Of a DNA stretch of 64,000 nucleotides, positions 1 through 64,000 are shown in pieces. Source of the stretch: Eledone cirrhosa (taxonomy: Eukaryota). The position numbers and the translations under genes are program-made. The notes beneath the pieces were generated by a model that saw only the letters and a program-made list of their open reading frames with translations, had not been told where the DNA came from and did not search any database. Where the stretch lies: NCBI GenBank assembly GCA_964016885.1, contig OZ024743.1, positions 279,992,001 through 280,056,000 of the forward strand, given 5' to 3'. Position 1 is the first letter of the stretch, and each line of letters begins with the position of its first letter.

Positions 1-314
1 TACATAAAGTTTTAATGGAAAGCTTTTTGATAAATATGAGTTCTTTAAAATAAACTGTGTTATGCCACAGAACCAGCGGGGATTTCAGGCGATTTAGTAT
101 CAAAAGGGTTTAAAGAATTCCGGACTGGCAGTAAAATACTGCAAATTTAAGCGACGCCACAATCTCGATATCACACATAACTGAAGAGCAATTGGTGGCA
201 AAATCATGCGTGAGAATAACAATAAAATGGAAGGTAAAGAGATTTGAGGCAAGGATTTTATTTACTATTATTTCGATCTACATTAGAGACACCATTAGGT
301 TACACTCTTCGTTG

Positions 315-462
315 TAACTAGTATTTTATTTTATTGACCCCATAAGGATTACAGGCAATGCAAAACTCGGCGGGATTTGAACTCAGAACGTAGAGGGCCG
401 CAACTCTATGCCACAGAGCCGAATGTCCGACGCTCTACGGATACTGCCAATCCACCGCCCTT
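315..462 (-). mobile_element. tRNA-derived SINE copy (Deu/Nin-like central domain), diverged
   Basis: Reverse complement contains B-box-like CTGAGTTCAAATCCCGCCGAG followed by a degenerate form of the GCCTTTCATCC...GTCGATAAAATAAAGTACCAG motif seen at 10510-10580. Ends approximate. Confidence 0.7.
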
Positions 463-505
463 ACGCTAGCAAATTCTGTAAAATATCGTTACAATATCAC
501 TATAT

Positions 506-753
506 AACTCAAGGTAGGATCTGTATCGATCTAGCCCGACTCAGGAATCAAAAGGTCGTCGGACCACTCTGGTAGTAACGACAGTATGAACATACATGGC
601 GCACAAAAAGGTCTGACTTTCATATGTAACGTTTATATGAACGCTAGACTTGTTTGTACGCCATGTATGTTCATTCTGTCATTACTCCCACAGAGGTCCG
701 ACGAGCTTTTGATACCAGAGTCGGGCTAGATCGATACAGATCGACTCTTGAGC
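506..753. repeat. ~250-bp imperfect palindrome (foldback)
   Basis: GATCTGTATCGATCTAGCCCGACTC...ATGAACATACATGGCG in the left arm is the reverse complement of CGCCATGTATGTTCAT...GAGTCGGGCTAGATCGATACAGATC in the right arm; centre near 630. Confidence 0.9.
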
Positions 754-921
754 TGATCAGTAGCGAAACTCACGTCACCAACCAAAATACCTAATGAAGG
801 AGTAACCATTCGCCCTTGTTTTATTATACTACACTCTGTCTAGCTCTACACCTTGATACTGACGTGAACCTAAACATCGAGTGCTCACTCGGGTGAACTC
901 CGCGTTACACTCCCTCCCTGG

Positions 922-1009
<88 letters not shown>

Positions 1010-1013
<4 letters not shown>

Positions 1014-1131
1014 GTTTCTACTTTTGGTACAAGGCCAACAATTATCTCAGAGCATTACTGGTACTTTATTTTATCGACCCCGTAAGGATGAAAGGCAAAG
1101 TTAAACTCGGCGGGATTTGAACTCAGAACGT
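1010..1131 (-). mobile_element. SINE copy (same family), between (TA)n tracts
   Basis: CTGGTACTTTATTTTATCGACCCCGTAAGGATGAAAGGCAAAGTTAAACTCGGCGGGATTTGAACTCAGAACG is the reverse complement of the SINE core. Confidence 0.85.
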
Positions 1132-3129
1132 ATATATATATATATATATAATGAAAAATAATGCTTACATGTAACAACATTAATTGCATTTAAAAAAGGA
1201 AAAAATCTCTACCGTGAAAATTACATCATCATCATCAACATCATCATCATCATCATCAGCAGCAGCATCATCATCATCATCATCAACATAATTATCATCC
1301 TCCCCCATTATCATCATCCCCATTATGGTCTTTATCAATATAATCATCATCTTCGTCATCCTTGTAGACGTCATTGTCAGATTCTGTGAAACAGTCCCTT
1401 GCAGGAAAAGAAACATTAAAAGTGAAAGAAACTGAGATTGTTCATCAACATTACAATAGCCAGGCACAATCGACAGTGTCCCAAGCAACATCATCATCAA
1501 CAACCAGAGCCATGCACAGTAGTTGATCTATAAATCGCCAAACGAGCAATATCAATAAAAATATTCTTTAGTCAACTATGACAGCAGCAACATAACCATT
1601 GTTCATCGTTCTCTTTATCTCTCTCTTGCTGCCTCTCTCTCTCTTTCTCTTTTTTCTCTCTCTTTCTTTCTCCCCCCCCCTCTCTCTCTCTTGCTCTCTC
1701 TCTATCTCTCTTTATATATATATATAAAGATAGATAGATATATACATATATATACATATATATATGTATATATGTGTATGTATGTGTATGTGTGTGTATG
1801 TGTATGTGCGTGTGCGTATATATATATATATATATATATGATAAGAAAATACGTTTAAAAATGATAGTGTTTACATTATAAGGGTTCTACCAGGTTCATT
1901 ACTAAGATAATATTAATGGTAAAGAAGAGAATGTGAGTAGGGTGTATATATATATATATATATATGTACTACACCAAACAACCATTAACACACACAGTAT
2001 CATGAACGAATGCACACATTTTGTCGTTCCTAACATTACTAATTAACTAACTGATTATACTAAAACATCCAACCATACTACACAACAAACTCCCACATTC
2101 ACACTAAACTCATTTACTAACAAAAATCACACATACTGTCACCACAGCTCTCATTCCATACCACTTCCGTTCTTCATGCGCTGCACACTGACCACTTCCT
2201 CCTATGGCTACTTCCTGAAATAACCCAGCTCTGACCCCAGCACGCACGACGGACCAACACCTTTACGAGACCCCATTCACATACACAAACTAAATATCAC
2301 ACAAAAAACTCACGAAAGTGCACACACGTACACATGTATATATATATATGTGTGTGTATGTGTGTGTGTGCTTGTGTGTGTGTGTGTGTATGTGTGTGTG
2401 CTTGTGTGTGTGTGCTTGTGTATGTGCTTGTGTACGTGCTTGTGTATGCCTAAAGATTTGACAGGCTCATACGTGCATACACACGCACACAAAAAAACAT
2501 AAAAAAAATTGAAACGCACACATGTATATTCACATACACATGCTCATACAGACACATAGACAAACATACCCATACATAACGGTAACCACGCCCACTTGCA
2601 TGTAGACATGTGCACACAAAATACATTAAAAAATTACAGGCCCACGTACACAAACAATACAAAATATCACATAGACACTCTCATATATAAACATGTACAC
2701 ATAAAACTACGTGCACATATATGCACACATCAAAAAACACAGAAGGATTCACAGATACACACATGTATATTGTATATACACACATACGCACTCATACATG
2801 AACATACAAACGTACACTCATACAAAAACACGCATGCACGTGCACACACAAACAAAAACTACATAAAAAATTCACAAACACACGCAGACACGCACGCGTA
2901 CTTCCGTCAAAGATACACACACCACACACACACACAGAATCGATAATGCGCACCAATGAAATTCACCCAATCTTCACACAGATAACAATACCTATGACAC
3001 ACTGAAATTCTCGAACTTGGCTCCCACTCCCTAATTCCGGACTATATGCTTACCACTCCCAGCCTTCTTAAAACATTTTTTTCTAGACCCCGAATTTTCC
3101 ATGCTTTTCTCCATCCCACCGAATTCTCC

Positions 3130-3167
3130 ATTTCCTGAAGAAGGACTTATGTCCGAAACGCCAAAAT
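3130..3167 (+). ncRNA. Degenerate minimal hammerhead ribozyme motif
   Basis: ATTTC-CTGAAGA-A-GGAC(TTAT)GTCC-GAAAC-GCC-AAAAT. The cleavage triplet is GCC rather than GUH, so probably inactive. Same design as 47589. Confidence 0.55.
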
Positions 3168-3936
3168 CTCTTATTGTTCCTCCTAATCGTGATACTAACA
3201 AGATTTCGTGTTTTTGCATCTTTGTATTTGTTTGTTATTTCTTGAATTATTTAGAGTTCGGTGTCTTTTGTTTGATTTGTTCGTTTTTGTGTTTTGGTAT
3301 TTAATTCTTTTTTTTTTTAGTTTTCCCCTTCAAATATGTTTTATTTCGTTCTGTCTTATTTTGTTTTCGTTCGTTGACTTCACTTTCTTAATTTTCCTAA
3401 TTTTATTATTATTAATCTGTGACGAACGTGTTCTTCCTTCTCTCGCAAATAATTTCAATGGATTACATTATTTAATACATTTACTTTCTTCTCCTTGCCT
3501 TTGTTTTCCTTCTTTTTCCTTCTTTCTTTACCTCATTTTTTTAAGTCTCACGAGACTATTGGTGCTACAAAGAGCACAATAACTTCTAGTCATCTCATAA
3601 TATTCTGTGTTCCTGTTATGGCTTAATTGTTGTAAGTTATTGTTTTGCCTTCTCTTTTACTCTGCAGACAACACTTTGGCTTGTGTCAGATCCATTGATC
3701 AATGGTGGACCAGCAGAACCATTGGTAGGGTTCGAAATTGCCAAAGTCCATCTCGACAGCTGAAGACCTTGGAGTTCTGTATCTTTCGTTTGTTTTTTTT
3801 ATTTTCAAAAACATTTTTTTCGTTCAACATTGATTTCGATCATTGTCGTCGCTTTGTTAATTTTAATCATGTTATATCTATCTTCGGACAATAACTACAA
3901 AGACAATTGTAGTTCGAAAAGATAAATAGATAGATA

Positions 3937-6004
3937 TCTTTCTTTATTTGCCACAGGGGCGTACACAAATAGGACATTACAAGACGTGACGGCGGGCGTT
4001 TTACATAAAAATAACTTTAACATTAATAAATAACAATAAACTATACATAATAAAATAACAATTGAAATCCCCAGTAGGGGGGAACGTTACTGCAGGGTTG
4101 TTTTACACCGCCGTGGATAGAACAACCCTCAACACCAGGAACACGTTTAGTAGGTGTTCCTGTCTTCCCTCTGTTTATCTTCCTCAACCTACAGGTTTAT
4201 ATACAGAGTAGGCCCATTCACTCGGGCCATTTTTGCCACATTCACCCACCTTTCAGCGAATTAACTGGGGTGTAGCACCCTCTCTCCACTCTCACATTCC
4301 TTATGAAGTGATACTTATAGAAGGGGATAAGTTGTTGTCCGGGGAGAAAGGTGTTTGCTCTAAGTCCTTTTAACGACGTCCACCATATTACCTCTTTCGC
4401 CATAGCCACCAGATAGAGGAAAACCGCCTCTCCGTTCTTAAATGAAGGCGGCGGATGATCCTCACGATAGACTCGGCTGACAACTGAATGCGTCCCACAC
4501 GTGACAGCAGCCGTTCGACATAATTCCACAGGTTGGTCACCCCTGGGCACTGAACAATTGCGTGCAGAACGGTTTTGATGTCCTGCTCGCATCTTGGACA
4601 GGTCCTTTTGGCAGGATCTCTGCCAGCGCGTCCGTGCCTGTAGATTTTGTCTCGAACTGGTAGAGCTCCTCGGTAGCACTGCCAGGCCAGAGACCTCTGG
4701 AATTTATCCATAGGCCCTGGACAGAAAGTCCTCCCGAACAGACTGGTCAGTTCGTCCTCCTCGATGCCTAGAGTTTCCCCGAGAACGTCGTCGCACTTAT
4801 CCTCCACTAATCCCCTATAGAATGTCGAAGTGGAGTCACCGCTGATTGCCGTTTCCGCTTGGTAGAGGGCTGTGAGCGCCTGTAGGCACTCGAGGTGCCA
4901 GGTAGCCATTTTCGGTCTTCGCTTGACCCAGAACTGCAGCTCTGTTAGTGAGACGAGTTGTGGAAGAGCTTGTCTCACAAACGACAGCCACACCGGTTCA
5001 CTGGTCAGGAATACCTGGAGTGGCTTAGCCTCAGCGGATGTTTGTGCATCATCAGCCACGGCATGCCCATCCCTCCGTTAGAAGGGTGTTGACTGCATAT
5101 GGATCTCCTCACCAATGGAGCCTGCTTCTTCCAGAGGAACTTGAAGAGTAGGCGTTCCATTTTGGTAAGGTATTCGTGGGGACAAGGCACGACTGTCAAG
5201 CGGTAATAGATGACGGACGCTATGTAAGTTTTCGCCACCTCGGCTCGACTTTTCAAGGAGAGTTTGCACTCAGGCCACTTCTGTATGAGTGCAAACACCT
5301 TCGCCGTGACCTCGTTCCAGTTCTTGTCTACCTAAAGGTTTGGACCCAACCAGACCCCGAGCAATTTCACCCGTCCATCCGTCCAGCGTACAGCGACACT
5401 GTCGAAAGGCATGGATTTGCCTCTCCATGTGCCGAGTTGCAAACCGACAGACTTGTTTGGGTTTAGTCTTGCTCCTGTCAACGTTTCGTATTCCTGTAAT
5501 AGGTTGCCGATTACCCTGATTTCCGAGGTTTTCGACACCATTACGGTTACGTCGTCGGCATAGGCTGACGCTGCTTTCCGCAGTCCTGGTTTGATCGAGA
5601 TGCCCAGCAACAACTCCAATTTCCGCAGTAACGGCTTGAGAGTCAGAACATACAGAATGGAGGAGAGAGGGTATCCCTGACGGATGGAACGCATGATTTG
5701 GAATGGCTCTGATAAGTAGCTATTCACCTTGTCTGCCGAGCAGATGCTGGTGTGCATGACAGCGATCCAGCCTCTGAAGACGGGACAGAAGCCGACCGCC
5801 TTGAGAACTGCTTCCAAGTATTGATGGTCGACCCTATCAAATGCCTTTGCGGAAGCCAGGTTTACACCCTACCCTCTCTATGATGTATCGCATGAGGTGG
5901 AGGTTGTCGTGTATGGACCTGGTCAGGATTGCACACGTTTGGGCTTCCCCTACCAGGTTCTCGACGACAAGCGCCAGCCTTGCTGCTAACACCTTGTATA
6001 ACAC
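3937..6004 (-). mobile_element. 5'-truncated Tx1/L1-clade non-LTR retrotransposon (RT + C-terminal CCHC), frameshifted
   Basis: Minus-strand frames give HDNLHLMRYII, SIRQGYPLSSILYVL, SAYADDVTV and CPRCEQDIKTVLHAIVQC. AATAAA lies at the 3' end (~3943-3948). Identical 22-bp CGAAAAGATAAATAGATAGATA at 3915-3936 and 6005-6026. Confidence 0.92.
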
Positions 6005-6091
6005 CGAAAAGATAAATAGATAGATACATAGATACATACATACATACATACATACATACATACATACATACATACATACATACATACATAC

Positions 6092-6502
6092 ATGGTGGCT
6101 GCCAACTCGTTTTCGAGTACGGCCACTACTTTATATCCATGTAGGAGTACTCCTACCGATGCGCTGAACGAGTGTGACTTTTTAGTCCAGCCAGCGACTT
6201 GAAAACTCTGGTACAAACACTACACTTGTGACAATTATTGACACAGTGCTGGGCCCATGGTAACATGTGACGACAAGTGCAGAGAGATCTCCAAATATAA
6301 AGCAATGCCTGTGCCGTGAAGGTTTTATAGTGAGCAAAGGCACTGCACAAAGCCAGTCCCACTCTCTTAATCAAGATGATATTTACCAAAAAGAAGAACA
6401 AGTCAACATCATTGGATACCATCAGGGTTGCAGGTGTTATATCAGAGTTTTCCTTCTCCTAGAATTCTGCCTTGACAAAGGCTAAGGGGTCATCTCTCCC
6501 GG
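6092..6502 (-). mobile_element. Non-autonomous RTE-derived element, 5'-truncated, inside (CATA)n
   Basis: Encodes an RTE-type C-terminal C2H2 (CSVCTRVFKSLAGLKSHTRSAH) next to an RTE 5'-UTR-like motif GGAGAAGGAAAACTCTGA. Near-identical to 61350-61760. (CATA)n on both sides. Confidence 0.75.
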
Positions 6503-6557
6503 ACATACATACATACATACATACATACATACATACATACATACATACATACATACA

Positions 6558-6593
<36 letters not shown>

Positions 6594-6619
6594 TAGACAT
6601 ACATATATACATAAATATA

Positions 6620-9600
6620 TACTAGACAGCCAAGGCGATCAGTCGCATATTTTGGCGTGGGAGACTATTTATTAAATTTAAGATGAATACTATCTCCGAC
6701 AGTAATGCCACAACAACAGTCAGGTTGAATAACTGGTTATTCTTCTAACTATATCTTCTGTAGACACCTTTTATTCGAATTCGTAGAGATATCCGACTAA
6801 ATACATAATTCATTTTACAAGGATTTGCTACAAACAGCATGGCTGAACCCAACATTAACAAAAAAATTAAGGAAGTACCAAAGACAAATAACAAAGAAGG
6901 TAAACAAACTTTATTCAGTTCTAGCTACAGAAGAAACCGAAATTATAAATCGCATTTCTCTTGGAGTTGCGAACTTAAAAATGATTTATTTAATTGTTAT
7001 AAAATTTCAAAAAAGAATCCCTCCATTGGCTATATGAATAGAATGAAGCTACACTGGGACGAAATGCACCCAGAAGTATAAACAATTGAAAATTTCCCTC
7101 AACGAAATCTTCCAGAGAGAAATTAACTCATGTATAAATATCTCTCTTGCTGAACGTGTTATAACGACAATGTTGAATACAAAACCAAATAATGAAATAC
7201 TACGTGTTATTGACGAAATAAGGGATGAATATTTACGACGGATAAATACCCCAACATTTTGGCAAATCAACGCCTGTTTATATGCCCTAGCAGCGACAGT
7301 GAAACATTATCTTGGTGATAGCAGAGATATTAACCAGAACAAAACACCACCAAAAATACCATCATATATAACTAAAATAGAAAAAAAGAGACGATGTTTG
7401 GTAACAGTAGAACCAGAACTCTCCAATATAAGCTGATCACCCTCAAACAAGAATTGAGAGCTGTTAGCGAAAAACGCCGATACCTGAAGAAGGTTGATGA
7501 GGGAAAAATGCTTAATAAAAGATTCAGACGAAACCAAACATCAGTCTATAGATATATGAAGGGCAAAATAATAAGTGTCACTGAGGCCCCATCCCAGAAA
7601 GACATAGATTCCTTTTGGAGAAAAATATGGAGTGAAAAGAAGAATTTTAACCAAGATGGAGTGTGGCTAAGAGAAATCCGAAATAACTATTGCTCCTACA
7701 CTACAACAAAAACATACGAAATAAGTGAGGGTACCCTTGAGACTGTGATAAGAAAACTCCAAGATAAGAAAATACCAGGAAGAGACATAATTGTCGGCTA
7801 CTGGTACAAAAAACTGATATTCTATCGGAGGTAACTTACTGACCTCTACCAACAAGTTCTTAAGGGAGATACACTTATACCAGAATGGTTGACATGAGCA
7901 CAAACATTACTGGTCCCCAAGAACAAAGACACCCACTTGGTAAAAAACTACCGTCCTATTGCATGCCAGAACCTGATGTATAAGATGTATACAGCCTGCC
8001 AGAACCTATTCCTCCAAGATCACTGTGAAAATAATAATATCATCACAGATGAACACGCAGCTGGAAAGAAAGGGGTTTGGGGATGTGCTGAACAACTCCT
8101 AATCAACAAAACTGCAATGTCGGAGGTGCGACAACTTAGGAGGAATATGACTACAGTCTGGCTGGTCTACAGGAAAGCTTTCGATTCTGTTCCCCACTCT
8201 TGGATGATAGAGGCCCTCCAACTTGCTAAAGTCCCAGACATTATTGTCAGAGCCATAGAGAAGCTGTCTTCCTCTTGGGTTACTATCCTAAGGTTAAAGA
8301 CAGAGAGGGGGGACTCTATTTTCACTGATTAAATAAAATATTGCAGGGGTATATTTCAGGGGGACAGTCTCTCTGTGATATTATTCATCTTATATTATTC
8401 ATTAAACCCCTTGTCCTTTCTGCTCAAGAAATGTGAGGGATACATCATTGGCTCACAGGAGGACAGAAATACGAACCTAACCCATAATTTCTTTGTGGAC
8501 AATCTGAAACTCTATGCCAAGAACGTGGATGGGATGAAGAAAAATCTTGACCTGGTTACAACGTTCTCAAAGGATATAGGAATGGAGTTTGGCCAAGATA
8601 AATGCTCATACATGACTGTAAAGTGGGGAAAACAACAACCTAATCTAGCAAAATTGTCATCAATGGTCTAACTGTTTCACCGATATCTGATGAGGACTGC
8701 TATAGAGACCTGGGGATAGATGAGAACATATCCTATAATGGTATCTGTAATAAAGAACGCGTAACCAGGAAATACTACACCCGATTAAGAAAGATTTGGT
8801 CATCGGAACTCTTTGCGCAAAACAAAACAGTGGCTCACAATGTGTTTTCTGTGCCTGTCCTAACACCAACGTTTGGAATACTCAATTGGACGATAGACGA
8901 AATCCGAGCAGTTGATGTTGGAACTCGAAAAATACTGAACAACACCGGAAACTTCCATATCAACAGTGACATAGACCGCCTTTACTTGAAACGTAAGCAG
9001 GGAGGCAGAGGCCTAACATCAGTCCAGACAACATTTGAATGTCGCATCATATCTCTCCGACAACATCTACGAACCTCGAATCGTAGGAGCCCGTTTCTCG
9101 AGCAAGTCTATCTGCATGAAACAGATAAGATCATGAGAGTTGGGAAGGAACTCCTTGAGAGATATTCCCTGTGTGATAATCAAAACTCACACCCAGGGAT
9201 GTCGCTCAGCAGTATCGCAGTGAATCCATGGATGAAAAACTGCATGCTTATCAGCAAAATATCATGCATGGATATGTTGTCAGGAAGCTCCAGAGTGAGA
9301 GTAATATAGATAAGGAAAGTAGTCTATCTTGGACCAACAACCGCTATATTGGCTCCCACTTTGAAGGATACGCTTTTGCAATCCAAGAACAGGAGATTAA
9401 CACGAAATACCTGATTCACAAAAGAGATAGGGATGCAGGCAAAACACCTAGATGTGATAACAAGTGCAGACTCTGCAGAAATAACATCGAGGATATCACC
9501 CATGTCATCAGCAGCTGTCCAAAGATGTCATCGCGGTACTATCTACCTATGAGGCATGATGTAGTGGCCAAAACACTGTACAATGCATTTCGTAAAAAAG

Positions 9601-10268
9601 ATAGCCCCGATAATAAACACATTAAAAGCTACAACAATGTGGAAGACATCCATGTACATAATATGAAAGAGTACTGGTGGAATGTTCCAGTAAAAACCCC
9701 AATAAAATGCAGGCATAACAGACCCGATATTATGATATGGGACAGGGAGAAGAAAGCATGCACAGTAGTAGAAATTAACTGCCCAGCAGATGCCAATATA
9801 ATATCAAAGATTAGTGAAAAGGAGAATATTTATGCAGAACTGATGAGAAATCTGTAGATAATCCACTCTGATTACACCTTCAGATTTATGCCTGTGATTA
9901 TTGGGGCACTGGGATATGTTAGTAACTGCCTCAATACAAATCTTGAGCAGCTAGGCTTCACAGGAACAGAAAAAACACCACTAGTTAGGAAATTACAATC
10001 CATTAATCCATTAATGGAACAGTAAAAATATGTAAAACATTCCTAAAATGTTGCATCTAATAACTGCATATACACATTCACATGCACACATACAACTCAA
10101 AAATACACATCCACACATAAAATAACATCCATATCTACACGTGCATGCATACATACATATCTACCTAGTTGATGTTGTGTAAATTCCAATGAGAGATTCT
10201 TGTGTCTATTTTAGAAACCGACTCTCTCTCTATTGGTAAAACTTTGTGAAATTATAAAACCAGAAGAA
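6620..10268 (+). mobile_element. R4/Dong-like non-LTR retrotransposon (RT + zinc knuckle + restriction-like endonuclease), disrupted
   Basis: Successive frames give NYRPIACQNLMYKMYT, GCAEQLLINK, KAFDSVPHSW, GIFQGDSLS, THNFFVDNLKLY, CRLCRNNIEDITHVISSC, RHD and HNRPDIMIWD...VVEINCP, with several stops and frameshifts. The 3' UTR matches 56505-56666. 5' boundary approximate. Confidence 0.9.
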
Positions 10269-10499
10269 CATACGTATAGCTAAGATTATTGTAATTTAGT
10301 TGCTATATGTTTGAGTGAAGAATGATTAAGGAAAGTGGAGAAGAAAATTGCAATTGCCTTTAAATGAATATAAAATGAAATAGAATGAAATTCAGGGTGA
10401 CAAGAGGGAAAAGTTTTAAAAAATTTAAGGATTGAAGTATCCTTACATAGAATTTTGTAAACAAGGAATCGTGAGAATCAATGTCAGTTGTCGTTGGCC

Positions 10500-10850
10500 G
10501 GATTTCCATTCTGAGTTCAAATCCCGCCGAGGTTAACTTTGCCTTTCATCCTTACGAGGTCGATAAAATAAAGTACCAGTCATGCACTGGGATCGATTTA
10601 ATCGACTTCCCTCTCCCCCAAAATTGCTGGCCTTGTGCCAAAAGTAGAAACAATTATTATTAGATAAAGGGATTTAGTGGCATAGAGTTATGTCCCTTTA
10701 TGTTCTGAGTTCAAATCCCACCGAGGTTAACTTTGCCTTTTATCCTTACGTGGTCGATAAAATAAAGTACCAATCTTACACTGAGGTCGCTTTAAACGAC
10801 TTCCCACCCCCAAAATTGCTGGCCTTGTGCCTATATAACAAACCATTATT
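10500..10850 (+). mobile_element. Two tandem SINE copies
   Basis: CTGAGTTCAAATCCCGCCGAGGTTAACTTTGCCTTTCATCCTTACGAGGTCGATAAAATAAAGTACCAG at ~10511 and a similar copy at ~10704. Confidence 0.88.
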
Positions 10851-11189
10851 AAAGTCAAACACACACACACATACACAAACAAACGCGCGAGCGCGCGCAC
10901 ACACTCACATACGCTCACACACATACACACACGCGCACACACATACTCACATATATATATTTTTATATGTGTGTGTGTATATATATATATATAAGTGTGT
11001 GCGTATGTGAGTGTGTGTGCGTATGTGTGTGTGTGTGCCTGCGCGCAAGCGTGTATGTGTGTGTGCATATGTGAGTGTGTGTGTGTGCGTGAATGTGTGT
11101 CTGTATGTGTGTGTTTGTGTTTCTAGGCGCACGTGTATATATATATATATATTTGCTATTGTTCTAATTAACGTTGCTGCCAGAATCTT

Positions 11190-11350
11190 TAAATCATTGG
11201 GTAAATGTCTTTTACTTTCTGAGTTCAAATCCTGCCTAGGTCATCTTTGCTTTTCATCATTCAGGGGTCGATAAATTAAGTGCCCATCGAGTACTGAAGT
11301 CGATTTTATCGACTGCCGCGCCATAATAAAAACAATTAGCTTGCTTTGTG
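11190..11350 (+). mobile_element. SINE copy, diverged
   Basis: CTGAGTTCAAATCCTGCCTAGGTCATCTTTGCTTTTCATCATTCAGGGGTCGATAAA. Confidence 0.75.
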
Positions 11351-12459
11351 TTTAAATTACAAGCCATTGTTACCGTTGTTGCTGATGTGGTCGATATTAT
11401 TATTACTGTTGCGTGTGTTATTTTTGTTATTACTGTTGTTGCTGCTGTTGTCGTTATTGATGTTTTTGCTGTTGTTATATTTGTTATTGTTATTGCATTT
11501 GTTATTGTACTTGTTATTGTTGCTATTGCTGATGTAGTCATTGTTATTGTCGTTGGTGTTGCTGTTGTTAAATTTGTTATTGTTGTCCTTGGTGTTGCTG
11601 TTGTTAAATTTGTTATTGGCGTTGTTGTTGCTACTGTTGCATTTGTTATTGTTGTCGTTGGTGTTGCTGTTGTTAAATTTGTTATTGACGTTGTTTTTGT
11701 TGATTAATTTGTCCTTGCTGTTACATTTGTGGTTGCTTTTGTTGTATTTGCTTTCGTAGTATTAATCGTTGTCATTGCTGATGTATTTGTTACTGTTGTG
11801 TTTGTTGTTATTGTTGATCTTACACTTGTTGTATTTTGTTGTTGTTGTTGTTGTTGTTGTCTCAATTGATATCCGTGCAGCAGCTACAATAGAATGAATT
11901 AATAGTCAAATGTTATCTTGCTGTGACACTGGCTTCTCTTAGACTTGCCTTATTTTCCATACTCACCTCTGCACCTCCTCGCCTTCCACATCACCCCCCT
12001 CCTCCCCCTCCCGCGCTTCGTGCTCCTTCTCCAACACAGCTCATCTGCTAGGTCATCTTCTTACTCCTCTTCCATTGCCTTCTTCTCTTTCTTCTCCTCC
12101 CCTGGCTTTGCTTCCTCCAGCTCCAACTCCTCCGACTCCTCCGACCTCTACTCTTCCGTTTTATGTTTTTCCACTTCATGCAGTGTTATTTCCACTGTCA
12201 GCATTACATCGATAATCACTAATACTACATCTGTCTACTACCACCACCACTACAACTACTACAATCACTAACATCCCTAAGATTACCAACACCACCCTTA
12301 TCAACACTAACACCACTGTCACTACCCAACTTATCACTACCACCGTCAATATGACTGGTGTCACTAACATCACCCCTACTAACACCACCACCATAAGAAT
12401 CAACACTAGTATGTCCATGCGACCACCACGGCCACTATCAAACACAAATGCCACTATTG

Positions 12460-13280
12460 CTAGCCATTGAGCGAGGCTTCTACGTGCCTGATCGAATGCT
12501 GAAAATGGCAGCCAAATCTTCCGTAAACCACACCATGCATTTTTGAAAATAACTCAAATAAAGTAGTCCTGGGTTCCCTGCACATAGGAGAAAGGTAGTA
12601 TGGTCATGTTCGGAAAGTCGTTTATCGGAAGTCTACATGATCATGCATTACATGGGGCCAAATGTCAAAAACTCTACCACCAGGAACCAATGGAGGAATT
12701 TCTATGTGATCATTCTACCTGCTTCAACCTATAAAATTACCCCCCCCCCCATTTCCTTTAACAGTTAGTCCTGAATACCTGACTTGTGTGTCACTGTTGA
12801 ACTGCTTTTAATCAAAGGATTGTTCAATCAGAATTGACCTGTGGCTAAACCACAACAATAGCATCATCATAATCAAGAACGACAGAACAACAACAATTAC
12901 CGCAGCAAAACCATTAATATTGGAATGGACCTCCGTCGCCTTCGACGATGGGTGTCCAACGTCATTGAATAACAGCACAACCTGCTCATGAAATTAAAAT
13001 GTAAGAGGCTGAGCATTCCTCAGACACATGCCAACTAAACGTATTTTTGAGACCATCCCTTTGATTGACAGATACAGTCCACACCATTACCACCAATTGG
13101 AGCCTCCAGGCAGTCCATTGACCTGATGGAAATATTAACTAATTCTCTCTGAAATCACACCTAACCACCTTAAAAAGACATGTATGTCATCCACGATCAA
13201 TTCACACAGGAAATATACGTGAGTCACGGCAGGAATACTTCTGATGATATTTCATTTCGATTAGTACTGTTCGGCGACTA
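12460..13280 (+). repeat. Cluster of old interspersed-repeat fragments
   Basis: Motifs such as GCTGAAAATGGCAGCCAAATCT and GAAATTAAAATGTAAGAGGCTGAGCATTCC recur in degenerate form near 32780-33140, 40920 and 50450-50630. Family not identified. Confidence 0.45.
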
Positions 13281-13324
13281 AAGAACTAAAACAGTTATTT
13301 CCTACGTCTGTTTATAATGGCTCC

Positions 13325-13530
13325 TTATTTAGGCACAAAGCCAGCAATTTTGGGGAAACGAAGAGGCCAATTTAATTAACTCCAATACGTGACTGGTGCT
13401 TTATTTTATTTATCCTAGAAAGATGAAAGGCAAAATTAACCTCGGTAATATTTGAACTCAGAAACGTAAAAAGGTGGTACAAATTCCGCAAATCCATTTG
13501 TCTAACGCCCTAACTATTGTCACTACACCC
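13325..13530 (-). mobile_element. SINE copy
   Basis: GATGAAAGGCAAAATTAACCTCGGTAATATTTGAACTCAGAA is the reverse complement of the SINE core. Confidence 0.75.
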
Positions 13531-14395
13531 TTACTTCTGTTGATAATTCTCACTCACAAGCTACAATGACTACAACCACTACTACGTGAACCACTATAAC
13601 AACCATTACAATTAGCACTACCATCAGCGCTCTGTCAATGACTATTTAAGAGAAGCACTATCAGGAGCAGTCATAATGTTTTAATGCACATGATCAAATC
13701 AAGGTAATAACGTTCAGTTTTATCCATTCAACGGTTACTGGGAACTATGACTAATATATAGACAAGTCAATTGGTCTTCTCGTTTAAACAGAGGATTTTA
13801 TTTTTGCTATGAACGTAAAAACTAGTGAGAACATTCATATTGGATTTCATTCAACTTTTATATTGCATTCCCTACAAACACAACCTGAAGAGTTGGGTTA
13901 AATAGATTATTCTATCATGCACACATACATACATAAAAACAAGCATACACACCACACATAACTACATTTATATATGCATACATATACATAATTATAAACA
14001 TATGCATACATACATAGTTATATACACATATGCATATATATATATATATATATATATATACACGTACATACACGCGCACAACTTTGCATGTATAGATCCA
14101 TATGTCTATGCCTGTATGTTTATTTAACTAAGAATGTATATATGCATACATATGCGTATATACATTCTTAGTTAAATAAACATACAGGCATAGACATATA
14201 TATGTATAGATGCATATATACAGACAAACATAAATAATACATACATACATACATACATACATACATACATACATACATACATACATGATTGCTTATATAC
14301 ATACGTACATACATACATATATACATACATACATAGGTACGTACATACATACATATGCGTGTGTATGTGTCCTATAGACATCCAAAATTGATTGG

Positions 14396-14448
14396 AACCG
14401 ATATCTCCTGCTGATTGTTAACCGATATCTCCTGCTGATTGTCAACCG
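14396..14448. repeat. 24-bp tandem duplication
   Basis: AACCGATATCTCCTGCTGATTGT(T/C) twice, then AACCG. Confidence 0.9.
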
Positions 14449-16348
14449 TGATCATACAGATATCTCAATTAAATAAATATACGAATGTTTATCTGCATCT
14501 AAATAATTTCTTCCACCACCTCTTTTTCTTCTTCCTCCTTCCTCGGGGCTATGTTATGTAATTCTTGTAGAATTTGCTTAGTATCTTCACACACGCAATG
14601 TTCACTAAATTATTCTATTATCCTTCACAATATATCCTGACAGGATTGGCTAAATAACGGAGAACTTATCCTATAGAATATTATGAATACTAGGTTAGAC
14701 ACATGGCTTCATATTTGATGATAGAGAACGATTGCAGATATAAAGCCCCAGTATTTGACTGGTACTTATTTTTTCAACCAAATGAGAATATAATTATAAA
14801 ATGATCATAGTTTGATTGTAATATGAAAATATATTTAATCCTATGGGATATAATAAAGAATACTACAAACACTGGTTTCTCATACTAGCAAAGGTCAGGG
14901 AATATATAGATGGTACAGTTAAAAGTAATGAATACACAAATGTTTACTAATTCACCATATATTTATTAACTAATTAGTTATGTGCGTGCTCTAATTTTTC
15001 CGCTAATGTGGAAAAAACAATAAATACATAGCAGATAATTAATGGTTTCCCCTTGTCCATTTCTCTATAAAGAATAACTAAATCAACCTTATACGCATAT
15101 AAAAGCGTGCGCTAAAGAGACTAAGTTAAGTGTGTGTATGACATGGATATAGATAACTCAGGTAGCTGGCAATGTATTGAATTCAAATTTGTTATTTAGA
15201 GAAAACAATATCGAGGGATAATATATCTATGCGGCAATCCAAGTGATATGAACTCGTGAGTGAATCGTCGCTGCATACGGCGTGCCATTTAAAATCTGGT
15301 GGAGCCCATCCCCCCACCTGCGCTGAACACAGCCGATTTCATTCAGTAATTCAGAGCGAGCGAAATTGCAAGAATCGATCCAAGTACTTGTCTGGTAGAT
15401 TATTTAACCACCACGAAAGGACGAAAAGCAATGTTGACCACGGCAGCATTTAAACTTAGAGCGTAAACAGCAGGAGATAATACAGCAAATCATTCTATAA
15501 GACGTTCTAACAACGTCACCAATCCAATTGCTTAGCGAAAAAGGAAAATGATTTCAGGAAATTTAGAATTAATTTTATGGATAATTACCAATTCACACGC
15601 TAGTAGAGATCAGATTTTACCTGAGCATTAAAGTTAAGGATCTCTATAATTAAGAGGCATGATAATCAGTGGATCACAACCTACTTGGATAGTATGTATG
15701 CTTACAGTTATAGATGCAGATACGCACACTCATAGAAACCCATGAATATACATTTATATACACAAACTCCTAAAAATATATACTTATGTAGCTCAAAATA
15801 CACACGCCTACCACTACCGACACACACATACGCAAACACACGCACTCACACAATACTTACATGCATTCATACATACAAATAAACAATTATATTTAAGCAT
15901 TCATACATCTTCATAAAACTATTTGACTACAATGTTAGGAGAAATGCTCCCCTTATTCCCAATCACTCTAAGCCCTGGATTACCTATCAAGCAGAATAAG
16001 CACTTGCTTAGGGTTTCAATTACATGGGGGTCCCATAAAGTATTTTCCAATAGAGTATACTGGAGTTTGTTCCATATGCATTATCTGAAGTTATAACAAA
16101 TTGTTCTGTACTTAGGGCTTCTAAAGGTCTTTAATCAGGCCCCGATCTGTCTCATACACATATTTACATTGAACAAAGATCTACAGACACATTCAAGAGC
16201 ATGCGCAGTTGAACGCATGTACACATACACATGGACAGCAGTGACTACATATGCCTGTACACAGTTGCATCAACATTCAGAATTAACTAAAAACACTAAC
16301 ACAACTACAACCATAGCATAACGCACACGCACACACGCGCACACACAT

Positions 16349-16435
<87 letters not shown>

Positions 16436-17124
16436 AATATTCACACAGTTTCAGTGAAACACTTGCAAAGCGACTAATCTAATACACCTTACACCTTCAT
16501 GTTCACTAAAACAAAACACACATACACACAAACACATACGAACACACATACATAATCTCACAGTCAAACACACAAAACTAGAGATACACATGCAGAGATT
16601 CACAAACTTATAGTGAAGTGACACCCACAGACGTTTTGTCACAAACAAAAATTTATTCAAAATCAACAAGAATCACACATATATATACATGCACAATAAT
16701 ACATAGCACACACACATATATGTACATTGACAAGAACACATTACCACGCCTTATCTACAAACAACAGTTTAGTGGATTGACAAACTGATTGGAGTGACGG
16801 TTATCTGTCCAATAACTGAACTCTTCACATATAGTATTTCTTATAAGGAAAACTGTTCGATGAACAGAAATATTGATTTAACTTTTAACGTCCTGTACAG
16901 CATGAAACCGCATTAATAAAGACATTCTTGATATTGTATAAAATAGAACTATGACTGCATCTTTGTGAAAATTAAAGGCCTTACTCTAATATGATTGTTT
17001 CTGCGATGTGTACACTAATAATGATATTATAAACATTTGAATTAACAAACTTATTTTTAGATATTTTCTGCCAAATCAATACAAGATGCCCAATTCTTCG
17101 AACAAAGGTGAGAAACTGGAAAAA

Positions 17125-17174
<50 letters not shown>

Positions 17175-17610
17175 TTTAATTCCGTAATAGCACCACCAAC
17201 TACAAAAACAAAGACGGTTGAACTGCTTTACGTTGAGTACTCTCTATATTATTGCATTACGATTGACCATACGGAATAGACCAGCTCTATACAGTGGTGA
17301 ACCTCAAACCTGAATAAATAATGCTCCTGAAATGTTGAGCACTTCAAAATGTAATAATCAACAGCGGCATGGGACTGAATATATCTAACCACAATTCGAA
17401 CTTTGGCTACCCGGTGTTTACGCCTGGCCCTTTGCTACTCCCCTCACAGAATATCCTAACTTCGACGAAACTCCACGGACTAGACCATAACATGTATTGT
17501 ACTGCACTGTATTAACTAAATGGCTACCCTATACTTCTGGGCATGTATAACTCACACTGAACTCCCAGACTCGAACCCACACTATTTCCACATCTATATG
17601 CATTATCTGA

Positions 17611-18330
17611 CTGCAACTTGAACTATATTGTATTTCTCCTGTGTCTTGAACTCTCCATTTAATAGACAACGACTCTTGTTTGTTTATTTATATCTTTACA
17701 TCTTTATTTGCTGTATTAATGCTCCTCCACGTATTCTACCTCTATACATCCATGTACTTTCTACTTCCCTTATTCGGACTTTTACTCGCGTGTACCCTTA
17801 GCACACGTCACTGGAATATCTCCCCCTGGGAACATAAATACCGCAACCTGAACTATAGTGTATTTCTCCTGTGTCTTGAACTCTACATTTACTAGACAAC
17901 GACTTTTGTTTGTTTATCTATATCTTCACATCTTTGTTTGCTGTATTAATGCCTTTCCACGTACTCTACCTCTATACATCCATGTACTTTTTACTCCCCT
18001 TATTCGGACTTTTACTAGCGTGCACCCTTAGCACACGACACAGAATTGCCCCCCCCCCCCCCTCCACACCCGGGAACAAAAATACTGCAACCTGAACTAT
18101 ATTGTAATTCTCTTATGTCTTGATTTCTCCATCTTACTCCAACACCACTCTTGTTGGTTTATTTACATGTTTATACCTATATTGATATGTTTATATATTT
18201 ATACCTCTGCTGTACCAATGTGCTCTTCCACGTATTCCACTTCCATGTATCCATGTATTTCTACTCCTCACATTGGGACCTGTACCCATTAGCACACGAC
18301 ACTAGAATGTCTCCTCCTGAGAACAAAAAT
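17611..18330. repeat. Three tandem ~230-245-bp units
   Basis: GCAAC(T/C)TGAACTATA(T/G)TGTA...TTAGCACACG restarts at ~17611, ~17841 and ~18085. Confidence 0.9.
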
Positions 18331-18567
18331 TAAACATTACACGACTATATCCCGTACTCTACATCCCACTAGGATAAATTACAGATCTACATAATACAAT
18401 TAACGTTTCTTCATAAAATACTCTATTTAATTAAACCCCGCAACCCAAAACCTCATAGAAGTTATTTGAATGTTTAATCTTCAATTTTCTGTTTGTTCAA
18501 TTCTCAATCTTCTTACTCTTTAGTTTTATAATGTTATTCTGAATTCTTTCAACTTCATCCGATAGAG

Positions 18568-19537
18568 TTAAGCAAAATTCTAAAGTTCCAACTTTCGGAC
18601 CGTTGGGTGGGTTTGGGCGGCGGCGCGACCGGCTCCCTGGCGAACGAGCTCACCTGGAGTGCTTGTAAAAATAAATTTCCCCTTCTTTCGGTAAATGAAA
18701 ATACTCGGCGTGACTTAGTTCGCCATGGGGCCCGGGGCGCGGCCGGTGTTTTAACCGCCAAATAGTACCTTTAAATTACAGAACAAATCGGAACTATTAG
18801 ATATATCAACCTGAAACTGTTGAGCTTTGAATTTTCTAACCTCTTTAATATGGAATATTGATTACTAATTTTTTAACTTCATCCTATAAGTCTAAACATT
18901 GTAACACACTGACCCCCAATATATTCACCTCTGCTATGATGCGGGTCCCTGTGAAAATTTTGTCGCGCCACTCCTGGCCCGACTGTGGTGTGACATTAAT
19001 ATCGACCTTCCTTCTTGTAGCTATCAACCATTACTCTTTTACTTCTCTAAGCAAAATTTTAAAGTTCCAACTTTCTGTCGGACTGTTGGGTGGGTTTTAA
19101 TGGCGGCGCGACCAGCTCCCTGGCGAACGAGCCCACCTGGAGTGCTTGGAAAAATAAATTTCCCCTTCTTTCAGTAAATGAAAATACTCGGCGTGGCTTA
19201 ATTCGCCATGGGGCCCGGGGCGCGGCCGGTGTTTTAACCGCCACATAGTACCCTTAAATTACAGAACAAATCGGAACTATTATATAATAAAATGTTAAAC
19301 TGTTGAACTTTAAATTTTCTAACCTCTTTAATATTGAATATTGATTATTGAAATTCTTTTAGCTTCATCCTAGAAGTCTAAACACTGTAACACACTGACT
19401 CCCAATATATTCACCTCTGCTAAGATGCGGGTCCCTGTGAACATTTTCTCGCGCCACTCCTGGCTTGACTGTGGTCTGACATTAATATCGACCTTTCTTC
19501 CTTCTTGTAGCCATCAACCCTTACTTTTCTACTTCTC
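18568..19537. repeat. Two tandem ~480-bp units with a GC-rich core
   Basis: AGCAAAATT.TAAAGTTCCAACTTTC...GGCGGCGCGACC.GCTCCCTGGCGAACGAGC...CGCCATGGGGCCCGGGGCGCGGCCGG at ~18570 and ~19050. Confidence 0.92.
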
Positions 19538-19927
19538 TCTTCTCTTCCTTCTCTTCTCCCCTCTTCCTGTCTTCCTCCCGCAGACTTATCTTCCTTCCCC
19601 CTCTTGCTTGCCTATATCTGACCGGTAGTAGTTGCCTTTCTTCTTTTAGCTGACATTAACCCTGGCTTCTCTTCTTCTTTCTTCCCCCTTCTTCTCTCTC
19701 CTTCCTTTCTCTCTTTCTTTTACCTTGTGTCATGAGATCGACGTTAACTTATGCTCCCATCCCTTTCTGTTTTCGTTTATCTGACCTGTAGTAGCATACT
19801 ATAAACTTTAGCCACGTCACTCCAGGGCGACCGGCTGAGGTTGAAGGAACAGAATAGCGGTCGCCCTCGGGTCCCCGATTTTCAGCCCCATGGATTTTAT
19901 CTAGTACATTCACGTATTATATTTCGA

Positions 19928-19985
19928 ATACCTGATGATATCACCGGATTCATACGGAACCCGGTCATTGAAATGATCATAGTAT
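19928..19985 (+). ncRNA. Minimal type I hammerhead ribozyme
   Basis: Stem I ATAC/GTAT; CTGATGA; stem II ATCACCGG...CCGGTCAT with one C.C mismatch; GAAA; T-GATC-A palindromic stem III; AUA cleavage triplet (cut after 19981). Confidence 0.8.
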
Positions 19986-20035
19986 AATAAACCTTTCAAG
20001 GATTTACACAAATCCAGCCTCCTGTCATTTCATTA

Positions 20036-20112
<77 letters not shown>

Positions 20113-20130
20113 ATATATACACATATATAT

Positions 20131-20186
<56 letters not shown>

Positions 20187-20751
20187 TCGAAAACCAAACG
20201 TCCTGTCTTCTGTCCATTTGTTGCTGCCCCATCTGAAGCTAGTGGTATTGACTATAAAAACCAAACCAAAATCACGAAGATCTCGAGCGGTCAATTGATG
20301 TACGTCGAAACGAACAACTTTTTTTCTCTACCTTTGTCTTCTGTACATATTTTCTCTTCTTGGATAATATGTTTGGCTTTGTTTCTTTCTCTTCTACTCA
20401 GCTGCAGGACATTGGTTTGTAGCAAATTTTCTTTATTTGTAAATAGTCGAAAAACTAATCAAACTGTCTTATCTCCATTTGTTACTGTGTCATGTACACT
20501 AGAACAAGTAGTATGGAATATGAAGAACCGAAGTCACGAAGACCTCCCTCGGGCGACTCATAAGAATGGACTGTGCTGTGTTTTGTCCATTTCCCGCTAT
20601 CTTCACACACCGTTTTTTTTATTCATCATATATATATATATATATATAACGAAGAAAATGTGGTAAGGAACCAGATGAACCATAACGACTCAAATTACTC
20701 AATACTTGCGGTAGTAGAGTGGGTAATAGCAACAACTATGACCCCGACGGC

Positions 20752-20815
20752 AGAGCTCAAGCCGCTTCGACGGCTAATTCCGTCCAGAATTAGCCGTCGA
20801 AACGGCTTGAGCTCT
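20752..20815. repeat. Short GC-rich foldback in a dispersed repeat
   Basis: AGAGCTCAAGCCGCTTCGACGGCTAATTC / GAATTAGCCGTCGAAACGGCTTGAGCTCT. The upstream 20648-20730 is the reverse complement of 42655-42740 and resembles 47178-47334. Confidence 0.8.
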
Positions 20816-21242
20816 TGTTCCTATATATATATATATACTTGTTCCTATATATATATACAACCCGTCGGGTTTAAATGCCTCGACGACTATATATTCTTCA
20901 ATCCACCGTCTAAGTCTAGAATTTGTACTTTATTTTTCAACACATGAAATAAGGTAAGATAAATTTGACTTCTATGAGATTGAATATTTTGTCCAGAATT
21001 CTAACAATTCCCAAAACCACAGTTGGTACTTTAATTTATCGACTCAGAAATGATGACAACCAAATTCAGCTTTTGTGAGATTTGTACTCGAAACGTAAAC
21101 CATTGAAAAATAAGTTCCACACAACGTTGCCAAAGAATCTAACTATTCTGTTAATCCCCTGCATATTCATAAATGGATGATCTGGTCCATTTCTTTCGGT
21201 GCTAAGGACATTTTCCATACCCTGATAAATAGTCACATAATG

Positions 21243-21458
21243 AGAAAGGAAAGATTTTGCAGTTATGTATTGGCACGGAAGCCTGATTAAAAAATTCTCA
21301 TATTCTTTTTTTTGTTCATCTTTTCCAAACATAATACTGAAAGCATAAATACCACATGAAATTAGTATAGAGGAAAATGTGATGTATTTACTATTTTTCG
21401 CTAGGTGGTGAGTGGTTAATCAAATATTAATAATAACTACTGATACATTATACATGCT

Positions 21459-21499
<41 letters not shown>

Positions 21500-21785
21500 A
21501 TATATTGTGCTCCTGTCCTCTATAAGGGTTTCTCATATATATATATATAGGAAAATTGTCATATTCCTTTTTTTCTGTTAATGTTTTTCAAACATAATAC
21601 TGAAAGCATAAATACCACATGAAATTATTAGTATAGAGGAAAATCTGATTTTCCTCTATACTAATTTCATGTGGTATTTATGCTTTCAGTATTATGTTTG
21701 AAAAACATGAACAGAAAAAAAGGAATATGACAATTTTTTAATCAGGCTTCCGTGCAAGTAAATAACTGCTAATGCTTTCCTTTCT
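21243..21785. repeat. Direct copy plus near-perfect foldback of one ~140-bp sequence
   Basis: CAAACATAATACTGAAAGCATAAATACCACATGAAATT...AGTATAGAGGAAAAT at ~21327 and ~21589. The second copy folds back about centre 21646 (GAGGAAAATC-T-GATTTTCCTC). Confidence 0.9.
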
Positions 21786-22857
21786 ATATATATATGGGAT
21801 ACATTCGCTGTATAATATACGGTAGTCTCTTCATATTATGGTGATAGCCTGGCTTCAATGTATGTACCTTGCCTATGTGGATTACATCCAGTATGATTTT
21901 GAGACTGAGTGGCGCGTGGAACCTAGGGACAGCTGGGGATTGTGTATAGTTTTTCCTATCTCATTGTATCCTACGTAGCTTCAATTTTGATACTAACTTC
22001 ACTAGCATGGATGGCTACGAATACATGACATGTTACGACACCAGCTGGCTAGGGGTACCCTTCTAGCTGCACTCGGGCGACTGGGTCTATCCACCCCCTT
22101 GAGTGCTTGGAAATAAACTAAATTTCACTTTTCTACGGTAAACCATAATTACTCGGAACGGTAGGTGGACCTTGGGGCCATGTGTGTGTTGGGAGTCACC
22201 TATCTCAGCTGTTGTTAACCGCCATACCTTACTACTATCGTAATTTAATATAATTGAACATTGAACTATGGGGGGAATCCGAAGCGGATAGCAACTGAGC
22301 TTAGCTTAACTAACATTGTGTTATTTGTCTTATTAGGTCCCTGATTTACACAACTCTATAATTGATATCATTAACGTCTACTTATTTAAACAGTCAGCTT
22401 TAACTTTCAATTCCTTAAATAACTCCAACTTATATACATTTCTAACCGGAATGTTTCTCTACTTGATATGTTCCTGGGTCACCACCCCACCCCCTCGTAT
22501 GTTCTACGCTTTCCGTGAGTGCATATCTTAGCTTGACCCAGGGCAATTACCATTCTCTGTAAAACGATATTCTCCCCCTCTCTGGCCTGCTGTCCGAAGG
22601 CTGCTGGAGTTGAAGGGTAGTTTTGATTCGCCAAGTAAACTGTACACTCCCCTATCCGCTTAGTAAACTAACAGGAAAGATTTGTTTAAAATAACCTCAC
22701 TTAGAGGCGGGCGAGCAATATGGCAGCATGCTACTACGTCGTCTCTGGGTCAAAAACATAGCACACACTTTTTCCTCTTTGATTTTTTTTCTTTTTTTTT
22801 GGCTTGTTTCCTTAAAGTTTACCATCATTCCGTTGCTATACATCTATTAAGCAATTT

Positions 22858-22915
22858 ACACCTGATGAGGTCACCGGGTTCTTAAACAAAGAGGTCACTG
22901 AAATGTACATTGTGT
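22858..22915 (+). ncRNA. Minimal type I hammerhead ribozyme
   Basis: Stem I ACAC/GTGT; CTGATGA; stem II GGTCACC...GGTCACT with a C.C mismatch; GAAA; T-GTAC-A palindromic stem III; AUU triplet (cut after 22911). Confidence 0.8.
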
Positions 22916-23082
22916 CTGCAGAAATATTCGTAAATATAACCATTATGAAATAGACTCAATATCTGCTGAAGAACTGTTGGGGTCTGTCTGAAGACGAATA
23001 TACGGACTGAGAAACAATTGTGCCTAAATAACACCACACGCCCTAATCCCAGATTGAGTACTCTCCAAAACACCTCTCGCAG

Positions 23083-23174
<92 letters not shown>

Positions 23175-23219
23175 GTGAAGGGGTGTAGTAATAAAAGATC
23201 ATTAATATAACATAATATA

Positions 23220-23352
23220 TATTAACTTTGGCTTTCATCCTTCATCTTTAACGATGTTAACTTTGCCTTTCATCCTTCCGGGGGTCGATAGAATAAAGTA
23301 CCAGTAATGCATTGGGTAATTGCTGGCCTTGTGCCAAAAGTAGAAACAATTA
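23220..23352 (+). mobile_element. SINE 3' part with a partial internal duplication
   Basis: AACTTTGCCTTTCATCCTTCCGGGGGTCGATAGAATAAAGTACCAG...GGCCTTGTGCCAAAAGTAGAAACAATT. Confidence 0.8.
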
Positions 23353-23690
23353 ATATAATATAAATATAATAAGTATATAAGCTTTGAAAAACAAAATCTT
23401 ATAAGGTACAATACGGACTGAATATAATATGGTAAAAAGGAATAAAAGTAAAGAGGGAAATTATTAGAAAAAAATAAGGAAAACATAATAAGAAATGAGA
23501 AAAATTGGGAAAGGCGTCCAGTATAACAAGAAAATACGTTATATATTAGAACATGTAACAAATATACAACTATATATGTGCTTTACGTAACATAAAAAAA
23601 TATAGATAAAACAGATGCATATACCATGAGAAATATATGAAGGATAAAATAAAATAAGTAACGGAAATGCAGGTGAATATTATATATATA

Positions 23691-24102
23691 TGTATACATA
23701 TATGTATGTACGTATACATACATACTTACATTTAAGTAAGTGCCATACTAAGAGTGAGAAATGAAATTTCGTTTTCATTTTTTTTCAACTTATCGTTTTC
23801 GGTATGCCTGACCGATTTAACTCACTCAATATGCAAATTAGGCTGCTCAGCCGTTAATTTTCATAAGAAAAGTATATACTTTCGAACGTTCAACTATCTG
23901 GCAGATGGGTATACGGTACTGATGATAGCTAACAAGCTTGAAACTAGTACATCGTTCCTGTGTCAGTGTTGAACAAAAAGGTGACGTGGTTGCCTGAACA
24001 ATGTACGGCGTAAATTCAGGCTGTTCAGATTGTTTACAAACGAACAAAGCGCCGTTATAATAAGCGTCCGCTAAACTGATGCGTGCATATATGTATGTGT
24101 AC

Positions 24103-24189
<87 letters not shown>

Positions 24190-24302
24190 TACTAATGTAC
24201 GTCTGTATACATATATGGATGTACGTATACATATATACTTACATTTAAGTAAGTGCCATACTAAGAGTGAGAAATGAAATTTCGTTTTCATTTTTTTTTC
24301 AA

Positions 24303-24307
<5 letters not shown>
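23691..24307 (+). mobile_element. Retrozyme-like unit: ~100-bp direct terminal repeats around an HHR
   Basis: TACTTACATTTAAGTAAGTGCCATACTAAGAGTGAGAAATGAAATTTCGTTTTCATTTTTTT..CAACTTAT at 23723-23793 and 24236-24307; HHR at 23913-23955. Confidence 0.7.
23913..23955 (+). ncRNA. Minimal type I hammerhead ribozyme
   Basis: ACGGTA-CTGATGA-T-AGCT(AACA)AGCT-T-GAAAC-TA-GTA-CATCGT. Palindromic ACTAGT stem III, GUA triplet, stem I has one mismatch next to the core. Confidence 0.72.
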
Positions 24308-24398
<91 letters not shown>

Positions 24399-24486
24399 TG
24401 TGTGTGTGCCGATACTTTAATATATACATTTATATTTACATATTATGTGCCTGTGTGTGTATTTGTGTATATAGATATAGTTATAG

Positions 24487-24547
<61 letters not shown>

Positions 24548-24576
24548 TATATATATATACATACATATATTTAATA

Positions 24577-24626
<50 letters not shown>

Positions 24627-24820
24627 TATACACATATATGTATATATATATACATATATATATATACATATGTATATATGTACATATATATATACACATA
24701 TGTATATATATATATATATACATACATAAATACACACACACACGTACACACACACACACACACACTTATATATTATATATATATACATATGTGTATATAT
24801 ATATGTATATATATATGTAC

Positions 24821-24852
<32 letters not shown>

Positions 24853-24929
24853 GTATATATATGTATATATATATATATATATGCATATATATATATGTAT
24901 AAATATATATATATATATGTATAAATATA

Positions 24930-24970
<41 letters not shown>

Positions 24971-25078
24971 GTGTATAAATATATATATATATATATACAC
25001 ATATATATATACATATATATACACATATATATATACATATATATATATATACACACATATATATATACATATATATAT

Positions 25079-25124
<46 letters not shown>

Positions 25125-25134
25125 GTATATATAG

Positions 25135-25332
25135 AGAGAGCAAACAGCACGGACACTCTATCTCAAAATTATTTTTGAAAAGCATTTAGAAATGCGCAAC
25201 CGGTAAAAACTTAAAAACTTAAAACCACAACTGAATACTAACCCATACAATCACTAATACTCTTTTATTCCTAATTAAACCATTTTTCAACTGTGAACAA
25301 TTTGTCAGCATTTTCTATTCCGTTTACCAATA
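25135..25332 (+). mobile_element. Short dispersed element carrying a variant hammerhead (UUGAAAA...GCAA core) at 25172-25208
   Basis: TTT-TTGAAAA-GCATT(TAGA)AATGC-GCAAC-CG-GTA-AAA. Copies at 31417-31453(-), 31759-31795(+), 46020-46055(-) and 46879-46914(+). Confidence 0.7.
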
Positions 25333-25362
25333 TATATATATGTATATATATATATATGTATG

Positions 25363-25421
<59 letters not shown>

Positions 25422-25426
25422 GTATG

Positions 25427-25529
<103 letters not shown>

Positions 25530-25554
25530 GTATGTATATATATATATGTATAGG

Positions 25555-25633
<79 letters not shown>

Positions 25634-25778
25634 GTATATATATATATGTATATATATGTATATATATATATGTATATATATATATATGTATGTATATATA
25701 TATATATATATGTATGTATATATATATGTATATATATATATGTATATATGTATGTATATATATATATATATGTGTATG

Positions 25779-25853
<75 letters not shown>

Positions 25854-25988
25854 GTATATATATATATATGTATGTATATATATATATATGTATGTATGTA
25901 TGTATATATATTTATATGTATATATATATATATGTATATATATATATGTATGTATATATATATGTATGTATATATATATATATGTATG

Positions 25989-26038
<50 letters not shown>

Positions 26039-26054
26039 TATAAATATATATATG

Positions 26055-26101
<47 letters not shown>

Positions 26102-26169
26102 ATATATATATATATAAATATATATATATACATATGTATGTATATATATATATATATATATGTATGTAT

Positions 26170-26215
<46 letters not shown>

Positions 26216-26383
26216 ATATATATAAATATATATATATAAATATATGTAGATAAATCTACCAAGAGTTTACGGTAGTGTCCAATCCGTATGAAGAACTCAA
26301 TGTAATCCGGATATCATGGAAAGAAGAGATGAATTCTAAAATCACTTTCGGTGAAAGATAAACGGAATACAGAGTCAAGATAA

Positions 26384-26530
26384 ATTATTTCTGAAGACGG
26401 CATATGTATGTGTTGGTATGTATATTAGATTTGATAGTTTGTATAATTTTGTATAATTTTGTACATAGATCTGTTGAATATGCATGCCAATTCTAACACA
26501 TATATATCCTAGAAACGATCGTTAAATAAT
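26384..26530 (+). ncRNA. Type I hammerhead ribozyme with ~115-nt stem II
   Basis: 7-bp stem I ATTATTT/AAATAAT; CTGAAGA (26391-97); long imperfect hairpin ATATGTATGTGTT...AACACATATATAT; GAAAC-GATC-GTT (26512-23). Confidence 0.78.
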
Positions 26531-26606
26531 GAACTTTTTTTGTTTAATATAAGGAACTGTTTCATTGTTTTATTCATTATTTTTTTAATACTTTATATAA
26601 ATATAA

Positions 26607-26668
<62 letters not shown>

Positions 26669-26691
26669 ATATATGTATATATATATGTATG

Positions 26692-26806
<115 letters not shown>

Positions 26807-26815
26807 ATATATATA

Positions 26816-26905
<90 letters not shown>

Positions 26906-26929
26906 AATATATATGTATGTATATGTATG

Positions 26930-26967
<38 letters not shown>

Positions 26968-26991
26968 AATATATATGTATGTATATGTATG

Positions 26992-27029
<38 letters not shown>

Positions 27030-27041
27030 TAAATATGTATG

Positions 27042-27077
<36 letters not shown>

Positions 27078-27083
27078 AATATG

Positions 27084-27128
<45 letters not shown>

Positions 27129-27174
27129 ATATATATGTATGTATATATATATATATATGTATGTATATATATTT

Positions 27175-27231
<57 letters not shown>

Positions 27232-27246
27232 AATATATATGTATGT

Positions 27247-27331
<85 letters not shown>

Positions 27332-27400
27332 ATAAAGTAAAACTAAAGAGGAAAAAAATATATTTTTCTTCCTCATAATCGTCTCTTTCTCCATGTTTTC

Positions 27401-27443
<43 letters not shown>

Positions 27444-27865
27444 TACAAGTGGGAGCTTAGTAAACTCGAAGCTTTGGCTGTGGGCAAGCAAAGTCGACCT
27501 ACAATAGGAATGAGTTAGCAAAGCAGTCAATCAGGGTAGGTCCTTAGAGTGTTACACACGTGTAAATAGCTTGACAAATTGAACATTGCGGTAGTCAAAA
27601 CCTAACCACACAATACCAAAGTAACGAAAGAACTAATATATATATATAAGAGGAGCGGACGAAGAAAAGTTGAAAACAATAAGAAACATTGCTAAAAGGA
27701 TATGAAAACATGCTCAGTAATTGAAACTATAGAGTAGAAAATATAGAATGGAGTTTAACAATACTCACAAGGAAGTACAGGAAGAAAGACACAAGAATAA
27801 TTAAGAAGTTATATTGATATATATATATATATATTATCTGTTATATTCGTTTGCTATAGTTTGAA

Positions 27866-27921
27866 TACCTGATGATATCACCGGATTCATACTGAACCCG
27901 GTCATTGAAATGATCATAGTA
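27866..27921 (+). ncRNA. Minimal hammerhead ribozyme (same family as 19928)
   Basis: TAC-CTGATGA-TATCACCGG...CCGGTCATT-GAAA-TGATCATA-GTA, followed by the same tail to ~27970 and then (TA)n. Confidence 0.78.
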
Positions 27922-27966
27922 AAATAAACCTTTCAAGGATTTACACTAGTCCAGCCTCCTATTACT

Positions 27967-28018
<52 letters not shown>

Positions 28019-28021
28019 AAT

Positions 28022-28168
<147 letters not shown>

Positions 28169-28179
28169 TGTATATAAAT

Positions 28180-28229
<50 letters not shown>

Positions 28230-28251
28230 ATATATATATATATATACATAC

Positions 28252-28288
<37 letters not shown>

Positions 28289-28479
28289 TACATATATATA
28301 TATGTATATATATATATATACATATATATGTATATATATATATATACATACATATATATATGTATATATATATATATACATACATATATATATATATATA
28401 TGTATGTATATATATACATACATATATATATATGTATATATATATATACATACATACATATATATATGTATATATATAT

Positions 28480-28546
<67 letters not shown>

Positions 28547-28736
28547 TGAATGTATGTGTGTGTTCTGATGGATCATATCAAGGAAATGATAATGAAATTG
28601 GGAGATTATCGGCGATCGATGTAGCTTAAGCCACTAGATTAGAAATGTTGTCGCCTCGAAACGACAACTGGTGAAGATTAAGCATGGAGAATTAAACCTT
28701 ACTCAGACACCAATCTTATTTGGAGTTTTGTTTCTT

Positions 28737-28810
<74 letters not shown>

Positions 28811-28872
28811 TATATATATATGTATGTTGATATGCATTATGTATAAATCATTAGATTGTGGAGTACGTGAGT

Positions 28873-28942
<70 letters not shown>

Positions 28943-28984
28943 GTATATATTTAAATATATATATATGTATATGTATATATTTAA

Positions 28985-29064
<80 letters not shown>

Positions 29065-29068
29065 TTAA

Positions 29069-29099
<31 letters not shown>

Positions 29100-29190
29100 G
29101 TATATATATATGTATTTATATATATATATATTTAAATATATGTACATACATACATACATACATACATACGCATATATATAAGTATGTATA

Positions 29191-29254
<64 letters not shown>

Positions 29255-29789
29255 TTTGTGAGTGTGTGTGATTTTGTGTACAAATATACGTGTATATATA
29301 GTTTTGTTTTTCGTGCGTCTGTTATTTTTTGTGGTTGTTTGTGTGTGTCTTTGTGTATTTGCGTCTTTGTTTACTTGTTTGTTATTGTTGATGTGGCATT
29401 GTCTTCAATATAGTATTAGCTACGCCAACGGTTTGAATGACATCCAGCCATCCCAATCAGGAAACAAACAACAAAAACTAAATCAATTGCAGCTGGCTCG
29501 TTCCACCTTATCGTCTCTCCCACTACCTAGTCCTTACTTTCTTCTAAAGTTAGATACAGACACGAACAACGTATTAGTATGCAAATTCTTTCATGGAAAA
29601 TTAATATAAGCACAAATATACACACACACACACATACATATATATATACACGGGAGTGTATGTTTGCGTATATATATATAGAGGCCACCAGACAGAAACT
29701 TATATATGTATGCATATATATATGTGTGTGTGTGTGTGTGTGTTATGTGTTTGTGCATGTTCACATGTGGATGTATTTTATCCTCAAAA

Positions 29790-30560
29790 CCATCAGCTCC
29801 TAAAACTCATCTAGAAAAGAAAACAAATAAGACTGTGCAATATAGTTTAGACACCGCCCCTAACACCCACACACGGTAATCAATAACTTCTCAAGTATCA
29901 TATCATAGCGATTTGCTAATCTATTTACAAGACAACGTAGGTTTCAATAATCCAGCACACTTATAACAATGCCTTCAAGTTCAGAGGCTTTTATAAATAT
30001 ACATGAAATTCATGAAATAAAACAACAGCACTACAATTTTAAAAAGGTAAAGCAACATTATATAGTACAATCCACCTTTATATTTCTAAATACGTTCTAA
30101 ATTTTCTTAGAAAATATTTTCTTGCATCATGTAAATATAATTCTATCTTCGATAGAATCCCGCCAGTTGTTTCATATTCTACAAAACATTTCTTTGAATA
30201 GGAACAGCAAAAACTGCCCATATAATATTTTAACACTACCGCTCGATCATGCAAATAGAGACTGCCATCAAACTGTCATCTGAATGAAAATTGCGTCCAA
30301 AAAGACTTTATATACTCTGCAAATTTTGCTATAGGATCGTCAGATAGATACTATATTGGACTTGCGTATAATAGGTTCAGCACAACTAAACATTCAGAAC
30401 CATAAGCACAAACTCGTAGACTCTCATCTGTCACCCTACTTGGGCCCTCAAAATCCCTACACTCTGCACTCCTTGAAATGAAACACTCTATAATGGGCAT
30501 TTAAAATGTTTTTTTTCTGTAGATCTCCTGTAAATAGAGATAAATTCCTTTAGCAACCAC
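29790..30560 (+). pseudogene. Decayed Penelope-like element: RT C-terminal region, linker and GIY-YIG
   Basis: Hand translation across stops and frameshifts: HPHTVINNFSSIIS*RF..YNNAFKFRGF, NII*YNPP, RKYF..YNSIFDR...VSYS, NCHLNENCVQKDFIYSA, YYIGLA. Confidence 0.72.
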
Positions 30561-31262
30561 CACCTTCTCAGACATCATCCTAATGTATCAAAACCCATGG
30601 ACCAACCATGCCATTGTAGACAATAACTACTTATTACCACCTTCCAACACAACCCCATCGGAAGCGGTTTTCTTTTTATCCCTGGCCAACATTGTTTACA
30701 AAATATGTTTATATAACCCAACTTTCCCAATACACATTCTGAACTGCAGAAGCCACCCACCTCTTAAATGTAAATTATACCTACTACTGTTAATAGATCT
30801 ATGTTTGTATGCACCCGTAACTTCAGAGGGAGATGTAGGGACTCCGTAATGATATACGGAGTTTCTTGTGTATTTTTTAAGCTGGTTAGTTCACCAAAAC
30901 TCATCAACAAACGCACAACACAGACACACACACACAAACACACGCACACACGTAAACACAGACATATAAACACACACACACATACACACATACACACACG
31001 AACACACGTACATACCTTTTATCACGCTGAATCTAATATATGTCCTATAGGTATCAGATTCATTTAATAATGTCTCACTACCCTTGGATTCCCGCCGATG
31101 TTGAAATTATTAGTTACTCTGAGGATTTGCGACTTCCAATACTGAGAGCAAAGTTTACTCCACAATTGGATTCGGTTGCCTCTCTTTCATTAGAGGTAGA
31201 GGTCCTTAGTACATTCAACCTATTCCTATATATCGATGTGTTTAAGTATGTGTGTGTATATG

Positions 31263-32207
<945 letters not shown>

Positions 32208-32221
32208 GTATATATACATGA

Positions 32222-32255
<34 letters not shown>

Positions 32256-32269
32256 GTATATATACATGA

Positions 32270-32384
<115 letters not shown>

Positions 32385-32454
32385 TATTACTCACACATAT
32401 ATATATATCTACACATATATATATATATATATATATATCCACACCCACACACAC

Positions 32455-32537
<83 letters not shown>

Positions 32538-33598
32538 TGTGTATGTGTGTGAGTGTGTGTGTGTGTGCGTGCTTATATATATATATATATATACATATAT
32601 ATTATTCATGTAAGCACCCGTGTATAATATATACATCATCAAAGAGACCTATCCATTATCATTTAAAATTCCCTCTTCTCTTATATCTTCTTTAAATACT
32701 TTATTTTCATCACAAGATAGCACATGTTTGAATGTTTGTACTTAAACTGTACTTGAGTGTACCTGTGACGTAATGTTACTGTCGACGCTTGACTTACTTG
32801 GCATAGCAGCTAAATTCCCTTAGTTCATGCTATATTATCTCAAAATATATTCAGTGGACCAATGGTCCTAGATATAAAACAACAGAGTGATTATTTTTGT
32901 TTATAGATCTTCTCCGTCATTTTTCACGTTGAATATTAACGTGCAAGTGACTGAGTATTCCTATGACACATGTACACATAACACAATTCTCAATGAGATT
33001 CGGCATATCACAGTGTATAATAAGGCTTGCGCTTTGAATTTCAGTTACAATTCATTTTTCCTACTGATTGGCCTGGGGGAACGTTGAATAAAGTGTCTCG
33101 CTCAAAAATACATCAATATTAACCTGACCTAAACAACAACGACAACTGCTAGCCTTCTCATTTTTGTATATAATCCCACGCTTTCCACAAACACAATTTC
33201 CAACAATCCCCTAAAGAAGCGTCCAAAAATGCTGACCTCTAAATGGCGGCTTGACATGATAAAAGTTACAACTAAACCTCTACAGGTATGTATACCTCCT
33301 ATCAGGTATATACAATATCTATACAGCTATATGTATGACGTACACATATGCAACGGCTGCACATCTCTATATACATCTACATACCTAGATAGAAAACATA
33401 GACAGCTATACACAAGACCTGTAAAGTTATATACCAAACCTCCAAAGCCATACTTCATATTTAAACAGCTATATAGCATATTTATAAAGCTATTTACGGA
33501 ATATACATACACATACATAGCTATAAACAAGATCTCCCTAGATATATACAATAGCTAAAAAGCTTTATGCAAAATCCTCAAAGATATATACAATATAT

Positions 33599-34047
33599 AA
33601 CTAGACCTGAAAAATGCGCCAGCTCAAAAGAGCCACAGAATGTTATAATAAACCTTCAAAAGTGTGGGACTAGAGTTGTTGCTCAAAAATATTGTAATCA
33701 TTATCTATCGTACACTCTGTGGCATCCTTTTATAAAAAAAGAGACTCATAACGAACTCAAAATGACACGATAATTATTTAATCTAATGCTCAATATCTCA
33801 TATTAGATGTTTAGTAATGATTATTACGAAATGCACTTAAACCGAATTCTATATTATAAATTCACTTAAATAATTATCGTGTCGTCTTGAATTCGTTAAG
33901 AGTCTCTTTTTTATAAAAGGATGCCACAGAGTGTACGATAGATAATGATTAAGATATTTTTGAGCAACAACTCTAGTCCCACACTTTTGAAAGTTTATTA
34001 TAACATTATGTGGCTCTTTTGAGCTTGCGCATTTTTCAGGTCTAGTT
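33599..34047. mobile_element. MITE/foldback with ~180-bp terminal inverted repeats
   Basis: AACTAGACCTGAAAAATGCGC...GACACGATAATTATTTAA (33599-33781) is inverse to TTAAATAATTATCGTGTC...GCGCATTTTTCAGGTCTAGTT (33866-34047). ~85-bp spacer; no clear TSD. Confidence 0.8.
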
Positions 34048-36949
34048 TAATATTTTTTTAAGGCAGCGCTTGATATATATTACATGATATATATTGATAA
34101 TAAATTATCGTTGTAATGTAATTAGATTATATAATTGTTATTTTAGAAATGATCTTATAAATATTATTGTAAGATGTAAAAAAATATTTTCAGACTTTTA
34201 ATATAAACAACTACAAAACACAATCAATATTAAATAAATAAATGTTACATAATAATTGTTATAGTTGAATTAATAAAAATTAAATATTACATACAAATAG
34301 TCTAACATAATAATTTAAAAAATAATCTAACATAATAATAATAAAATAATCTAACAGAATAATAATAAAATAATCTAACATAAAACGAACAATAATATGG
34401 ACAAATATACAAGTAAATATGATACAACCAATATTATAAGCATGTTATAACGAACTGAAAAAATAGCTAATATAAATTTTAAAAATCATATATAAATTAA
34501 CAATATAACTTACCAAAACGAGAAAAATATTTTGATGATAAATAACGAACTACAGGAAGAAGATTCGAAAGCGAAACGATAAATAAACGTGCTAACAAAG
34601 TGGCGGATGCTTTTGAGCAACAATTACTCTCGTTGGTTGATTCGCCAATAAGACGATGAAATTAGCCAATAAGACGATACATTACAAAACATGTTATGCA
34701 TCGATCATTACCACGGCCAGCACTCACCCCTTGAATTTTTTATTCACAAGCTACGCATATATGTCAGACATGTAGAATTAAAACGTTCTGTTGTTAGTCA
34801 CTGCGTGTCTAACAGATGATTTTAGCAAGGTTTGTAGAAGGCTTTGACTAGCTTCAAAACAGACAAGGAATTTTTCTTCAATCTCGGAAATATTACTTCT
34901 TTCACAGTTAGAAAGTGCAGGAAACCTTAAATTTCTCATTCTTGACAAATAAACACATCGAACTCTTCTCTGAAATAGTCACCATAATCACGGGTATAGC
35001 TATCATCATCGGCATCATCATGGCGACAATTAGCATCATCATCACCACTACCGTAACAATTTCCATCCTGATCAAAATCACCAACACCACCACTACCATT
35101 ACCATCATCAGAAGCGTCACTACTACCACCAAATGCCACCATCATCAACACCACCAGCTCTACCTCTACTATCCTTATCATTATAACCACTATCACGACT
35201 ATCATCACAACCATTGCCACAAATACTATCACCTTTACTGCCATCTGCGTTAAGACATTGGTGGTGATATCTGATGGAGAGTGGACTGCTATTTCTACCA
35301 CGTTGTTGAACTCTCGTTTATTCGTCTCTGCGTATTTGTCATTGTTAAAATGTTAGTTATTTGATAATGAATGTATCTAATTAAACTCTAATTAATCTGA
35401 CTTCTGACTTATAGTATCGATCTAATCCGATGATTTGTGATAACGAATGAACCTGGCCACCACCACTACTACCAATACCACCACAACGAACACCACCAAC
35501 GCCACTACCACCACTACAAATACCACCGTCTCCTACAAAACTATAGTTATGTAGTAAAGTAAAGAATCATTTAACTATTTGTAGCCAGCGCAGTAAAGTG
35601 GAGGGTGAGCTCACGGCGACATCACGTGATGCGATTTACATTCCCGGTTGATTCCATTTCCCTTCATTTACTTTACTAAAGCCGTATGAGATCATAATTT
35701 CTATCAACAACACCGCCAGCACAATCATGTAGAACTTTATCACCACCATAATCATCATCGCTCCCCACCAATATCATCATCATTATCAACAGCATTATCA
35801 TCATCAGCAGCAACATTACTATCCTCATTATCATCATCATTATCATCATCCCCAACACCATCACAACCACCACAACTATCCTCATTATCAGTATTACCAC
35901 CATCACTACTATCATCATCATTATTATCTCTATCCTTTATTATGACAACCTCTATTATTATCATGTTCCCTACAACCACAATTGCTGTCATCATCATCAT
36001 CAACACTAGCTGTACTACTATCACCCTTATCATCACTTCCACTCCTAATATTCCACTTCTTATCAACAACATCATAATCATCAGTAGCAGCAGCAAGAGC
36101 AGCAGAAGCACCACTACCTTCATCATCATCACCAACATTACTATCATAGCCAACGAGGAACTGCTGAAAGATTGCACGATCTAAAATGAGAGGAAAGGAG
36201 TATTGTGTTGATTTTATGGAACACTTGAATGGTTTAACGTTTGGTAGAAACCAAACAAGTAGATGTGAACAGCTCAAGTGTAGCTAAGGGATGTAAATTG
36301 CTTTTCTCAACTAATCCTACACTAAAAAGTACCCTGACCATTGAATTCTCAAATTGTTTATATTGCAACGCGAGCTTTTAAGCAGATGACCAAAATCATC
36401 TGCAGCGACACCTAGGCCATACACTCTCTCATACATCTAACACCAATCGATAGAACACAAATTGTGCCACAAATCGACCAGCGTTTCTTCCAGCTTTATT
36501 TTAGAAATTATATAGAAGCCTCATTCCTATTTATCAATGCATAGGAGTGTTATTTTCCTCCTTGACAGTTTTTGGACGTATTCTTCGAGAAAGATGACCT
36601 CGTAACACACCTGTCCCATATTCTTTTCCACATATATCGATATTCTTTCATTTGATAGAATGTCTGTATTGCATACTTGTTGAATGCATTTATTTTCTTG
36701 TTGCCCATATATTTTTCCGAATTTTGTGTTGTTATTTCAAAATTTATAACGAAATTCTTGGGCTACATGTGTTGTAAAGAATAAATATCTAGAATGTAAA
36801 CGATACTTTTACCCAGATGATGGGTTATGCAACAAAAGTTACAGAAGTCCATTGATTGCAAAATAAAACATTAAATAACCGTAGCTAGATCAAACCTTTT
36901 GCGTAGCTGTCTCATAAGCCCTCTATACACTCGTCACGCAATATAATAT

Positions 36950-37145
36950 AGGCACAAGGCCAAAGGTTTGGGGGTCAGAAATAAATCGATTAAGTTCATT
37001 CCAGTACGTGAAAGGGACTATATTTTATCGACCCAGTAAAGATGAAAAACAAAGTTGTCGTCGACAGATTTGAGCTCAGAACGAAAGGAACCAGAACATA
37101 TACCGCAAATCATTTTGCCAAACGCTCTAACGATTCTGCCAACCT
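36950..37145 (-). mobile_element. SINE copy
   Basis: TATTTTATCGACCCAGTAAAGATGAAA...GATTTGAGCTCAGAACG is the reverse complement of the SINE core. Confidence 0.75.
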
Positions 37146-37348
37146 CATTATTATTGAGGGTGTTGATGAAAACTACCTGTATATATGATATCTCATTTAA
37201 AACATTCTAAATTCTTTTCGGGTCAGGAAACAATAAATTAGTGCTCTAAGGTTTGTTACATAACATCATATTACTAATAGCCAATTACATGAATTAGTTA
37301 ACAGAGGCATACATAAATTCTAATACTCGTACACACACAGACACATAT

Positions 37349-38170
<822 letters not shown>

Positions 38171-39589
38171 TATTATTTTTAGTCGAACAAAGGGGGGAGG
38201 GGTGTTAATATTCTTGTTATTAGTGTTGTTCTTGTAATGTTTTCTTCTCTTCGTAGATATTGTTATTACTGTTGTAACTATCACCAGGAAGTTCTAATGC
38301 CGGTGGGCAGGTTGCGGCAGTTAGGAGCTGAGAGACGGCTAATTCGGTGCCAATTACATAATGTACTGCCTGTTGGTGCGATTGTGGGGAATGTAAGCAT
38401 GTCAGACTCACTCAAAATGAGACGTGAAGACAGCGTGTCTCAGGAGAGCATGCATTACCCAGCAGCCTCTCTCAGAGCCTAGGGGACAACAGGGACCCAG
38501 TCAACTAATTATTTTTTGTCAACAAACATGAAAACATACACATACACAAATACGTCTCACTCCCTGTTTCTCTATTCTCTTTTTGTCCCTTCTCTCTCTT
38601 TCTTTCCTATTCTCTTTGTCTTTTCTCTCTCTTTCTCTTTCTCTCTCTCTCTCTCTTTCTCTTTCTCTCTTTCTCTTCGTGTCCAGCTCTCTTTATTACA
38701 CTCACAGATATTCAAAAATATATGCATTCACATTAAGACTAACACAAACAAAAACACCCTTTGCCGTTTGCGTTTGTGTTGTGTTTAAAACGATTTTAAA
38801 ACACACGTGCACTTACAATTTCATTTAGAAACATTTCAACACGATATAAGAATTCTTGTGACATTTCTGAACTTTTGAAAGCTGGAAGCGAAAAAGCAAT
38901 GCTTAGCTCACGGATATGAATAACAAAATTCACCTACAATTTACAAGAGGAATTTGAAGATTTGTTTTTCTATGTATCTTTTGTTATTTACTTTGCTATT
39001 TATTATTTTTGTTTTCAGTCTGGTGAAAAATAGGATCGAATGGCAACTCGTTTAAACTAAAACGTGGAATGCAAAGATCAGTTCATCAGAATGTGTAGGA
39101 ATTTTGTAGATGGAAGCATCGTGGTATGTGAAGAATTGTTATTGCAAATAAGCAAACTGAATTATGCTTTATATCTGTATCAATCAACTGAAAATCTCAC
39201 GATAGGGCGTTTGTTAAATATGCACGACCTTGTCAGATTTCTTTCTTTTGAACAATGTTAGAAAATACAGATTTTTTTAAAGCGTTTATAGTCGTAGCTA
39301 TGAAGCGATAATGTTATATATAACTGTGGAATAAGAAATGACTTTGGGATCTTAAAATATTTCTTGTTTGTTTATTTGCTTATTCGTTGACGGCGAAATA
39401 TATCAGGACTTCCTTTTTTAACAGCAGTACCCATGACTATTTTCAGGGCATCCGAGACGCACAAGAAAGAGGGTTGCAGAGATTCTCAAAATGGAGTCTT
39501 GACCCGAATGTTTGCATCAGCATGGGCTCCGTTAAAGTCACCTAAGGATCACATAGTAGTGTAAAACCAGGCGGTTGAAGAAACCCACA

Positions 39590-39800
39590 GTGGGATTTGA
39601 ATTGAATATGCACAGAACCGGAGCAAATGCCATAAAGCATCACGTCAAAGCTCTAACAATTCCGCCAATCTATCACTCCCAACAGGTACTGTATATTATC
39701 ATCCCCACATGTCGAACAAAGTTAACTCAGAGAACAGAGAGCTGAAACAAATACCGCAAGGCATTTTGTCGAATGTTCTACCGTTTTTGCCAATTCACAA
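39590..39800 (-). mobile_element. Two diverged SINE 5' fragments
   Basis: GGGATTTGAA...CAGAACCGGAGCAAATGCC.TAAAGCAT...CTCTAACAATTCCGCCAAT and AACTCAGAGAAC...AAATACCGCAAGGCATTTTGTC. Confidence 0.55.
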
Positions 39801-40071
39801 CGTGGTTAACTCAACCGTTCAATAAATAAAGTTCAATAATATGAACCCCAGACTAAATTTTAGGGTCGATAGAATAGACTAAAGCCTTTGAAAGTGATGT
39901 CCTCAATACTGCCGCAATACAATGACTGAAAGCCAGTTACAGAATAAAAGACAAAAACAATAATATCCAGACGAGCCGGATGATCAAAGAATAGCAAGTG
40001 TAAAGTTTTCTGTTTGGTAAATCAATTTCTCTATCAATCTCTATCTGTCTTTCTGTCTTTCTTTCTTTCGG

Positions 40072-40166
<95 letters not shown>

Positions 40167-41059
40167 ATCTATCTATCTATCTATCTCTTTAATTCTCTGC
40201 ATCTCACTCTCTACCCTGTATCTATCATTTCTCTGAGTCGCCATATAATTTCAATTTGTCATGACAAAGTTATATGTAGAACTACCACTGCCTCTAGCAT
40301 CACTATTACAACTGTTACATACATATTCCAACACCAATATAACAACAGCTATATACATACACTAATACCATTTCCAATTGGTAAAAGTGTTTGGGTGTTG
40401 CATTTAAATGTTATTTGTTCCGGCTCTCTCCATTCTGAGTTCAAATCCTATCATGGCCAACTTCATCCAGGGGTAGTGAACTGACGAAATTTTTGAAGAG
40501 TTAAACAGGATACTTTTCAGCATGTTTCAGCTCTGTGCCTTCTAAGTTCAAATTCCATTCGTTCTCGCTGGAAAAAATATAAGAGTTGCGACTGACAGTA
40601 TCAACAAATGAAATATTGTTTCCATAGTCTGATCTAATGATCGGCTTCTTTCCTTTTTCATAATACCAACAGTGCTGTACTAAAACACAACATACATGTC
40701 CAATGTCAGCTCCACTAAAACAACTACCAACTATCCTACTAAACACACCAACCTCACTCTCTACTACTAGCAATACAACTAATAACACTACCACTACCAA
40801 CAAAACCACCATACCGCCCAATGTATCCGAAGTTCTTTTTATTTAAATGGCGTTTTCATGAACGAAGGATCCACCGTCAGTTTCGACGATAATAATTCAG
40901 TTGTTTCAACAACTGAAAGTCTGACTCGTGGATTAACATGTAAGGAGTTCAATATTCTAAAGTCACGTTTACGGTTAGGTTAGGGTAATTCTAACACTGA
41001 ATCAGCTTGATGCAATGATATTTGACAATAATGCACCTTAGAGTTGCAGTTACAATCCA

Positions 41060-41225
41060 TTCGAGTGGCTTCTACGCAGTTTCCATCATCCCAATTTCCT
41101 CAGAAGTCTGGTATTTATTCGAAGCAATCATAAAGCCATTTACCTAACATGTTATGCTGTGGGATCGAACACGAGATCTCATAGTTATGAGACAAACTTC
41201 CTAACGCTACAACCATGTCTGCTTC
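41060..41225 (-). mobile_element. Second tRNA-derived SINE family copy
   Basis: Reverse complement begins CATGGTTGTAGCGTTAGG (A-box-like) and contains GTGTTCGATCCCAC (B-box-like). Confidence 0.55.
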
Positions 41226-41947
41226 TGACATAGTCTCATAGCGAATACTCCAATCGCATAATATGTTACTCAATATGTATTTATGGGTATGGGTCTGTGT
41301 GAGAGTGTATGTATATATATATGTATGCATGCATATATGCATATATGCACGCATGTTAGCATTTATTTATATATGTATATATGTATGAATTTATGCATGT
41401 ATGCATGTATGTAAGTATTTATGTATGTATGTAAGCATGCATGTATTGTGTCTCTGTGTGTATATGTAATACGTTGTTAAATTAAGTAAATTCATATCTA
41501 AAATATAGCCAAAACAAAAATTAAAAAACTACATGTCCTGCGAAAAATTGTGTTGGGTGACATTTTAACATTCATCTACATTTCTGTGCAAGGTATGTTT
41601 ATACAGTTCATGAAACCATTTGTTGGAAAGGAATTATCTGGTGTACGAATCGTAATACAGTTTAGCTTTGTTACAATTATCTATATCTATTTATCTATAT
41701 CTATTTATCTATCTCCATATATTTTATAACAATAAGATCTCAACACAAATGCATGTGACCTAAAGTTTCAAACTTCAACCAGCATAGGACATAAACAGTC
41801 TATTTCTGCTGAAGTAGTTGTCTTCAGGCAAAACCAAGATGGCTGAACGTTCTGTCATATATGAGATCTCATCAGATATACAGGAGGTAATAATGTGATA
41901 ATACATTTTGTACTTTTGCTGTACAAAGTAAGCAATAACTGCCATTT

Positions 41948-42011
<64 letters not shown>

Positions 42012-42127
42012 GTTTACAAAAACACACACATACACACACAGACAGACAGGCATATATATGCGCGTGTGTATGTGTGTGTGCCTGTAAAAAGTAAACAGAA
42101 ATAACAAAACAATCAGTACAGTAGATG

Positions 42128-42167
<40 letters not shown>

Positions 42168-42267
42168 TTGAGTATTGAAGTTTCCGTTGAAAATTTAAAA
42201 AGTCATAGGAATGAATTGTTTATTATATATTATATATATATATATATATAAAGAAAAAAAATATATA

Positions 42268-42572
42268 TATATAAAGAAAAAAAGATGGAATCGAAAATGC
42301 AACTGGAGTCTTATTTAAAAAAAAATATATATATTTATTTGGTTCCTTTACCGGTTTCGCAGTTCTTTGCTTTTCAAAAGTAGAGTTGAGATGGAGGGTC
42401 TGTGGTTTTTCTTACATCACCAGATGTGAGAAAAACCACAGACCCTCCATCTCAACTCTACTTTTGAAAAGCAGAATAACTGCGAAACTGGTAAAGTAAC
42501 GAAATAAATATATATATATATTTTTAAATAAGACTCCAGTTGCATTTTCGATTTCATCTTTTTTTCTTTATA
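42268..42572. mobile_element. ~300-bp foldback carrying two opposed hammerheads
   Basis: Near-perfect inversion about 42419-42422; HHRs at 42344-42382(-) and 42459-42498(+). Confidence 0.88.
42459..42498 (+). ncRNA. Minimal hammerhead ribozyme, U3:A8 variant
   Basis: TACTT-TTGAAAA-GCAG(AATAA)CTGC-GAAAC-TG-GTA-AAGTA with a perfect 5-bp stem I. The inverted partner has GAAAC-CG-GTA (palindromic ACCGGT). Confidence 0.78.
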
Positions 42573-43393
42573 CTTTCACTCGTGTAGGACACCTCGGTTA
42601 TTTTTCATTTTGTAAAAAAAAAACCCACTTTCTAATATATATATATATTAAAAAACTACATTACCCACTCTACTACCCTAAGTATTGAGTACTTTGGTGC
42701 GTTATGGTCCACCTGGTTCCTTACCACATTTCCTTCGTTATATATATATATATATATATACTTAATACATTAACAGAGAAAGCTAATAGCGATACTCCGA
42801 TCAACTCCCATCTCACTCAACAAACATTAGGATATACTTAAGTATATTCCCAATTATACGTTTGGGGTGCTAACTATATTGTATTATGTGGAAAGTCGGC
42901 TGTATTATTTTATATGAGACATAATTAAATAAATCTCACTTTCCATACGATCGTTTTGTTATAAGATTTCTGCAAGATGGGAGAAATAAGTCCAAGTTAT
43001 GTAGAAGCCTGCATATAATCAACAGATTTATTTGCAGATTGGCCCTTATAACTCATCATTGGAATGCCCAGGCAATAGCAATATAAAAAATTACATTGAT
43101 ATTAACATTCAGCGATATTCACCGTCAGTGCTCGAAGAACCGCTAAGTTTAAAAGTCCAGCAGTCCTTCAAAAAAAATTCTCACACTGTCCCCAAATGGG
43201 AACGGGAGGTTATCGTAAAATATAAAATAATATACACGCAGGTCATTGAACCCTGTTAGGAATCCAAACCACGTGTTGAGAACTCAACTGGATAATAAAA
43301 AAAAAAATATATGTACGTATTACTTAGGTATACATATAAATATTTTCTCAGGCAAAATAACGGACATAAGATACAGGAAGAATCGATCAAATA

Positions 43394-43700
43394 TAGTAAT
43401 AATAATAAATTTGAACACTAAAATCCAAAGAGGGCTCGATAAGGATAAATATATATCAGATATATAAGAACCGTAGAGCAAATATTTATTAAAATAGCAG
43501 ATTAAAGTTTAAGCAAATAATCGCTGCTTTCACACTTAACGGGATCTTCTGAAACTAAAAAGGTCAATCTGTGAACGCAGAAGTAAATATTTCAAAAAAC
43601 GTTGCAACCGAAGGAAGACAGGTAGACGATACTTTGGTTCGTGGAAACGTTCCCTGGCAAAGAACGGGAAAAAAAGAAGATAATACGTAATAATTTGGTA
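43394..43700 (-). repeat. Dispersed repeat family (other pieces at 45010-45478, 45522-45675, 51490-51912, 52153-52245)
   Basis: Shared blocks AAATCCAAAGAGGGCTCGATAAGGATAAAT and CTGCGTTCACAGATTGA...GTGAAAGCA.CGATT...GCTTAAACTTTAATCTG. Confidence 0.85.
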
Positions 43701-43710
43701 TATGTTATAT

Positions 43711-43860
43711 CCTTTGGGAGCCCCTACATGGACACACTAGAAGAGGAAGACCAAGGTTAACATATGTTGATGCCCTAAGGACAGCGATAATGAGGGACAG
43801 AGACCGCTGGAGAGAACTCGTCCATGGATCTCGGGAATTTTACCCGCCTTAGATAGATAG
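43711..43860 (+). mobile_element. Extremely 5'-truncated RTE-type LINE with TSD
   Basis: Translates LWEPLHGHTRRGRPRLTYVDAL...MRDRDRWRELV (RTE-type C-terminus); (TAGA)n tail; ATGTTATAT duplicated at 43702-43710 and 43861-43869. Confidence 0.85.
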
Positions 43861-44126
43861 ATGTTATATGTTATGGCGTATATATTATATATACTGGTAC
43901 ATGTGCATTTGGTTATGTGTATACGTGAGTTTGCGTCTGTGTGAGTATGCGGGTTCGTGCGTATGTAGGGTGTGTGTATGTGTGTACTTTGTATTTTGGT
44001 TGACGTGCGTCCGCGAACATATGTGTATTTAAATGTAGGTATGTGTGTGCGCGCGTTATATACGTACTTATGTGTGTATATTTATATATATTATGTATAC
44101 ACGCACATACACACATATATATATAT

Positions 44127-44781
44127 AGTTTAGGTATGATACATTTTATTACTAATTATATCTAAATGTTTCTTCTCTCTTCATAATGTATTTTTAACTC
44201 TGATACTGGTTCAGTCTAGTTCAAACTGAATTGGTCTGTCCCAGTCATTCATTGAGCAACATCGGTGAAGTTGGCACCCTTAACTCACAGTTGGGTGCGG
44301 ATGCATTCATGTATATATGTGTGTGTCCGCATGTATCTGTGTGTTTCTAAATATATTGTTAATAACTCCCTCTGGTCGAGCAATCTTTGAGGTGTGGGGA
44401 CAACTGGAAAGCTTCCATTACTCATACTTCTCGCCTTCTTCACTACCTCTTCTACGGCCTCGATATGAATACCCCCTCCGCCTCCGTGGTATTTTCTTCG
44501 TGGTTATAGGAGGCTTAGCTCTGTTTCTCGACCGTTATATCGCGTGACTATCTCCCCCTCCGCCTTTTGGGATTCTTTCTCACGTCGTGTAGACGCGTTC
44601 TTGAGACTAGTAAAATGAGGTATCCTCTTGATAAGTCGGCAGACCTCGCAGGGACTCTATATCTTTGATATATTGTTTTTGTTTATGCCACGAAACTACG
44701 TAGTCGAGGAATTTAGGAGCAGTTTAGGTATGATACATTTTATTACTAATTATATCTAAATGTTTCTTCTCTCTTCATAAT
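44127..44781 (+). mobile_element. Retrozyme-like element: 61-bp identical direct terminal repeats, 594-bp unit, internal HHR
   Basis: 44127-44187 is identical to 44721-44781; flanked by TA repeats; no credible ORF; HHR at 44623-44710. Confidence 0.8.
44623..44710 (+). ncRNA. Type I hammerhead ribozyme, U3:A8 variant
   Basis: TCCTC-TTGATAA-GT(C)GGCA...TGCCAC-GAAAC-TACGTA-GTC-GAGGA. Perfect 5-bp stem I, palindromic stem III, GUC triplet (cut after 44705). Confidence 0.82.
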
Positions 44782-45475
44782 ATATATATTAATATATATT
44801 TTTATGTGTATTTGGTGTATACGTTCGTATGTGTGCGGGTACAGGCGTTGCGTGGGTTCTGTATGTTCGTGCGTGTTTTTTTTTGTGCACGTGCTTGTAT
44901 TTGCATACCCATGGCGAGTGTTTTCGCGTATGCTTGTGTACGTACGTATATGGATGCGTGTATGTATATATTTAATTTCAATTACCACTGTATTTTATTT
45001 ACTTTATTCTTAACTCTGAAGCCGAGAATCATTCGGTTTCCTAGATAGAATGTTAGTCTACGACTTCAGTTATACCATTTACGTTGTTTTGTCTTTGCGG
45101 GTAATTGTTTTCTTCGCTCTACATAATGACGTATTATCTTCGTTTTTTTCCGTTCATTGCCAGAGAACGTCTCCATGAACCACCTAATAGAATATTAGTC
45201 TACGTCTTTATTTATACCATAAATGTGGTTTTGTCTTTGCGTGTAATTGTTTTCAACGTACCAAATTATGACGTATTATCTTCGTTTTTTTTTCGTTCTT
45301 TGCCAGGGAACGTTTCCACGAACCAAAGTATCGTCTTCCTGTCTTCCTTCGGTTGCAACGTTTTTTTTTTATATTTACTCCTGCGTTCACAGATTGACTT
45401 TTTTAGCTTCAGAAGATCCCGTTCAGGGTGAAAGCAACGATTCTTTGCTTAAACTTTAATCTGCTATTTTAATAA

Positions 45476-45525
<50 letters not shown>

Positions 45526-45700
45526 ATAATAATAAAATTTGAAGGCTAAAATCCAAAGAGGGCTCGATAAGGATAAATATATATCAAATATATAAGAACC
45601 GTAACCGTAGAGCAACCCGTTAAAGGTGAAAGCACCGATTCTTTGCTTAAACTTTAATCTGTTATTTTAATAAATATATATATAGAGAGAGAGAGAGTGC

Positions 45701-45745
45701 ACTGCCTTGATAACTGACCATCAGTCAGAAACGACCGTCGGTAGT
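45701..45745 (+). ncRNA. Minimal hammerhead ribozyme, U3:A8 variant
   Basis: ACTGCC-TTGATAA-C-TGAC(CATCA)GTCA-GAAAC-GACC-GTC-GGTAGT; 6-bp stem I with one G.U pair. Confidence 0.75.
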
Positions 45746-45853
45746 TAGCCTCTCCTGTTTCTGCTGGAATTCGTAAACTTACTGTATATCATTAGATAAA
45801 CACATCCTTATATAGCTATGCCGGAGCGAAAACTTTAATATAATATAAATAAA

Positions 45854-45904
<51 letters not shown>

Positions 45905-45911
<7 letters not shown>

Positions 45912-46489
45912 TAAAAGGAAAAGAAAATGCTGACAAATTGTTCCCAGTGAAAAATAGTTTAATTAGGAATAAGTAAGAATTAGTAGTAGTATTGGTTAGT
46001 ATTCAGTTTTGGTTTCAAGTTTTACCGGTTGCGCATTTCTAATGCTTTTCAAAAATAATTTTAAGATAGAGCGCCCGTGATGTTTGCTCTAATCTGATTA
46101 GTTTTGGAAATTCTACCTGTTTTATGTAAAAAAAAATGGCTCCAGATGTATGAAAAAATTATTGTGGTAATAACAATTTTGATTGGTCGGTAGAGGTTAT
46201 ATGAATGTTAAAAATTGATTTTGCGCCAAACGTAGGTTTGTCTCGGCTGATTGAGAAGTCACTGAAAAATAAGTCTTTCAAGACAAATATGTGTGTGTGT
46301 GTGTGTAGTAGTAGTAGTAAAGAGGTTCGTTGTTGTGATAATGGTGAGCAGGGATGTGTCTGCGAACCGCAGCCTGCTGACAGGTCAACAGTTCAAAGAG
46401 CTGAAAAATATCTTTTAACATGTTAAAATATCACCCACACACGTACAGAACATTCCTACTGACCGATCCCTCTACCACTAATTACTCTG

Positions 46490-46532
<43 letters not shown>

Positions 46533-47030
46533 TCTTAATAGGCATTTGAACTGTTGACCTGTCAGCAGGCTGCGGTTCGCACACACATCCCTGCTGACCA
46601 TTATCACAACGACGAACCTCTTTACTACTACTACACACACACACATATTTGTCTTGAAAGACTTATTTTTCAGTCACTTCTCAATCAGCCGAGACAAAGC
46701 TACATTTGGCGCAAAATCCATTTTTAACATTCACATGATCTCTACCGACCAATCAAAATTCTTTTGACCACAAGAATTTTTTCATACATCTGGTGCCACT
46801 TTTTTTACATAAAACAGGTAGAATTTCCAAAACTAATCAGATTAGAGCAAACATCACGGGCGCTCTATCTCAAAATTATTTTTGAAAAGCATTAGAAATG
46901 CGCAACCGGTAATACTTAAAACCAAAACTGAATACTAACCAATACTATTACTAATTTTTACTTATTCCTAATTAAACTATTTTTCACTGGGAACAATTTG
47001 TCAGCATTTTCTTTTCCTTTTACCAATATA
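45905..47030. mobile_element. ~1.1-kb inverted duplication (arms ~490 bp) of the GCAA-hammerhead element
   Basis: 45905-46397 is inverse to 46545-47030 with a ~150-bp spacer; (TA)n on both outer sides. Confidence 0.9.
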
Positions 47031-47061
47031 TCATAACTCGTGTGTTACACCTCTATTCTTT

Positions 47062-47178
<117 letters not shown>

Positions 47179-47243
47179 CAAAGAGAGTGTGGACAATAAC
47201 GCACAAGAGTACTCAATGCGTAGGGTAGGAGACTGGGTAATAG

Positions 47244-47334
47244 GAAAAGAGTCAGTACCCCGGCGGCTGAGCTCGGGTTCGGATCTAATTGTCGAAACGG
47301 CCGAAGCTCAGCCGTCGGGGTCTTGACTCTTTTC
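47244..47334. repeat. GC-rich hairpin related to 20740-20815
   Basis: GAAAAGAGTCAGTACCCCGGCGGCTGAGCT...AGCTCAGCCGTCGGGGTCTTGACTCTTTTC. Confidence 0.8.
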
Positions 47335-47588
47335 TTATATATATATTGCAATTATATTTCTTTAATTGTAATTGTTAATATGTCGCTATTTTCTCTATGT
47401 GTGTATTTTCGCATGTCAATATATTTTCTGATGTAACACACAAGAATAGATTATGTATATATGACTGACTAGCATCTACACGTATTTTCTCCTGTCCTTT
47501 TTCAATATTTTCTTTGTTTCTTTTTTTCTCCTGCCTGTCTACTTGTTTATTTTCTCTCCTAAACATTTTCGTTTCTCCTCTGATGTTA

Positions 47589-47624
47589 TCTTCCGATGAA
47601 GGACTAGTGTCCGAAACGTTAAGA
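47589..47624 (+). ncRNA. Minimal hammerhead motif with loop-less stem III (U4 changed to C)
   Basis: TCTT-CCGATGA-A-GGAC(TAGT)GTCC-GAAAC-GTT-AAGA; AACGTT palindrome. Confidence 0.62.
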
Positions 47625-48632
47625 CTCTTCCGACACCATTTCTTCCCATTTCACATTCTTCAGCCCTTTTTTCCTAATACACTATCTTTTCATTCTCCCT
47701 CTTTTCACTACCTTTTCTCTATTTTTCATTGTATCTTCCACTTTGCTCTACCCCTATTTCTCACACTTTCTCTTCCTTTCTCTCTATTCCCCCTCTCTCT
47801 CTCCCTTTCTATTTCTCCATACACTCTCTTCCCACACTTTCTCTCTTCCTCTCTCTCGCTCTATCTCTATCTCTCCCCCTCTCTCTTTCTCTCCCTCTTT
47901 TCCCATCTCTTTTCTTCTTTATGTCTCTTACCCTCCCCTCTCACATCCTGTCCTCATACTTTTCCTCACTTTCGTCTATTTTTCTCATCCTCTCACTTTA
48001 CTGTCGATCCCTTACCACCTAATACTCGGTGATTATTTTTGTCATTTTTTGGGGAAAGGCGGAAAATGTTGTTACTGTTATTTTGTATCGTTTTTTTTAC
48101 ATCACTAATACCACCACTACCATCAATACCGCCAGCATCACCACCAACATCCCCCCCCCCTCCTTAGTTCTTCAGCCCTGTAACATCTCACACAGTATTC
48201 CGAACTATCCTACTCCCACTTCCAACAGCACGCTGCATCTCCCTCATTCCCTATCTACACACCTCACCCCTCTGCATTTTTACAGTTTACGCTCCATATC
48301 CTCCCACCGCCACCATTCCACCATTTGACCCACCATTTTTACGAAGACCATTCTTTAAACATGAGTCACAAACATGCTTGTTTTTTAACACCATGTACGT
48401 GTTTTTGTGTGTGTGTGTATATATATATATATGTCTTTGTGTGTTTATTTTTGAGTATGTGTATGTGTTTGTGTGTTTTAGTGTGCATATATATATATTT
48501 GTGTATGTGATTTAGTGTGTAAATATGTTTGAAGATGTATTTGTCTGTGTGTATAACGTATAAATGTTTCCGAGTGTTTTAGTTTTATGTAATGTACTTT
48601 GTATGTATTTCTGTGTGTCTATGTGTTTTCTG

Positions 48633-48744
<112 letters not shown>

Positions 48745-49849
48745 TGCATGAGTATTAGAATCAATGTGTATGTGTGTGTGTGTGCGTGTGTGTGTGTGTG
48801 TGTGAGAGTCAACGAGCGAGGGAAATTGTTTGCGTGTCATTCACAAGTCTAGACTCAATGTGTAAGCATGCACTTGTATGTTTTTATGTGTGCATGTGCT
48901 TAAGATGTTAGCATGAATGTGTGTATGCACTTGTGTAAAGGTGTAGTTGAAATGTGTATGTTTGTTTCTGCGCTTTTTCACAGATGTGTAAGTGTGTGTG
49001 TTTTGTGTCAATGCATTTGTGTGTGCGCCTCGCTCGGAAAAGAGTATGTGTGTGAATGATTATTTCTGTGTATGGATCATACATAATTATAGACTAAATA
49101 CGTAAGAATGTACGTGTATGTGTATATTTAATTCCCTGTGTGTCTATGTGAGTGAGAGTATGTGTATGTGTGTGTGTGTGTTTATGTGTGTATGTGTGTG
49201 TGTATGTGTGTGTGTGTACAAGCATTAGTGCCAATATGTTTGAAATTGAAAACCCGTATGTATTATGTCATACGTATTTGGATCTAAATGTATTTGTATG
49301 AGTGAGAATACGTATACGTATGCGCATGCGCATGTGTTTAGGCGTGAAGTGTTGCAATTAATATGTATATGTGTTTGTGTAGTTTCGTACACGTGAACCT
49401 ATTATATACAAGCATATTCTACTGAAATGTGTGTGGATATGTGTATGTTTGTGTGCGTCTATGTGCGCACGTCTGTGCGTGAAGCGCTGATATTAGTAAT
49501 CTGTGCGCGGGTAGGTATATATTTCTGCGCGTAAATGTATCTTACACAATCATAGTCTAGGCTAGTGTGACTATACGTATATGTGTATGCGTGCGCAAGC
49601 ACGTGGCTGTCTATGTGTATGCATGGATGTGTATATATTTGCGTCTTTGTTAGTGTGTATGTGTGAAATTGTGTATGTATGTGTTTAAGAGAATGTTGAT
49701 GTGTGCAAGATTCTTCCGAACGACCCAACCCCTTTTCACAGGAATTTTTTCAACGCTTTCATGTCCATATTTCTTCACCCTTTCCATGGCCTCTACAGAA
49801 ACATTACATCTCCCTTAGAATTTCAACGCTCCCTTTACATCATCGAAAT

Positions 49850-50195
49850 TGTCATCATTGTCGCCATTTTTATAATCACTATCTTCCATATCATCGTCAT
49901 CATCATCATAATCATCGTCATCATCATCATCAGCAGCATTATTATCATCAACATCATAATCACCATCACGCCCAAGCTCATCAACATCGTTGTCACTGTC
50001 ATCACCAACGCAACCATCATCATCATCATCATCATCACCATCATCACCATCACCATCACCATCATCATCACCATCATCATCTCCTTCCTCATCCGCATCA
50101 TCATCGTCATTATCATCGCCATCATCATCTTCATCATCATCATCATCATCATCCTCACCATAATCACCATCATCATCATCATCACCATCATCATG

Positions 50196-50241
<46 letters not shown>

Positions 50242-50300
50242 CCATCATCACCATCACCATCATCATCATCATCATCATCGTCATCATTATCATTCTACCG
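49850..50300. repeat. (CAT)n/(CAC)n microsatellite
   Basis: Source of the poly-His, poly-Ile and poly-Met pseudo-ORFs. Confidence 0.95.
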
Positions 50301-51251
50301 TCTTCATTTTCAGGAAAAATAACTAAGCTTACTGCATTTACTAACACTGCAATCATCACCTCCACTGTCACTAAGACAACCACCACGACAACCACCACCA
50401 TCATCATGGTTGTAATTGCTACCACCATAGAGGCAATGTAAGAGATTTACGTGGTCGATCATCATGCTAGAAATAGTAGCCAAAATCTCCCTGAATCGAC
50501 TTAGAAAAGAACACAGAACACGTGGAATAATATACTCTTAGGTACATTGCACAACTGAAAAAGATGGAATGATCACGGCTGGATTGTCTTTGATATCATA
50601 GATCTTCTAGATTAGGAATGATTTTTGAAACAACAACATTACTAAGATCATCATCATCATCTTTAATAACATGATTATCAAAACTAATAACTTCACCAAC
50701 ATCATCAACATCTCCACCATCATCATCATCATCAATAGCAACATCATGGACATTATCACCCCTATCATTACCTACACCACCATTATCGCCAATATCAACA
50801 CTACCAACATAACCAACACATATAACTAATATTATCAGCATCATCTGCATCATCATCGATATACCCATCACCATCCCCACATCACCTTTTAACCTTACCA
50901 ACTCCATCAGCATCAACACTAACATCAACACCAACACCAATATCATCAACATCATTCAGCAGCATCAAATCATAACTAGGAATTTGATGATAGTGATTTC
51001 GATACGACAGGCATACTCATGATACTGATGTAAAAATACGTCATATCTTAGATAGATAGGTAGGTAATCAGAGAGAGAGAGAGGGGGATGGGGAGAGAGA
51101 GAGAACGTGAGATGTATATATAAATATATATATATATAGTAATATATAATGAACTGGCCTAAATCTTAGCTATTATTTACTTTTAACAACCCCTGTCATT
51201 TTCGTTTAACAACTTTATTAAGAGACACAAAAACAAAGAAAAGAATCCCCA

Positions 51252-51294
51252 GTCACTGAAGAGGTCACAGAATGTGTGACGAAAGAACTTTGAC
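51252..51294 (+). ncRNA. Minimal hammerhead ribozyme
   Basis: GTCA-CTGAAGA-G-GTCACA(GAATG)TGTGAC-GAAAG-AA-CTT-TGAC. Confidence 0.75.
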
Positions 51295-51919
51295 AATATA
51301 TGAACAACCGTCAGGTTGTGGAACCAACCAACCAACCGGAAATTTATAAATTCTTAAATTTATAAATTTAATTTATAATAAATTGAAGTGAAAGCAACTG
51401 GTGCGTGTGTTTCAACTGGTGCGTGCGTGTGGCAACATGACCCTCCCAAAGCATAACAATGACTTTATTTACATTATTCTCAAACTCCGGAGCTGAGAAT
51501 CATTCGGTTATTCTAAATAGATTCTAGTCTAATGAATCCATTTATACTTAATCTTTCTAACTTTTATTTTTTGTTTAAAGTCTAGATTTATATTGTTAAG
51601 TTACAATGAATTGCTTTTTTAAAACAATTGTTTTACTTCGTCATTTATTCCATAGACGTGTTTTTGCCTTTGCGTGAAATTATTCTCAGCGCTCCACATA
51701 ACGACGTAATTATCCTCGCTCTTTTCCCGTTCATTGCCAGGGAATGTCTTCACGAACCAAAGTATCGTCTTCCTGTTTTCCTTCGGTTGAAGCATTTTTC
51801 GAAATATTTGCTTCTGCGTTCACAGATTGATTTTTCTTTTTAGTTTCAAAAGATGCCGCTAAGGGTGAAAGCAGCGATTTTTGCTTAAACTTTAATCTGT
51901 TATTTTAATAAATTAATAA

Positions 51920-51965
<46 letters not shown>

Positions 51966-51983
51966 TTGTGTCTGTGGTGTGTG

Positions 51984-52055
<72 letters not shown>

Positions 52056-52111
52056 TATGTATATATATATGTATATATATAAATATATATTTATACATTT
52101 ATATAAATATG

Positions 52112-52156
<45 letters not shown>

Positions 52157-52521
52157 ATAATAATAAATTTGAAGACTAAAATCCAAAGAGGGCTCGATAA
52201 GGATAAATATATATCAAATATATAAGAACCGTAGAGCAAATATTTTATATTATATTTTATTTGATGAAAGCGCACCATAGTTTGCCTTGGTGGCCCTTGA
52301 AATATGTATAATGAAATAAATATGGTTTTATAAATATAGTTTCCATTTGTTAATATATTTTATATATATATATATATATATTGTTATACTTTGGGAGGGT
52401 CAAGAAACACACGCACCAATTGTTTTCATTCCAATTTATTATAAATTAAATTATAAATTTAAAAATTTATAAATTTCCAGTTGGTTTGTTGGTTTCACAA
52501 CCGGACGGTTGTTCATATATT

Positions 52522-52564
52522 GTCAAAGTTCTTTCGTCACACATTCTGTGACCTCATCAGTGAC
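52522..52564 (-). ncRNA. Minimal hammerhead ribozyme (inverted copy of 51252, CTGATGA core)
   Basis: Reverse complement reads GTCA-CTGATGA-G-GTCACAGAATGTGTGAC-GAAAGAACTT-TGAC, within 52380-52580, which is inverse to 51235-51460. Confidence 0.77.
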
Positions 52565-52809
52565 TCTGGGTTCTTTTCTTTGTGTTGTGCCTCTCCTTTG
52601 TTCTGTCCTACGCCATCTTGTTTTTGTGTGTGTTGTGTGCTTAGTTTGCGCATGTGTTACATTCTGGTGTCTGTGTGTGTTTCTATTTGTTTATTTATTT
52701 GTTTATTTACATGTTACTGGTTGGTTGTTTGTTCTATGTGTGTGTGTTTTCATTTTGTTCTTAATAGTAAGTTGTGATGTTGCTATTCCATTCATGTTTT
52801 CTATTTAAA

Positions 52810-53205
52810 ACACTTATTAGTAATACATACCTTTTTCAAAGACCTCCCTGTGTAGATAAGAAATGCATAATCTGTAAACTAAGCCCCCATATTAACTGTA
52901 AAACTAGAAAAATAGTATATAGCATAAGATGTACTGAAGGACAATGTAAAGATAAGAATATAGTGTACATAGGTGAGACAGCTCGTAGTATAGGAGAACG
53001 ATTAAATGAACACTGGCGAGTACTTCAAGATAGAAAAGAATCCTCAGTACTCCACCAACATGCTAAAATAGAACATAAGTGCAAATTAGAGAACATAGAA
53101 ATAAAAATAAAATCTACACACAGAAAAGACACAATGTTTAGACAAATCACAGAGGCAATAAACATAAGTGTACTCCAACCAAAATTAGATAAAGAATCTT
53201 GCTAA
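52810..53205 (+). pseudogene. Penelope-like element C-terminal GIY-YIG endonuclease (5'-truncated fragment)
   Basis: Open frame PCVDKKCIICK...CKTRKIVYSIRC...VYIGETARSIGERLNEH...SVLHQH...RQITEAINISVLQPKL: Cys-rich linker plus the GIY-YIG motifs typical of PLEs. No RT upstream. Confidence 0.9.
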
Positions 53206-53230
53206 ACAAATTCGGAAACGCAATATAGAT

Positions 53231-53262
<32 letters not shown>

Positions 53263-53289
53263 ATATATAACTATATATTTATATATATG

Positions 53290-53320
<31 letters not shown>

Positions 53321-55199
53321 TTATATATGTATATACACATCTATACATCTATATATATATATATATATACGGATATATATTAAAGGAAATTAAATTATGC
53401 GCTTAGCAGCTTAAGTGTGCAATGAATTCCTGCCTGTATATATGTATTTATATTACTGAACACCAGGCGTTAGTTGACACTTTTCTTTTTGTGTCATTGA
53501 AACCTCCCTTGACCTCGGATCCCGGAATATTGTTTTCCAGCAGCAAATCTGAAGGAGGTTAGAGAACGGATCCCAATGAGGTTGAATGGATGATGCAACT
53601 GGGTTTGGCTGATTGATCTCCGCAGAAATGCTTTCGCGATTTGGTCCTTCTACATATATACAACTGGTCGGATACATATATATGTTCTTTAAGGACCGTA
53701 AGTGGATTGTTTAATATTTATTACAACATAACTGTACATATTTGATTGGCACAATCTATATTTATAGCTACAATTATTTCGTCGTGTGGTATCTGAAGTT
53801 TTCAGTGTGAAAGGTAACTAGTTAACCCCCCCCCCCCCCACTCCCCTCCACACACACACAAACACAAATCTAATCTGTAAGCGGCACTAGTTTAATATAC
53901 AAGACCTTTTATAAGATGGCTTCTCATTTAGTCACAAGGGTAGCAGGTCTTTGGCAAGGGATATGTTGATTACGAAAGGTAAAGTTGAGTTGGTGATATT
54001 AGAACTCAGAATGCAAGAGCCATAACTAAAGAGACAAAAATAATTGAGATGCAATTATTTACTGTTCTGATTTATCAATTGAAGCGATGAAACCTTGTTT
54101 CTTTGTCAGAAATGAAACGTTTCTCTATATAAAGAATTGTAAAGAATTATAAAAAGTAAGTAAATATTCTTAGATACGTAGATACATACATGCATCCATA
54201 GATGTATACATGCATCCATAGATGTATGTATACATGCATACCCACATATCTACATACCTGCATACATGCATGCATAGGTATATACATGCACATACACGCA
54301 TACATATATGCATGCATACATACACATATACATACATACATACACACACAGATACATACATACATGTATACATACATTGATACATACACACATGCATGCA
54401 TACATACATACATACATATATACCTATATACGTACATAAATACATACATAGATACATGCATACATATATGTATACATATGTAAATACATGCATGCAGGCT
54501 TAAATATATACATTACATACAGTCATACATATTGTTGCAAAATAACGACAATAATACACATAGGAGAGAATCTTGGAGGAGATATCATCTGTCTATCAAT
54601 GAGTCATGCATGAGTTGGTGTATTGGCATGACAGTACGCCTACAAGAATTGCGTTTTCCATATATCATAACAAGCAATACATATTAAATAACTTACGAAT
54701 TACAGAGACAAGCATTCATTCATAATATTGGGATATTATAGTTAAAATATCTATAGGTTTGAATTGCGACATTTTCGAAAATATTACCTACGTGGAAATC
54801 TGCTCCTAAATATCAAATTATTACTTACTGTTCGGAAGATTATTCAATGCAATCCATGCAAAGAATATGCGCTTAAGAATGACAAAAAGAAAATACTCCA
54901 TATATATATATAGGGTTACTTCCCATTCCGATTATATATGTTTAATGATTTGAATGGCCCTCTTTTCAAAATGTATCAATCTCACACTTTTTTTACAAAT
55001 CTACGCTACTTAATAATTCAATACATATTGCGTAATACCACTGAACATTTTCTTAAACCCGTAAACCTGCATTCTATTGAATATATTTCCAGAATCAGTA
55101 GAATATCCTTCCCTCAAAAATGTGTCTATCTCATAGTAAATATAATATAGTCCAGAATATTAGGGAACAAAAACCATACGTTTTACATACAAACACACT

Positions 55200-55239
<40 letters not shown>

Positions 55240-55369
55240 CATATATATATAGATGTATATATATATGCATACATACATGCATACATTCATACACACACAC
55301 ACATATATATATATATATATGTATACACACACACATAAACACACACACGCACACATAGACACACACACG

Positions 55370-55500
<131 letters not shown>

Positions 55501-55934
55501 TTTATGAATGTTCATACACAGAAGTAAAGTGACACCTAAGGTTTCAAGGCACAATATTGACCATATCTCCAATATCTTTAGAATGTAAGAGGGATTAAAA
55601 TTGTGATCTAATCTTCATCTGCCTAGATGAGATTGAAGATACCATTGAAAGTATAGGGTGCTAAAAAGTATTACTACAAAGAGAAATAACTCAAAGATGT
55701 AAATTCGAGGAAAGTTTTAGTACACGTCTAGTATTGTGCACTGTAGCAGATATATGGTATTATGTTGTGGCATGTAATATAAAGATGGTAATATTTATTT
55801 AGGTATGGAGTAGAGTAATGTAGAATGTACACTGTATTGTGTAAGTGTGGAAGCAGGAAAAGAAAAAGACAAGATATTACGAAAGTATATAAATCAAATT
55901 AAGGTGGCTGAAAATCAATTGTATTTCTTGAGTA

Positions 55935-56465
55935 TTGCTCCTTAGCAAGCAGTTGGCGTTTGAGATGGCAGCATCCTCTAAAGATGTCGTTCCTTGAGTT
56001 CAAATAATTATTATTGAGAGACCACAAACCTTGTAATATTCTAAATTTCTCACAAATCAGGAGCGACATCTCTTGGTACCATTGGTATAAGTTTTGGATC
56101 TTTCAAGTAAATTCCAAGTAACCTCCTGAGGGACTCCTTTCCCTTAATTGTCAGATTTATTTGCCAGAGCCGTGCTGCTTCCCATACCATATCTTTCACT
56201 AACTTCAGAATTTTCTGTGGTGTTGTCTGTAATCTATGTGTCTTACACAACGGATGTGATACTACATTTCTGTTGGAGAGCGCAGTTTTCTTTAATCCTA
56301 CAAGAGCAGCTTGGAATTACGTTGGGTATATTCTTGGCAATAACTTTTGATCTCATAAACTGACAAGATCAATAGGATATCTTGGTGGAATTACGATTGA
56401 ATAGTTTATTGTATGCATGTCGTGGTGGTAAATGCCTGTCTAAATACTTCTTACATACCTCCATA
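55935..56465 (-). pseudogene. Decayed Penelope-like element linker + GIY-YIG
   Basis: Hand translation: LDRHLPPRHAYNKLFNRNSTKISY, SCSCRIKENCALQQKCSITSVV*, EVTWNLLERSKTYTNGTKRC, YLNSRNDIFRGCCHLKRQLL. Confidence 0.78.
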
Positions 56466-56471
56466 CCTTCT

Positions 56472-56556
56472 CACACATGCATGCATGAAGATATGCATAC
56501 ATACTTACCTAGTTGATGTGTAAATTCAATGAGAGAGTCTTGTATCTATGTTAGAA

Positions 56557-56631
<75 letters not shown>

Positions 56632-56666
56632 TGGCAAACATTTGTGAAATTATAAAACCAGAAGAA
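56472..56666 (+). mobile_element. 3' end of the R4/Dong-like LINE
   Basis: Matches 10140-10268 (ACCTAGTTGATG...TAGAAACCGACTCTCTC...TTTGTGAAATTATAAAACCAGAAGAA). Confidence 0.85.
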
Positions 56667-56681
56667 CGTACATACATATAC

Positions 56682-57155
56682 GATGGCTGCAATCTCTGCT
56701 AAGAGTACTGCAATCGCTTGTCCGATTATAGAATTTGGTGGACTATTAGGCAACGGCCAGCCACACGCACCTGTAACATATCCTAAACAAACAATGTCTG
56801 TGATTTGAAGGTTGTTTTAAGTGGGGGCCTTGCACTAGACCAATCGCACTCTCTGAGCATCGAAAACACTACCCAAAAAGGAGAACTAGTCAACATCATC
56901 GGATATTTCCGAAGCCGCATGTCTTTTTTTCAGAGGTTTCCCCTCCTAGAAAGGTGTTGTGACAACAATTGGGGGCCCTTCACTCCCAGGTGAAAAAAAA
57001 AAACTACTATTTGGATGGCCGTTGACTCTGCTGAGTCCCTCCGCCCTTTGCCGAGTCTTGTATTGGCGGCGTTTCCGGTTTAGTTGCCGACGACCCAACC
57101 ATGAGTCAGGTTGTACTGGGTTTATATATTACCAGCAGCACTCGAGAGTGACTTG
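56682..57155 (-). mobile_element. Diverged non-autonomous RTE-derived element
   Basis: Shares CCCAGTACAACCTG.CTCATGGT.GGGTCGT.GGC.ACTAAAC.GG and further blocks with 61350-61957; (CATA)n adjacent. Confidence 0.65.
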
Positions 57156-58171
57156 ACATACATACATACATACATACATACATACATACATACATACATA
57201 CATACATACATACATACATACATACATACATACATCTATTTATGTGTATATAACATTTTTACTAGAAATACCATATATTCGGTGTGTAATTATTTTCTAT
57301 TACCACCATTGTTTGGATTTTTCCTCTCGATGTTGCTGTGTAGGTTTCATGTCTATCACGGCCGCTGTCTGCATGCTGGATTTCACAGTATGTATAGTAC
57401 AGTACATTGCCCCTTAATTCAAGATTACTAGAAAGATGCCATCATGTGGAAGTGAAAGCATTAGTGCGAAAAACGAGTTGTAAATGGATTACGTTGAATG
57501 TTAAAATTGATGATTTACAAAAGTTTGATGTGGAGGAAAAATTTAGTCATATTCCATAAATAATAAAACTTGCATTGTCTACAATGCGAATAGTAGGACA
57601 ACAAAGATAAAAGTAGGACATGTGCTCAATCGGTTATTTCAATAATTTCCTGAACAATGATTTTTCATACATCCAATGTATTGCTTCATATGGATTGGTT
57701 CTTGATTTTGTAAGTCAACCATTTTAGACTACGAAATGTACAGATAATTACGATGACTATTTAAGTGAAAGCGAAAAACTAATCCTTTTTTCCTTAAGTA
57801 TTTGTTTTCGAATCTTTTATGTAGGACATCCTGCATTTAATTTTTAAATGGTAATATTTTTGCATAAAAGGGGTGGTGTTGCTCTGTTTTACGAAATGGT
57901 TCCGTAAGACTGCAGTTGAATATGTAACATGGAAGGCAATGCGAATATGTTTCTCGTTATGGAATGAACAAAAAGGAAATATAGCAGACCCTTCTTCTTC
58001 TTGGTGATTTCTCCCGAATGAAACAGTTCCAGTCCTGTAGAAGCCATTTCTATATTAAATAAATATATATCTTCTTGGTTGTCCATCGTAAACGATGATG
58101 ACATCTTTATTGTTGTTCCCGTCTATATATATATATATATATATATACATGTACACACATATACACATACA

Positions 58172-58231
<60 letters not shown>

Positions 58232-58392
58232 CATATTATTTGTTTCTTAAAATCATTAAATTAAATTAATTCAACAGTTAAACGCTCATAGGAATAATAA
58301 GGTGGTTACCAAAGAGCCAGAAGTTTGACAAGTCGATCCCAAATATGATCAACACCGCTAGGAAAGCCATGACCGACATCCTTTTTACTCTG

Positions 58393-58708
58393 ATTTTGAA
58401 AGTAGGTTTATAATTACTAATTTTCATTATACTCTTGCAGCTGTCTCGGCGGACCCGTTAGAGGAGTGATAGACGATGGTGATTCCGGTCCGATGTTCGG
58501 CCCTGATCGAGGGTAGGATCCCGGTAAACATTTTCAATTTTTTTTCTATGGGAAGTAAAATAAAACTGAAAAAAAATTTACATTTACCTCTCGGCCAGGA
58601 TTGGACCCAAGACTCGGAACTCCACCGTCTCTAGTACCTACCGCTAGGCCACCGAGACAACTAAGAAAGCCATATGAAACGAATACTTATAAACCTACCT
58701 TCAAAATT
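58393..58708. mobile_element. Imperfect inverted repeat containing two convergent tRNA-like units
   Basis: Outer arms ATTTTGAAAGTAGGTTTATAA / TTATAAACCTACCTTCAAAAT. The minus unit (58587-58658) has A-box TGGCCTAGCGG, B-box GGTCCAATCC and TCTCGG/CCGAGA ends; the plus unit (58443-58513) is more decayed. Confidence 0.65.
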
Positions 58709-58852
58709 TTCAATACCAAAAGATTGTGATGCCAATCATTGTAAGTTTGAATCTAACCGAAATTATGCAGTATGGATGCAGTCAAAACTAGTTAATCCAT
58801 TACTCAGCATAGTACTCGAGTCTTGGCGTAGTAGAGTGAGTACCAAATATCC

Positions 58853-58920
<68 letters not shown>

Positions 58921-59123
58921 GAGAAAAGGTGAAGTTGGAAATATATATATATATAAATACATGCACATATATATAACTTTTTTTTAAAAGAATTGTCCCT
59001 CCCATTTTTCCATCATGTCATTTTGACGAATCAAAGAAAGGAAAAAGAAAAGAAAAACAGACCCTAAAATATATTATATATATATATATAGAGAGAGAGA
59101 TATTATGTATATATATAAATATA

Positions 59124-59328
59124 TATATCAACTAGAAATTGATTGACGTATATATATATATATTTAAAATAAACACATGAAACAATCACAGGGGATAATT
59201 TGTAAAGTGTGTAATCACACACACCTAGTTAGGTAAATAATTAAAGTTTAACTAGATCTTCAAATATTACCTTTATTATATTTATTTTAAATATATCTAT
59301 ATACGTCAATCAATTTCTAGCTGATATA
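59124..59328. repeat. Inverted repeat with ~50-bp arms
   Basis: TATATCAACTAGAAATTGATTGACGTATA...TTTAAAATAAA / TTTATTTTAAA...TATACGTCAATCAATTTCTAGCTGATATA. Confidence 0.8.
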
Positions 59329-59653
59329 AAATGCTCGGATCTATTCAGTGGAATCTTTGAGCTTATTCTACAGTGGATATGGCGCATGTCTCGGACATGA
59401 CTCCTTTAATTTAATTTAACTAAATTTATTTCGGATATATACATATATATATATATAGTTATTTAGGTTTGTTTGGTCACCACTGGATAGAACTGGTCAT
59501 TCCGTATGGTCAACCTCGATGTAATATTATGGAGAGCACTCAACGTAATGCAACTCCCCCGTCTTCGTTTGTGTAGTTGGTGGTGCGAGTACGGAGTTAA
59601 TTATTATAAAATAACAGGCGGCTGGACTGGTGTAAATCCTTAAAAGGTTTATT

Positions 59654-59711
59654 ATACTATGCTCATTTCAATGACTGGGTTCAGTATGAATCAGGTGACA
59701 TCATCAAGTAT
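59654..59711 (-). ncRNA. Hammerhead motif of the 19928 family, degenerate (C3 changed to U without the G8 change)
   Basis: Reverse complement reads ATAC-TTGATGA-TGTCACCTG...CCAGTCATT-GAAA-TGAGCATA-GTAT. Confidence 0.65.
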
Positions 59712-59864
59712 TCGAAATTTAACAAAGGAATATAATAGACACAGTCCATGAGGCTGAAAAACAGAGAAATGAGGGTGACCAAACATTTAGCAGTATACTA
59801 CCACTCAAGTGGTAGTATAATAAACCTTTTAAGGAATTACACCAGTCCAGCCTCCTGTTATTTC

Positions 59865-59974
<110 letters not shown>

Positions 59975-60494
59975 AAGAGAGAGAGAGGGGGGGTGAATAC
60001 TGTGTGCGTGTGTTTGTCTGTGTATCTCTGATTACGTGTCTGTGTTTATGCTCTATAATTCAGCGGTTTTACAGAGAAGTTAAAATAGATACCAGTTTTG
60101 TTTAAATAAATGCTTTTGTGGATTGCAGCGACCAAATCAAGTCGAAACCCAACGTGGCTGCTGTCTAATGACTGAAACCAGTAAAAGAATATATAATAAT
60201 TATATTTATAAAGGGAAATAAATTTGTGTTTTAAGACTCGCAACAATAAAATATTAAATAGTGTGACACCTTCATAGCAAGGGAGGGCTTAGCACAAAAG
60301 TATTGTACCAAATCAAATAAAGTTAACGATCACTAGAGGAAAGCAAAACAAAGGGACGAACGTATCGAAAATCTGTTGCAGCCTTTTTTCCTGTAAATTA
60401 ATTCAAAAGCAATAATTTCCAGTTCATATCCTCTGATTTAAACATCACAGCAGGTATCATTTTAATACTAAAGTGCAATGGATTTGCAATATCG

Positions 60495-60692
60495 GTCGAG
60501 CGTCGGACAAAATAATTTTCGGTATTTACTTAAGATGTTCTACGTTCTAGGTTCAAATACTAGGTTCAAATCAACTTGGACTTTCGTGCTTCCGGGGTCG
60601 ATAAAATAAAGCATCAGGTAAGTACTGGGTTTACAAAGTCAACTTTTTCTTCCCCCAAATTCCTGACCTAGTATCAAAGTTGAAAAGAATTA
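60495..60692 (+). mobile_element. SINE copy
   Basis: TAGGTTCAAAT (duplicated)...CAACTTGGACTTTCGTGCTTCCGGGGTCGATAAAATAAAG. Confidence 0.7.
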
Positions 60693-60900
60693 TTTGTATA
60701 CTATGAGCAATAGAAAACAAGCATTCTCTCGAAAACGATATACATAATACATGCATATATGTTCTTTAATATATGGGACATGGTTTTATGTATAAATTTA
60801 GGCTCTAAACAGGAATTCATTTCACGTTTTCATGCCCTCTGCTGAATTACTTTAGAAGAAAGAGATATATTCGATATATTTGCAAGAGATTTACTTCTAT

Positions 60901-60954
<54 letters not shown>

Positions 60955-60968
60955 AGTGGGTGTGTGTG

Positions 60969-61011
<43 letters not shown>

Positions 61012-61308
61012 TGCCTGGAGGTTCAGATGTTCAATTCTCGGCAGGCGCGGCTGTGACCTTTCTTTTAACAATCATAATAAAATATCGGAGTATCGGTACA
61101 ACCGACTTCAACAATTATCTTTAGAAATATATTCTTGAACATAGCCAAAGGAAATCATAAACAGATGTATCCAGATGCGCCTGTACACAGCTACACACTG
61201 ACGAACGCTTGCATACACACACATATATATAGATATATGCATATATTTGTATATGCGTATATATGTATGTATTTACGTATGTATGTACGTATGTATATAT
61301 GATGTATA

Positions 61309-61349
<41 letters not shown>

Positions 61350-61353
<4 letters not shown>

Positions 61354-61957
61354 TGGCTGCCAACTCGTTTTCGAGTACGGCCACTACTTTATATCCATGT
61401 AGGAGAACCCCTACCGATGCGCTGAACGAGTGTGACTTTTTAGTCCAGCCAGCGACTTGAAAACTCTGTTACAAACACTACACATGTGACAATTATTGAC
61501 ACATAGTGCTAGGCCCATGGTACCATGTGATGACAAGTGCAGAGAGATCTCCAGATATAAAGCAATGCCTGTGCCGTGAAGCTTTTATAGTGAGCAAAGG
61601 CATGCACAAAGCCAGTCCCACTCTCTTAACCAAGATGATATTTACCAAAAAGAAGAACAAGTGAACATCATTGGATACCATCAGGGTTGCAGGTGTTATA
61701 TCAGAGTTTTCCTTCTTCTAGAAGTCTGCCTTGACAAAGGCTAAGGGGTCATCTCTCCCGGTGATTTTAGATGGCCATTGACTCTTAAGAGCTCCTTTGC
61801 CCTTTGACAGGTTTTGTTTTTAGTCCTGCAGGATGTCCAAAGTCACCCTCCTCACCAAGAAACGTTGGTGGGGTTGCCAGTTTAGTCGCCAACGACCCGA
61901 CCATGAGACAGGTTGTACTGGGATACATGTTACCAGTAGCACCAACTGGTGACCTGA
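61350..61957 (-). mobile_element. Apparently full-length (~610 bp) non-autonomous RTE-derived element
   Basis: RTE-like 5' region (GGGTCGTTGGCGACTAAACTGGCAACCCC; GAAGAAGGAAAACTCTGA) joined to a C2H2-coding 3' end and a CTCGAAAACGAG hairpin; TA repeats on both sides. Confidence 0.72.
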
Positions 61958-62144
61958 TATATATATATATATATACATACCTATATACATACATAGTTGT
62001 TTTCTTGCATTCAAGATTTTCCACATTTTCTAAGCATATATATATATTTTTTTGTATATATATGCCTATATATATATATGTGTGTGTGTGTGTGTCTGTG
62101 TGTCTCTCTCTTTCTCTCTCTCTCTCACACTCTCTCTCTCTCAC

Positions 62145-62212
<68 letters not shown>

Positions 62213-63789
62213 AGATCTGTACATGTTTAAAGAATATATATTCTGAGAGAGAGACGCCATATACATATTTAGGCATATATATGTATGCCTGTGTGTGTGA
62301 GAGAGAGAGAGCGTATTATTCGAATTAACCTAGAATTTTCAATTTTATTTTTATTATCCATCCCATTCCGTGTACGACAGGACATTGACATCCTGGAACC
62401 ACAGATGGGTTGATATTTCATAGCAGTTATCCGTGTGTCTGTGACAATAAATTACCGCTTCTTCAGTAGTTTCATCACACAAAAAGTGTAACATAGGAAT
62501 AGATCAGTCGTAATTTTTCAAGCACTGATGTTTGTGTCCTATATTGATTTAATACCTGTGCCTAGGAGGTGGAATCTTTATCTTGCCATGTTGTTACACG
62601 TCTTCGTAGTCATGAAAGTTCATGATGTGGAGACAATGCATCTTTAAAGACAATGCTGAAATGTGACAAATGTTGGTCATACTCGGGCGCTAGTCGACAG
62701 CCATCGCGTATGCGTGCATGTATGTATATGCATATGAATGTATGTATGTATGTATGTATGTATGCATGTAGACACGTCTTGATGTATGTATGTATATGCA
62801 TATGTATGTATATGCATATGTATATTAATACGTATGTATATTAATATGTATATGCGTGTTTATTTATCTATTTGTTTATGTATGTCCAAATTATGTTATG
62901 TCGAAGACATCTCAGGATAAACTACTTCCACATCGAGGAAAATTCGATATGAATAAATAAATATTATAATATCATGTCTAACAAGATAAACACCATATAT
63001 ACAAAATATAGCACAAATAATAAAACATAAACATAATATAATAAACACACAAAAAACATAATAAACATTTTAAAATTCCAGGTTGCTAAAACGAAGAAAA
63101 AAAAGAGAGTAAACAAACTTGTAAACAAGCCAAAACATACAATTTTAAAGAAACGCTAAAGATATTTCACACTGAACTAGGTTACTTTGTGTAATAGCTT
63201 TAAGCACTTTTTTTTCTAGGTTCTGCTGCTGCTACTGCTACTACTACTATTCTTGTTGTTATTGTTGTTATTGTTGTTATTGTTGTTATTGTTGTTGATT
63301 GTTGTCGTCGTCGTCGTTGTTGTTGATTTTGTTGTATTTGTATGATGATATTTTGGTTCAATCAGATGGTCCGTGATTTAGTGTCGGCAGATCTAGGTCA
63401 TCCATACAACAAAAATGCAGCGGATTAATGTCTCGTTCGTTATACACTGATGTTCACTTGGTTAGATGTTCTACCGCCAACAACACTACAACACTATCCC
63501 CATAACCACCACCAACAACTCAACCAACACAATCAACACTACGAACAACAACACTAACAACAACACCACAACTTCCACCCACAGCAACACCAGGAACAAC
63601 AACACAAACCACACCAACAACAAACCAACACAATTCTCACCAACACTAATAACAGCAGCACAAATAACACCACCAACAAGACGAACAACAGTATGATCAT
63701 CATTCACCCCACCCCCCCAACCCGCCCCAGATGCCAACACTAACAACAGAATCAATAACAACAACAAAACCTACATCAAAAACAGGACC

Positions 63790-63872
63790 AACAGCAAAAG
63801 TACCAATACCAGCACCACTACCAACAACCAAAGTACCAATACCAGCACCACTACCAACAACAAAAGCACCAG
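63790..63872. repeat. 30-bp minisatellite in a CAA/CCA-rich tract
   Basis: AAAGTACCAATACCAGCACCACTACCAACA repeated. Confidence 0.8.
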
Positions 63873-64000
63873 CACGAACACCAACTACAGCACCAATACC
63901 AACAGCGCCAATACCGAAATCCAGCACCCACACCACCATCACCAACATGAGCAACAATAGCACCAAATTCAACTACAGCATGGACACCAGCCCCAACAAC

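Follow-up and report, generated by a model that had tools for sequence, protein, structure and literature searches.

A 617-bp non-coding stretch set between TA repeats, within a 64-kb window (the whole stretch of DNA analysed), holds 1.2 units of a 513-bp sequence and one hammerhead ribozyme (HHR), which is located mid-unit and outside the duplicated part. On the best reading this is a known kind of element, which would work like an animal non-LTR retrozyme, a class in which solo copies are common. On balance, it appears to be a solo copy of a non-autonomous retrozyme-like element, likely reverse-transcribed from circular RNA by the enzymes of Penelope-like elements (PLEs) and inserted in (TA)n. 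The anatomy of the locus, its single HHR and its TA flanks are observed directly, as is the fragment of a PLE endonuclease elsewhere in the window, and every step of the cycle proposed below is deduced.

Repeats, unit and flanking TA tracts

The locus is composed of the following parts.

23682..23690, no strand: left flank, a short alternating TA run in the sequence; likely insertion target, masking any target-site duplication
23691..23793, + strand: left direct repeat, 103 bp, from the alignment
23691..24203, + strand: inferred monomer, 513 bp (433 bp without the TA tract), 31% GC
24106..24185, no strand: internal (TA)40 tract
24204..24307, + strand: right direct repeat, 104 bp, the terminal redundancy; its last 3 nt overlap the flanking TA run
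24305..24394, no strand: right flank, (TA)45, the start of a ~5-kb TA-rich array

The initial annotation had described direct repeats of about 100 bp lying about 513 bp apart, with an internal TA expansion of about 80 bp. The alignment bears this out: the two repeats (23691-23793 vs 24204-24307) agree at 101/104 columns (97.1%) at a spacing of 513 bp, and the tract measures exactly 80 bp, its "expansion" being an interpretation. Of the three differing columns, two are substitutions, both within the first ~35 bp, which resemble a microsatellite, and the third is an additional T in a poly-T stretch. Over the other 69 bp the repeats show zero substitutions (E 7e-30 within the window), and beyond its first ~35 bp the left repeat is unique sequence with a small hairpin and the poly-T.

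Both ends of the locus abut alternating TA, and 8 nt of it on both sides was found in only 72 of 56560 comparable window segments. The right junction has 3 nt in common with the TA run (24305-24307) and the left junction lies within the element's own TA-rich segment. Both junctions fall in TA runs, which would mask a target-site duplication. In the available literature, the target-site duplication of non-LTR retrozymes is longer than 4 bp when present.

The size and GC content of the unit (513 bp, 31%, below 50% GC) lie inside published retrozyme ranges: within the 51-972 bp of bioRxiv 10.64898/2026.07.22.740005, and, with the TA tract included, above the 150-450 bp of PMC7229834. A monomer circle is predicted to be 68% paired, a figure inflated by the TA tract; the non-microsatellite core folds modestly (z -2.0, 1/60 shuffles as good). 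The monomer's one ORF of at least 90 aa outside TA arrays has no match in Pfam, and no tRNA was found in the 513-bp monomer. Two of its six frames were searched as protein in large protein sets: the + frame 23736-23972 gave no candidate, and the single match of the - frame 23850-24086 (28% identity, E 4e-4) was rejected as too distant to be a copy.

No further copy of the unit and no third copy of the repeat occurs in the 64-kb window. The HHR pattern and a 21-nt repeat pattern had 0 matches each in GTDB contigs and the unit had no match in phage and plasmid collections; like the protein sets, these collections are no fair test for an animal repeat. The single-copy result leaves the family status of the unit unproven rather than refuted.

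The window as a whole is AT-rich and microsatellite-dense and contains no N. A Pfam scan covered 43 of its 144 ORFs of at least 90 aa, mostly-microsatellite ORFs being left out. Two broken LINE reverse-transcriptase regions with zf-RVT domains are present (4391-5868, - strand; 7898-9854, + strand), and one LINE reverse transcriptase has relatives at 50-69% identity and fish proteins at 36-39%, which marks the DNA as animal; its composition may be that of a cephalopod-like genome. Tandem repeats that carry no hammerhead by the descriptors form a dimer at 18569-19538 (479 bp, 90%), a trimer at 17610-18330 (230 bp) and a dimer at 45040-45325 (143 bp). A 410-bp repeat, 96% identical between 6094-6502 and 61352-61761, sits in (ATAC)n arrays and has a weak C2H2 zinc-finger match on the - strand. 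At 21243-21785 a nested direct (261-bp spacing) and inverted duplication surrounds a TA run. A dispersed SINE-like repeat (23220-23364) lies between a hammerhead core at 22.86k and the unit, with related copies near 1011, 10509, 10703, 11211, 13314, 36951 and 60573.

The hammerhead ribozyme

The HHR and the hairpin that contains it are made up as follows.

23888..23974, + strand: predicted extended helix I hairpin; 17 distal pairs, outermost 7 bp 23888-23894 / 23968-23974, UAU bulge 23910-23912
23913..23955, + strand: type I HHR motif of canonical dimensions, helix I 23913-23918 / 23950-23955
23919..23925, + strand: catalytic core CUGAUGA
23926..23939, + strand: helix II, a U·U at its base, 3 Watson-Crick pairs and the loop UAACAA, which ends in A
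23940-23942, + strand: GAA
23943..23948, + strand: palindromic helix III ACUAGU; in a monomer, 1 bp plus a CUAG loop
23949..23950, + strand: predicted cleavage site after GUA, N17 = A23949 (numbering by the established HHR convention)

An HHR at 23913-23955 with a palindromic ACTAGT stem III and a mismatch in stem I had been noted in the initial annotation. The core, helices and GAA are all located on the + strand, and the mismatch is A23918·C23950 at the base of helix I. Three features were absent from that annotation: a second non-canonical pair beside the core (U23926·U23939, the basal pair of helix II), the continuation of helix I far beyond the motif, and the presence of only one HHR at the locus, the next best 43-nt match in the whole window being 25/43. 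The HHR forms the tip of a longer hairpin, in which helix I runs past the UAU bulge into a rod reaching 23888/23974. With the interval picked after the hairpin had been seen, 3/1000 flank shuffles reach the energy of the extended helix I and 44/1000 its pair count.

The dimensions of the HHR agree with those of the canonical metazoan type I motif (helix I of 6 bp, helix II of 4 bp, helix III of 1-2 bp with a palindromic loop; PMC4209133) and not with the minimal Penelope-type. The bases of the contact pair between helix I and loop II, U1.7 and the terminal A of loop II (PMC11875169), are both present, U1.7 at 23956. A strict HHR descriptor gave one match in the window and none in 100 block-wise dinucleotide shuffles, and a looser one gave 6 matches vs a mean of 0.27 in 200 shuffles (47/200 had at least one); both descriptors were composed after the motif was seen. 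At the gathering score, Rfam has no match in the whole window, and its hammerhead families have none at E<=10 over 22500-24400. On a 131-nt slice the only match is Hammerhead_HH9 (12.1 bits, E 2.1, gathering 52), with the bulge of this model aligned to the UAU bulge. The miRNA matches of the Rfam E-value scan were driven by microsatellites and were discarded as composition artefacts.

The 43-nt HHR shows no clear excess of folding over shuffles (z -1.74, 13/200 fold as well), and its minimum-energy fold differs from the hammerhead. The cleavage-competent fold is predicted to be 6.1 kcal/mol less favourable than the ensemble, in a calculation that had no positive control and ignores tertiary contacts, because 23916-23921 would pair with 23945-23950. 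When the base of helix I is paired in silico the gap narrows and still amounts to 2.3-3.6 kcal/mol. The RNA of the present copy is predicted to misfold. For two copies, a 6-bp helix III duplex is predicted at -4.8 kcal/mol.

HHR_Amex2, the ribozyme of an axolotl retrozyme, naturally has a U·U as the basal pair of helix II; its cleavage is weak as a monomer and good in dimeric form (PMC7229834). Because the repeats have barely diverged, the U·U of the present HHR was likely inherited. The A·C mismatch could be one later hit or could likewise be inherited; the 69-bp parts of the repeats have no substitution, and two post-insertion hits falling at the mismatched positions are therefore unlikely. 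Apart from the Amex2 precedent, the expected effect of the two non-canonical pairs on cleavage is a matter of general knowledge, and no literature on G10.1-C11.1 mismatches was found.

Proposed origin and alternative explanations

In the proposed cycle, tandem source copies elsewhere would be transcribed by read-through. The weak palindromic helix III would lead two neighbouring HHRs to cleave as a dimer after GUA, freeing monomers of ~430-510 nt, which a host RtcB-type ligase would close into circles. A PLE GIY-YIG endonuclease would nick (TA)n, and priming by the reverse transcriptase on the circle would use a TA microhomology of ~3 nt (24305-24307). The enzyme would then make one full turn, crossing the cleavage site, by then resealed, and continue for another ~103 nt, stopping in the element's own TA-rich segment and there rejoining the target. 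Since the locus has a terminal redundancy and its HHR lies inside the unit and outside the repeats, the template must have had an intact cleavage site and 103 nt twice; judging from the sequence, it would have been either a circle copied for more than one turn or a multimer that had escaped cleavage.

A unit-length RNA cannot be cut out of the locus, because it comprises 1.2 units with one HHR. With this one HHR and an RNA predicted to misfold, the present copy is probably a dead end, and the insertion, which belongs to a known kind of mobile element, is likely inactive. Active retrozymes are recognized by at least two consecutive HHRs (bioRxiv 10.64898/2026.07.22.740005); the locus was tested for this and has one, for which reason it is not filed as an active retrozyme. 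In Xenopus, eight of nine predicted retrozyme dimers showed no in vitro cleavage (bioRxiv 10.64898/2026.07.22.740005). The term "retrozyme-like" in the initial annotation is fair for the likely mode of working, but the locus itself falls short of the two consecutive HHRs of an active retrozyme. Back-junction reads would need other, tandem copies, because the present locus has one HHR.

A second insertion in the window has a comparable layout.

44127-44785, + strand: 44.1k unit, with its HHR at 44622-44711

It consists of one unit with a 65-bp terminal redundancy at a spacing of 594 and carries a single HHR, which is of type I and has a palindromic helix III. The core of this HHR, UUGAUAA at 44628, is of the U3-A8 covariant kind; its helix II region spans 57 nt, its helix III (44695-44704) is a perfect palindrome of 10 nt, and GUC marks its cleavage site at 44705. 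On its left the insertion is flanked by TA, on its right by a TA run that is shorter and imperfect, and no TA tract lies between unit and repeat. The two insertions have in common their TA-rich flanks and a single unit to which a short terminal duplication is added (103 vs 65 bp). The initial annotation saw no similarity between the two, in keeping with the 79/200 (+) and 191/200 (-) shuffles that score equally high. Its proposal that the same retrozyme-like architecture occurs in a second family stands as regards the layout, which is the same in unrelated sequence, and is unproven as regards the family, of which the window holds a single copy. The 44.1k unit folds far above shuffles (z -6.8, 0/60) and, by this modelling, is the stronger circular-RNA candidate of the two.

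A PLE endonuclease sequence lies 29 kb from the 513-bp unit.

52804-53190, + strand: PLE GIY-YIG endonuclease fragment with a CxxxxCxxC linker

It shares 35% identity with the endonuclease at the C-terminus of a longer protein with RT motifs, and is a fragment rather than an intact element. When two PLE proteins (the C-terminal RT part plus the endonuclease) were used as tblastn queries against the window, only 52804-53190 was significant, and it is by this fragment that the genome counts as one with autonomous PLEs. The CxxxxCxxC linker has been hypothesised to drive (TA)n targeting (PMC8557442). The 513-bp unit has no sequence link to the fragment or to the other HHR elements of the window (the 22862 core, a 51.2k element and the 44.1k unit).

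The fragment is preceded by an inverted HHR-bearing segment (52477-52594, -), which recurs at 51221-51339 (+), and a TA run comes after the fragment. Another family, with five copies of ~190-220 bp, adjoins TA runs at 25137-25329 (+), 31296-31488 (-), 31724-31942 (+), 45909-46090 (-) and 46844-47059 (+). It has a U3-A8 hammerhead-like core with GCAA replacing GAAA in 5/5 copies and, in two copies, a ~30-bp 3' extension like a PLE tail. An inverted U3-A8 hammerhead pair with intact GAAA, at 42349-42377 (-) and 42464-42493 (+), is related to this family, and one more U3-A8 motif is situated at 45707-45739 (+). Degenerate or minimal PLE-type hammerhead cores are found at 22862-22915 (+), 22988 (+) and 3135 (+), the first with an 8-nt palindromic helix III.

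Among known systems, the metazoan non-LTR retrozymes of coral, mussel and axolotl (Cervera and de la Peña, 2020, PMC7229834) share with the unit a non-coding, low-GC sequence of a few hundred bp and a type I HHR of canonical form whose palindromic helix III is weak. Both are without PBS, polypurine tract (PPT) and true LTR, and in both cases PLEs are present in the genome. The unit's helix III, 1 bp closed by a palindromic tetraloop, is as in HHR_Amex1 and the U·U as in HHR_Amex2 (PMC7229834). Those retrozymes form tandem dimers to 62-mers with an HHR per unit and proven circles (PMC7229834), whereas the present locus has 1.2 units and one HHR and is known from sequence alone; it differs also in the A·C at the base of helix I and in the internal 80-bp TA tract. 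Solo retrozymes have been described as non-autonomous PLE derivatives, scattered copies of one unit being common and interpreted as offspring unable to transpose (Li, Clavereau and Pollet, 2026, bioRxiv 10.64898/2026.07.22.740005). In that work a monomer is recognised by its homology to a family that includes active tandem copies, whereas the present unit is known as a single copy. The available text of that preprint (bioRxiv 10.64898/2026.07.22.740005) does not describe terminal redundancy or TA flanks of monomers.

The foremost alternative, which we regard as possible though doubtful, is a non-autonomous PLE made from linear RNA. The element would then be 23794-24307, with a fixed 3' end, and 23691-23793 would be a 5'-truncated second copy from the same event (a pseudo-LTR, or pLTR); no circle would be needed and the HHR may only trim precursors. 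PLE insertions are typically partial tandems with a truncated copy before the full copy and a (TA)n bias, and non-autonomous pLTR versions exist (PMC8557442). Animal retrozymes have themselves been proposed as pLTR derivatives (bioRxiv 10.64898/2026.07.22.740005), and the window contains the PLE endonuclease fragment and several PLE-type HHR cores. PLE pseudo-LTRs resemble the unit in their type I HHR, partial tandem arrangement and (TA)n targets that hide target-site duplications (PMC4209133; PMC8557442). However, most metazoan pLTRs have a minimal HHR with a helix II of 7-8 bp, a helix I of 4-5 bp and no helix III (PMC4209133), whereas the HHR of the unit is canonical, with a helix II of 3 bp plus U·U and the loop-contact bases. 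It also lies outside the duplicated segment, while pLTR HHRs lie inside theirs, and neither an RT or GIY-YIG ORF nor another PLE protein remnant was found beside the unit by the Pfam scan or by tblastn with the C-terminal RT part and the endonuclease. At a single locus the circular and linear templates leave an identical trace; the difference is whether 3' ends vary among copies.

Less probable, and in our view unlikely, is that the repeats are separate from the HHR element, as two independent short-repeat insertions in a TA array, a local duplication, or a long target-site duplication around a ~410-bp insert. This would fit the 80-bp TA tract between the HHR segment and the right repeat, with 24186-24307 bounded by TA on both sides. 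It would also fit the abundance of TA arrays (8.5% of the window in runs of at least 4 TA) and the local duplications at 17610-18330 and 18569-19538, which are free of HHRs by the descriptors. Nevertheless, the layout recurs in the 44.1k unit, where no TA tract intervenes, and the left repeat passes into the HHR segment without a seam or microsatellite. Two independent insertions 513 bp apart are improbable because no third repeat copy occurs in 64 kb.

A small LTR-type element with LTRs of ~100 bp (a TRIM, or an LTR retrozyme as in plants), or a rolling-circle element of the Helitron kind with a chance HHR, has very little probability. Internal microsatellites and subterminal hairpins occur in Helitron-like repeats and count for the Helitron reading; the TC...CTRR ends of Helitrons were not seen on inspection. 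For the LTR type, the repeat begins with TG and has CA 6 nt before its end, but the identity continues 6 nt beyond the CA. Neither a PBS (TGG-type, after the first repeat) nor a polypurine tract (before the second) is found on either strand, and a 4-bp target-site duplication is absent at the unit ends. Plant LTR retrozymes are similar in having a non-coding HHR-bearing stretch between direct repeats, but they carry a type III HHR in each LTR of 300-400 bp, a PBS, a PPT and a 4-bp target-site duplication (PMC5680766), whereas the unit has none of these and its HHR is type I and outside the repeats. The LTR-type reading is already largely refuted.

That the hammerhead is a chance match in AT-rich DNA is the least credible reading: it would account for the Rfam scores below threshold, the two non-canonical pairs beside the core and a minimum-energy fold that is not a hammerhead, but the strict descriptor found nothing in 100 shuffled windows, the loose one is expected 0.27 times per 64 kb and ~0.002 times in the 410-bp interval, and the helix I extension provides independent support.

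Significance for retrozyme integration

Type I hammerheads by the thousand and numerous solo copies of retrozymes are reported from single animal genomes (PMC7229834; bioRxiv 10.64898/2026.07.22.740005), and because of this abundance a single locus is ordinary. How retrozyme RNA returns to the genome, and by which enzyme, is still treated as a hypothesis in the literature (bioRxiv 10.64898/2026.07.22.740005; PMC7229834; PMC7761336). The value of the present locus is its footprint, since one unit plus an overhang with a mid-unit ribozyme is what a circular template predicts. The spread of junctions across copies would separate a circular template from a PLE-type partial tandem, and a genome assembly alone would suffice for this. 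No description of 1.x-unit copies with permuted junctions was found in the available portions of the retrozyme and PLE literature. Cephalopod retrozymes have no report among the literature matches listed, which does not establish their absence from print.

More speculatively, insertions of 1.1-1.2 units, such as the present one and the 44.1k unit, might directly record, in the genome, how circular RNA served as the template of target-primed reverse transcription. Among copies across the genome, the junctions would then be permuted along the circle, with a bias to the element's own TA-rich segment, which would serve as (TA)n priming and landing homology and seed new microsatellites, and several unrelated HHR families in one animal genome would behave in this way side by side. 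If this tentative idea is true, the integration step of retrozymes, so far hypothetical, becomes testable from sequence alone.

Follow-up and report, generated by a model that had tools for sequence, protein, structure and literature searches.

A recent copy in Eledone cirrhosa from a protein-free hammerhead family with Penelope-type insertions, likely spread as a circular RNA

Known relatives and the copy in the window

Animal non-LTR retrozymes are described as non-coding tandem units that carry one type I hammerhead each, lack an LTR, PBS and PPT, have a GC content below 50% and a length of 51–972 bp, and occur as dispersed mobile copies in genomes that also hold Penelope-like elements (PLEs) (PMC7229834; 10.64898/2026.07.22.740005). 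Here we describe a unit with the same features in a 64,000-nt stretch of the Eledone cirrhosa genome (contig OZ024743.1, positions 279,992,001 to 280,056,000, forward strand; the window). Its lack of LTR, PBS and PPT is read from an ORF search, from blastx and from a repeat that is an array overlap, and its dispersal from 128 sites on 19 contigs. Judged by these sequence features, the element is an animal non-LTR retrozyme that would work like a non-autonomous PLE. It differs from described members in its U3-A8 core and long helix II, and neither its pair of fixed 3' ends nor the coupling of arms in its insertions nor its recurrent A>G variants have a counterpart in the accessible parts of the same two sources. 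Circles have been shown for animal retrozymes, whereas for this unit one is predicted from its genomic copies; and unlike retrozymes that match PLE pLTRs in Xenopus (10.64898/2026.07.22.740005), it has no pLTR parent among the sequences that we searched.

Neptune-type PLEs (PMC8557442, PMC3846280, PMC11167929) share with the unit partial tandems, an inverted 5'-truncated arm, a tail at one end only, microsatellite targets and a hammerhead upstream of the 3' ends. The unit departs from PLEs in having no ORF, with neither RT nor GIY-YIG, in making up to 7 exact monomer turns and in the length of its tail (~165–170 nt; the tails of described PLEs measure 30–40 bp, and that of the candidate helper discussed below ~67 nt). 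With the minimal PLE hammerhead of Schistosoma Cercyon (PMC4209133), it has in common the U3-A8 covariation described for Schistosoma PLE hammerheads, a 5-bp helix I, a bulge close to the helix II base and a palindromic helix III that lends itself to folding as a dimer; it differs in its 3-bp helix III, a helix II extension of ~45 nt and its place in a monomer that encodes no protein. Plant LTR retrozymes (PMC4918200) are likewise non-autonomous and hammerhead-bearing, with a proposed circular intermediate, but their type III hammerhead, true LTRs, 4-bp TSD and Gypsy helper do not apply to this unit, which has a type I hammerhead and no LTRs. In the publications consulted here, the riding of retrozymes on Penelope enzymes via circular RNA and the origin of Penelope tandems and inverted arms are proposals rather than demonstrations, and the main text of an octopus repeat annotation makes no mention of hammerheads or ribozymes (PMC13282606).

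The copy in the window comprises the following parts, from comparison of the repeats, the array survey, the array period, folding and direct reading of the sequence:

44127..44781, + strand: whole insertion, a single-arm, 5'-truncated array of 1.1 units
44128..44721, + strand: one non-coding, strongly folded 594-nt monomer, taken as unit positions 1–594
44127..44187, + strand: left copy of the 61-bp repeat, the unit start
44721..44781, + strand: right copy of the 61-bp repeat, which opens a further unit and terminates at site A
44115..44127, no strand: TA run at the 5' junction
44782..44800, no strand: TA-rich target at the 3' junction
44623..44710, + strand: predicted type I hammerhead (sequence reading and descriptor) with U3-A8 core, long helix II and palindromic loop 3, cut 44705|44706

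The original prediction was of exact 61-bp repeats 594 nt apart, flanked by TA repeats and enclosing no credible ORF, and in these respects it was accurate. The two copies are identical, with identity stopping at both edges (repeat family D9, spacing 594); TA runs lie on either side; once the monomer is circularised, its longest ATG frame has 76 aa, and no match to any of 122 PLE-type proteins came up in blastx. Calling them terminal repeats was a mistake, as they are merely the overlap of a 1.1-unit head-to-tail array. The same prediction took their identity as a sign of recent insertion: the recency stands, but identity is no proof of it because it follows from a single template. The window element is a young copy on other grounds, namely a divergence of ~0.27% within arrays of the family and departures from the family at polymorphic columns only.

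In four runs, an empty-site check turned up no junction that omits the element, the flanks being repeats, and target-site duplications are indistinguishable within the TA and minisatellite flanks. The region is rich in simple repeats. Around it lie long inverted repeats (43483–43675 and 45285–45478, 91–96% complementary), either a separate repeat or a nested pair, and a degenerate (TA)n array of 5 kb occupies 24106–29255.

In the predicted hammerhead, stem I pairs 44623–44627 with 44706–44710 (5 bp), and the core at 44628–44634 has U3/A8 where C3/G8 is expected. The base of stem II (44635–44641 with 44686–44691) contains one bulged C and bears a long side arm, GAAA follows at 44692–44695, and stem III, of 3 bp, closes with a palindromic loop, so placed that 44695–44704 is a perfect 10-nt palindrome. 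The predicted cut follows GUC at 44705, 15 nt before the right repeat. The anticipated intact variant hammerhead with a 5-bp stem I is borne out at this position, as type I with a U3/A8 core, and across the family its core is intact in 315 of 318 full units. A descriptor matched the window motif and none of 5000 dinucleotide-shuffled units; the hammerhead fold (−20.3) lies 1.1 kcal/mol above the local minimum (−21.4), the whole 594-nt unit folds with a z score of −6.06 against 20 shuffles, and the window copy itself has one hammerhead only. In a vertebrate survey, cutting in vitro was seen in only one of nine dimers (10.64898/2026.07.22.740005). Other hammerhead families occur in the flanks of the fetched loci, one more of them with a U3-A8 core.

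Could the motif have arisen by chance and the repeat by local duplication? Rfam, in gathering and E-value modes, returned no hammerhead, only microsatellite-driven miRNA noise, and the setting is one of simple repeats, both of which would fit such an origin. The copy data refute it, since some 1000 candidate places match at ~99% identity, and the shuffled units and the conserved core speak against it as well, leaving this explanation with a negligible probability.

Arrays, two fixed 3' ends and the template

Five queries of the 3.0-Gb genome gave 1093, 1188, 518, 371 and 938 candidate places. The best 40 candidates per query were scored and the fetched stretches merged into the 128 sites, which, as top-scoring matches, are biased to young copies. 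The family consists of dispersed head-to-tail arrays, of which the window copy is a 1.1-unit member, as would be left by the partial tandem formation originally proposed; the sites are neither local duplications nor 3' fragments of a coding PLE. The expectation that copies would be circular permutations of one monomer proved right in part: they share one monomer of 590–594 nt with variable 5' ends, but they are not free permutations, because the 3' ends are fixed at two sites. Among 191 arms, 121 exceed one unit and 44 exceed two, to a maximum of 6.9 units, and their 5' ends are distributed round the whole unit. The array ends define three further features:

44187..44191, + strand: site A (unit 60–64), ~76 nt past the predicted cut, a fixed 3' end and putative reverse-transcription start; the window copy uses A at 44781–44785
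44356..44361, + strand: site B (unit 229–234), the second fixed 3' end, used by other copies, with loose TA ends at 44356
44192..44356, + strand: the A-to-B stretch of ~165–170 nt, equivalent of the Penelope 'tail' (tail definition in PMC11167929)

All 196 A or B ends run into at least four TA. Four of the 128 sites, complex or cut by the fetched edge, were set aside for arm counts; in the other 124, 57 are single-arm (40 at A, 17 at B) and 67 are head-to-head. The pairing is strict, with A+B in 64 of the 67, A+A or B+B in none and an odd end in three, which suggests one start site per strand within one complex. Copying of one arm from the other by fold-back was considered and rejected: in 16 of the 64, containment of one arm within its partner is impossible either way, and mirror starts are as frequent as chance predicts (5 against 4.4). 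A 3.7-kb spacing at C1:166.38 Mb, at first a candidate coding element, is a local duplication instead. Arm lengths at two-arm sites are negatively correlated (Spearman −0.33, p 0.008); the search may have selected for this, or two enzymes may compete on one template.

Mobilisation of the PLE type is, in our view, very probable. A different account would derive the unit from an unseen coding PLE that shares its sequence and of which only the pLTR is left, with arrays formed by DNA-level tandem amplification. The match between Xenopus retrozymes and PLE pLTRs gives this some precedent (10.64898/2026.07.22.740005), and the scored copies are only part of the candidates. Against it, none of the 128 sites continues in register into coding PLE sequence, and the unit matched none of 69 PLE loci, themselves a small part of 10,596 GIY-YIG candidates in the genome, so that no parent PLE emerged from that set. 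The arrays, moreover, lie on 19 contigs with distinct 5' ends, and the lineage has kept a monomer of ~595 nt through an older wave, that of the sister family described below. We consider a pLTR remnant very unlikely.

The arms of one site carry the same haplotype, with 5 mismatches at 461 marker comparisons against 27.8% in shuffles (minimum 21.7%), and divergence is 0.27% within arms, 0.25% between arms and 1.01% between sites. There are 27 haplotypes in 53 fully typed sites. Variants sit either in all units of an array or in one unit, and the haplotype common to all units and both arms suggests repeated reading of a single monomer, likely circular; the model proposed in PMC4209133 and PMC7229834 has a ligated monomer copied more than once. 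One contig each in runs X4 and X6 shows the unit as a single closed sequence (620/621 nt, depth ~8, no flanks), an appearance that tandem DNA would share.

The same family and PLE machinery could instead have used a long uncut array transcript, or a cut linear monomer re-entered by jumping, with no covalent circle. Hammerhead cleavage is dispensable for PLE insertion in vitro (PMC11167929), which would suit such a template. So would a mild excess of 5' ends just past the cut (14 of 189 within 25 nt, 8 expected, p 0.03), by which the templates of some copies may have been linear, and at least one array in which the haplotype clearly changes midway (C3:332.68 Mb), a sign of some template switching. 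Set against this are new variants that every unit of an array carries (among the first 87 sites, 16 array-wide variants are private to one site, and only 3 of 129 G-bearing cells are mosaic within an array), which call for a monomer bottleneck, and 336 passes over the predicted cut site with no indel. On balance, an exclusively linear template seems improbable, and a circular monomer is the likely one.

Recurrent A>G variants and RNA structure

Among array-wide variants, A>G makes up 20 of 61 (33%), against 13 of 190 (7%) among single-unit changes (p 1.6e-6), whereas T>C is not enriched among array-wide variants (p 0.35); for these counts, two duplicated sites were omitted and unit columns 183–201 except 197, a TG/TA run, were masked. 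A>G being array-wide with T>C not enriched, the change would precede the repeated copying and fall on the hammerhead-bearing strand. Compared per base, A>G per A exceeds T>C per T (p 0.015). ADAR enzymes prefer a 3' G and avoid a 5' G. At the A>G positions, a 3' G is present in 10 of 20, as against 24 of 134 A's (p 3e-4); depletion of a 5' G (p 0.25) and pairing of the A/G sites in the fold (p 0.20) are not significant. The recurrent positions are the following:

44218, 44391, 44454, 44509, 44604, 44651 and 44719 (44218..44719), + strand: recurrent A/G columns, candidate editing sites, with G in the window copy at 44391, 44509, 44651 and 44719

A>G variants recur on different haplotype backgrounds. 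Four-gamete conflicts affect 14 of 21 A/G pairs, 16 of 42 mixed pairs and 1 of 15 other pairs, even at 7, 10 and 14 nt, and the non-A/G markers are nearly tree-like. An older sister family, used as outgroup, has A at 9 of 11 A/G columns. The A>G changes probably derive from A-to-I editing by ADAR of the folded RNA, read as G and written back into DNA; at title and abstract level, the literature that we searched contains no report of editing written back into retrozymes or PLEs. The excess might otherwise stem from wobble-tolerated selection, template recombination or a DNA-level mutation bias, and some observations favour such a source: most shared variants preserve pairing in the predicted fold, template switching occurs, and the sister family has G at columns 162 and 592. 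Single-unit, DNA-level changes are nonetheless most often G>A, C>T or T>C rather than A>G, the excess is strand-specific, the frequency of conflicts does not grow with distance (p 0.78), and A>G is not in excess among coding PLE copies (8 of their 51 private variants, where A is 41% of bases). We regard an origin other than ADAR as unlikely on this evidence and retain editing as the preferred explanation.

The sister family is ~80% identical to the unit and 90–95% identical among its own copies, with the same hammerhead stems and the same two ends; an example lies at C15:39.627 Mb, and 2703 candidates were counted, the young family included. Its multi-arm sites are a clean A+B in 8 of 19, A with another end in 4 of 19 and complex in 7 of 19. 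Between the young and sister families, 10 of 154 confident pairs are broken against 24.6 expected, as few as in none of 2000 randomisations, the fold being derived from the young unit and so somewhat favouring the paired state. Double compensations between the two families are not significant (264 of 2000 randomisations). By this model of the fold, RNA structure is under selection between the two families.

A candidate helper and a proposed cycle

The window element is a young copy within a non-coding family that bears hammerheads and shows Penelope-type insertions; the family has likely spread as a 594-nt circular RNA, mobilised by a Penelope-like RT/endonuclease acting in trans. A candidate for this enzyme is a very young family with 77 RT-GIY-YIG matches at 98–100%. 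Its protein combines RVT_1 and GIY-YIG domains, separated by a cysteine-rich linker of the kind that Neptune has, and we call it Neptune-like by this linker, not by a tree; its best named relative is a protein of Octopus bimaculoides (76%). The family is high-copy, with a ~5-kb monomer and an unusually long, microsatellite-rich repeat region. Its targets are TA, its predicted hammerhead has a U3-A8 core, and its copies end 3' at two places, 75–85 and 142–155 nt past the cut, of which the first lies at the same post-cut distance as site A. The two ends are paired in five fetched loci and one window copy, and one locally duplicated copy has two like ends. The window copy is a short two-armed insertion at 42250–42650 that retains terminal parts only, with a U3-A8 hammerhead near 42459–42500 and two different 3' ends in TA runs.

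The unit gave no significant alignment with the Neptune-like tail. Since the two have no detectable common sequence, the family is a candidate helper and not a proven parent, and that it is the helper in this genome has, we judge from sequence, about an even chance. In a rotifer, no cross-mobilisation between PLE types is reported (PMC3846280). For an anole PLE in vitro, both target strands are nicked and extended, and the tail is tied to two internal start sites (PMC11167929); a search of the literature at title and abstract level found no paired priming in PLEs. One contig of run X5 joins an inverted piece of a coding PLE tail to the unit at 44654, possibly a mixed two-arm insertion; a search of the own genome with one pattern for such a tail-unit join found none.

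In the cycle that we propose, read-through of an array would give a multimer from which two hammerheads would cut out a monomer, to be ligated into a circle, and the folded RNA would sometimes be A-to-I edited. A dimer of the PLE protein would then nick both strands of a TA run, and copying would start from the same RNA molecule for both strands, at A for one and at B for its opposite, each copy going round the circle for 0.1–7 turns. Short microhomology would join the two cDNAs head to head; alternatively, one of them would be joined to the target, giving single-arm copies like that in the window. In its fullest form, to which we give equal odds of being right or wrong, this would be a viroid-like circular RNA, edited by the host ADAR and copied into the germ line by a single PLE dimer that works simultaneously from two start sites; editing would be the main recurrent source of heritable variation, and each insertion the DNA record of a single edited circle.

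If this is true, the sense strand would template both arms of Penelope inverted insertions. The copies yield countable predictions, including exact start sites, a pairing rule, the template strand and named candidate editing sites on a 594-nt RNA, and an intact candidate enzyme is present in the same genome. Heavy RNA editing is documented in squid (PMC4384741). If the A>G signal is indeed editing, this family would illustrate how edits made in RNA pass into heritable DNA, within a group of animals noted for how heavily they edit.
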